From positions 6,882,001 to 6,946,000 of the forward strand of contig CM022677.1 of assembly GCA_012295275.1 (NCBI GenBank): a DNA stretch of 64,000 nucleotides. The letters run 5' to 3'. Shown piece by piece: positions 1-64,000 of this stretch; the stretch's first letter is position 1; each line of letters begins with the position of its first letter. Position numbers and translations under genes: made by a program. The notes below the pieces were generated by a model. The model did not search any database, was not told the DNA's origin, and saw only the letters and a program-made list of their open reading frames with translations. This DNA is from Chrysomallon squamiferum. Taxonomy: Eukaryota; Animalia; Mollusca.

Positions 1-1473
1 AGTTATTACTAAGATATATGATAGATTTATTTTGATAGTGTCTCACTTTTATTGACATGAATTTCTGTTGTGGACTCAGTCTTTTAAAGACTGATCATAG
101 GTTCTTTAATGTTTAAGTCATTCTTCTAATTATTGGCTTTTTGATGTTTAAATATTTATTTTTCATTCTTTCAATATTTTGCTAAAATATTTAAAATAAT
201 TTTTGATAATTTAAAATTTTATTTTTTCAATTTCTTGTTCTTATTATTTTAAAAGTTTAACAACACTTTCTTGTTATTATTTTATTCTTACTTATACTGT
301 AAACAGAAAGTACTACTGTTATATCATAATATTAGAATTATGCAAGTGCCTGTTCTCATTATTATTATAATTATTATTATTAGTAGTAGTAATAGTAGTA
401 GTAGCAGTAGTAGTAGTAGTATTAAAATACTAATAATGTAGTATTATTATAATTTGTAAAATCACTTTGTGGAAAGACTTTGTAGATGACAGACAAAGTT
501 TGTTTTCACAGCAAGTCACTAAATACATTTTTTATTATTTGTTCAAGTTCTGAAATGCAATAACTGTTGGTTTTCATTAACAAATGTTAAGATTAACATA
601 AATACTGTTTTAAATTTAGTGCCACAAAAGGAAGATCAGTTTGATTTACTGTTTACAAATAAAATGTGTTAAATTACATCAAAGTGTAAGATAACTTGTA
701 ACACGAGACATAAACACAGTACTTTCCTAACAAAGCTTTAACAAAAAACTTTCTATTTTGTCTCATGTTGTATAATCAGATTGCAAATGGATGATATGTT
801 GTTTGTTTCCTGCTGAAAGCATTGATGCAACCATCAGTTCAGGTTTTGTTAACTTGCTAGTATTTATTCATTTTCTCTCTGCCAAAATCTTGGTTTTGCT
901 CTCTGTCTGGTGATAGCCATTATGTTATAGAATGACAGCTAGTCTCTGTTTTTCTGTATTAAATGACTTATCTTTTTGTTTGCACAATGGATCTGATGAA
1001 ATCTCTTCTATTAATTTCACTTTAAAATGCATTGTCATCTTTTAGATCACTCTGTCCATTATGACTGCAATAAACAACATAAAATGTGCTCACATGTATT
1101 TATGCAGATTCTACTTTTCACACTAAATGTAAATGAGTGACTTTACTTAAGTATCACAACACAATGAAAATAGTCTCATTCATCTAGCTGCAGATATTAT
1201 TACAAGACATGGGATCATTGTTTATTAATCCTTCAAAGAAGTGTGATCATTTCTTCTCACACTGTGGTCTAATTACATGCAAACTGCTGCCATTGTTTAA
1301 CAAGTGAAACTACTTCTAAAATTGAGTTCCTGCAGAGACATAGCTGATATGTATACGTTCTTTTGCTGTGGAATTTTCACTCGAAATCAGAAGTAGACAG
1401 CACATAGATCAATAATGTTTTGATATAATAGATTAATGTTAGCATGTCAGGACTTTCAAATGACTAGTCAGGT

Positions 1474-1596
1474 ATATATATACATATGTATGTATGTGTG
1501 TCTGTGTGTGTGTGTGTATATGTGTGTGTGTATGTATGTTTGTATGTTTGTATGTATGTATGTATGTATGTATGTGTGTGTGTGTGTTTGTGTGTT

Positions 1597-1627
<31 letters not shown>

Positions 1628-2012
1628 ATGTATGTATCTATCTATGTATGTATGTATGTATGTATGTATGTATGTATGTATGTATGTATCTATGTATGTA
1701 TGTATGTATGTATGTATGTATGTATGTATGTATGTATGTATGTATGTATGTATGTATGTATGTATGTATCTATGTATGTATGTATGTATGTATGTATGTA
1801 TGTATGTATGTGTGTATGTATGTATGTATGTATGTATGTATGTATGTATGTATGTATGTATCGATGTATGTATGTATGTATGTATGTATGTATGTATCTA
1901 TGTATGTATCTATGTATGTATGTATGTATGTATGTATCGATGTATGTATGTATGTATGTATGTATGTATGTATGTATGTAGGTATGTACGTATGTATGTA
2001 TGTATGTATGCA
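1474..2012. repeat. (TATG)n/(TG)n microsatellite
   Basis: Directly visible tetranucleotide array; it explains the MYVC/YIHT pseudo-ORFs. Confidence 0.97.
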
Positions 2013-2424
2013 TGTTTTCCTAATAACATAACATCACAGCTGCAAAGTGGTAGTATATTGTTTTCTGGGAATTGCCACACTGTGGATTTGTTGGTAGAGC
2101 AATCAGTAAACAAAGTAAACAAAAAAACAAAAAAAAACAAAAAATCTGAAATTTATCATTTTACAGGAAGATATTATTAAAATTTAATTTCTTGAACAGA
2201 TAAAGTAGATGGTTATTAATAATAAAAATTATTTATGTGCTGGCATGTCTGTGTAGAATGTCATCAAATCCTGCGTAGTTTAAAAAAAGAAAGAAAACAA
2301 TTGTCAAAATTAAACAAAACAGTATCTTGGTGATTTTTCCCACTTTGTTTGCAGTCTTATTAGTAACTGTATATACTAACAGTTAGTTATTTACTACCAA
2401 ATTTCTGTCATCATGTTGATATAG

Positions 2425-3069
2425 TGTCACGGAATTCAGATTGCTTAACTTTAATTGTTACTTCAAATCACATCCGCTCTTTTATTTTAAGCTATTGAAC
2501 TGAAATTGCTTAACTTTAATTATTACTACAATCACATCGCTCTTTTTATTCTTTCTGCAAATTGTTCAACTCCATGGCGTTGTTATTAAAAAAGGCTGGC
2601 TTTTAGTAATCAAGGAGAGAAGTAAGTGAAGGAAACGGTGAAGACGAGAATTCAGTCAGGCGGGGAAACCAAATGTTTTCGAATGACATTTTCTTTACGG
2701 ACGAGTATGGTGAGCAATTGTCTATTCTTATTTTGATAGGGTGTAATGTGCAATTAATCTGTGTTAGTAACATTTATTGTTTTAATCTGTCCTCCGTTCC
2801 GATTCTTACTTTGTCTTGGTTCCCTTTATAACCTTACTCGTATCATTAATCAAAATGATTTAAACTTATGTTTTATAATGTATTATTATCAAGTCACCTG
2901 TAATGTAAACCTTAACTTGTATAGTGGATAGGTAGAGTTACTGATTTATATAGTTTGCTGTCATTTTAGCGTTTATATTCCTTGTTAGGTGGCCATTAAA
3001 GCACCTTGTTACCGTACACTGAGCCTTAATAAAACATCCAAGGTGTTTAAAGGTGTGAGCCCCGTGACA
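2425..3069 (+). mobile_element. Probable solo LTR (~645 bp)
   Basis: Begins TGTCACGG and ends CCGTGACA, a perfect 8-bp terminal inverted repeat with TG...CA ends. AATAAA lies ~40 bp before the 3' end. No matching target-site duplication is visible. Confidence 0.5.
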
Positions 3070-4134
3070 GTCGTCTCTTTATAACACTCCACAGTGAACC
3101 ATCATAACACATTTCTGAACAGCAGTATTTAAACATACTCTAATTAATACGCATTGTAAAATTACCCGATTTATACCATCAGCCAGTTTCATTCATCTGC
3201 AGTCATAAAGCAAACCAGTTTTCATTTTGTGTCGTATTTCATCAGTAAAGATTGTATGTTCTATGCAGCTATAATTTAAAAAAAGTAAAATAAAAACACT
3301 TTCACTGCTATTCAGCTTGGTACGGTGTGATAACCTGATTAGTGCCTCTTTGGCAGACTTGTTTTTAATTGTAATTTTGTTTTCTTTGAAGTGAATTATA
3401 GAATATTCACTAAATCTTTATTTTTATATGCCCATTAAAGCAGAATGTCTGCTACAGTTTATCTTAAATATCTTATTATATTACGATAATATTTATTTAG
3501 TTATCTTGTATAATCATGTTTATAATTTATATTTTTACAGTCGTTAACTCTTTACGTAATTAATGACAGAAAATAGGGTTAAATACACAAAAACTAAATA
3601 GCAGAGCGTATGCAGATGTACACGGGCTATTAAGAAGCTGCTTTATATAATTAGGGGAAGTTCCGTTATTTAATAAACTAAGAAACACTGGGGTTTAAGT
3701 AACTGAAAATTGGTATTAAAAGCTTCAAAGTAAATTCAGAAAGGCTATCTGCAGAGCTGTAGCTATTGGTGTATAAGTAGCAGCACGCGTTTTGAACGAG
3801 ATCGAATATCTCACAACAGACTCTCCACCGTGATGGTCGACATGGTGCAAGCCCGGAAGAGAAGCTGTGAAGAATACTAACGGACGGATTGTGCTTACTG
3901 AGCGGAATTCAGAAACGAAAAAGATACTGTACCATTTTCTTTATTTATTTAGACTTAAATTCTTATTTATATTATTTGTAGGCTTTTGTATTATTGTTAC
4001 TTTTATTACTTTTTTTTATTTTATTTTATTTTATTTTTTTACTGTTTGTTCGACTTTTGTCTTTTACTTTCCAGTATCTTAAATAACCGATATATCTTAT
4101 CTTGATCTCGTCATAACACAAACAAAGACATTCA

Positions 4135-4560
4135 AAATTCGACAGTCAACTCAACTTCCGATGCCATATACACAACATAATTGCATCCTGCAAAAAAACA
4201 ATCAATCTTCTAAAGTTAATTTCCGGAACCAGTTGGGGAGCAAACGAGTCAACGCCGATTTTGATACACAAAGTGTGTATTCTCTCCAAGCTCGACTACG
4301 GAGCCACGGCTTACTCGAATGCTCCCAAACTCTATTTAAAAAAACTAGACACAATTCAATCAAGTGCCCTCAGGGTGATCGGCCACCTGCCAAACACAAC
4401 ACCATCCGACAGCCTCCTGTCGGAATACAGCATCCAATAGAGAGTAGGATTCGCATTCATAGCCCAAGATCACACAAACAAACCCACATGCACACAATTC
4501 GGCCGTATCAGAAATCACCTTTCGGTGTATACGGCCGAATTGGTAGCCATCATCAGAGCC
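4135..4560 (+). mobile_element. Non-LTR retrotransposon (LINE, I/Nimb-like group) RT C-terminal fragment
   Basis: The frame starting at 4135 (not the listed ORF frame) reads KFDSQLNFRCHIHNIIASCKKTINLLKLISGTSWGANESTPILIHKVCILSKLDYGATAYSNAPKLYLKKLDTIQSSALRVIG. This matches the FD.KL.F..HI / GTSWGA / SKLDYG / KLDTIQ..ALR signature of the LINE RT thumb. It frameshifts afterwards. Confidence 0.85.
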
Positions 4561-4669
4561 ATGCTGTGGGTAAAACACAGCAACAACAAACACACAGTCA
4601 TATTCTCGCACAGTCCGCGATCTGATCTCAATACAATCCGGATACAATAAGATAATAACAACAACAACA

Positions 4670-4861
4670 ACAAAATCGAAATGAAAATACATTCACCATC
4701 GCGCTGTAGTGATCTCGCAATTCAATTTTACGTTGGAAGATATCTTTTTCAAACCGCACGCACGTACGCACACACACACACACACAAACAGACACACACA
4801 CTCACACACACAGACACACAGGCAGACACACACACACACACACACAGAGACACACAGGCAG

Positions 4862-4892
<31 letters not shown>

Positions 4893-5023
4893 GGCACGAG
4901 CTGAAATAACATACGTACACACACAATCAGACATACTCAACACGGCCACTCCAAAAAATAAAAAAATAAAAAATAAAAAAAGACAAAAAGACAAAAAGAA
5001 AATAAAGAAATAAATATTAAGAA

Positions 5024-5068
<45 letters not shown>

Positions 5069-5792
5069 GACGAGAGAAAACGAAAAAACACATCGGGTTT
5101 TATCCGTCCACTGTCACAGCCTTCATTTCCTTACACGGCTTATCTCCCTCTAATAATTCTCGTTTGGTGTAGTCGTCGAAATTACCAGAGAAAAATAATC
5201 TAAATTCGATGCAAAGTTGCCGCCACGTTTGTGTGCTTGATTCCAAAAATCATTCTATATGGATTTAGTTTGAACTTGGTGCTGCCAAAAAATTGTTGTG
5301 GTTTTTTGTTTGTTTGTTTGCTGTTTTTTCAACAGGGTTCAATACGTTTAATAAATGAGTTAGTTTTGCTGCAGTCAACAAAAAAAAACGCATGCAAGAC
5401 CGAGTCCACGGCACAAACGCACACTAGGCACACTGTCGTCTGTGGAGTGGGCTCGATCTTCTATTCGTAAAGATGTTTTCGGACTAACTGCAACAACAAC
5501 AACAACAACAACGTGTCTGATCATTATATAAATTAAATCGTAATCGTCGTTATTTTCAATTAAGACAGAATTTAATCATTTTTAATGTTCGAAGAGAACC
5601 TGGTCAATTGTAAATGGGTAGGTTATTCGTCAATAGATGAGGCAACTGCCGAATTGTCCGGCACTGATTGAAAATTTGAAAGAAAAAAAAAAGAAAAGAA
5701 CAAAAAAACAAGAACAAAAAAGACGAACCGACGTCTGTTTATCTTCGTTCTTCTTAATGCGTGCGCTGAATAACGACAACGATAACGATGGC

Positions 5793-5857
<65 letters not shown>

Positions 5858-6110
5858 TGATGATGATGATGATGATAATAAAATCGAAATGAAAATACAT
5901 TAATTATCGCGCAGTCGTGATCTCGCAATTCAATTTTACGTTGGAAGATACCTTTTTCGAACCGGCACGCGCACATACGCACACGCATACACACGCACAC
6001 ACACAGGCGCGTTCTGAAATAACAAACATACGTACACACACAATCAGACATACACAACACAGTCACTCCAAAACCTGCGCCCACGCACACACTCGCTACC
6101 GATGTCAATT
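4670..6110. repeat. Duplicated spacer-like modules (about 4670-4950 and 5880-6075) separated by microsatellites
   Basis: The block AAAATCGAAATGAAAATACATT...GTGATCTCGCAATTCAATTTTACGTTGGAAGATA...CACAATCAGACATAC occurs twice. Confidence 0.85.
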
Positions 6111-6138
6111 GGCTCTTGCTGTTGGTCTTAAAATATGA

Positions 6139-6178
<40 letters not shown>

Positions 6179-6292
6179 AACGAAGAAAGTAAGAAAGAAT
6201 GTAAGAAAGAAAGTAAGAAAGTAAGAAAGAAAGTAAGAAAAGAAAAGAAAAGAAAACAAAACAAAAGAAAACAAAAGAAAAGAAAGAGGCGC

Positions 6293-6393
6293 GTCTACGG
6301 CGGTCACCCATCCAAGTACTGTCCGAGCCCTGCGTTGCTTAACTTCGGTGATCGGAGGAGAACCGGTGTTTTCAACGTGGTGTGGCCGTAGAC
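6293..6393 (-). pseudogene. 5S rRNA: 5S rRNA copy with an internal deletion near the 3' end
   Basis: The reverse complement reads GTCTACGGCCACACCACGTTGAAAACACCGGTTCTCCTCCGATCACCGAAGTTAAGCAACGCAGGGCTCGGACAGTACTTGGATGGGTGACCGCC-GTAGAC. This is the invertebrate 5S consensus with boxes A and C, but 101 nt long and lacking the TGGGAATACCGGGTG segment. A T-rich tract follows. Confidence 0.92.
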
Positions 6394-6467
6394 GATCGCT
6401 TTAACGAACCGAGGTCTATTTATCTTTGTTGTTCTTATTGCGTGCGCTAAATAACGATGACGATGGC

Positions 6468-6519
<52 letters not shown>

Positions 6520-7599
6520 GAAAAAAAGAATAAATAAAATAAAATATGTAAAACTTAAAATAAAAACATGACAAAAGAAAAATAAGATAAAAACATGAGG
6601 AAAACAAAAATAAAATATAAAAAGAAACAAAAAGAATAAAAAAGAATAAAAAAAATAAAATAATAAAAGAAAAGAAAAGAAAAAGAAAGAAATAAAAAAA
6701 TGAAAAGAAAGCGCTGGCAGTATTCGATCGTCTTGTTCTTCTTCTTCTAGTCAAAGAAAGAAAGAAAGAAAGAAAGCGCCATGCGTGTGTCTGTGTCTGT
6801 GCATCTACGGTACTGTACTATACTATAATAATAATAATAATAATAATAATAACTAGTAGTAGTAGTAGTAGTAGTAGTAGTACTAGTAGTAGTAGTAGTA
6901 GTAGCGGTAATGATAATAATAGAAAGGTTTCGCACTTATCCTGTGTTCACGAGTCATTTTGCACGAAATTAGTATTATTGCTGTTGTTGTTGTTGGTGCT
7001 GGTGGTCGTGGTGGTGCTGCTGCTGTTGTTGTTGTTGTTGTTGTGAACAGCATTTCGTCTTTCGTGGTGGTGGACTGTAAAGTGTCACTGTCAATAATTT
7101 TTTTTTTTTTTTTTTCTTAATTTTTGTGCACTCTTTAAGGCGAAATTGACATCGGTAGCGAGTACCGAGACCCAGTTTTCTAACGTTCATCTCACCGTTG
7201 CCATGGGAACCGATCTCGGCTCAGCTCCGTTCGGCTACACTCGGGTAGGGTCGGGTCGGGTCAGGTCGGGTCGGGTCGACTGCACTCCACTCGGCGGACG
7301 AGAAAAAAAGAAAAAAGCCGTCGGGCTTCATCCGTCCCCTGCCTATTATTATTACTGTTCTTGTTGTTGTTGTTGTTGTTGTTGTTGTTTTAATTATTAT
7401 TATTATTATTATCATTATTTGTCAGATATTTTAATTTTTATAGCATAAAACGATTATTTCAGTTTTGTACCCGTGATAAGTCTGTACTATTTATTTACGA
7501 GATATTTATGTGTGTATTGAAATACATAATTAGTATTATGACATATTAAATGCGCGGGCTCTTCCTGTTTAAGATAATTCTTGATTCTCTTCGTTGGCT

Positions 7600-7995
7600 G
7601 AGTAGACTTTCTCAGCGGGCGCATCACCTATTAAAATATATCATTGTAATTTCTATTAATGTCGCCGTCGTTTCCGTTGTACGGGGATTGTTCCTGATGT
7701 TATTGGTGTACTCCTTTTTCTGTTTTTATTCGCTGTTATTCTTATTGTCTGACTGTGCCTGTCCTATATTAAAATGTATTATTATTACCTTTATTAATAT
7801 CGTCGTCATTACCGTCGTAACGGCGTTGTTTTCAACGTTCTGAATGTCCTTAACCTAATTATTTTGTATTTTATTAAGTATTGTAATTAGTGTCCACATC
7901 CTACATTAAAAAATATCATTACTCTTTCTATTAATGAGGCCGTCATTGCCGTCGTTCCAGCATTGTTCTTAGCGTCTTGATGTACACCTGATTAT
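7600..7995. repeat. ~138-bp tandem repeat, about 3 units (copy 1 of a dispersed family)
   Basis: The motif TTAAAA..TAT.ATT...T.TATTAAT..CG.CGTC recurs at 7631, 7769 and 7906. Confidence 0.8.
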
Positions 7996-8134
7996 TGGTT
8001 GGATGGCGAAATGGATCACTGAAAAGAAGAAGCTGAAAGATGAGATTAATGTTCATCAGACACAAGGAAACACAGAGATCAGGATGAATTACATTTAGCT
8101 GTAAACTGACGGACATATATATATATATGGAAAC

Positions 8135-8295
8135 AAGATAGATTGATAGATAGATGGAAACAGAGATAGATAGATAGAGAGATTGATAGATAGATGGAAA
8201 CAGAGATTAGATAGATTGATAGATAGATGGAAACAGAGATAGATAGATAGATAGACTGATAGATAGATGGAAACAGAGATAGATTGATAGATATA
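8135..8295. repeat. GATA-based minisatellite (GATAGATAGATGGAAACAGA)n
   Basis: Visible tandem units. Confidence 0.85.
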
Positions 8296-8602
8296 AAATG
8301 AAAAAGGCTGATATGACTGGGTCATAGTTTGTATTCAGTCTAACATAATATCAGCCCACTCAACCTTTCCTTTATAACATCTTACGTCTCATACAGTTTT
8401 AGAAAAGATTATTAATCTGTGCCTTTCTCTATATTCCTACCTTTTGCTAAAACGCGAGAAGTCGCAATATTAACGTCATAAATTATATTACACTATAGAT
8501 TAAAATGATAATTTCAAGTAAAAACATCCATTATAGAGAATACCTGTATATTAGGAAATAGGGAGTGTACTTTCAATTTATTTAGATTTTTTTTAATTTG
8601 AA

Positions 8603-8637
<35 letters not shown>

Positions 8638-9136
8638 GTTGTTGTTGTTGTTGTTATTATTGTTGTTTTAGTGTTGTTGTTGTTGTTGTTATTATTATTA
8701 TTTATAAATAATAGAAGACAATTTAAATGATATTCCGTTATGTAAACAAAGTATCACGTTTATTTTGTAAAACGATGCAATTTACATTATAAATCCAATA
8801 ATTATAAACAAGTAAAAATAAAGAGTTATTATTAATTAAGGATACAGTGTTTACAAGAATAAATCATATAAGATCACATAATTATAAGCAAGTAAAATTA
8901 AGGTTTTACTTAAGGATACCGCTTTTTACACTGATAATTTTACCAGACTAAGAACGATATTTCATTAGCAACTTTCGAGGTTATAGTGAAAATATGATAA
9001 CGTGATATGATGTGATATTCCCCATCGGAATTTATGTTGTGTTTACTACATTAATGCAGAATAATTAGTACTCAGCAAAAATAACTTAGTGTTTTTGTTA
9101 AGACAATACACTATTTACATTGATTATTTTCGCTGC

Positions 9137-9176
<40 letters not shown>

Positions 9177-9869
9177 TTTACGCCTCACCTTGAAATTAAA
9201 AAGATAAATATCACTCCATATATAATTAACTATTTACTAATATCTGAAAATATAATCTCAGCTTTTTAATATACACCTGTCTAGAAAAAGAAAATCACTA
9301 TTTAATTATCATTAGAAACTCAGGGGCAGCTAACAACTAATCCTGATTTGGTTAGTAACAGAGAACTGGAATCTGCAAGGTTCCTTATTTCTCAATTTCT
9401 CAGCTATCCTTCTAGAATGAGATCACATTCAGTTAGTTATACGACAAATTATACTGAAAATTACAGTATGGTTTCACTGTGAACATTCAGAAATATAGAC
9501 TGAACTTCTGAGTTATAATCTTTTTATAAATAACAGTAGCTTTGTATGTGACATCAAAAATATAGCGAGAAATAAAGAGGGAGCATACAGTGTGACCTTT
9601 TATAAACAGCAGAAACATGATTCACTGAAAAACTAGGATTAACTTTACACGGCGTTATGAAAACGTTTTAACGCTGCAATCAGAATTTAAATTATTATTT
9701 TTCTTAGCAGAGGTGTAGCTAGTATTAAAACATTGTTTTGGAAAATACAGCGGGTGTTCTTTTTTAATTAACAGTATTAGAAAAAGTACTGTATATATAT
9801 ACAGCAGAACTTTATGAAAATAACCTGAGATTCAGGTACGAAACGTTCGTTTTGTTAAAATAACGTGGT

Positions 9870-10240
9870 ATTTTACTAATTCTAAATCGTGTAATAAAAA
9901 GGTGTAATTTTACTGTACGTGAACCTTAAACGTTATATACACTACTCAAAATATTGATAATCACAGATAATCTACTAAATATAACTGACAATTATAAATT
10001 ATAATTTTACATGGCGTTAAGAAAATAAGCTCTTAATTACCTGTAAAAAGAAGAAGGTGAGAATTAATTACCTGAAAAATAGAAAAAGGTGAGAATTAAT
10101 TGCTGGTTGAGCGGTGATATTTACAGTCAAGAATGTTGAGAAATGATAATCTCATATTTTGTTAATATCGTACAGGTTATATATAAAAATCTCGGAGTTA
10201 ATTCCCTTGAATCACGATAGTGTGTACTGATTAGCTGAGA
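9870..10240. repeat. Dispersed repeat; inverted copy at about 38260-38600
   Basis: GAGAATTAATTGCTGGTTGA, TACATGGCGTTA.GAAAATAAGC and GAGTTAATTCCCT.GAATCACGATAGT match reverse-complemented segments at 38.3-38.6 kb in collinear order. Confidence 0.8.
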
Positions 10241-10353
10241 ACAAGCAAGATGAACATGTTATTTTATTACGCGAAATTTAATGTTTTTATTACATTCATT
10301 AAAAGGTTTCCGTCCAGTTTAAAACTAAATACTTCTTTATTAAAAAAAAAGAG

Positions 10354-10409
<56 letters not shown>

Positions 10410-11713
10410 CTAAAGGAGAAATCGTGAACATTTAAGAAGCATGATTTTTAACTAAAGAGTATCGCTATTTACACTGACCATTTAACCATCGATATCAAAT
10501 TAAGAACCAGTTTTTATCACGTTTTAATATAGGATATTAAAATTAGATTAATTAGAGATTATCGGTCCTATTATTGAATAATTATGGAATTTCATTCGGG
10601 ATTATCTCACTTTACTCAATGTAAAAAAAAAAAGATGAAAGGGAAAGAAAAAAATCTCACTGAAAAGTGCACATTTAATTGTCAGTAATATGAAAACAAT
10701 AGTAAATACAATCTTCATCTATCACTTCACATGTATTCATGTTAATAATAAAATATAACATGAAAGACCATCATTATACTGTGAGAAGGACGCTAATTTG
10801 GAAAATAAAATAAAAATATCTGTTTTTCAAGATGTGTTGTATAGCTAATAAGATTAACGAAGAAATCCTAATTTTCATTGATAACAGTACATGGCATATT
10901 AAAAATAAAATTTTAATGACATGAGTATAATTAATATTCAGATGTGGAGTGGAGATATAAAGCTTCTATCTTACTTTAACTTTAGAAAATTATTCAAATT
11001 TTGAAATGATCAAAATATAACGTTAATGTCGTTTATAATAAAACACACACAAGGTTAAAAACGCAACAACATTCTGGCTTTTTCCTGACACTGTAGAAAC
11101 TGATAAAGTTCCTCACTTATTACAATCAATCATTAATCATTCTGCAATCGTAACGCGAACAAATCTCTTACAATACATTTTGAAAAAGGTTCAATTTTTT
11201 GTTTGTTTTTAGCCTGCCATTTTACATTTTTTTCAAAAGTATTACTTCCTTTCCTGTCAGAGTATGAAGACTTTCACTAAAAAATAAACATAATAAAAAG
11301 AAATATTAAGAAACTGAAACAAACGCTGGTACTAAACAAACGTAATTTCCGCTCAGTCTCAGTTTATTCATATGAACAGCATTGCTGGCAGTAAACAGTA
11401 ACGTAATTTCCGCTCAGTCTCAGTTTCTCTTCAGAAAGCTACGCTCACACAAATCAAATATATTTACGTAATTAATTATATGAATGTAAATTGTTACGAT
11501 TCCATATTCTCTCTCATTCTCCTGCTAATCTGTATATAATTTGTAGGCAATAAAATAAAACATAACTGCCCCACGAACACTATCTAGAATAAATAAATAA
11601 GTACATAAAAACTAAAATAAAATAAAAATTGTATTCGTTGAAACCTAGTCATATAGGCGTGGTGACTTTTTTGGTTTGTTTTTTGTTTTTGTTTTAAATT
11701 ATTGTTTATTATT

Positions 11714-11787
<74 letters not shown>

Positions 11788-13380
11788 GATTTTTTTTTTT
11801 TTTTTTTAGGAAAAGGTTAGTGTTAATTACAGGTTGACGATGATATTTAACTTTACTTATACTTGGTGTCTAATTAGGTTGAATTCTATTATTTTAGGTG
11901 CAGCGGAGATTTCAAACTTTTTTCTCCGAGGAGATGTCAATTAGCAATTAAATAATATATATAATAGAAATATAGAAATATATTCTGTAGGTACAAATAC
12001 ATTATGATGTCAATATTCCAGGCAAAACAATCCTGCGGTATTAAAATTAGCGCCGTACAAACAAAGAAAATATCACATTATTATCTTTTTAACAATCTAA
12101 ATTTGTCGTATAAATCTGGGGTCTCATCAGAAAGAAAAAAGCGTAACTTTTTCTTTCTTTCAGTTTTTTTTTTCCTTCTCGAGTTCATTTCATACAAATA
12201 AGCTGAGACTTGTTTTAGAGATGGCACAACCAAAGCTTGCGGGGTCTGACAAAAAGGAAATATTTTATTACGACATAACGTATTATTTTAATAGGATGAA
12301 CACTTTTCTGCAGATTTACATAAGGCGAGGTTAATATCACCTCTCAACCGCCGTAAAATACAATGAAAAGTATTTGGATAACTTTGAACTTTTCTCTTTT
12401 TTCTAATTAACAATATTACAGTTATTCACGTGTAATTCTATTAACTACAGCATAAATTAAATTGATAAATTCAGGTGATCGGCCATACAAAGATATTTCT
12501 CTGCCACAAAAAGCCTACTCGAATAATGATAAATAAATAAATTACCTGTGTGGAAAATAAACAAATGCTTATCACGTTACTGTTTAATTATTTAAGGTGG
12601 CTTTCTTATAAATATCTGAAGAAAACCTGAGCTGCTTCAACTTTGTTAATCTTTCATTGTTTAGTCTAAGGTGATTAGGGCTGATTAAAGAAAAAACAGT
12701 TTCAGTTATAAATAACGTTGTTACATTTTATTTTATTTTTAATGTGTAACATGCATGCATTTTAAAAATGAAAATAGCTGGTTTTTCTTTTATCATTCTC
12801 AATTTATTCCTTTTTAGAGACAGATTTATTTATTTATTTTCTTTCTTTCTTGTATTATATATGTTTAAATATTTTTTGCCCAGTAAATTAATTTTCTATG
12901 ATTTAAAAAATGTATTAATATTTTACACTAAACGAGTGAGTTGTTACTAATGTTATTGTGTACTTCTCATTATTCTTTTTTTAAATTATTCTTTATTTAT
13001 TTATTTCTTTATTTATTTTCTTTAAATGACTGATGTATGGTATTGATGGTTATTGATTTCAATGGATGGACAAGATAAAAGAAAAGTAGACAGATTATAT
13101 AACTGTTAGTTAGATTGATTATGTTGATAAACTGAGAAAATGTATAGATAGACATACATATGGAGATGTATGTAGATAGGTGATATGCATAACAAAATGA
13201 ATGTGTGTGTGCGTGTGTTTGTGAGTGTGTGCCAGTGATAAGGATGGCTAAATATGGGAATTGTAAATGGACAGTATCACAGAAAGATAGATATAGAAAG
13301 TAGTTATAATTATTTAGGGAGATAGTCAGGAAGATGAATAGGTGATTCATGGATGGTTATTGATGGAATGTAATGTAGAT

Positions 13381-13452
<72 letters not shown>

Positions 13453-14309
13453 AGGATAGACAGAGAGATTATATAGAAAGCTAAACATAGGCAGGCCAGT
13501 AGGTTCAATAGATAGACAGAAGGATAGGTGTCAAGCAAGATAGGTAATAGTTTCAATAAATACATAAATAAATACATGACAACCCTTTATAAACATTTTC
13601 TGAGGCGAAGACAATATAAAAATATACTAATTTTGTCATTCAGCTGTATCATAATAATAATTTTACATGCGACTGCGTTGACAGCTGGAAAATTACGAAT
13701 GATACCGAACACATCTTTATAACTACCGAAGCATGGTGGACCATGCTGACATAAATCCACTTATAAGATAATAAACAAAACTGGAGCACATTTTAGAACT
13801 GCGATGTAGCAAGATTCTGGTGTACACTCTGTATTTCTCAATACTCGGGTTTTCTGTATGAGTAAATATCATCGTTGTTATCACTTACAGTTACCCATAT
13901 CAACTGTAGTAAAATTTCACGTGTAAATCGCACCATTCTTTTCGCTGAATATACATTTATATGTATGAGGTTTTTTTTGTTTGTTTTAAAATAAAATAAA
14001 AATAAAATGCAATGGTATTAATTTAAAAAAGGACATTATCGATATATATACATATATATATAATGAACACGTAAAAGAAAGCACATAAATTTATTTCTCA
14101 ATTTTTAAAGAAAAATAATACCCCCTCCTCTAGCTCTGACTTCTTTACAGTTTGCTGGTTTTGTTACGCATAATTATCACCTATAAACAAACACACGTAG
14201 TCCTATGGGCAGAACATTTTGTGAGAAGGTTATAAAGTAAGCAGACGTACTACCCACAAGAATATTTAAAATTTTACTAATCTCAGTTATATCTTGTAAA
14301 GGCTATTCC

Positions 14310-14525
14310 TCAAACTTTCGGAGCGGGCGCATCCTACATCAAAATATATTATTATTATCTTAATTAATGTTGCCATCGTTTCGTCGTAAAGTGGTTGTTC
14401 CTAATGTTCTAGGTGTATTTATCATTATTCTTTGGGTTTTTTTAAAACTATTATTCATATCTCTTTAGTGTTCAAATCGTATACTAAAATGTATTATTAC
14501 TTTTTTAACGGCGTTGTTCCTAGCT
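14310..14525. repeat. ~138-bp repeat family, copy 2 (abuts the Gypsy relic)
   Basis: GCGGGCGCATCCTACATCAAAATATATTATT...AATGTTGCCATCGTT is homologous to 7615-7680. Confidence 0.75.
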
Positions 14526-14534
14526 TTGTTGACT

Positions 14535-16278
14535 TCCAAAGGGACTGAAGATTATCTTCTCCCAGACAAGCCTGAATTAGCCTTGAAAAAGTAGCTGGTG
14601 CATTACACAAACCCATGTGCATCGTGATGTATTCAAAAAGACCCGATGAACCAGTCGAAATACAGTCTTGGAAATGTCTTCCTCTTCCATGGCACACTGA
14701 AGAAATTCATGTGCTAGATCGATGGAAGAAAAATACTTGGCCCCTTTCATCTGAGGTGGTAATTTTATATTTAATGATGCTACAGTATCCTAGATCATGA
14801 TCACCTTTACTAAAACATCATCCTCTGTACAGGTTAAGTCATCCCCAATATCCAGCTGGTCAAAAATGAAATCATCGCTGGAAACCTTTCCAACAATAGA
14901 ATCACAGCTCTGCAATTCTACAATGAATGGCTCACGTGCAGATGTTGAATTATTGTGTCAGTGCTCAACTCTGGTGCGTGGCTGTAAATAAACGTCCTCC
15001 TGACTGAAATTCGTGATTTTAACACGCGTCAATCCATTTGCCACTATAACCAACTTTGTGCTCACAATAACATACTTTGGCAAATTGCCATCTGCCTCTG
15101 AAAGACCAAATAAAACAACAGTTCTATGAATGCCTCCAGGGAACAATCTGCCCAGATCCAGCTGGGATTCGAACAGGTTTCTTACCAGCAACCCGGACGT
15201 ACCCAAGTATATTCTCAGAGCTACCAGTATTAGACGTTCCAGATGCTGAAATCTTCTGACAATACAGAGCCAAAACCGTCATCAATTTTTTCTTAACCGC
15301 CTATTACTCCAGGTAAACGGTGTTTCCTCAGATTATTGGGAGAATCTTGTAAATCGTTTACCACCAAAAAAAAATAAAAAATCTGTTGTACCTAAAATAT
15401 GCAGATCAATTTCAATGTAGCCTTTAAATGAAATGCTGTGACCACTTGCTGCCGAAACATTAACAAAAGGAGACAAATCAAACATTTCTCAAACTTTGTC
15501 TTTAAAATGATTGTTGCAAAATGTTTCGGTTATGGTAGAAACTTCAGCACCGGTATCTAAGCGACATCTTACATTTAAATTAAACATTTTAATATTAGGC
15601 TGCGGACATCTGCCGATAGCTTTCTGAAGGACCAAGTCAGTTTTCAGAATTTCACAGCAGGCCCTAATCGTTTAAATGCTGCGACCATTGCCATCACGTT
15701 GCCTGGGAGAAGTATCTTTGAAGATGGCCCATACGACCACATTTGAAGCAGGCACCACTTCCTCCCTGGCTATTAGTGAAATCTGAATCATATTTTGGAG
15801 AGGAATGCCTTTGATTAGTTTGAAAATGGTTGAGAGTCAGGAACACTAGCTGGAGTTCTTGTTACTGAATGACAAAAAGTCTCAGCAAATGCAGGACAGC
15901 TTCCTTCTGCTCTTGCAGAGCTCTCTCATATGCCCTTCCAACATATGTTCCTGTCCAAATTACAGGAAGAAATGTTTACCAATGGTAATAACATCCACTA
16001 AACGTAATATTAACATTAATACTGACATCCTAATAAACATGGTATTATTACTATTTTATTCAGTATTCATGTGAGAAAAAAAAAATGTTTTTGGATCAGT
16101 TTGGAATCATGTACATCAGGTATCGCTCTTCAGTTAGGAATCTTGTGTCATCAAACATGTAGTCTCGCATAATCATCAACATCAAATCTTCTGTAGGCCT
16201 GGTCATGTGAGGGTACTGGTTGTCTTTCACCTATTTCTAAATATCAGTTTAATCGTTATAGTCACTTGTGACACCAAA
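14535..16278 (-). mobile_element. Gypsy/Ty3 LTR retrotransposon relic (gag zinc knuckle, protease, RT start; deleted and frameshifted)
   Basis: Minus strand: CFKCGRMGHLQRYF (degenerate CCHC knuckle, ~15715-15755), VRCRLDTGAEVSTITE (aspartic protease, ~15525-15575) and GLFEYITMHMGLCNAPATFSRL (RT, ~14580-14645). A PBS-like TGGTGTCACAAGT follows ...GTTACA at ~16264-16276. Confidence 0.9.
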
Positions 16279-16758
16279 TGTAACGGAGGGTGGAAGCAAG
16301 CGGTTCTCTTAGCTAACTGTCTAAGGAATAAACAAACAAGATGGGGTTTCCAATTAAAGGGCTTTAATGCTAAGTAATTCCTGATATAGCAATGTTAACA
16401 TTTACAACATAGTAACAATGGCGTCTCCAAGGAGGACAAAAATTCCAGGCAGCAATTACCATACATGGTCATGTCACATGAAAGTTCCCAATAGGAGACA
16501 GAGACATCTTAATCTATCTCGCTAGCACTTACTCCCCACTAATTACTTTAACACATTACATAATCTGACCTTTACAGAATAGGAAGCAAAGGCTATTATT
16601 TCTCCATTCTACACACTTCCCTACTTAAAATGTTGCCATCCTCAGCAACATAAAACATTTAATTATAATTTTAAGTGATATAATAAAATCTCTAATAATT
16701 TATCTCTATGAACAACGCCATTATGACGCCAACCACCAGGTTAAGGTAATATTCCACA
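16279..16758 (-). mobile_element. Putative 5' LTR of the Gypsy relic
   Basis: Ends ...GTTACA immediately before the PBS, with a minus-strand ATTAAA at ~16363. The outer boundary (TGTGG at 16758) is tentative. Confidence 0.5.
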
Positions 16759-16866
16759 TAGAATTTTATAATTAATTATAGGTGTAATAGTTATATCTTT
16801 GATTTTATTATGAGAAGTCTAAAATATTGAAAAATATTTAATAATGTATTAATTATATATATATGT

Positions 16867-16869
16867 AGA

Positions 16870-16952
<83 letters not shown>
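16867..16952. repeat. (GA)n microsatellite
   Basis: Directly visible. Confidence 0.95.
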
Positions 16953-16955
<3 letters not shown>

Positions 16956-17743
16956 ATACATAGAAGCATTTTATAGATAGATAGAAAGTCAGAGAGACAG
17001 CCAGCTAGATTGATACACTGAAACACAGAGCAGATAGACACACACACACACACACAGCTATTTATAACAGAACTGGACTTTTGAAACCATTCCAAATTGG
17101 TCACATTTAAAAATGTATTTAAAAATGACAGTACATTTTGGAATAAATGATGAAATATTTTTAATATTTGATATGCAGAATTGTCAAAAGAAATTACCTT
17201 GAAAGACTGAGTATATTGAAATGTTTTGTGTATTCTTAGCTTTTAAGAATTATTTTACTGTTAATATGTAATTGATAATCCAAACAAACAGCTTTCTGTC
17301 CACTGGTATATCCCCTATGTCCATCCAGCATAATGCTTTCTCTAAAATGTCCCTGTTTGTATATCTTCCTGTGTGTGTGTCTGCTGTCTGTCTTTCAATA
17401 GACAGATACACACACAAACACATCTATCTACCTACGTATGGTTGAATAAATGTTATCTCTGTTTCTTTACCTCTCCATCTCTCAATCAGTCAGTCAGGCA
17501 ATGTGGGACTGACTGTCTCTCTGTCATTCTATCTACCTATCACTCTATCTGTCAAATTACATATCACTCATAATTTATCCAAAACTATAGTTGAAATTTT
17601 TTGGGAGAATGCAAGATTTTCACTTATATTAATTTGCACACAACAGTTTTTATTCATCTATTTCTCTATCAGTCTATCTCTAATGTTCTAAATCTGTCTT
17701 TCTAGCTTTCAATCTACAAATCAATTTACTGTTGGCCAGTGTG

Positions 17744-18000
17744 TCTCTTTATCTATCTATAAAACACTTGCACAAACATAATTCTCTCTAATTAACATAC
17801 TCATTACAATCTCTTTATCTATCTATAAAACACATACATAAACATAATTCTCTCTAATTCACATACTCATTACAATCTCTTTATCTAGCTATAAACACAC
17901 ACACACAAACATAATTCTCTCTAATTCACATACTCATTACAATCTCTTTATCTATCTATAAAACACATACACAAACATAACACACTCTAATTAACATACT
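17744..18000. repeat. 66-bp minisatellite, about 4 units
   Basis: TCTCTTTATCTA.CTATAAA...CATACTCATTACAA units start at 17744, 17810, 17876 and 17943. Confidence 0.9.
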
Positions 18001-19386
18001 CCCATCCTATCTCACTAAAACATTAACATACTAACACTTTCTTCCTTATACACATATCAGCATAGATCTCCACATATATCCGTATCTATCTGTATGCCTG
18101 TCATCTACATCTCTTCCTCTCTGTCAATCTCTCTCACTAATTGTATATCCCTCTCATTATACATATCTCTGTTTGTCAGTCTATCAAACTTCAAGTCCAT
18201 CTTTTCATCTATCTCTCTCTCAAAAATACATACACACTATTGCACACACATTATGCATATATACCCATTTTCTCTCAACAATAAAAAATTCATATTCACA
18301 AGTTACTTATGCATACACATGTACATATCATATGTAACACACTTAGCTAGATGAATGTAGGAGGGAGACAGGCAAATACAGAAGGATGAAATTGTCTTTG
18401 TCCTCCCAGTATTGGTCAATTTATTTTGACAATACTTTTAAAGAATTTCATTCACTTTGTGTGAACAGTGTCAGTGTATATTAAAACAGTCACATTTTGA
18501 TGGATTGTTCTCATTTACAATCATTTAAACATCAGCTTTTTCAAAATATGATCTTATCTTGATCCTTTTATCACTTTATTTTATGTATATAATGAACTGC
18601 TTCTAAGTAGTTCTCAGTAGACATGGATTTCACTCAACATGCAGTGTTGTTTATGCACATCAGGATCAACAGAACTCAGTGAAAATTTACATGAAGCTTT
18701 TAATAAAGATCAGTAACTCACTGTACATCATATTGAAACTTAGAATATTTATTTGTCAAAATAAATAAACAATTTTTTTAATCGTTTTCTATTAATGGTT
18801 TACACTTTGTAAAATGTAAATATTTGTCATTTTATTTTAAAGAGTAATTAGTGATATTTAGAGGTTGTTAAATGTACAAACAGAGAGAGTGATTATGTGA
18901 AATACTGATTTGTCTTCTCAAACATCTTATAAAGTAAACACACAACACTCTATGCTGTCACACAGTTAGAACAAAATGTTTTATTTATCAATATATCATC
19001 CTGTAATTAACCACATTTCTGCTCATCCAACTACACGTCCTTCAATTCATTTATTCTTTCATTCATCCAGCATTTATCACATTCAGCAAGTTATTCTATT
19101 TGGATATTATGTGAATGTATCATCCCTCCCTATCTCTAACCAGGCTAACCATTTTACTTTATCCATTCGTATCTCTTATTCATCCATCTTTCAGTCCTAT
19201 ACTTCCACACGTATACATGAATCCAGTGATTAATCTAAGCACAAACAATTAAACATTTTTTCACAACAATCACATCAAGCTGAAACGTCCAGTTTATCAC
19301 AAATGTTGTAATCCTGTGACTGAAACAGTCTCTCCTGCACACATCCAGTCTGATTATTTATATAAAAAAAAAATAAATAAATAAAA

Positions 19387-19418
<32 letters not shown>

Positions 19419-19959
19419 ATCTACCCTAATCAACAACTCCACCCAGTGTCTCAGAGGAACACCCTGTCATAACTGCTCACCATCATTACATACACACACA
19501 CAAACACGCACACACACAATGCACAAAACACACATTATACATATATACATACACACATAATATTACAGGCACCACATACACACACACACGTGCACACACA
19601 TATATACTGGATAGGCTACAAACATAAACAGTCTCACAGACAGATTATATACATAAATATACATGCATGTGCACATGAACAAAAATGTACACATACCCCA
19701 GTTTCATACATATAGTCATAAAAAAACACATTCCCATATGTACTATTACTGTAATATACATGCACATAATTTTAAATATATTTACATTGATTATCCCAGC
19801 AAACCCTTCATTTTCCCCTCATTTAAAGAATAAAGTAATTATATGATTAAAAAATTTAACACCTCTATGCACTATCACATTAATTTTAGCTTATTTTGAA
19901 AAGTGGCATTCCACAGCAGTGATGAATCTCTATTCCTCTTTCAGCGATAAAAATTAGAA

Positions 19960-22900
19960 TAACCAGACACACCTCAGTGATAAAAACAGAGCAAGCTGCT
20001 ATGAAGTACAATGTGTACACTGGATGTTCTGATCACATTGACAATGCAGTCTCTTGGAGATCACTGAGTTTTTGAAATTCAAATTAGATTTCAGACAGAT
20101 TTTGTCTTGAAAGTGTTGAGCTTTCTCTGGACAGGGAAGATTCTGATGTAATAGCATTCTGGTGCTCTAGTTAACCTTTTCTGAAAATGTGTCTTACAAC
20201 ATTTTCAACTGAAGTGCTGGCTGAGGCAGCTTGAATCTGCTGTCTAGGATCCTACAACAATATATAATACTCATTAATAAACTAATCATAAAATAAAGTG
20301 CAAGTAGTATTTTTGTTGTCAGCTCTAACTGCATTTCACTGTCTTAGCAAGAAGAGTTTTATTTTTTCCACACAATGTTAATAATAAAAATAATTTATTA
20401 AATTTTTTTATATTCTTAATTTCAATCAGTTTAATATTATTTTTTAACTTTGATATAAAAGGATTAAAATAGCAATACATCAGTCAAAGAGATTATGAAA
20501 AAACATATTTTAATATATTTGAATAATTCTGTAACTTGATACACTTTGTTATTTACATTGTGTTTAGTCCAGTTTAAGATGACTGCTAGGAATATTAAGA
20601 AAATAAACATTTTAAACTATATAGCTATTACATTACACAATACAGATTCTACTTGAAATACTAACATACTAACAAATTATTTAATTAATTAAAATATTTA
20701 ATTATAACATTCTTTCCTTCCACTTGTTGTGACGAAATGTTCTGGCCAAATCATTCTGTTATTTCATTCTGTCATTGTCTTTCATTATTTTCTTCAGCTC
20801 TTCGTTAATCACCTGAGATCTAGTGGGTGTGGTATTTCTTAACTTTAACTTTTTGGACAATATAAACTACTCCTAGGAAAACCATACTTAAAATAACCAA
20901 TAAAATTCCATTTTAATTAACACACTGTACTACTTTGCATTTGAAACTAAATTATACCTTAAAATTAACATATCTAAATTTAAAGGCTGAAAGTCTTACC
21001 TGCTGTCTTACTCTGGTATTTATTATTTGCTATCACAATTTTAAAACTGTAGTGTCTTATGACAGAAGATGAATCTGTTTCTTCTTTGTCACCACAGTTC
21101 AAGGTTATGGTGCTGCTCCCTTGTCTCATATCCTGAACAGTTCTTTGATGATAGATTGTGTGTATTCCAGTGTGTTGAACTGCTGCAGGTTTGCATTATG
21201 ATCCAGTCCAGACTGACACCTCTGATGGGCAGGACAGGGTACAGTATGGCGGAAGTTTACTGACATCAGACACTGACTGATTCAAGTCAAATCAATGGTG
21301 GTTTAAGCTTTCTCACTTTTTCTTGATCTTGGATAATTTCTATCACCTGAAATTAACATTAAAATATTAATGTTTATTAGCCACAGGTTTCTGGTGTTAA
21401 AATATGTTAAAATAAGTTAAAATATGTTAAAATATGTTAAAATAAGTTAACTCGAGACATTTTTCATTATGAATTTTCTTCTATTTGTCAACAAAGCTAT
21501 CGATCTGTAATGGCAGCAGTGAAAACAATATACTTTATGTATCTATATTATGATCATTTACAAAGAATACAATTTTTTTTTAAATTTTCATTAAAGTATA
21601 TATGAATGGGTTGGAATGACTTAGGAACTACTTTAAATCAAGTTTTCATCAATATGCTTTTATGTGACTGGAGAAATGTTAATTGATTTGATTCTGTTTT
21701 ATGTTGCCTCTCACTAATTATATAACAATTTTATTTACCAAAACAGGTGAACTGCAGACATGTGTTGGTGTTGCAAGAGGTGAACTGCAGACATGTGTTG
21801 GTGTTGCCTGCACATCCCTCCTATCGGCTTTACTTTCTGTATGAATAAAATTTTAAAATATAATAAAATAAACATATCATATAGAAATTAATAACAAACG
21901 TGTTACACAGGTAAATCAAAAATGAAACAATATAAAACACATCCTCAGAAACATTATTTATGAATATATATGTCTTCAAGTTCAAACTCATATAAATAAT
22001 GCTTTAACATAAATATAATAATTATGCCTTCTTGTAAAGTGGTAACAATCATTAAACACAAATAGAAAAATTATCTTAAAGATCTACTAACATCAATCTA
22101 ATTTAATCTGAATGAATAACAAACATTTTACAATTTTTAAAACATAATTTAATTATAAAGGTAACATTTCCAAACACTCATCTGACTGAACTGTTTTATT
22201 TGACAGCTTTATTTCATACTTTCCTATTAATAATAGGTGCAACTAATATGAATTAATACAAACCAGAACATCAGGAGCTGTCTGACTGTTTGCTAGTCTG
22301 CTTTTAACAGATGCTATCTCTTTAGCAATTTTAACTTTCAATTCATCAGTTGTTAAACCAGAGATGGTGTTCTAGAAAAATAGATAGGTTAGACAAATAT
22401 ATTCAAAACAATTTATTATTACTTTATTATTATTATTCTTATTACTATTTAATCTATGTTTTTATATTTTAGTTTCAGCCTGAGAATAAACTATAATATT
22501 ATCAGCATTTGTTTTACCTTTTATTTTTATTATTAATTTGTTATTAAATATCTTTTGACACAAAAAGCTGGTCTCAGTGATGAGACTTTCAGAAAAACAT
22601 CTGTGTTCTTTATGGATCTAGATAAAATCTTATGTTATTACAATTTGTTCTGTAGGAAATATACTGGATTTAATCTGTAAAATATGTTACAAAAATATAT
22701 ATATACTTGTGCATTAGTTTTGATTACTTGCTTACAGACTGAAATAAATGACTAACCAATACCTGAACTAAAAAATATATATGAACTCTAAAGGTGTCTT
22801 ACTTATTACAAGTTCATCTTTTTGCTATATCGCTATATACTATTTTCTTTAAACACAGTGTTATGTACAAAGAATCCCTTTAAAAATTACCTTACATAAA

Positions 22901-25900
22901 TTTTGATATTAAATAGAATTAATGACAAATCTAAGAAAAAAACATGTTTTTAATGTTTCTTCTTTTTAACTTTTATTCATCAGATATTGATGAACTGTCA
23001 TAAAAAAGAAAATGTTTTTGTTTTGTTATTACTGAATAAAACAATGAATAGAAATATTTTTTTGGTTTATGTTTTTACTGCTGTGATTGTTTCTTTTTAT
23101 TATTATTTTGTGGAAATAATATCAACTTTATGAAATACCTGACAAATTCTAATCATGTTTGTTTCCTGTATAGAGGCAAAAATAATCAAGTTACAAATTA
23201 ACATAGCAAAAAAATAATCAAAGAATAAGACATGGTTTCAGTTGTACTTATTATAGTCTAAGTTTTCACTTCTACAAGTTAACCAACCTGATAATCCATA
23301 CATTCTGTATCAAAATCTTGGTGGACCAATTTCCAAATGTGCTGCAAATCATACTGCCCGACTCTTTTCTCTTTTAATACATTTTCCTGCAAACAAAATT
23401 ACATCTTCTACAATATTGATCACCTCTTACATAATAAACTTGCAACTGACCTATAAACGATGATGTATTTAATGAGGGCAAAGTTGCAAAAGAAAAAAGT
23501 CTAAGTAAACCTGCCTGTAATCGTATCAACTGAAAAAGATATAAATGTAAGGCATTCAGCAGGTTTTCAGTTATTTAGGAATTTTTTGTTAATCTAAACT
23601 GTTTATATTATTTCTGATCAGATTGAAATTTTGGCAGATAAATTATCAAACCAAAATTTGTGTGTTTTTATTTTTAATGAATGTATGATGGAAGAATGAA
23701 TGCGTCCATTAAGTTCAAGAAAAAAATTAGAATTGAACTAACTTCTAATTCGGAACATATTTCCTTCTCTCTCTCCAGTGTTTCTTGCAGCTGGCAGATG
23801 TCACTAATTTTTCAAAAGATTACCATATTTAGAAAAAAATGAGGTTTAATAAAAACAATAACAGCATTTCTTAAACAAAATCTAAACATATTATTTACAT
23901 TCTGTTTCTAATATATATTATTCTAATGAAAAAGCTAGGAAAAGTATTTTATAAAAATATTTCTAAGGATTTGTTAGTTTAACCAACTGTAAATACCATT
24001 AACAAAGTTAAGTAATTTAGCTTAGACACAGAACTACTTAAATAATAAAATAAAATAAAATAAATATTCACACATTCAGCGTTACAGTATTTTTCACCAA
24101 GTTCTTTACTGGCTCTGAAAAACATAGTACAGAAAAATATTTTTATTAATATTTCATAAAATCATACTAAACTTGTATTTATATATGTCATTGATTATGA
24201 TGTAACAACAATAATGTATTCAGTTCCTTATTTGCCTAGTGGCAGACAGAACAAAACCTGACAATTCAAAACCAAAGCTTATTTAGATATATTTTTTCTG
24301 TAATCATTTCTCTTTTTTTCCAAAGTAAACCTGTTTTACCAAAATAAGTTTTTATTTGTGAGGCTTACTGCTGAAAAGTGAAAAATAAAAAAACAAACTC
24401 ATTTATTAATAGTTTTGGGACAAAAGTATTTTCTGCATAATGGTGTTAGAGAATAAGCTGACAGACACAAGTAGCAAGGAATCTTTTATATGCACCTTTA
24501 CATGGAGACAAAACACCATACACCTGTAAGCCAGTTACACCAAGCCTGCACTGAAACCACTGATATGTTTTCTGTTCCTTTAATTCATGTACAATTAATA
24601 TGTCATGGATTCACATTTATTTTCTACATCTTTGAAATAAACTCAGCATTTCTGTGGAAGATTACTTTGAAAAATGAGACACACAGTGTGTTTGTTGAAT
24701 GATAAAACTGTGGCATGACAGGCTAACCCCGACAAATAAAACATGCATCTTAGATCAAGAGAAAACAAAATTAATCATTCTGAAGAAGATACAACAACTC
24801 ATGTACTTTAAAGGTATATTATGATCACAGCTTAACCATTATAGAACTGTCGGGCAAATGTAAATGAGTCAGTCAAAAGGTATTGGAATATTACATTTGA
24901 ATTTTGGTGCCAGCCAAAACAAATGCTAAAGACAATGACATTAATGCTATAAGGCAAGTTATAAATATAAAGATACTAACCTTGTTAAATTTTCAATACT
25001 GCAACAGTTTGCTTTCAGTTTGCAAATCTTTTATTTTTTTTATTTTTTCTGCGAGTCCTTGAGAACTTTCCACAAGCTGACCTCTCAGTTGCTCAATCTG
25101 AAAATTAAAATCATTATTGCAAAGTTATATTATTGAAGAAAACAAAGTATCAAATATATATCATAAACATGTTATTTACTGCTCCAGACTTTTTCTGCTG
25201 AATCAGTCCTACTTTTTATTATTATTATTCTTTTTATTTATTTAATTTTTTCTTATAAATGCTGAAAGTAATTTATTCTATGATCCAGTTCTCAGCCACC
25301 TCTCATTCTAATTTTACATGTTTAATTATCTTCAGAATGCTCAACTATTTATTTTAAAATGAATAAATGCATAATGGAAGCCAACATAATTCAGTGACCA
25401 TTAAATAATAATTTCATCTACCATTTTATTGGAATTATTATCAAAACCGATTATGGTCAAAAACTTCTGAATCAAAATATTTAATTAAATAATAAATACT
25501 GATTTATGTCCCACATTTCTGTGGTATTAAGGGACCTGTGAGTGTACAAAGACACCAGCTGCTCAAATCATTCATAAGTGAAATATTTTTTTAACTGCAT
25601 ATGTTCTTAACTTGAACCCCACCTATAGATATCAATACAAACTGCTACAGCTGATGTTAATCATGCCCGCTACAGAATTCTGGCATATATTATGTAATAA
25701 GAATACAATTTGATTTCTTCTTCTGTTTAAATCCTAGTACGTTTTAATAAAGTATGGTAACTTCCAAGTAATAATAATTATTTTATTTATTCAGAAAGGA
25801 AATATTTTTATTTATTTAGTTGTTATTGTTTGTTTTTTTGTTTTTTAACTTTTTATTTTTTTAGATAATTTAAACATCACTATCAGTTTTCTCCACATCT

Positions 25901-28160
25901 CACTTTAAAAAAGTTAAAGAAACAAATGTTAAATTAACTGCTAAAGAAAAAAGATTACAGTAATTAAAAAAAGAAAAATGAAAAGCAACACATACAATAC
26001 ATTATTGCTTAGAATTAATCATGGTTCAAACTTATTTCAAGATACTGATTATGTTGAAAAACTATATGAATGAAAATTCAAGACTCATCAGAACAAAAAT
26101 CTATCAGAAAGAGAGATAAATGTGGTCTAAAATCAAAAATATAATTATTTAAGTATCTCACAGGTATTTAGACTGCAAATTCAAGGTTTCTTCTGTTACA
26201 TTTTCTCCATTTGCAGATGACAATGATCCACACATTTGCATGTCACTGCAATATTGACATCTGTAAGAAGCATCACAAAGTTCTTTCAGTAATTGGTTAA
26301 TGTTAATCTAAAAACAATTTTTCTTATGATGGACTGTATTTATAAAACATTGTATGTTTTGACTTAGACAAGTCCTTTCAATAATACTTAAAAAAAAATA
26401 ATAATAATACAAAATTTAATCATGAATCACGATGACTTTGAACAATAGATGAATAAATATAATAATATTAATTGTCCATTACAAGCAAGATCCTTTGAAA
26501 TACTGATTCAAAAATAGCATTTACTAAAAACTAATTAATATGTAACAGACCAATGAAACAGTAACATTCACTTTGTCAGCTTCTGTATCAAGATAAGTCG
26601 AAATCAGTTATGAAGATGTTTCTGCAGGAGCAACTATTATTCAGTGGCTTTATTGTACCAACCTTGTCTTTTTCACACAAAGGTGATGCCAAACATTTCA
26701 TAACAAATATAGATTACTTTAACATTAACACTGACTGTTATTATTTTATAATTATTACCATGAATTGATTCGGTGTGTATTATTGTAACTCTGTTAGTAC
26801 CTCAAGGCTGTTAAAGCAAACCTATTGAAGCATGAATTAAACTATAAGTTGATTTAATGAACAAAATGTAAATAAACAACAGCTAAAGCAAATGACCTAT
26901 CTTCTTTATCTGGCACTCAATCCAAACCCCAGTTCAGCAACAGTTTTATTTATGGATAATCATATTAAAACTAATTTCACCAAAAAAAGTAGTTCACGGA
27001 AAATGAAAATTAGCTTTGACCAAAAGTAAAAAAACATTTAAGAATAAAATAATGCATAAAAAAAAAAAATAATAATGTTGTCTCTTGGTAATTAAATTAA
27101 CAAAATACTACAGACGCTGAAAACTGAATTGGGAATAAATTAAGTTAGATATAATTTAAGTTAATATCTCCAGATATTTTCAATGTCAGTTGAAAAAATA
27201 AACTCTGTTCACCATTTACACAAATGAAATAAACATACTTCACTAAAATTTTCTTTTCTGGAAGCTTCATAATAATTTCAGTCAGTGAGCTTTCCTTCTT
27301 GACTAAAAGCAACAAAACAAAGATTTCAGATGAAAAATATAAACGTCAGCATATACAGGTACATATACATATACTGAAAATATTACATTGGAAATATAAA
27401 AATAACAAATATGAAATAATTAATTATTCAGTGGTAATTTTCTTTATTAACTTATCAATCCATTTCATAACTTCAAATAAAATAATTGTGTTCAAGGTAA
27501 ACATTACATAGCAAGAAGAGAACAAATATTACTGCAATTCCAAATAATGCACTTGTTAGTAAATTTTTCTAATTTAAAACCTAACTAAGTTATAAGAAAA
27601 ATAAAATTAAAATAAAATTAAAATAAAACTAAATAATTATAGAACAAAAACCAACAGTGGTAAAAGAAACAAGCAATAATAAGAATTGCAGAAATAATTA
27701 TAATTCTAATGTAATATATATACTTTTCCTCGAATCATGACATGTCAGATTTATGTGATTCCCTGTTACCTAGAGGAGTGAAAAAAAAAATTGAAAAAAA
27801 ATAAATCAATAAATAAAATGTATATGACATTACATATGTGTCTCATTTTATCAAAAAAAAAAGAAGATAAAAACAAAAAATTATTTTAGAAATGACTCAC
27901 CAATATCTGTGTCCTGGAAATACTAAGAGAGGGGATCTGAAACTAATCCATAATCCATATTCTCTGTCATTAATTTCACTGCATCGCAGTTATTTGAGTG
28001 TTGCTTTTGTTCTGAATCTTAATCTAAGAAATTTGATGACGTAACCACTTTTTTAACAACAGCATTCCCACCTCCTCCATCAACATCAGGATTTTCTGTT
28101 ACTGACATGTGAATGTCAGCTGATTTACACAGTGTAAGCAAAATCAGTCCTGGCAAAATC
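19960..28160 (-). pseudogene. Exon-like blocks of a decayed multi-exon gene, product unknown
   Basis: Higher-GC blocks bounded by minus-strand acceptors (pyrimidine tract plus YAG) and GT donors at about 19970-20251, 21000-21347, 23288-23387, 24981-25097, 26160-26260 and 27901-28159. The two blocks translated (20.0-20.25 kb and 21.0-21.35 kb) appear to contain stops. Confidence 0.35.
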
Positions 28161-29929
28161 TGCAAAAATAAAACAAATAAAACAGTAAAAGACGACAGAA
28201 TCTATTCTCCACAGGCATAGCATCATCATCATCATCAGCATCATCATCAGCAGCAGAAACATACTGCCACTGCTTGCACAGACATCCATTTTATGGCAGA
28301 AGGGAAGATGGTAGAAAGTGTAAATGTGAAAATAAATGAAGAATGTATTAATAATAATTAAGATACCAGCTATAACATGCAAAATCCACATATTTTAAAA
28401 TACATTTTAAGTTAAAATTGTCCTTTTCTCTCTCAAAATAAACTATGATTCATCTGCAAGCATTAAACTTTTACAGAAGAGCAGTTTACATTACAAAACC
28501 CCAGTTTACATGCTTTTAAACCCCAATTTACATTCATTAAAAATTGTCCTGTATTTTTTATTTATCATGGCCTTAAGTACTTCTTTTTTTAGAAATGAGG
28601 TAAAAACACTTACTTGCTGATAAACCTGTTTGATGTCTGATGTCTTTTAAGTCAGTTATGTTTTTCATCACTATGATTACAGTACCTTCAAATAGTAACC
28701 ATAGACATAAATGAATTCATTAGGTGGATATAGTTTCTACTGGAATAGAGAATTATGGTTTACATTTTTTAAATCAAATCTTTGTAAAAAAAACTACAAT
28801 AATAATTTAAAAATTGCAATTTCGGTATGAGGTATTTGTCTCATTTGCCTTAATGTAGTTACAGCCATGTTTAATATTTACTTGTAATCATTGACTGTCA
28901 CATAAATGATATTAAAATATTGTGAATGACAAAATCTCTCGAAATTTTTATATAAGGTTGTCTTTTTCTGATACTGTGAAAATTAATGTTTTTGACTCAT
29001 ACATCTATGTCAGCTATGGAATAAATAAGTGTATAAAAAATATTTTAAAAGTTGACAAATCAGAAAATATAATAAGAAATATATCAGCAGTAACTATTGC
29101 ATACAGACAGCATACGAAGAAACCCTGTGAAAACCTGAAGTTCTAAGAATCTACTGTTTAAGTTAGTTTTCACTGGGAAGTTTATTTAATAAGCAATTTT
29201 ATTTATTTATTTAATATTTATTTATTTTAAGGATTGTATTTATTTTATTTATTTTATGTATGTTTACCATTTCACAAGCAAATCTGAAAAAAAAAAAAAA
29301 ACCTAAATTTAAACTCTCAACACTGATAGTTCAATCAATAAAAAAGAAACAAGAAGCAATCTTACTTTTACAGTGATAATTAAGTTTACACAAAAATTTG
29401 CTTATTTACCCTAAAGTAACCTAATATTTGCAGCAACAATTTACTTTAAACAAAACCATTTCAGCAACTGAAATATTTACTCATTATATTATTATTTAAA
29501 TCAGTTTTGAACTATATCGGTATTTACATTTTCATCATCAATAGCAAAAATCATATATCCAGAACCTTTTCTTTTTCAAAATGAATATTTAATGGCCCAA
29601 ATTTGTTTTTTGAGCCACCATATATTTTAGATGAGTTTTGAGCTCTGTGTGTGTGTTTTCCAATACTTGTCATAGTGTTTTTAAACCCCCTAGACATAAT
29701 AACAAGAATAAATATTGGCACTGTGACACCAAGACATTCTGGAAATTCCAAATAATCATGTTAAGACAGTCCCATGTTGTTGTTTTTTGATGATTATGGG
29801 ATTATAACACTAAATAACACATTCACATGAAAACTTAAAAACGTTGAAAGTATTATAGAAATAATGATAGATAAAAAAAAAAAATGGTCTTAAAAGTTCT
29901 ATTCTGCATTATTTCACTTTTACCTTAGG

Positions 29930-31353
29930 CAATGGTTTCAGTTTGTTTACATTAATTTCAGAGAAGTAACATGCTGCTGTTTGTTCAATTCTGTGTCTCC
30001 TACCAAGTTTACAGATCAACAAAATTCATTTTCTCTTTTGTTTTCATCTTAAAATGGGAACATGATTTCATCTGCATTACTGTTATTTTCAATGATTAGC
30101 AGAATTAGTAACAGACAGACCACCAATCACAGACTGTTCAGTTTCTTCCAACTGATCAAACTGGCCTCCAGTTTTTATAACCTGCAAGGATAACATCTCA
30201 CACACTTTTGTCATCCTGTCCAAGAACAAAACTGGGACGTTTCTACTCCTGTTTATGGTACACATTACCACTGGTTTGTGATCTAATCTGATGTATTACA
30301 GTCATCTGAATCCACTCATTGCATTTACCATCCAAACCAAAGTTATAATAGTGAATTCACCGCACTTTGTCAATCACAGCTGGAATTTTTTGTTCAATGA
30401 CTGCAGCTGAACACAATCATGTTGTCAAATGTACACCTGAGTTCCATTCTTTTAGGTCCAGAGCCACTTAATTAAATTCTGATGCAAATGGAAAACACAC
30501 GATATGTCTGGGTGAAGTTCTTTTGAATATTTTACAAACATCGCAAGTTTCAGTTACCTCTTATGACAATCATCATCACTGACACCTGCATCCTTTAATA
30601 ACATTGCAAGTCTTTGATTCAAAGGATGAGAAAACTGTTTATGAAGTTGTAAAGTGATTTTCTTTTTTTCTAATCAGGAATAGTGTAGAAAAGTTGTTTT
30701 GGATCATCAAGATGAACACAGTGTGTATACAAATTAATCTGCTTTCCAAGAATTTAGCTCAGTCATGCTCTAAATCTGACACTACTGCGCAGTTTTCACT
30801 GCTGTTTTTACCCAAAAGTAATTGTATGTCACTTTCAACCAGATCTGTTGTATGATACATTTTACGCTGAAATAAACCTCGAAATGCTCCACAGCCATGC
30901 TAATTATTTCGCTTTTGTGTATAAAACACTCCATTTTCCTCCACTACATAAATTAATGCCAACTGTTGAATTGTCGTTATCATTTATTTGTTTCAACAAA
31001 TATTACACATCTGTAGTCGGAACCAGTAAGTACAAAGTTGTCGTTCTTTGTAACACAAATCAGCTCCGTCTGGTTACTTAAACGCTAACATATACGGCTG
31101 CAAGATTGTCTTTTTTATATTTTCGTCAGCAAAGTCGACATTCTATCGTCTTTCATCAACGCCGAGTTCACTGAACACTTTATCAGGATGGACCCTTCAC
31201 TTTCCTGCAATGATAACGCTATCACTGTTTATTTTTCCACATCTATAATATTCTGCTAACGCTTTAATTTCATCCATCCAGCTGCTGTACGTTTTGTAAC
31301 TTTCGGTCGGCGTCTTCAAATAAAAAATAAATTAACAACAACGCTCTGTACCA
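29930..31353 (-). mobile_element. Ty1/Copia (GalEa-like) LTR retrotransposon relic: gag N-terminus and integrase fragments
   Basis: PBS-like TGGTA-CAGAGC at ~31343-31353 (GalEa PBS is TGGTAGCAGAGC). Gag-like pieces KTYSSWMDEIKA, VIALSL and DKVFSELG. Integrase zinc-finger region LQLHKQFSHP...CDVCKIFKRTSPR...FASEFN*VALDLK at ~30450-30655. Heavily deleted. Confidence 0.75.
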
Positions 31354-32494
31354 AAATAAAATCCATCGTCAAGCCCACACTTACTACGATACATTACTCC
31401 AAAAACCAAGAATAACAAGCACTCCTTCCGATAGAGTTCCATACACAAATCCAACACCAAACGTAATTGGCTGAATAATAAAACAGTGACCTATGATGTG
31501 ATCTGTAATAAACATATCCATCCAATCAGCACTATTATATGATCTGCTGCAGTCCAACTCAATTACTGATTAACCATCCCGTTGTGGAATGCACACCAAT
31601 TTGAAACTGGTCCATGATATACTGGTAAACTTAAAGAATTATGTTAACAATTATTGTTGGAGATCTAATTAACTGTTTTATATCTTTTCATAGTTTTGAA
31701 GAGAAAAATGCCATGTGCATTAACTTTAACTTAATATTTATAGTTACTTTTATTATGTATTAATAACAATTTATACTACATAATTCACTGTTTATATATT
31801 AGTTTACATTATATTTCTTATAAAATTTTTGTCATTTATTAAAACAGAAATATATTTTAAAGTCAAAATGTAGAAGTAATTTACTTTTATTTTCTCATAA
31901 ATTTTAAAAATATTTATAAAATAAATAAATAAATAAAAGAGAAAAATCGCAGGTTTTGTATTATTTTCTGTGCAGTTTCTCCAGCTTAAAAAAGCACATT
32001 AATTTAGCTTTCTCCGTATTTCTCTGCATCTCTTTATAGAAAAATAATACCACCTCCTCTGACTGTCTCTGTGTTGCACAGTTTACATAATAAAATATCC
32101 AAGTAACATTATATATTTTATTATTTTTATTATGCAGGCATCATTATCCACGAAAACACACGTATTATTAATAAAATATAAACTCGATTTGTTTTTTCGC
32201 TCTGCTGCTAGTCGTGTTATCTCAAGTTATCAGTAAAAAAAGTGTGACATCGTTCTAAAGTAAAAATATTTAATACCACTTGCAGAAACTATTTATATAT
32301 TTGATAAATAAAAGATTCTCTCTATGTTGTTTTCTATTATTCTATAACATATAATATTGATAATTACTGAAATTATAGGGTATTATGGTTAATGTTTTGT
32401 ATGTAACATACTAGAGATTATATAAAAAATAAAACAAGCTCTTGTTACTGGAAGAAACGGGATCCCGCTGGGCTAAAATGAAATTTGTTATCTA

Positions 32495-32776
32495 TCACAG
32501 TTTAGTTACATTGAAAATCACAGAAAGAGGCAAATCTTCTGGAGTCACAACGGTTATACTGCTTGTGTAATGACTAGCGCTATGGCCATAAGGTTGCAAG
32601 AAACCCAGGGGATATTTACCATGTTCTGATACATTACAGCAATCAGCACTTGAGTTAGTTACAGAAGATTTTTTGATGCACTGGAAACCATCATGTATTT
32701 TGGAAAAACGAATTAGTTTAGATGAATCATTTTGATTTTGCTGATATGAATATTCACACATCTCCCATACAGGCAC
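32495..32776 (-). other. Exon-like open block, unknown protein
   Basis: 93 codons open after a TGTAG acceptor, with non-repetitive composition (…HGKYPLGFLQPYGHS…). No family confidently recognised. Confidence 0.3.
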
Positions 32777-34098
32777 TACAACAATGAGAAGTGTTTTGAG
32801 ATTTTCATTTCACAATGGAAATTCAGTTTAAATTCTAATTAAAAATGAAAACGTAGGTTTTTCTGTCTGTCCTTTTCTTTCTGTTATTTTTATTTAGTTT
32901 ATTTTTATTTTTACCGAAAAGCAAGTTGATTAAATATGCATTTAATTTTTACAAAGACATTAATAATAACTTAAAAAACAAAAACTTATTGGTAAAGTGA
33001 AAAAGTGAAGAGTAAACTCAACAAGTAAGTTTATGCTAAACACTTTACTAGAGCAAAAACATGAAAATTTACTTTTCAATGTTCAGTACCAAAATAGTGG
33101 CGTTTTTAATCATCCAAAGTATTGAAAATTTACTAAATGTTGTGTCCTTATTAAATTCAAAAATTTTAAAAACTGAGTTTACTAAATATGAAATCAGAAA
33201 ATTATCAATCTTTAAGTGTTATAATACATGTTAATTTTTATGATTTTTTCTTTTCTATTTTTCCTTTCTTTCTTTATTATTATTTGTTCCTGCAAATATT
33301 TGCAGATTACTTTTTAAAGTTTATTTATTTCATTCTTTTCTTTTCTTTTGTTTTTCTTTGTCAACAGTAAAACATATTTCCTGTATGAGCAGTATTGTTA
33401 TTATTATTATTACTCTTGTTGTTATTATAAAATAAAGATATAACGATGCTATCAGAATATATTAACCTATATTCTTAATATTTCGTTAAATCACAACAAT
33501 GTCGCTGACTTTCCGGTAAAATAAAACGTAAAATACGTCGAGTATCTCATTGTTATTTGTGTAAACTGCGCTTAAAAAATAGAATGTCACCTTAAACTGT
33601 TCTAGTGAGATTACAACTTTCTATATTTCTAAACATATACTGGTATTTTGATATCTAACTATGAATGTATCTAGCAGATATCACATTAACAACAAGCATT
33701 CTTACTTTTTACTATTAATCCGGAAGACGAAGATAAACGACTTACTTTCTCACTTGTTCATGTATAATTGCTTATACCGGAAGAATAGAAATATATGCAA
33801 ACCCCAGCTATATTTCTCAGAGATTGTCAGTATCATCATTTGTGGGGTACCTTCAGCTTGGGCATTAATTTATTCTCTATGGTGTATTATAATAAAGTGT
33901 AATATACAAAACTGCTCCTTATTTTTTTAATTATTAATTCATTAATAAGCACTACATTTCTTAATTAAGTTATGACGTAAATATCCATGAAAATTAATTT
34001 AAGTGTAACTAATAGAATTCGATCTCAATTTCATTTTATCTATATATAAAATTAAGGGTTTTCATAGTAAGACTACTTCGTCTTAATTGTATTGCCCT

Positions 34099-34141
<43 letters not shown>

Positions 34142-35109
34142 CATATTAAAACACATCAAAGGCAGAAATAGCAGAAAATTTATGTTAATGACAAAATATG
34201 TTAATTTTAAATACGGTATTCTGTTTTATTATCACTGTACCATTTATTATTACAGAATATTGTTTGATATATATCACGTTAAAATACAGTGCAGCATACC
34301 TTATCAAGCTTTATTTTCTAATACTTGTCAGAATAGAACTAATGTAAACTAAAGTTAACCATTAATTTAAATATTCTAATAATAATAATGATATATATAT
34401 TCACAGCATCGAGGATTACATCTGTTATATTACTGTTGCAGTTTGGTTTTTGGAAAGATATTACAAAATAGGTGGTACAGTATAATACTTCGATAATTTT
34501 AGAACAACAAATGCAACTCAGATATTACAACTTGAATAAATATTGTAACATTGTAAATACTTTTAACATTTTACTTACTACATTTTATACGAATACTAAT
34601 AATTCTACATCTTTCTTGTTACTACTAGTACTAGTACTAACAATTTTACTTGCTGCTGCTGCTGGTATGAACATTTTTACATACGATAAAATCACAACCT
34701 GTATTTACTTTTAATACACTACATGTTACTATTAGGATTAAGATTTTTACTCTGTGTTACTATGTGTATTAACATTTTTACCTACGACATATCGATGCTG
34801 AAATTTCACTTGTAAATTTACTACACGTTACTAGTACCAGCATTTTTACTACATGATACTACTAGTACTAACATTTTTACTTACGATACTGAAATTTATA
34901 TTTTAATTCATACAGCTTACTACTACTATTATTATTTTAACTATATGTTACTACTTGTATTAACAGTTTTACTTACTACGTGTTACTACAAAGATTTCCA
35001 TTTTTACTACCTGTTACTTACTACTGGTATTAATATTTTTACTTACTACATCTCACCCATTAGCACTTTTACTTACAAAGTGTTATCACTTGTGTTTCAA
35101 TGTTATTTT

Positions 35110-35145
<36 letters not shown>

Positions 35146-35797
35146 TGTTTGTTTGTGTGTGTGTGTGTGTGTGTGTTTTATCACTAATGTACAAGACAGG
35201 CCTTGCTTGTATTTGTAAGATTAACACTAAAGAGTAATTACAAATTCTGTCTAGGACATTTTCAAGAAAATTGAAAGTCATGTATACACTAATCCTGCTC
35301 TATAGCTACTACCACTTCTGTACTACAACTATGCTACTACTACTGCTGTACTACTACTTCTTTTTGCCTACTACTACTATCTATAACTACAATTGCCCTG
35401 CTTCTGCTGCCACTACAATTACAACTACATATTCTGCCTGTGTTACTTCACTATGCTATAAAATCGTTGGGAAAGTAAGTGCCGTTAATACTGGTGAAAT
35501 AATTTTTAGTAAATTTATTTGAAATGATTTAAGTTTATGAATTTCGAATTGTGATGTTTTTAAAATATTATTTCTCATGATAAATATTAATAATTTTGTT
35601 TTTACAGAGTAACTTGTGATCAACATCTACTGTAGGCAGAGAGATTACATTAGAAAATTCAGAGATTATATACTGTAGGGTCAAAATATTTGGACGCTCT
35701 TTTTGCGTTGGATTCTCAAAAATTATATGAAAATAGCAGATACTCCGGGAGTAGGGCAACAAAGATCCTATGTAAGTTAAATGGTGAAAAAACTGTT

Positions 35798-36000
35798 ACC
35801 TTATTAAATTACCAGTTTCAGCAGATGAAGTGACTTTAAAAGATTTTAAACGAGCTCCCTTTACGCAAGTTTGTTTACGCAACTTCCACCAGCTTTGTGT
35901 AGGGACGCCAATAACACTGTCGTCACAGCGCATAACTGACGTCACAAAACCCGAGCCAAATACGATGGCAGGTGCCCGGAATCTCGGCATCTGATTGGTT
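35798..36000 (-). promoter_or_regulatory. Possible Pol II promoter and first exon
   Basis: CpG-richer island with a palindromic TGACGTCA (~35937), a CCAAT box (CTGATTGG ~35991) and a downstream minus-strand donor AAG/GTAACAG at ~35798. Confidence 0.3.
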
Positions 36001-36131
36001 AAACTAATGTTATATAAACACTGTAGATGTTTTTATTTATTTATTTATTAAATTATTAATTTATTAATTATTAAAAACAGTATAAATTAATTTTATTTTC
36101 TAAAGAGATACTTTTATGATATTAAACTGTA

Positions 36132-36164
<33 letters not shown>

Positions 36165-36643
36165 CTTTGCTAACAAATATTTAAATACTCTGTAAAAATA
36201 TAGTCTAAGCACATTTTAGATATTTTCTCAAAATAGTGTTAGTATATTAAACAGACAGCTTAGTAATTTTACATTACTATAATTAATTCTGAATATAAGA
36301 TGAGGCCAGGATGTGATCTCTGAGCCTGTTACTTTATAGATTAACCATAACAGCATTGTTAAAAGTGTGAGTTTTTGTGTGTGTGTGTGTGTTCTTTTAT
36401 TCAACATTTCATTCATATTTCATTTTATTTTAATTTCTTAATATTAATTTTTATTTTTTTTTATTTTATAGTGAATGTCTTCATACTCTGGCTGGAAAGG
36501 AAGTAATACTTTGGATGTCAAATGGCAGGTCAAAAACAAAAAATTGAACCTTACTATTATTATTATTAGTAGTAGTAGTTTTAGTAGTAGCAGTAGTAGT
36601 AATAGTAGAATTGTATTACTATTGTTTTTATCATTATTATTAT

Positions 36644-36681
<38 letters not shown>

Positions 36682-37075
36682 TTATTATTATTACTATTGT
36701 TCTTATTGTTGCTGTTGTTATTTTATTTTTATTACTGTTATTAAAGTTATTATTACTATTATTTTCATATTATTAGTAGTATTTCTTTTTCTTTCTCATA
36801 TATCTCCGTTTCTTTTTCTTTAGCAAGAAATAATATTACACAGTTTATTCTGATATTTATTGATCTACATTTAAATGTTACATGAAATTTATGTTCATAA
36901 GTCTTATTTATATACAGTAAAACATTTATTTTATTAAGCAGGTGAAAATTCTGGATTTTATACAGGGAATAGGATGCTGGCAATCTCAGTACACTTTTGA
37001 GAGTAAACATTTGTGAGTGTCTGTGTTTATGTATGTATGTGTTTGTGTGTTATCATGTTTGTGTGAGTGTGTGTT

Positions 37076-37117
<42 letters not shown>

Positions 37118-38259
37118 GAAAAGTTTTATATGGTAGAGTAATAAGAGAACATTTGGGGTACTTTCTCATCACACAAATACGTTAACACACCACACCCTAG
37201 ATCTGTACCTACTGTGTCTTCTGTACAGAGAAATATCTATTTAACTTACTGTTTAGATGTTATAATTACTAATGTTGATATTTATTAAATAAATATAATT
37301 TTTTCATTTTCTGTTATTGCCTTGTTTTTCGTTATTAATGCCACTTTAAGATAAATTTGAATGAACTTTTACGAATGCAATAAACATCTCTACCAAAACC
37401 CAGTAACAGTAATCTAAATAATCCATTGAAGAAATCTGTGAATATTATTAACAATGTTCATTACGCTTTACTAATCTTGACTTCAGAAAAACAGTTGATT
37501 AAAGACGTGCACATTTCAGCATCTCTGAAAATGTATCCTTTTTCATACAACTTCAGAATGATTATTGTAAACACTCATTTGACAACATCCGTGATTTCTT
37601 CAAGTGAGGATAATGTAAATTATGTTAACTCTCTCCCTTGATCGCTGACTGCAAATCATAAAATGTAAATTGGTATATGGAATGTATTTCCATTAGTTTG
37701 TATATTTCAGTAAAAATACTGAGTCCTTTTTTCACATTCACAGTTTACAAAAGATATTTTACTTATACATTCAGATTCAGAAAATAAATTTAAATAGGAC
37801 AATTTTACTTTTTTTTATGCAGACAGGTACATATGGATGTATATACACTCGCAGATAATACATATTTCATGTTCTGAAGAGTTTACAAAATAGAACCGTT
37901 AATTAAAAGGTTAGTATGTAGATTGCTTGTTTTTTAAAATGAAGTATTTAGTTTTTATCTCGACAGAAACAATACACTAAGAATAAATCTGATTTCTCTG
38001 ATAACTTTACGAGGCCTAATAAAAAATTCGAAGTAATTTTTATATCCGCACTCAGAACAGTTCTAATGGAACTAAGAGAATAGCGTCAAACATATATAGG
38101 AAGCTTCCGTTTTTACAGAAAAATAAAAACTAAATAAAAAATAAAGATATTACTATTGTTGTTATTGTTCTGCTGTTGACAAAAAAGAGGACAAATATGC
38201 TTCATTGTTATATAGATTATTACTGGTGGAGCGGTTATAGTAATATCTAAAGTAATAAC

Positions 38260-38600
38260 ATGCTAATCAGTACATACTATCGTGATTCCAGGGAATTAAC
38301 TCTGATATTTTTCAATATAACCTGATATAAATATACGATATTAATAATACGATATAAAATTAACTTTTCTCAACATACTTAATCTACAAACTAAATATCA
38401 TTGTTCAACCAGCAATTAATTCTCATCTTTTTCGTTTTATAAGTAATTAAACCGCTTATTTTCATAACGCCATGTAGAATTATCATTTATAACTGTCAGT
38501 AATATCTAATAGATATGGTTATCAATATTTTCTGTAGTAATATTCAATTCAACGTTATAGTAAAATTACACCTTTTTATTATACGATTTAGAATTAGCAA
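38260..38600. repeat. Dispersed repeat, inverted relative to 9870-10240
   Basis: Reverse-complement match to the 9.9-10.2 kb segment. Confidence 0.8.
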
Positions 38601-38663
38601 AGTAAAATATTCTGCCTGACATAAGATTTTAAAATCAAAACATGAAAGAAACGGAATCGAAGA

Positions 38664-38836
<173 letters not shown>

Positions 38837-39059
38837 TTACTCAATAACACAAACATCCAATACAAATAAAATAGGAGAAACAACCGCACGAACAAAAAGA
38901 GCAAATATAAAAATATAAATACAAACAAAAAAAACGTTTTAAAAACATGATTAAATATGAAACTGTATACTGGAGATCTACAGACATGTTTTAAATCCGA
39001 GTTTTAAATAGGGGTCATGTTTCGTCTTTATTTACTGAGTACGTTCAAGTTAGTTTTAC

Positions 39060-39430
39060 ATGTTAAAAATTATTATACTGTTTCTATTAATGACGCCGTC
39101 GTTGCCTTCGTAACGGAGTTGTTCCTAATTTTAGTGGAGTAGTTCTCATTAGTTTTCAGCGCTTTTTATTAATTATTCCTATTTTCCGAGGGCGCGGATC
39201 ACATATTAAAATATATTATTGTAATGTCGTTGCCGTCGTACTGGCGTTGCCCTTAACGTTATTGGAGTACTCATTATTCTTTTTCGCTTTATATTCGATG
39301 TTATTCTTATTTTGTGACAGTGCGCATCCTGTATTAAAATATATGATTATTATTTCGCTTAATGTCGCCGTCGTTGCCATCGTAAAGGGGTTATTCGTAA
39401 TGTTTTTTGAGTGCTTATCATTATTCTTTT
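39060..39430. repeat. ~138-bp repeat family, copy 3 (about 3 units)
   Basis: TTAAAA.T...ATTAT...AATG.CGCCGTCGTTGCC.TCGTA units, same orientation as 7600-7995. Confidence 0.8.
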
Positions 39431-42400
39431 AAAAAAAATCATAAAAACATTACAAAAATATGTAGAAATTTCACTATGCACAATGACATCAGTGACAGAC
39501 TTTCACTGGAATTATCTAATTTATGTATGAGAATGGTTTTTATTTTTACTATGACAGATGAGAAAACATTAATGAAATATACATATTTATATAATCTGTT
39601 TTTTCTTTGAGTATCTGAATGAAAGTAAAATATCTTATTCAGCCGTCTCTTTCATTCACTTAGCTCTGTCTTTGTCACTGTCTCTAAATTGTCTCAGTCT
39701 AATTCTCTGCCTCATTCACGTGTTTTATAATTATTTTTATAATTATCTCTTTTTATAATTATTTTATTTATTTGTTGTATTTATTATTATTAATTATTTT
39801 ATTATTATTATTTTAAATTTTTGGGCATGGATATAGTCAGAAATTAAAGTGAAAAACAGAACTAGAAGTGACATCACTGTATTTCAAACTCAATGTGCAG
39901 CCAGTTAACTAAATTTTCAGCATAATCAAAACAGTCTAAAATTCCACCAGAGCGTTAGACAAATTTGAACTGTTGACATCTAGTTTTTTAATGAAATATT
40001 TGTTAGAATTGCAACAATACAAATAACTTATTTTTCTCTACTATCAGATTTTGCAAAAAAACATATTGTTACTTCACTTAGTATTTTATCAAGAGAGAAT
40101 AAAAATAACAAACTCACATTAGCTATTTCTGAATAAAGAAAATCAATTTGAATTATTTGATTTTTTTAATTATTATTACTATTATTATTTTTATTACCCT
40201 TACTGTTGTTATTACTATTATTATTATTATAATTACTAATGTATTATTATTATTATTATTATAAATAATTCTGCCTATTCACTGGGTTCCTTCATTTGGA
40301 AAAAACTAAACAATATTCTTAGCTGAAATAGATGAATTATTTATTGCATACAAATTAACATTAAACATGATAATGCCCATTTACCATCATGATCATGTTT
40401 GCTTTATAATGAAGTAACTATTCACACCAGCCCACAAAACACATTTACATATTATGTCATATTCAGTATGTGCCTTTATAATGTCTTTGTGTACGTTTTT
40501 ACTGATCTAGGTTTCCAAAGGGGAGGTTTACATATAATTAAATTTGAATAGATTATAGGCCATCAAATGAGAAATTTATATCATTTAAAATTTATTTAAA
40601 ATGTTTTGATACAATCTATTTTTAATTAATTTTTGTTTTAGACAGGAGCTGACAAAAGGGACATTTACATATATTTAAAACATTTTTAAATTAAACTGTC
40701 ATGACAATCTATTCATGAATTATTTTATCATATTGGCAAAAAATACAAAATCTACATACTTGCATATTTAAGGTTAACAAAACATATATATATATAAAAT
40801 ATTTTTAACAGATAACTGGGCCAACTAAAGGGAAATTATCTGATTTTTAAAGGTTTTGTTTTGTTTACAAACACAAAGCCTGCTGATATGAAACTCTTTC
40901 CAGATGTAATCAGTTGTAGAAACTGGTACATCTAAACATTCTTTAAGTTTCTACACACATATTATACATTTTATTTCTTTTTATTCTTTCACATCAAGAA
41001 CATACTCTTAAACTGTAAAAGAGAACATTTTGTTTTATAAAGCAAGAATCATCTCTCACTTAGCAAAACAGCACTTTTGAAAAACTATTTATAAAAAATT
41101 TCAATCACTTTTCATGATGTTAGAATGCCACAAACAATTCAGTGTGATTCTAATTATGCATAATGAAGACAAAATAAGGTTTTGCGTATAATCAGCTAAT
41201 AACAAATATTTTCAACACTTGTGAATTAAAAACAGCCGGTGTAATACCATCATGAAACAATTACAGCATTATTCCTTTTAGTTAAATCATTAGGAATGTA
41301 ACTGGAAAAATGAAGTGAATATTAATAGTAATAATTTTGATTACAGTAGTAATAGTAGTGGTAGTAATAATAGTAGTGATAATAATAATAATAATAATAA
41401 TACTGACAATAATAATCATAATAATAATAATAATAAACTAGTAATAATAATAATAATACATTTTTTACATTTACCATTTGATATGAGACATTAACTTGAA
41501 AGACTCTGTCATTATCCATACAGAAATGACTGAAATAATGTTCTTAAACACTTAATTAAAATATTCATACTGTATAATTAACCAATCCATTGAAAATAGT
41601 ATAATGTACAATGGTATAAATATAAAATTACAGTAAGATTTATTTTTCATGGTCACTATGAGTGAATTACAAAGTCAATAGTTTAAAAAAGCTAAAATAG
41701 ATATATCTGTTATAAATGATCAATACAGATAGTAAACTACTTTTGATTGGCTAATATGTCTGAGAAAATCATTTTGATTGGTTTAAAAAACAGTTGGTCA
41801 CATATATGTTTGTAAATAATATATAAATATCAAATGTTTTATTTTTATGTGAATATTTTTCTTTGGCTGATGTGTAGCTGGTAATTGATTAGGAACTAGA
41901 TTTAAAGACAGACTGGAAAATAAACAAAAATATCATAAAATGAAACATCTCTTGATTTGTTTACCAATTTTATTCTTGAAAACAAATGGTAGTTCTAAAT
42001 ACTGTGTTGTATTCAAATTCAGCTATAAGTTTCGGGAAGAGAAAACAGAATCATGTGGGTTGTTGTTAACAGGTTTTTAATAATATTTATATTATGTGTA
42101 TAATCAACATACTTTTGCTGTTTTAACCTGTCAGGACATCTGACCTTTGACCATGGACAGTGACTGTTCGATGCAATGTTTTAACGCAATAAGTGAACAG
42201 GAAATATGGTCCCATTGCATGCTTTATCTTCTCTGTGACTTCTGATGTTCCATGCAAGGTGTGTCAGCCAAAGGGACGCAACTTGAGGTTTGTCTGCTTC
42301 AGCTTTTTGTTTCAGTTTTGGTTCACTGTTATTTGAGTTTTGGCTGCAGCTTGTAATAAACAACTTTTTCAGTCTTCACATTTTATGTTAAAAGTGAGAG

Positions 42401-44394
42401 AAAAACAAAAAACAATAATAAAGAATAAAACAAATTCAAACAGACTTTTGATATTTTTCTTTACATAACTGCCAGTTCACAGCAACAAGGTAAGGCTATC
42501 AGTATCACAGCCAATATTCAAGTATTTGTGAGAAAAAAATTACAAAAAAAAAAGAAAAACAATTATGCCTAGTGTTACTGGTTTATAGATAACACATGAA
42601 TTATATCTGACAAAGAACTAAAAAAATAAAAAAATAAAAATATGGTTTGTTAAATGATTATAAAAATATGTAACACGCATTTCAAAATCATTATTGATAA
42701 ATAATAATGAAAATTTAATGGCATTAAGTGAAATATATCTGTGTCATGTGACAGCATCACCAGGTAGATTAATAGTGTGATTGTATAAGTTATACTGTTT
42801 AATATTACTTTACTTGGAGATAGCTTTTAAAAAGAACAATGAGAACAAAATATGTAGATGAAATCTGATACTTTTCAAATTTAATTACCACTACTACTAA
42901 TAATTATAATGACAATAATAATAATAATTTAAGAAAGAAAATCAAAATCAAAATAGAATATTACATGTATACAAAAAAATTAGCTATTGATCAGATTTTA
43001 CATTATAAATACCACCCTAATAATGATCTATAGCATCTTTAATTTATTGTAACAATTAACCACTTATTAAGATTAATTAAATGCTCTAGATAGTGTTTTG
43101 ATTGTACATGTATGTAATAATACACATGAATAAAGCTTAAACACATAAATCTGAGAATAACAGATTTCAATATTTCTGGTCCATTAAATTTAGCAATGGC
43201 TTAATTTAGAGTAATAATAATAATAATTAGCAGGGCTTTAAAAATAAGAAAATTAATAAGCAAATGAACAAGCTAATTTAATCTGCAAATAAAGATTTAA
43301 AATAAAATTTAACAGAAAAGATAATTTATGATATAACAAAATGGTGATTTCTAACTACATTATTAACATCATTATTTTGATGCATATTTCAACATGGTAA
43401 ACATTCTGAAAATTCTGCTTACATTCATGTGTGCACTTTGTCAAAAAATTAAATGTGTTTCTATAACACATAAAAACTGAAATATTTTAGAATTATATTT
43501 TATATTATAATTATTTAAAACAATAAATTACTAATCTGACTAAATGAAGAAATGATAAATAAGCTTTAAACTAATGGATGATAAAATTAGTTAATTTTGC
43601 TTATAAAAATTGAACTTAATGAATATGTGATAAATAAATAAATTTATTTTAAAAAAATAATTTATAAAAAAAGAAGGAAACATAAAAATCTAAATATTAT
43701 ATATTCCATGTTTACTGGTACCAGCATTTCCTAATAATAAAGAATAACAATATTTTAACAGGCTTGTATACAAAGGATGCCTTACAGAATATTTTTTTTT
43801 TTTTTTTTTTTAAATTTATCTATGTATCACAAAATATGAGAAATGTAAACTAAAACCTCACAGACTGAGTAAATTAGTGTAAAATGCCGGCATACTCAGT
43901 CAGTTAGTGCTTTTTGTATGGATGAATGATGTTAATGATGGAAAAATAAATATACACATGAAAGAATAACAAATAAATAAATAAAATAATAACAAAGATA
44001 TAAGAAGAAAAAAAAATCATAAGATAAAGAAAAAACAATGCTAATGGAAATATGGAAATAATGAAGTATTCTAAGTTATCAGGATATTTGATTTAAATGT
44101 AAATTCTGAAATAAAAAATGTATTATCTTTTAGAAACACTTCATTTATAATCTGATTACTGATAAATATAAACGTGAGTAAAATAAAGAAGAAATATTTT
44201 ATTTAAGAACATACACACCATGTTTTTACTACTTCTTTGTGTCTTTAAAGGTAAACAACAATTCAGCTAATGAAAAAGAAAACCTGTTTCTGCAACGTGA
44301 ACTGACAGCCTGACAAACTAAAAATCTGTTTTTACATATACCTTTCCACAAAAAACAAACATACACCTCTTTTGGTAGATAACATTATTAGTCC

Positions 44395-44462
44395 TCCATG
44401 CAGAACTCATCCTGGAACACAACAAACCTTGGCCATGCACTCTAACCACTGAGCCAGTCTAT
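44395..44462 (-). mobile_element. Possible tRNA-derived SINE head remnant
   Basis: Minus strand TGGCTCAGTGGTTAGAGTGC matches a Pol III A box; the B box is degenerate. Confidence 0.3.
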
Positions 44463-45176
44463 CCATCACTATAAGATTAACACAACTGATTAAGTGAATA
44501 CTTACAGAGTAGAGTTTGATTTGTTTAGTTCTGGATCTCGACTCAGTTTTGTGAAAGCTAATGAGTACTTGGTGTTTCGTGACATTTGACTTCCATTACC
44601 ATAGCGAGATGCTGAATTAAAATTAATAAAAATAATAATAAGCCCTGCAATATCAGCTGTCTGATGAAATAAATCTTCATAAAATTTAACTGATGAGCAC
44701 TCATTTAAAAAATCCTTTAATATTAACTTTCTTTATTGGCAGCTTCTGAAATACTGACATTATATAAGGATCTTTAAAAGCCTGAAAGCATCCATTTTAA
44801 ATAATACAAATATATTTACATAGGTAAAAGCATTCATCAGTCTGTACACTAAAACTGAATATTACAAATATCAATTTTTCCAGTACAATAACAAATTTCA
44901 TAAATTCATATAATAAAAGATGTAATACAGTTTTTTGGCTGGCAATGTACATTTTTTTAAAGAAAAATCCTGAACCATAACTAAAAACTTTCTCTTTTCT
45001 GACCATTCAGAAGATGTTAGTTTTATCAAGTGGAAAAAGTTGATGGTACGGTACTGATCACAGAATGTTTTGATGAGGTGTAGATTACATAAAGAATTAG
45101 CTGTTCCTAACCCATCTTTCAAACATATTTGAAAAATAAATAAATAACAATGAAGCCATAAATATTTAATAACATG

Positions 45177-45235
<59 letters not shown>

Positions 45236-47981
45236 CAACAGAAACCCTGACCTAATAATAAAATAAGAATTTGTCAATTATGAAATATAAAATTTAAAAA
45301 CAACAACAACACATCTGTCTTACTAGATATTAACATTCATAAATTTAATGCTAAATTTTAAAGTTACCATCTGATATATTATTTTATTTACAAAAATAGT
45401 GCCAAAAGAAACAAACCCATGAAATTTGAGAGACTGCAGACAATAGAAACTACAGACAACAGCTACAGTACATCCATCTCCAGTGTATTTTAGTGTGTCT
45501 GTCATCACAGGAACAGTGACACTGTGTGAAGGCTGGCAGTTCCATCCGGTAACAGGAAAGTTAAATATTTTAAAATAATTATAAAATATTATACTTCTTC
45601 TTCTTTTGTTTTAAAATATAGAAATTTACCACAAAATAATCAAGTCTATATATTCTATAACACAAAAGCTAACAGATTTGGTTTTTTGCCTAGGTTGTCC
45701 CTTTAATAAATAATGTTACCAAGTGTGAGGGAAGAATTTTCCACCTGTAAAAGTCATGTATCCTGACTGCTGATTCTGTCTGCCGAATCAACAAAATGCC
45801 TCAGTGTTACAGGTTCTTCTTTTACAGAATGATCTGGCAACACACGTCTAGCGGCAAAGTTCATAAAACGTTGCCAAATTAAACAAGTCCCTTTTTTCTT
45901 ATAAAAGCCTGGAGATTTTTTTGTTAGGAGAGAAATGTGGAACCATCGCTGTCCCCTAAACACACCTGGTAACTAGTTATTTATATATTTGCTGGTTTTA
46001 TTGTATTAACCCGTATGTGGTTGATGTGGCAGATTAAAATATTTCTATTCATCTATATTTGTCTTTACTAGTGAATGTTCAATGTTATGTGAATACTGTA
46101 TTTAAAAGTGCCTGTGTTTGTTCTGTTCTAGTATTACGGTATTTATAATATATAGCATATACTGATATTGACCAGAAGAGCAAGCCAACTCAGGTTGTAC
46201 CTGCCCGAGACAGATACACATTTACAACTTAGGGGAATCCCTAAAGCATTATAATGATATTATTAATAATAATAATAAAAATAAAAATTAACAAAACAGC
46301 AAATAACTGATCATTATTACACTGTTTTATTGTTAATTAAGAATTGTCTCTAAGACACAAAATAAAATAAACTCACAACTCAGAATGCATGAGAATGGTT
46401 TCTGTAACAGCTGATTCATCCTTCTCCATGATGTAAGTTACCTTTCTAGGCAGCACCTCAATATACTGATATGACCTACATAAAATATTTAACATCAGTA
46501 GTAAGTATATAATTTATTAATTTTAATAAAAACAATAAATTTTATTATTAATCTACATTTGTCAGACAAACGCATTTTTTCTGCTTATTATCATTTGTTG
46601 ATATTTCAATTATTTTTATCACATTTTAATCATGACGATGATAAAAATTAATATCAATAATATTAATAACCTTAACAATAACAATAGTAGTAGTAGTAGT
46701 AATAGTAGTAATAATAGTAGTAATAACGCATAAATAGTAAAAATAGCAATAATAACACAACAATAACAGTAACAATAATTTACTATATACATTTTCATCT
46801 ATTATTGATTATAATAAATATAATATTTGTTAATGAGAAAAAGAAGGAATGAATGTTTTATTCAACAACATGTATATAGCATCATATTTTTGCTTTTGCA
46901 TTTAACACGTTTTATGAAGGAATGTGGTAACTATACTGTAGAAAAATGTGTCATGACGGGAAACACAAATTTCTTCATAGATAATTTTCAGAGCATTTAT
47001 TTTTTCTATTTTTGATGAATAATTATAAGTATTATACAAAGTCTGAAACGAGGTAATTCAAACAAAATGACAATGCACATAATAACTTTCATAATTAGAA
47101 TATATATCTTGAAATATTTGAATTTTTTTTTAATATTTCACTCACATCTCATTTTTCATATAAATATTCTTTAAAGTAATAATAATAATAAAAAGAAGAT
47201 GAAGAAAAAGAAAAAACATTCTGTGGTAAATATATTCAAAACATTGTGGTTTATCGAGACTAGTCTAGCTATTTCTATGAAGCAAATTACTAAGAAACAG
47301 AACCGAAAGGAACACATTTGTTTTACCTCATCTAATTTTTCGGAAGGCGAACTTCCTCGATCCCCATATGCAGAGACTGTGTCCAAACCTAGAAATATAT
47401 AATATCCTACATATGCAACTATATACCACTATACAAATAAAAAAAATTGCAAACAAATTAAATTTACATGGCTGAAATAAGATTTCTTCTTCTTTTTTTC
47501 CCCTTTTTTTTCGCCTCAGCTGATTTCCGCTATCTTTAATATCACAACATGCACGATGTCGACCGAGGTATCACACAGCTGTGGCTAAACACCTTTCAAA
47601 CAATCAGAGGCTGAGAACTGTCACAGGATCAGTATACGTACACTTCCCCTACAGAGTAATATTACAATGCGGGATGTGGAACACGGATGAGAGAATGAAA
47701 GGAATAAACGAGTAAACATGCAAAAGAAAATTTAATAGAAAGCTATAACAGTTATAGAAATTATGAACTATGATAGAATTAAAACAAAACAAATATAATT
47801 AGAATGAAAAGAACGAAACAATAAAAGAACGGGAGACAGAATTAAAACACAGTTAGAAATGGTGTTAGCTTCAGAATTAAGTTCAGTCCTTTCGTTAAGG
47901 TTACGTTTAAGGTATGTTATGGTTAGGATCAGGGTTATTTAAATTTTATTATCAATGTTACGATAATGTGCAAAAAATAGC

Positions 47982-48298
47982 TGTCGTCTAGTAGGAATGG
48001 CTCTGGATAAGGGCCAACGGTCTTCTGCCACTCGTCTGGTAGGTGTGAACTCAGAGAGGTGCTGTGGTACTGGAGGAGTCTTGTGTTGCTTGCGTAAACA
48101 GCGCTTGGTGTGCTCCTGGACAGGTAGGCGTGCCTGCACCTTTGTCCGAGCTCGGCTGTGACTTGAGTGAAGATCTGTGATGACTTTTCCAGTGAGTTTG
48201 CAGCGTGGTCACACATGGTGTATGAGATTTCAGTCATCAGGTGCGTGAACGACCGGGTTCAGTCATATCTGCCGTAGTGCTGAGTGTAGCCACACAAC
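47982..48298 (-). mobile_element. Mutator-like (FLYWCH-MULE) transposase fragment, frameshifted
   Basis: Stitching frames gives CVATLSTTADM...AANSLEKSSQIFTQVTAEL..VQARLPVQEHTKRCLRKQHKTPPVPQHLSEF.LPDEWQKTVGPYPEPFLLDDS. This resembles the linker preceding the MULE domain (LP...R..P..P..L....P....T..GE.FLL.DS). Confidence 0.7.
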
Positions 48299-48597
48299 CT
48301 ACAAAGACATAATACAACACTAATTAATACCAGAATATGAAGTCATTGGGAAATATTGATATTCAAACCTTAGACCCATCATATAATTTTTTACTGTGAT
48401 CTGAAGAAATATACAAGAATTTCCCGCCCCTCCAATTAAATCGCATTTATTAACACATCATTGCATTTAAGAAATTTAAAATATATATAAAATCATCTAC
48501 AGTATATGCACCCATATACATACCAAGACTGACTTTCTTGGAGTACTTCCACCAAATCTTCTGTATTGATATCAAGGGTAATCTGGGAAGCCATATA

Positions 48598-48668
48598 CAG
48601 GGATAGATCTGAAGATAAGATAAAGGGATAGATCTGAGGATAAGATAAAGGGATAGATCTGAGGACAT
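48598..48668. repeat. 25-bp tandem repeat, about 3 units
   Basis: AGGGATAGATCTGA.GATAAGATAA repeated. Confidence 0.85.
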
Positions 48669-50021
48669 AAAGAGAAGAGATTACCCTTTGAATGGGTCAA
48701 TTAGAGAATGGCTTCTTAAATGGTTTCTTCAAAGAAAATGATAATTGAGACATTTAAAGAACCCATTGGATAGGTCAAGGACTCAATGACAATTAAAACT
48801 CAATTGGGCAATTTAACTGGGAAACTGACTTATGTTAGAGAGATGTAGAGATAGAGATTGACATAGTATTTATGGTGAAACATATGGATTATCAATTGGG
48901 GAATGATAATTAATGGGTGAAAGAGCTGCATATTTATGATGAGTATTTAAGAAGCATTAAAAATATTGTTTGGCAAAAACATAATTTGAAATACCTTTAA
49001 CATATTTAAAATAGGAATTTTAGTAAAAAAAAAAAATGTAATGTTTCTTTCTTTCCGTTTCTTTATTTTTTTCCTGTTAATTTTTTCCGTTTCTTTCTAT
49101 CCTGTTGCATTCTTTCCCAGAACCATATTTTTAGTACCATTTTTTTTTCTCAACTGTTTTAAATCCTGACATCTGCAAAATCAAACCCATTGGATTTTAT
49201 CTAAAAACAATAAATGGAAAATCATGCTAAAATTGTTATAATTCATATAATTTAAAACAAACAAACAACAACAACAAAAAGATAGTCTTTGTGCGTGTTT
49301 TTTTTTTATTATGTATATATTGATCAAAATCTGTTTTTGTTGTCTGTCAACCAGCAAAAGATAATCTGACATAATCATTATATAAATACAGAGTTATTTC
49401 CCTTAGACCATTAATGCATATGCAATGTCAAGCTAAATTCGGTTTACTACATTTAGATGAAATTGGCTAATTCTCTAAATGTTTTAGTAAAATATTTTAA
49501 TAGTTAATATTAAATTCAACAGTTGATAAAGAGCCAGTTTTCATTATTTGTTGCTTTATTTGATTTATTATTATTACTTAATTAATTATTGAAAAATTCC
49601 TATTTCGTTTATAACATTTATTTGTTATTTTATTTCTTTTTCGATTTGTATCTTGAGTAAAAGCATTGCCATTTACACTATAAATCTCGAACAGTCACGA
49701 TCACTCTGGGTTTCTTCGTGTGATATCTGCTTTCGTTTTGTATAATATAAACAAGTGAATAGTTCTTATTTAAAATTGTCATTTTTTCAGTAGTAAATGT
49801 AGAGTAAAACGTATTTGTAGCAAACGCAACGTGTCACTCGAGTATCGATTACGTCATTAGTTTTACACACTATACGATGTAAAACAAGTTTCTAAGGCGG
49901 ACACAATTTTGAATCCTTTTTTTATAAATAAAATAAACTATACAGGAACAGGTGAAGATGTTGAAGTGAATATAAACTACTCTGCTGGATAAGCTTAATG
50001 TTTTTTGTTTTCGTTTTCTTT

Positions 50022-50039
50022 TATTATTATTATTATTAT

Positions 50040-50122
<83 letters not shown>
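50022..50122. repeat. (TAT)n(TAG)n microsatellite
   Basis: Directly visible. Confidence 0.95.
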
Positions 50123-50554
50123 TTGAAAACGTGAGAAGAATGGTGAAAACGGAGATACACTTTACCTGAACAAGAAAACTTTGTGACATATTATATCATC
50201 GCTGCTTTATTATCAATGTTTTCTACAGTGTTTATAACTAAATTACTGAAGTTGTAATTACAGCAACCACTGTGCACATCTCTACAATCTGAGAGGTAGA
50301 TAGGTAGACGGACAGACAGACAGAGAGAAAAAAAAAAAGCCAACACTGAACTGAGTAATTAATGTGACCAATAAAAGAAAATACGTGAAAAGCGAGGTTA
50401 ATGTGATATTATATTATAATGCATGTACAAGCATTTTCTTACAAGTTCATTTGCCTATCAAATCTATCTAACTACATATGTAAACACCATCTCCGTGATA
50501 TCAACTTAACAACGTATCCTCTAAGGCAAATAGGTATACCAAACTCTCTCTCTG

Positions 50555-50595
<41 letters not shown>

Positions 50596-52321
50596 CACAC
50601 ACACACACATACACACACTCAAATACACAGTCACCAAGAATCATTCTACATAAACAAGTCACTGAAAATAACCATGATGCCCAAATCCAATTTTTATTTT
50701 TAAAAAATGTCCACCTACACCAGCACTTATCTACTGTTTTACTTTGATCTTACCCATCACTTCCCTGTCCCTAGAGAATTAACACACCCCTCAAAAATAT
50801 TCAACAGATCTGTATACCCTCCTCAATCATATATATATATAAATGTTAGTAATGTTAGAAATAAATTATCCGTAAAGAAAACAAGCACATTGTGGTTTTA
50901 AAATCAGTTTTATTTCAATTAATGGTTACAGAAAGTGGTAAATTTTAGTTTTTAAAATTACTTCATTTAATAATTGTTAACACACTGATTTCAAAAACCA
51001 TATTTATTTCATTTAATAGAGAAATAGTAAAAAAAACTATAATTTCAAAAATCATTTATTTCATTTAATAATAAATTGTTTACATAAAATATCAAAACAG
51101 ATGCATTAACTTTACATAATTTTATTTTATTTCATTTAATAATAAATTGTTTACAGAAAATAGTAAAAAGAAATAACAAAATGGTTTTAAAAATTGCTTT
51201 TATTTCATATTTAATGTTTACAGTAAATAGTTAAAAAAAAACAAAGTAATTTACAAAAGCAGTTTCAGTTTACTTCATTTCATTTAAAGTTTACTAAAGT
51301 ATTAGTAATAAAAATAAAAACAATTAAGTACTGAGCAGAATGAATTTTAAAATAAGTTTAATGTTAATAAATTTTTCATAATTAAGAGAGAGAGAGCTTG
51401 TTGTTGTTGTTTTTTTATTATTATTTCTTACTCCTTTAAGTTCTGTTCTTGTTTTATTTATTTATTTATTTATTTATTTACTTATTATTTTTTATTTATA
51501 AAGGAGTAATGTTGTCCTTGCTAGTAACTGTGGTGAGTTAGTAGTTGGAAGTATGTTTGATTACTGCATTTTTTTTTTTTTTTTTAATCACAATGAGGCC
51601 CATTTTAGGTGGCAGAATAATTTCTGGTTTTGATGGTCTAGATCAGATAATGTAATTAGAGATGGTTTTTATTGTTATTTATTTTAATGATGATTGTTAT
51701 GAGGCTTTGTTTGGGTTATCAGATACTTAAATGTCTGTTGCAGATGTCTGTCAATGTACATCCACTCAATCATGAAGACAGTTATAACAAACAGTTAGAT
51801 AACTGCTTCCATTGGTCAGCAAGAAAAAATATGTTATAAACACCTTCTCATAGACAGTAAAACATCTGTCACAGATTTTGATCATTCATTCACTGAGTTC
51901 TACTCAGAACAGGAAAATCCTAATACTTACTGAGACAAAAACTGATCTTGTTGGTCAGATCTCACTGAAAAACAGTCACCTTCATTTTATTATCACTGTG
52001 AAATAAAAACTATAACACACCTTGTAATTTCACCTACTCTATGCCTGTGTCTAACAAAGTGGAAATTTGCACATTATTTATAGTATTTTTGACAAACAAG
52101 TAATCTGAACATTGTTCAAAGTTCTTGTACCCTGAACATTTTCAGTAACCTCCCTTTGTTTAACTTTCACCAGTTACACCAATTCCTACCATCCATTTCA
52201 CAAAAGCTGGTGAACCACTGTTATTATAATTATTATTATAATTAGTAGTAGTAGTAGTAATACTACTGTTATTGTTATTACAGCTTCTGCTACAAAAAAA
52301 TATTATTATCTCTATTATTAT

Positions 52322-52356
<35 letters not shown>

Positions 52357-53298
52357 CTGGATTGATATTGATTGTTACTGGAAGTATTATTATATATATA
52401 AGTATTGTTCTTATTATTGTTATTATTATTCCTGTTGTTATTATTTATTATTATTGTTATTGTTATTAATATTTATTATTGTTATTATTATTGTTATTAT
52501 TGTTATTATTATTATTACTTATTATTATTATTATTTTATTATTATCCAAATTTATTATCTGTTGTTGTTGATGGTATTGTTGTTTATGTTTTGTTGTTAT
52601 GTTGTTATTGTTGTTGTGGTAATCCACGGAGACTGTGTGCTGACTAGTAATTTTTTGTTGTTGTTTTGGAAAACTGCTGAACCAGTCTTGTCACCCTGAA
52701 TGAAGGGATGCAACGGAACTAAGAACCCTGACTGTCTACTGAGTTGAACTTTAACCTCAAACTGAACAATAGCTTATTGAACTGTATATGTAACTCTGTA
52801 TGTTGTTTGGGTTTTGTGTGTGTGTGCATTTGATGTCCAAATTTAAAAACAAGTAGTGAAAATATTAAAATTATTAATTATAAAAATACAACAACATAAT
52901 CTGACTCAAAAAGCCATGTTTTTGTTGTTGTTTTAATGTTTAAACAGTCTTGTCGTTTCATCCAAAACCCAGACAAGAATCCAGGAGAGCAGTACACATT
53001 GACCTTCACCTTGATCCAAAACAAACAAACTTATTCCAAATACCAAGTTCACAAATCACCTTTCTGTGTGTGAGGAGATGTCCAGGTAAAAACCAAAACT
53101 CAGCAGAAAAATAGTAAAAATGTATTAATTATAAAAAACAACAACAACATAATCTGTTCAAAAAGCCATTTTCAGCATCATCAAACAACCACTATAAACT
53201 GACCATTACATCCAAAAGTCCTCAGCATATTGTTCATTTGATTATTATCAGTTGTTGATTAGGATGTTCACAGCCCAAGGGTATAACAAACAAACCCA

Positions 53299-53646
53299 TT
53301 GAATACAATTTTGATACATCAAATCACCTTTCAGCATGCACGGCCGAATTCCAGCAGACCAGACCTACTCAGCAGAATACAACATCTACACGAAATTGTC
53401 GGAGCTGACAGTGTATATCTACCTGAAGCGACTGCTATCGGACAAAGTATAGTTGAATCTTCTGTAGAAGGCATTGCTAGCTATACTAAAACTCAAATAA
53501 AGGACGCTTTGGATCAATTCACTGATTTTGTGAATTCAAAAGATACAGCAGTAGATAATAACGTTTCATCTGAAGAACGAGAGGAATTGGAAACTGAAGA
53601 GGACGAATACATATCATATATGCGTACTACAAGTCCAATTTCATGA
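53299..53646 (+). CDS. Small acidic ORF upstream of capsid copy 1 (possible VP N-terminal/accessory ORF)
   Basis: 115 codons; the listed start is TTG and the true start is uncertain. The C-terminal half SSVEGIASYTKTQIKDAL...EEDEYISYM is conserved in copy 2. Its stop overlaps the capsid ATG (ATGA at 53643). Confidence 0.6.
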   Translation: MNTILIHQITFQHARPNSSRPDLLSRIQHLHEIVGADSVYLPEATAIGQSIVESSVEGIASYTKTQIKDALDQFTDFVNSKDTAVDNNVSSEEREELETEEDEYISYMRTTSPIS

Positions 53647-55510
53647 ATAAAGGGAAACGTATATTAAACAAGAAGGACATTACCAGACTTTGGGCTATAG
53701 CTAAAGCTAAAGCATTTGATATATTATCAGAGATAAATGTGCCGGTGGATCAGCGCCAAAACAGGTGGTTACAAATTCGACGTCAATATCCAAATTTACA
53801 GATTCCAAATCAAGATTTCTATTCGGCAATACAAAATATTCGGAACGAATATAACCATATTGAAGATCAAGACGAAGAGGACCCTTTTAATACGCCTATA
53901 TACCCAGAAGACGAACAAGCATTAAAAGCATCAGAACAACAAGGCATGACACGACAAAACATCGAACCTGGAGGAGGATCTAGCTCCAAAGTTCCTAATA
54001 ATAATCAACTATCTACGAGGATATCACAAGATGTATTGGATCAATCTAATTCCAAAGGAACGTATCTTCAACCTCAAGAGTTCGTATTGGAACCTGATTC
54101 TATCATGAACGAAGAAGTAACTGATACAGGTGGAAGTGAAGCCGTAGAAGGTGCTCCTATGGCCTCTGCTACAGGAAATAACGTTTTATACCAAGGATTT
54201 GGAGATACAACGTCTGAAGCTAATCCGAGGTATATTACCATTAAAAAAACATTTAAACGAACATTCACTAGTGTGATTAATTTCTCTAAACAAAGAAAAG
54301 CTAGTATGTCAGTTATAGATAATGCAACAAATGCTTCAGCATGGAAAAATGCAATAGGTGATCCAAATGTATGTGAATTTACATTCAATCATGGTGGTCA
54401 CATTATACCTTATTGGTATAAAGCAGCTAGCACGAAGGCAGACGATTGGAATTTACCTGATGAGGTATAATAATATGATAATACATGTTTTAAATAATAC
54501 TAAAGCAGATCCAAACGAAGTACCAGTAATGGCACCTCCAAATGCACAAGTTTGGACATTTACAGATATTTATAATGAGTATGGATTACCTGATAAACAT
54601 TTGGACCTATCTCATAATAATCTGTTCAAAGATGAAGAATGTATGGACAACACATCTCAAAGAAGCATACCGGTTCAACCAGATCGTAAATTATATTTGC
54701 CTAGTGACATAGGTATGCAACTGTTAAACAGTGCTTGGAACAGTGAGGGTGCGACTTATACTGCCGAAACACCTAATTACATATACGATATGAAAAAACA
54801 CGATGGATATAGAGAAACAGTTATTAGTGCAGGTGGTTTCAGTTTGGATTATACATGTAAAGATTCACCTTTAGTTATATTTCCAGGAGAAACAAGTCAT
54901 ACATTAAACTTTACTCAGATTACTGGTAAGGTTAAGAACGATAGATATCAGTCTAGCAACGAAAACAAAGCTAACTTAGAGGTATGGCCTACACACGAAG
55001 TAACAGTAACTGACACTTCTAAACATCCATTAGGGACTGCTATCATTACCTATTTTAACCATCAATACAGAAATGTACACTATTCAGCTTGTTATCAAAA
55101 TAAAGTTGGTAAAGATTTAGGAGCACGATCGATGGCAGATGATGCTAGCACCAAACTAGGTAAAAGCGGTATATCTAGCAATGATTTAGATAATCCAAAT
55201 GTGAACACGTGCATGGACGGTAAACACCGTATCAATGCAATAGACCTCCTATGTTCCTAATAGGTTTATACCCTGATGTAGAGAAAACTAGTAATGGAGC
55301 TACATTATTCTTTAATTACCATGCTAACATACAAATAACTTATTATAGCGAGGTTGAGTTTTTAGTCAGAACGGCAATGTGTCCAAAATACATACCTATA
55401 GGTTTGGGTGGATGTCCGTCAGGTAATATGTCAGGACTTTTTTTTAAATTGAACGATACTACACCTGTAGGAAATAAAGACAATGTTAAGCTTACAGAAC
55501 AACCTAACTT
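53643..55510 (+). pseudogene. Parvovirus-like capsid (VP) gene, copy 1; frameshifted and 3'-truncated
   Basis: ORFs 53643-54470, 54358-55260 and 55251-55529 are collinear with copy 2. Motifs RYITIKKTFKRTF, GHIIPYWY, STKADDWNL, PPMFLIG and ITYYSEVEF echo parvoviral jelly-roll elements. The FVGYKIKRFGFNI segment is deleted at ~54466, there is a frameshift near 55235, and the hairpin block cuts it off. Confidence 0.75.
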
Positions 55511-55843
55511 TTTTTTTTTTTTACAATAACAAGAGTTTAGTTGTCAACCTAACTCTTGTGATTTGTAAAAAAAGCAAAGATCCTCATTACTGGCTTTTGG
55601 CTTTTTGACCAAATGTACTTTAACTTATGCTCCTTTGGGCGAAGCCTAAGCACCTTCGGGTTAAAAGTACTTTTGGTTATAAAGCCAAAAGCCAGTAATG
55701 AAGATCTTTGGGTTTTTTTTACAAATCACAAGTTAGGTTATCGTCTTCGCCCGAAGGAACGCGATCACCTTCGGGTTAAAAGTACATTTGGTTAAAAAGC
55801 CAAAAAGCCAAAAGCCAATATGAGTTAAACTTTTTTTTTTTTT
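55508..55843. repeat. Palindromic hairpin block 1 (one full ~195-nt hairpin plus partial arms)
   Basis: AACCTAACTCTTGTGATTTGT...TGGCTTTTGGCTTTTTGACCAAATGTACTTTAAC / GTTAAAAGTACTTTTGGT..AAAGCCAAAAGCCA...ACAAATCACAAGTTAGGTT spans about 55546-55739. It is near-identical to the block at 60892-61119. Confidence 0.92.
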
Positions 55844-56013
55844 CATCTGTGGAAGCTATTGCGCACTATACTAAAGATCAAATTAAAGAAGCAATCGAAG
55901 AATTTCCTGCTGTTATTGCAAAAAAGGACATATCCGAGTCATCTGTTGACAATAAGGATAAAGAAGAAGAAGAAGAGAACATAAATTATATGAACACATA
56001 TAAACCTGTTTAA
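55843..56013 (+). pseudogene. 5'-truncated homologue of the small acidic ORF (copy 2)
   Basis: Reads SSVEAIAHYTKDQIKEAIEEFPAVIAKKDISESSVDNKDKEEEEENINYMNTYKPV*. Its stop overlaps the next ATG (TAATG, 56011-56015). Confidence 0.7.
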
Positions 56014-58128
56014 TGAGCAACAAAGGAAAACGGTTACTAAACAAGGAAGAAGTAACACGTTTGTGGGCTATAGCAAAGTCTAAAGCTCTTAGCATATTAC
56101 AAAGTCTAAAGCTCTTAGCATATTACAAAGTCTAAATGTGCCTAGGGATAAAGCTGAAGAAAAGTGGTTACAAATTCGATGTCGATATCCAAATCTACAA
56201 ATACCTACTAAAGATTTCTATTCAGCAATACATAATATTCGGAACGAATATAACGATACTTAGGATTCGGACGAAGAAGACCCTTTTAATTTGCCTCTAT
56301 ACTCGGAAGAAGAACAAGAACCAAACAAAATAATGGACGCAGACAAAAGAAAATGTACAAAAGAAGACTTTTGTCCATCTAAAAAGCAACGAAAAGATAA
56401 TCCAGTTATCTACAACTGTATCAGATGATGTCGTTGGAAATAGTAACGCTAAAGGAACTTATTTACAACCAAATGAATCTGTTACGGATGCAGATTCTGT
56501 TTCTGGTAACGAAGTAACAGATACTGGTGGTACTGAAGCTGTTCAAGGAGCACCAATGGCATCTGCAACTGGAAACAATGTACTTTATCAAGGGTTTGGA
56601 GGAACTACTAGAGGTACAGATCCTAGATACATCAAAGTAACAAAGACATTTAAGAGAACATTTACTAGTGCTATTAATTTTGATATGCATACCAAAGCTA
56701 AGATGACAGTTCTTAATTCAACTAATCTTGGGTGGACAAATGCTATAGGTGATCCATCCGCTTGTGAGTTAGTTTTTAATCATGGTGGTCATATTATACC
56801 TTATTGGTATAAACAAGCCAGTACACGACCAGAAGACTGGAATTTACCAGATGAGTTTGTAGGATATAAGATCAAGAGATTCGGATTTAATATAAATAAC
56901 ATGACAATCCATGTTTTAAATAATAATAAAGCTGATTCCAATGAAGTTCCTATCATGGCTCCTCCTAATGCCCGAGTATGGACATTTACAGATTTACATA
57001 ATGATTAAGGAATACCTCATACAGCTGATAACAGCAAAAGTCATAATGATTTATTCAGAGATGAAGAGTGTATGGATCAAACATCGAATAGAGTGATACC
57101 TAAACAGCCTGACAGATACATGTATCTAACAGGTGATGTCGGTATGCAATTGCTAAATAATGGTTGGACCAAAGTAACTGATAATACTTTTAAAGCTATT
57201 GAACCTAATTACATCTATAACATTAAGAAACTTGATGGTTATAGAGAAACAGTTATAAGTGCAGGTGGCTTTGCTCTTGATTATACTTGTAAAGATTCTC
57301 CGTTGGTATTATTTCCTGGAGAGACTAGTCATATGTTGGCATTTACTCATGTCACAGGAAAGGTTAAAAAAGGCAATTATCAGTGATGAAAGTTCAAAAA
57401 CATTGGAAGTATGGCCCACTCACGAGTTAACTGTAACTGATGTTGCACTTCATCCTTATGCAAAAGTAATGACTACATACTTTAATCATCAATATAGAAA
57501 TGTAGACTATAAAGCGTGTTTTCAAAATGCTGCAGGTGAACAATTGGGTGCACCTGCTATGGCAAGTGATCCTTCGAATAAACTTGCTAAAAAAGGAGTA
57601 ACCGCAAATGACATTAGTGCTCATAATTATAATACAGAAACGGATGGTTCTCACAGAAGAACTTTTCAATGTAACAGACCACCTATGTTTCTCATTGGTA
57701 TATATCCAGACGTAGAAAAGACTACTAGTGGCAACACCTTATTTTTTAATTATCATGCTAATCTACATATTACATATTACAGTGAAGTAGAGTTCATAGT
57801 AAGAACAGGATTCTGTCCTAAGTATATTGCTATAGGACTAGGTGGTTGTCCAGGTCCCATGAGAGGTCTGTATATATATGGTAAGGATGTAGCCAGAAAT
57901 AAAGATGTCGTTAAACATACTGAACAAGGTCAATTCTTAAGTGAAAATGCACAACAATATGTCGAACGAATACGTAAAACATGGGAAATGAGAATTGCTG
58001 CTCCTATATGGGACAATTCGAATCAAAGAAAGTCGAGGCGACGAGTTGTCTGGCCATTACATGGAACATACGGAGACAGAACGGTTCCAATTAAAGAAAA
58101 CGAAACCGATTATTCTTATCCTATTTAA
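56013..58128 (+). pseudogene. Parvovirus-like capsid (VP) gene, copy 2; full span but disrupted
   Basis: Starts MSNKGKRLLNKEEVTRLWAIAK (copy 1: MNKGKRILNKKDITRLWAIAK). STRPEDWNLPDEFVGYKIKRFGFNINNMTI resembles the parvoviral alphaA-betaD signature (SP.DWQ...F+PK.L.F.+.NI). Lesions include a 26-bp tandem duplication at 56075-56126, a stop at 57006 and a frameshift near 57380. Confidence 0.8.
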
Positions 58129-58239
58129 ATAATTATTCATTGTTCATATTAGTTAATTAATTACTTATCGTTAATTACTATTTTAAAAGAACTATTTGTT
58201 ATTACGCTGTGTAAGAACACAGTGAAAAGTCTGTTGTGT

Positions 58240-58395
58240 TATAGATCACGTAACATCTCGTTACGTCATATCAATGACGCCATGTAAATATTGGTATAAA
58301 TAAAACTGACATTCAAAAATATTTTTGTCGTTTGTCATTAATTGACTTGCTACACGTTAAAAGAAGCATAGTTATAATCCAGCACCACTATGGAG
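58240..58395 (+). promoter_or_regulatory. Putative NS promoter
   Basis: ATF/CRE-like TCACGTAA, TTACGTCA (58261) and TGACGCCA; TATAAA at 58295; Kozak-like ACTATGG at 58390. Confidence 0.6.
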
Positions 58396-60482
58396 AAATA
58401 TATTGAAGACGCTACTAATACTTCTGAATATTACTCAATTATATTGGGACATAAAGAGTACGACTTGGTGCATCCCAACTATCTGGTTCCAAGATGCCTT
58501 GCGAAAGATAAGAACGGAAAATATGTTTACGCCATAGGAAAGAATTATATCAAGAGTTTCGTCATGGACGACCAAGACATTCTAGACAAGTGCGTGGACC
58601 ATTGGTCGACTCCGCAATCGGAGTTCATGATGAGAGGTCAGGATAGAGTGATAACTGAACTTAAAAACATGTTAAGGAATAAAAACTGGAAGATGCTGTT
58701 AGTGTACCATGATAAATAGTGTGATATGGACTCCAACATACCTACAAATGGAAGTCATGTCCATATCATATGGAAAACAACGATGACACATCCAAGTCAA
58801 GATCATCAATATAGACGTTTACACCGAGCTGTTCTGGCTGAAAAAGGGTATATAAAGTTAAGGAAGTTACGTCAGCCATACAAATACTCTGTATCTGAAT
58901 TCATGAACTACTTAATAAGAGATGATGAGAAAATGTTTTTAGGAAAAAATTGTCCGGACATGCTCAATAAATGGAATCTATTACTGGATCAAGAAAAAAA
59001 CTGGCTAAAAGATGATTATAATGAAAATACTGTATTCAAAGACACGTCTATCAACGAAGATATAAAGACATTTGAAGTTAAGCCTCCCAAGAAAAAAATG
59101 ACGGTTCAGGAATTTTTAAATGAACACAATGACGTGTTACAACATGGACAAGGAATGACAGTAAAGGAGATAAATCAAGAAACAAAGAACATTATAGACA
59201 TTGATGATGATATTCCAACTAACAAGCCTGAAAAGATTCCAAGTCACCTCATGTCTACCAAATCAGCAGACACATTTGACTTTTTTTACAAATTGGTTCA
59301 AAAGTATCCAGATGTGAATAAACTCAATATGCTCATAAGCAAATTCGATACATCGAGCAATGAATTTAAAGCTCTTTGTAATGCTGTTGCCAACATATCT
59401 GGAGAAAAAATATTTAAAGCAGCAAGAACCAAATACCTAATGGAACAAGCAGACAAAAGTGCCTACGATCAGATAAAAGCTCTCGACGATAACCTAGAAA
59501 ATTATATGACATCAGAAGATTCTTTGAAACTATTTAACAGTTGGTGCCAGGAACACGAGATACCAGAGCGATGGTTCTATGTACTAATGAATATCCTTTT
59601 GAAAGGCAAAGGCAAAAAGAAAATTGGAATCTATTTACAAGGCGAGAGCGATTCCGGCAAGACAATGTTGTCGTCGAGTTTGTTTGAACCTTTGACATGT
59701 TCCGGTAAAATAGCGAAAGACAATTTTCCATGGCAGATGCTGGGTGACAAAAAATTGTTATTGGAGAAGAAATCGCTATTACCCAAGTAAACATAGACAA
59801 ATACAAAGATCTTCTCAGTGGCAGTAAGGCAACATGCGAGCCGAAGGGAACGACACCGGTGTATTGCAAAGCAAGCTTATGTATTTTAAACAGCAACATT
59901 CCTTTTGGACAGAACATTACATCAACTCAAATGAGTATTATGAAAACTAGATTGTACTTCATCGAGCACTTGAAGAAAAGCAATACACTAAAACGAGCTA
60001 AATTATTCACCTTGTGCGAAGATCCATCCGAAGACGAAATAATGGTTGCGATTGAAAACAATAAACAATTCTTTAACGATAAACTCAATCCACTACAAAA
60101 CGACAAGACAGTTCAAGCTAAGTATAGTTACTTCCATGACTCTTTTGACAACGAATCACAAGAATCACGTGGAGTAAAGAGGCAATACGATAACATCGAA
60201 GCCTATATAGAAAATGAAGAGAAAGATCTCAATCAGAATGAAGACATCATCAATGAATCTCCAAAGAAGAAACGAAAAATTCTGAAAGCAAAACGATCAG
60301 ACTGTGATACGATAAGTGGTAACACGTCAGATGAACATTCTCAAGATCTGTTTATAGCATCTGAAGATGACAACAACCCTGCTGATAATACAATTCCAGA
60401 AGCGTATATGAATAATAACCAAGCTTTGGACATTGATATCGAAGACATTATTCCGCCATCGCAAATTAATTATAGTGTTTGA
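58390..60482 (+). pseudogene. NS1: NS1/Rep-like protein (HUH endonuclease + SF3 helicase), with one in-frame stop and one frameshift
   Basis: HUH motif GSHVHIIW (58756-58764), catalytic-Tyr-like FMNYL and Walker A GIYLQGESDSGKT (GESDSGKT at 59641-59664). After correcting the A-run at 59749-59754, Walker B IVIGEE, B' YKDLLSG...CEPKG and motif C CILNSN follow. The tail is acidic and carries an NLS-like PKKKRK. The TAG at 58717 is in frame with the downstream ORF. Confidence 0.92.
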
Positions 60483-60697
60483 CATTTAAATGAATATTAT
60501 ATCATAAACAAATGATATCATTGATGCTGTTTAAAATGTTAATCATAGTTACATTGTTACGTTAGTAAAAGTTAAATAATTAAATTTACTTAGTTTGTCA
60601 TATGTTTATATTAATTTTATATATAAATACAATGAAAAATAACATTATTAATAAATTAAAAAAATGAAGTCGCTGAAAATTATGACCTGATATATTT

Positions 60698-61119
60698 CAA
60701 CTCTACTCTTGTTATTGTAAAAAAAAAAACAAAGTTTAACTCATATTGGCTTTTGGCTTTTTGGCTTTTTAACCAAATGTACTTTTAACTTATGATCCTG
60801 CGGGTTTTGGCTTCGCCCGAAGGAACATTATCACCTTCGGGTCAAAAGTACATTTGGTTAAAAAGCCAAAAGCCAAAAGCCAATCATGGGGAACTTTTTT
60901 TTTTTTTTACAATAACAAGAGTTTAGTTGTCAACCTAACTCTTGTGATTTGCAAAGATCCTCATTACTGGCTGTTGGCTTTTTGACCAAATGTACTTTAA
61001 CTTATGCTCCTTCGGGTGAAGCCTAAGCACCTTCGGGTTAAAAGTACTTTTGGTCAAAAAGCCAAAAGCCAGTAATGAAGATCTTTGTTTGTTTTACAAA
61101 TCACAAGAGTTAGGTTGAC
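60698..61119. repeat. Palindromic hairpin block 2: two tandem hairpins (60698-60929 and 60929-61119)
   Basis: Each has ~80-90-nt inverted arms CAAC..ACTCTTGT.ATT...(TGGCTTT)2-3..ACCAAATGTACTTT(T)AAC and a GC-rich loop containing CCTTCGGG and/or CCCGAAGG. Confidence 0.93.
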
Positions 61120-61258
61120 TATATATCACGTCTTGTCTTTCACTCCCCCCACCCTATATACTTTTTTTTATATTTTGAGATGACGTTATGTCAGTTATGT
61201 CACGTGACTATGCAGCTTCGGGTGTTAAAGTACATTTGGTAAAAAAGCCAAAAGCCAG
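61120..61258. other. Promoter-like spacer plus a further partial hairpin arm
   Basis: Palindrome GTCACGTGAC (~61199-61208), ATGACGT and TATA-like motifs, then CTTCGGGTGTTAAAGTACATTTGGTAAAAAAGCCAAAAGCCAG. Confidence 0.55.
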
Positions 61259-61564
61259 TCTGTTCAACTCTGTTATTTAAATAGGTCAGCTGATTCCATT
61301 TTATGTTTTAACGATGTTTTATAGGGTACATTTTTACCAGAACTCTTGGTATTTATTTATTTTAAGTTTTGATTAGATTATTAAGTACAGTATTCTTTCA
61401 AAACAAAATTATTTAAAAATATAAAATTAAATTTAAAAAAAAAAGTATCTCCCTTAAACCAAACATTTTTTAATACGAAGTCTGTACTTTTATTTTAAGT
61501 CAGTAATAAAGGATTTCTGACACTAAATCATTTTAAAAAAGTAACTTCTTTTACCACAGACTTG

Positions 61565-63540
61565 CCTGTACTTGGTGCTGTGTCTGGTGCAAACATTCAG
61601 TATACTGAATACATTTGATCACATCTTTCATGAACAACATTGTAACTTTGAATCTAAATTCAGTATCACAATATTATAAATTCTTCAATAAGAACAGTCC
61701 ATGATTCACACAAGTAATGTTTTTAAAATGTTATTTTATCCAGTTATTCAGTTCTTTATATTTACTGTGGAGATGTTTTATCTTCTGTTTACTTAGTTCA
61801 GTACAGTCAGAAAACCTGAAGAACTTGGAGGCAAACTTGTCAAGTCATTTAGATTCAGTGGACATCAGTTCTTGTTAATAGCTTTCTGTGGTGACTGAAA
61901 CATAAAATATTACATTCAAACATTTTAACAAGACCCACTATAATTTTATATTTTATCATTTGAATCTGAAGAAATGTTTTCAACCAATAATAAGTACAGT
62001 TAATTTAACTGAAATAAAATAAAGTTTAATTATATTTATTTAAACAGTCTTGTTGGACCTCTATTTTTCATTGTATATATATATATATATTTTCTTTCTT
62101 AAAGCAGTAACTTCCATTTTACTTTTAATTAAGTACATAAATTAATATATTTTATAAAAATTGACAACAAGTAAGATCAGTAATCTTTATGTGTTAATTT
62201 TTGAACATACATTTTCTAAAGTACAGTCCTTTTCTCCCAACTGCTGTATCAATGTCACATTTTGTCTTTTTCTTTGCATCTACAGATACCATTATTTAAA
62301 AAAAGAAAATTATATATAATAATAATATTAAAATATTCTCATATGACATTAAATGATTTATATTTTACAGTTTATAAAGTCTAGTTGTAAACTGAATTAC
62401 CTGTCCATTATACTCAGCATTTGATTAGAAAACATTGAACTCATATGAGTTTCTGAGTTTGTACAAATTTCTTTTAACACCACAAACTGGAGAAGTGATT
62501 CTTCTTCACTGAATTGTACTACAAGCCTGGTCAAGTGGTCATCCTTGGCCTGATAGAACTTTTTCTGGTCAGCAAGGGCTTGTTTATCCTGTAAAAATAA
62601 TAAACAAAACTTATCACTGATAAATAAAATTGATTTACTTAAAAACTATAACATTTATCATTGGAAAGGATAGCAAATTATTATTTAAAAGTTACCTGAA
62701 GTATTAAAAATTACAACTGATTTAGTCATAATAAATACATTTTACATCATCATTAAGACATCTCTTGAAAATTATCTGCTTGTCTGTTATTTTTTTTTAA
62801 AATACAGAAGTTTATAATTTTTAGTGTTCATAATCAGCAAGTTTCTTCAGTTTTGTGGCAAACATTATAATTAACAAGATTGTTCACCATAAATAAACAA
62901 AATAATATTTTGGAGGGACACAAAAGGAATTTACTTTATTTATCATGATACTTTTTTCTTGGATTTTAATAAAGAGTCCACTTTGCTTTTATCTTTTTTT
63001 AATCTTTTTTTTGCTAATTTCCAAAACATGGGTTATTGTACATAAGATTTTTGTTAATAATAACTTTTGTGTTTTACTTTCTTATGCAATATTAGTTTAA
63101 TTATATCTTTGAAACCTATAAAAAACAGCAGTTTCAAACCTTTGATCTGTAGAGAACATTCTACTCAGACAACATGGAGACAATGTGAGAATTCTGTCAC
63201 GTGAACTGACATGATCAACATCGTGGACAACATGGACTGCAGTGGAAGTTCAGTCATCTGTAAATATAACATAGAAGTATATTAAAACTTATAACATACA
63301 TATATATGATTAATAGTTTGTTAATTTTTTAATATACTAGTATTTTAATTGATGAAATGTTTTAATTACAACTAGTTTTAATAAATAAGAATCTGAAATG
63401 ATCCCAGAGCTCACTCTATCCTTGAAACATTACCGTTTCCCATTCCACACTCAGCTCCATTAATAATTTATCTTGTATTGTGTCTGTGCCGGTCTTAAAC
63501 CACCATTAATTTCTCACAGGATTTTGGAATAATGTTTTAA
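61565..63540 (-). pseudogene. Exon-like blocks of a minus-strand host gene, probably decayed
   Basis: 62401-62588 is an open 188-nt block between TTTTACAG and GTAAT (DKQALADQKKFYQAKDDHLTRLVVQFSEEE...). Neighbouring splice-bounded blocks at ~61567-61895 and ~63140-63257 contain stops. Confidence 0.35.
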
Positions 63541-63613
63541 AGAAATAAAACATTTTATAAATTGTTAAATTCTAAATGAAAATTAGGATTATGTGAAATA
63601 CACAGATTTTATT

Positions 63614-63813
63614 NNNNNNNNNNNNNNNNNNNNNNNNNNNNNNNNNNNNNNNNNNNNNNNNNNNNNNNNNNNNNNNNNNNNNNNNNNNNNNNNNNNNNNN
63701 NNNNNNNNNNNNNNNNNNNNNNNNNNNNNNNNNNNNNNNNNNNNNNNNNNNNNNNNNNNNNNNNNNNNNNNNNNNNNNNNNNNNNNNNNNNNNNNNNNNN
63801 NNNNNNNNNNNNN
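63614..63813. other. Assembly gap (200 N), followed by a GA-rich repeat
   Basis: Run of N. Confidence 1.
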
Positions 63814-64000
63814 GAGACAGAGAAGAAGAAGAGACAGAGAGAGAGAAGAGAGAGAGAGAGAGAGAAAGGGAGAAAGACTGAGAGACAGAGAGCAGAAGAT
63901 ACTTGAGAGAGAGAGAGACAAAGAGACCGATAGAGACAGTTAGAGAGAGAGACAGAGAGAAAAAGAGAGAGAAAGAGAGACAGAGACAGAGAGAGAGAGA

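Follow-up and report, generated by a model that had tools for sequence, protein, structure and literature searches.

The window analysed here (64,000 nt of the Chrysomallon squamiferum genome) contains on its plus strand, in this order, a small ORF, a putative capsid gene (VP), a spacer and an NS1 gene with HUH nuclease and SF3 helicase motifs, which together with the adjoining hairpin blocks form a parvovirus-like element of about 5.75 kb. We regard this element, with a probability of roughly 0.84, as a parvovirus-like genome, integrated into the chromosome and since decayed, from an unclassified lineage, in which the small ORF and a likely capsid gene precede NS1 and in which this order is likely native. 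All parts listed in a preliminary description of the same DNA were found again on the plus strand and in the same order; the span given there, about 5.6 kb, was slightly too short, and a second copy of the small ORF and VP at ~53,390-55,502 (69% identity over 1,787 columns) had been missed. We refer to this upstream copy as copy A and to the one preceding NS1 as copy B. The features of the locus are:

53259..53390, unstranded: likely host-repeat insertion within the upstream viral copy (joint 53258-53391 in contigs)
53392..53646, plus strand: copy A of small ORF X, open over 84 codons, its stop overlapping the VP start
53643..55502, plus strand: putative capsid gene, copy A, with breaks near 54,465 and 55,230 and the 3' end missing
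55506..55843, unstranded: hairpin block H1; partial alpha arm, full T/Y-shaped beta hairpin, half alpha hairpin
55843..56013, plus strand: small ORF X, copy B; 5' part removed by H1, stop overlapping the VP start
56013..58128, plus strand: putative capsid gene, copy B, by identity to an intact relative (P0019) and to a gene of metagenome contig L001
58129..58389, plus strand: VP-NS1 spacer, 261 bp, with promoter-like motifs; predicted NS1 promoter
58390..60482, plus strand: NS1/Rep with HUH nuclease motifs and SF3 helicase, by homology to an intact relative (P0009)
60483..60683, plus strand: AT-rich 3' UTR with AATAAA-type motifs at 60,579 and 60,650
60684..61132, unstranded: hairpin block H2; tandem alpha and beta T/Y-shaped hairpins, AAAAGCC repeats
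61120..61259, unstranded: 88-nt promoter-like fragment and a further half hairpin, recognized by motifs; likely a remnant of another genome end

The parvoviral nature of the element is most evident from NS1. The gene encodes ~700 amino acids, is interrupted by an in-frame stop at 58,717 and a frame break near 59,750, and is 52-53% identical to its intact relative P0009. The profile search suggested in the preliminary description gave a Parvo_NS1 match above the cut-off in intact relatives (E 4e-8 for P0009); the pieces of the window NS1 by themselves match no Pfam family because the helicase is split. The NS1 family profile matches AAV Rep (E 1.4e-12), and in structure comparisons NS1 scored highest with AAV Rep40 (Z 19.4), followed by B19 (Z 17.7) and PCV2 Rep (Z 11.9). 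H137-x-H139 and Y188 are invariant in 28 aligned rows and are also present in the window NS1, and the NS1 model aligns with Rep68 over ~600 columns, with the nuclease domain lying within the full model. An SF3-helicase NS1 homologous to that of parvoviruses is the basis for classification in the Parvoviridae (PMC13426907); such an NS1 is present here, as the Parvo_NS1, AAV Rep and Rep40 matches show, and the N-terminal HUH endonuclease typical of the family is recognizable by its motifs.

The NS1 family is closest to parvovirus NS1/AAV Rep and far from named genera. It consists of about 50 unnamed proteins (51 matches at E<=0.001), and all 50 BFVD matches listed are parvovirus-type NS/Rep or unnamed. 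The best of these, A0A7D3UI69 ('Parvoviridae sp.', 1,093 aa), stands well apart from the next (E 2e-50 versus 5e-26). Named matches among the 50 listed show 10-18% identity in structural alignments and the best unnamed one 26%, which, as far as such alignments with the listed matches tell, lies below the NS1 identity of 35-40% or more to a member that named genera need according to the accessible text of PMC9001828.

The gene upstream of NS1 is represented by two broken copies. Copy A of VP is 48-66% and copy B 48-60% identical to the intact relative P0019; copy B has frame breaks near 56,100, 56,420 and 57,385 and in-frame stops near 56,261 and 57,006, and it matches the L001 gene with 31-36% identity (E 2e-35). 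Differences between copies A and B are biased towards third codon positions; for ORF X, which is 46% identical between the copies, they are distributed 21/16/32 over the three positions. From its size, its co-occurrence with NS1 in four settings and strand motifs that we take to resemble the beta-strand motifs of parvoviruses, we infer that the upstream gene encodes the capsid protein. The capsid profile and structure searches proposed earlier did not add to this: VP had no Pfam, PDB or Atlas match, its predicted fold (pLDDT 28.6) gave no usable structure, and an Atlas search with the VP-like part of the Plakobranchus protein P0033 returned scores all <=0.81. HDxxY, the motif of PLA2, was absent from P0019, from copy A of ORF X and from three ORFs of L001 in a simple scan, and Pfam likewise gave no PLA2 match. 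ORF X was also considered as a leftover NS1 tail and rejected, the similarity being not significant (~50 of 1,000 shuffles were as good; hhalign probability 0.6%); in direct comparison it matched neither ORF1 nor ORF4 of L001.

The 261-bp spacer was described previously as carrying promoter motifs and no palindrome, and this was borne out: no large palindrome was found between 58,129 and 58,389 (z -1.9; 6 of 200 shuffles as good), and motifs that we presume to be E-box-like (58,247), CRE-like (58,263 and 58,275) and TATA-like (58,295) were located. A 1,575-nt contig assembled from public run X7 bridges the VP end, the spacer and NS1 (window 57,989-59,576, 34 differences); a misassembly at the junction, named in the preliminary description as a possible refutation, is thus unlikely. 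A second variant from the same organism shows ~86% identity across NS1 (0-3 gaps per 620-960 nt), and in two of four runs 33 nt of VP 3' sequence precede its spacer. Contigs over VP and NS1 were also obtained from RNA run X3, which does not by itself show transcription.

Both hairpin blocks fold strongly (H1, 55,506-55,843: z -12.8; H2, 60,684-61,132: z -22.4; 0 of 100 shuffles as good in either case), and 17 of the 28 AAAAGCC/GGCTTTT matches in the window fall within them; these repeats are candidate NS1-binding sites. The hairpins have stems of 75-100 bp and two small arms, and occur as two types in inverted arrangement. The earlier view of a genome bracketed by hairpins therefore holds as regards strongly folding blocks on both sides, but not as regards clean genome ends, for H1 is scrambled. 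Its segment 55,506-55,739 repeats 60,892-61,116 in direct orientation at 92% identity, and 55,775-55,843 is a 99% inverted match to 60,721-60,789. Homology to the upstream copy begins exactly at 55,843, which shows that H1 cuts into the small ORF of copy B. Since it cuts this ORF and largely copies the right block, H1 is not an intact native left end; it is a scrambled junction between copies A and B, and the native left end is missing from the window. The same block cuts off the 3' end of VP in copy A, to which no NS1 is attached. In three of four runs the NS1 3' end was joined to a hairpin arm (joint 55839/60675). The minus strand of 61120..61259 weakly resembles the spacer promoter (9 of 500 shuffles as good).

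Integration into the host chromosome is indicated by flanks rich in microsatellites, by a 5S rRNA match, by a GC difference (35-36% versus 26-29%) and by the stops and frame changes that break every gene of the element. Neither a target-site duplication nor an empty site was found; the search with the empty-site flanks yielded 1 match with 1.18 expected.

Whether the order of VP and NS1 is native depends on relatives. The preliminary description had proposed a distinct HUH/SF3 lineage with native VP-NS order, to be abandoned if homologous loci consistently showed the NS-VP order. L001, a metagenome contig of 6,039 nt whose ORFs are unbroken and whose protein identity to the window is ~30%, carries ORF1 (204-938), a VP homologue (978-3170), NS1 (3227-4978) and ORF4 (5007-6038), all on the plus strand. 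Direct comparison with the window gives E 2e-35 for its VP and 4e-39 for its NS1, and the window-VP profile finds its VP homologue at E 9e-58. Since the reversed order recurs in this distant and intact relative, it is likely native and the mark of an unclassified virus lineage, not a local accident. The NS1 proteins of the window and L001 are far apart in both trees, which fits an old VP-NS1 order; these trees (44 and 27 rows; quick or FastTree only; P0078, which is repeat-like, and the weakest NS1-family rows left out) have long-branch outgroups and contain no named references. The NS-VP order was thus not the consistent pattern among relatives; it is found in one gene model of the sea slug Plakobranchus, P0033 (GFO18443.1), in which NS1 is followed by a VP homologue (E 1e-22) and which groups near the L001 NS1 in one tree.

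Of 389 pattern matches, L001 was the one free-standing relative read. The contig is incomplete on the right and no hairpin was captured, none being present between VP and NS1; its two ends share a 24-nt inverted repeat (without chance control), and no terminal direct repeat is among its repeats listed. ORF4 did not match the long NS1 tails. Named homologues of the NS1 family come from Plakobranchus and Elysia, and ten NS1 clusters that were looked up included six contigs 6.8-7.25 kb in length (behind P0036, P0038, P0041 and P0056). Multiple NS1 and VP copies per contig occur in the closest relative, on contigs of 8.4, 60.9, 297 and 452 kb; the 60.9-kb contig has four different NS1 N-termini, and some copies are intact. 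Scans of viral contigs found no relative, and neither the first metagenome scan (0 of 140) nor the prokaryote scan (0 of 75) gave a confirmed one.

Multiple copies per contig would also be expected if the lineage were no longer, or never had been, a conventional virus but a hairpin-ended HUH/SF3 mobile element that multiplies in animal genomes, VP-only copies being its non-autonomous derivatives and the upstream gene perhaps cargo. The lack of a capsid match for VP fits this explanation, as does the greater depth of copy-A bins compared with NS1 bins in three of four runs, although depth is not copy number. However, the stand-alone contigs of 6-7 kb and the best fold match, the 'Parvoviridae sp.' protein of 1,093 aa, point to free viruses, the third-position-biased divergence between copies fits repeated capture of different viruses, and the missing target-site duplication and empty site speak against such an element, which we consider unlikely.

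The circular alternative of the preliminary description, a unisense genome with one hairpin origin after NS1 whose apparent gene order depends on where the circle was opened, would agree with the absence of a hairpin between VP and NS1 in the window and L001, with H1 being largely a direct copy of H2, and with the NS-then-VP order of P0033, for which a tandem or circular form would equally account. Origin hairpins of CRESS viruses are far shorter than those seen here, and the long, two-armed stems of two types, with inverted repeats on both sides, an NS1 closer to AAV/B19 than to circovirus Rep, and the end repeats of L001, inverted and not direct, render a circular genome highly improbable. 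Still less credence can be given to a local rearrangement or misassembly of an NS-then-VP parvovirus, for example a head-to-tail concatemer without junction hairpins in which ORF X would be the NS1 tail. The locus is visibly scrambled, P0033 has the required order and ORF X has a slight likeness to the NS1 tail of relatives; but the order of L001 largely refutes this explanation, the junction is bridged in one run and seen again in the second variant, and the window NS1 still has a full-length tail of its own, with a UTR and poly(A)-type motifs.

A native capsid-first order departs from the reviewed arrangement of parvovirus genomes, in which NS occupies the left and VP the right part (PMC11357303, PMC9896142); this holds, in monosense or ambisense form, for Parvovirinae, Densovirinae, Hamavirinae and others. 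It is not wholly new: in the accessible part of Shan et al. 2022 (PMC9001828), two genomes from goose swabs, MT138329 and MT138334 (7,244 and 7,497 nt), have the structural ORF upstream of the non-structural one, and an additional ORF. They share this order with the window element and possibly belong to the same clade; we infer that A0A7D3UI69 derives from one of them, although the same table, as far as accessible, contains other genomes of >6.5 kb. That part of the paper leaves the host open and mentions neither hairpins nor endogenous copies nor a wider clade. Compared with both genomes the window element is shorter, and no transglutaminase-like ORF was seen in it. No other report of a capsid-upstream order was found in the literature searched, which included few subscription journals; 'parvo' does not occur in PMC13673630.

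With Parvovirinae NS1, AAV2 Rep68 and B19 NS1 the element shares the HUH and SF3 domains and T/Y-shaped hairpins, and these proteins are its best solved-structure matches, yet identity to AAV2 Rep68 and B19 NS1 in structural alignments is 12-19%, the gene order is reversed, the PLA2 motif pair was not found and the host genome seems invertebrate-like. The VP1 PLA2 of Densovirinae and Parvovirinae was thus not detected in the motif scan, and no ORF or Pfam match for the protein-primed PolB of Bidnaviridae was found in the element or in the right-incomplete L001. Palindromic hairpins as in Parvoviridae are evident from folding, the intact left end being gone, and genome size (5.75 kb here, at least 6.0 kb for L001) compares with ~4-6 kb for the family. 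Francois et al. 2016 (PMC5013282, accessible in part) reported marine mollusc sequences that fall outside the known genera and stand nearer to the parvoviruses of vertebrates; the present family, with its named homologues in Plakobranchus and Elysia, may be comparable. In the megaparvovirus lineage of SwaBA-MePV-1 the genome is large, additional ORFs lie upstream of NS1 and hosts were inferred from endogenous copies; a PLA2 ORF precedes NS1, yet the major VP follows it (PMC13426907).

By analogy with Parvoviridae biology, the ancestral virus would have had a linear ssDNA genome of ~6-7 kb, replicated by a rolling-hairpin mechanism in which NS1 would bind the AAAAGCC repeats and nick the terminal hairpins; the upstream gene would form a T=1 jelly-roll capsid lacking PLA2, and a promoter of its own, located in the spacer, probably drove NS1 expression. 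Truncated copy A, scrambled ends and copy B would have become fused at the hairpins, either on integration or through recombination afterwards, and the joined cluster would then have decayed; integration of JcDV scrambles ITR, NS and VP (PMC5978394). Such hairpin-joined clusters of divergent copies raise the question of NS1-directed germ-line integration. It is conceivable, though rather doubtful, that the ~50 divergent NS1 clusters in public data represent an unrecognised clade of subfamily rank of capsid-first aquatic-invertebrate parvoviruses whose NS1 repeatedly inserts genomes at resident viral hairpins, giving rise to multi-copy clusters here and in contigs of the related animal. A broad clade with capsid-first genes on the same strand would need a different timing of early and late genes and would likely deserve its own subfamily. 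Since NS1 is structurally closest to AAV Rep, the lineage also bears on the origin of vertebrate parvoviruses, and its endogenous copies supply the animal hosts and hairpin sequences that are absent for the two goose-swab genomes in the accessible part of their description. At the left edge of the locus, contigs from three of four public runs skip 53259..53390, and 53,267-53,350 within this segment matches window positions 4,456-4,541 at 74%.

The element in the window has a putative capsid gene (VP) followed by NS1 on the plus strand (positions below, together with a 5S rRNA match in the flanks):

6,292-6,393, minus strand: 5S rRNA match (64.7 bits)
56,013-58,128, plus strand: putative capsid gene (VP), copy B, from a translated search with intact relatives
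58,390-60,482, plus strand: NS1, from a translated search with intact relatives

Both hairpin blocks fold far better than shuffled controls (left block z -12.8, right block z -22.4), and the 261-nt spacer between VP and NS1 contains promoter-like motifs and shows no comparable folding (z -1.9; 6 of 200 shuffles were as good). These are the parts, in order and strand, that the preliminary description had listed from the sequence. Every viral gene of the element is broken. The GC content of the element is 35-36% versus 26-29% in its flanks, which are rich in microsatellites; together with the 5S rRNA match, which may be a lone copy or a repeat derived from 5S, these flanks indicate an animal-type chromosome. 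A further promoter-like fragment (61,120-61,207) sits between hairpins; read on the minus strand, it has a weak resemblance to the spacer promoter (9 of 500 shuffles were as good).

Misassembly of the VP-NS1 junction had been named as a possible artefact. For one organism, sampled in three studies of which one may be the source of the window, 9 of 11 listed sequencing runs carry part of the window, and four were compared with it. A 1,575-nt contig from one of these (run X7) corresponds to 57,989-59,576 and bridges the junction: it takes in the 3' end of VP and the spacer and reaches into NS1, with 34 differences. A second variant with about 86% identity over NS1 (0-3 gaps per 620-960 nt) occurs in three of the four runs, and in two it retains 33 nt of VP 3' sequence followed by a shortened spacer. 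A hairpin arm is joined to the NS1 3' end in three of the four runs, among which no single piece covers the whole stretch. The VP-NS1 arrangement is real and not a local accident.

Gene order in a relative was read from a metagenome contig (L001; ENA), the one confirmed among 389 pattern matches in a metagenome scan. It comprises 6,039 nt with four unbroken open reading frames on one strand:

204-938: ORF1
978-3170: VP homologue (window-VP profile, E 9e-58)
3227-4978: NS1
from 5007, running off the contig end at 6038: ORF4, at least 344 codons

Both its VP and its NS1 match the window directly, and VP again precedes NS1 on the same strand, with a short gap of 56 nt between them. Strong splice-donor matches occur at just two positions (944 and 3178), both immediately past a stop codon, that of ORF1 and that of VP, which suggests splicing. 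ORF4 matched neither Pfam nor any protein compared in this analysis. The contig ends carry a 24-nt inverted repeat, and the captured sequence includes no hairpin. Because the NS1 proteins of this contig and the window are far apart in both trees, the simplest reading of the two members is that VP-before-NS order is old and clade-wide. The proposal of a distinct lineage with native VP-NS order is backed by this order and this distance, and the reversed order is likely native to an unclassified parvovirus-like lineage. Evidence against it comes from a Plakobranchus gene model (P0033) in which NS1 is fused to a VP homologue downstream; this may represent a canonical NS-VP member or two adjacent copies merged by gene prediction.

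The NS1 pieces in the window have no Pfam match because the helicase is split; intact relatives with 52-53% identity to the window NS1 pass the Parvo_NS1 cut-off. A full HMMER search returned 51 NS1 representatives, 22 of them with E<=1e-30. Seven of ten clusters looked up are unnamed Logan proteins (six contigs, 6.8-7.25 kb), one is L001, and two are linked to Plakobranchus and Elysia, both sea slugs. In a 28-row NS1 profile the HUH and Tyr residues are invariant, and this profile matches AAV2 Rep (E 1.4e-12). The model of an intact relative (P0009; pLDDT 74) matches AAV Rep40 (Z 19.4), B19 NS1 (17.7), papillomavirus E1 (15.1) and PCV2 Rep (11.9). In BFVD, a 1,093-aa 'Parvoviridae sp.' protein (A0A7D3UI69) is by far the best match, and named genera reach 10-18% identity among the matches listed. 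Many NS1 proteins of the family are 930-1,120 aa long and bear an uncharacterised extension at the C-terminus.

No direct test of VP as a capsid gave a match; the putative assignment is based on the size of VP, its presence alongside NS1 in four settings (the window, the ENA contigs, P0033 and L001) and an apparent likeness of its conserved segments to parvovirus beta-strands. Of the Parvoviridae criteria, NS1 and hairpins were both found, and the element falls outside every named subfamily or genus tested. It would work like a parvovirus, its capsid gene being putative. By analogy with Parvoviridae, NS1 would replicate the genome by a rolling-hairpin mode on the terminal hairpins, with AAAAGCC repeats as candidate binding sites (the two hairpin blocks hold 17 of the window's 28 matches); NS1 would be driven by a separate promoter in the spacer, and the capsid would lack PLA2. 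Integration would then leave partial genomes clustered and linked to one another at hairpins. The closest relative, another organism, follows the same pattern: its ENA contigs (8.4-452 kb; putative contig assignments) each carry multiple copies of NS1 and VP. In some of these NS1 (724 aa) and VP (690 aa) are intact, and a contig of 60.9 kb has four different NS1 N-termini. Such clustering could reflect either NS1-directed insertion at resident hairpins or plain accumulation of copies.

The accessible text of two papers gives NS on the left as the norm for parvovirus genomes (PMC11357303, PMC9896142), and that of a third recognizes six subfamilies classified by SF3 and describes a lineage in which a PLA2 ORF comes ahead of NS1 (PMC13426907). 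Parvovirus sequences from molluscs are left unplaced in the portion available of PMC5013282. Two genomes of more than 7 kb from goose swabs, as far as the available text describes them, place the structural ORF ahead of the non-structural one, as in the window, and carry an extra ORF (PMC9001828). Our literature search found no further paper naming these two genomes, which may belong to the same clade as the window element, with a tentative link via A0A7D3UI69. Capsid-first order has already been noted once in print, without host or clade; for this lineage, the present analysis adds endogenous copies, the sequences of its hairpins and an NS1 family of about 50 clusters.

A second copy (A, ~53,390-55,502) of VP and a small ORF (ORF X), overlooked in the preliminary description, lies directly upstream of copy B, with 69% identity over 1,787 columns. 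Differences fall mainly at third codon positions (e.g. 32/26/79 over 151 codons), which indicates divergence under selection and makes it probable that the copies represent two distinct viruses. Copy A at its 3' end, and ORF X of copy B at its 5' end, are both truncated by the left hairpin block, which for the most part repeats a portion of the right block directly at 92% identity; judged by sequence, the left block is a scrambled junction of the alpha and beta hairpin units that also make up the right block. The genome is bracketed by two blocks, as first described, but the left one is not an intact left end. A comparable case is reported, in the text available, for integrated JcDV, whose end repeats are scrambled together with pieces of NS and VP (PMC5978394).

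Copy A (53,390-55,502) has no attached NS1 and could be a defective form that carries the putative capsid gene alone, or else a second virus with an NS1 too divergent to match. Its bins are deeper than the NS1 bins in three of the four runs, a depth that does not give copy number. ORF X is small and acidic in both copies (53,392-53,646; 55,843-56,013), and its stop overlaps the VP start; no homologue was found, and its likeness to the NS1 tails of relatives is non-significant. A fragment at 4,117-4,541, without a Pfam match, presumably resembles the C-terminal part of a LINE reverse-transcriptase ORF, and the sequence adjoining it matches an insertion in copy A.
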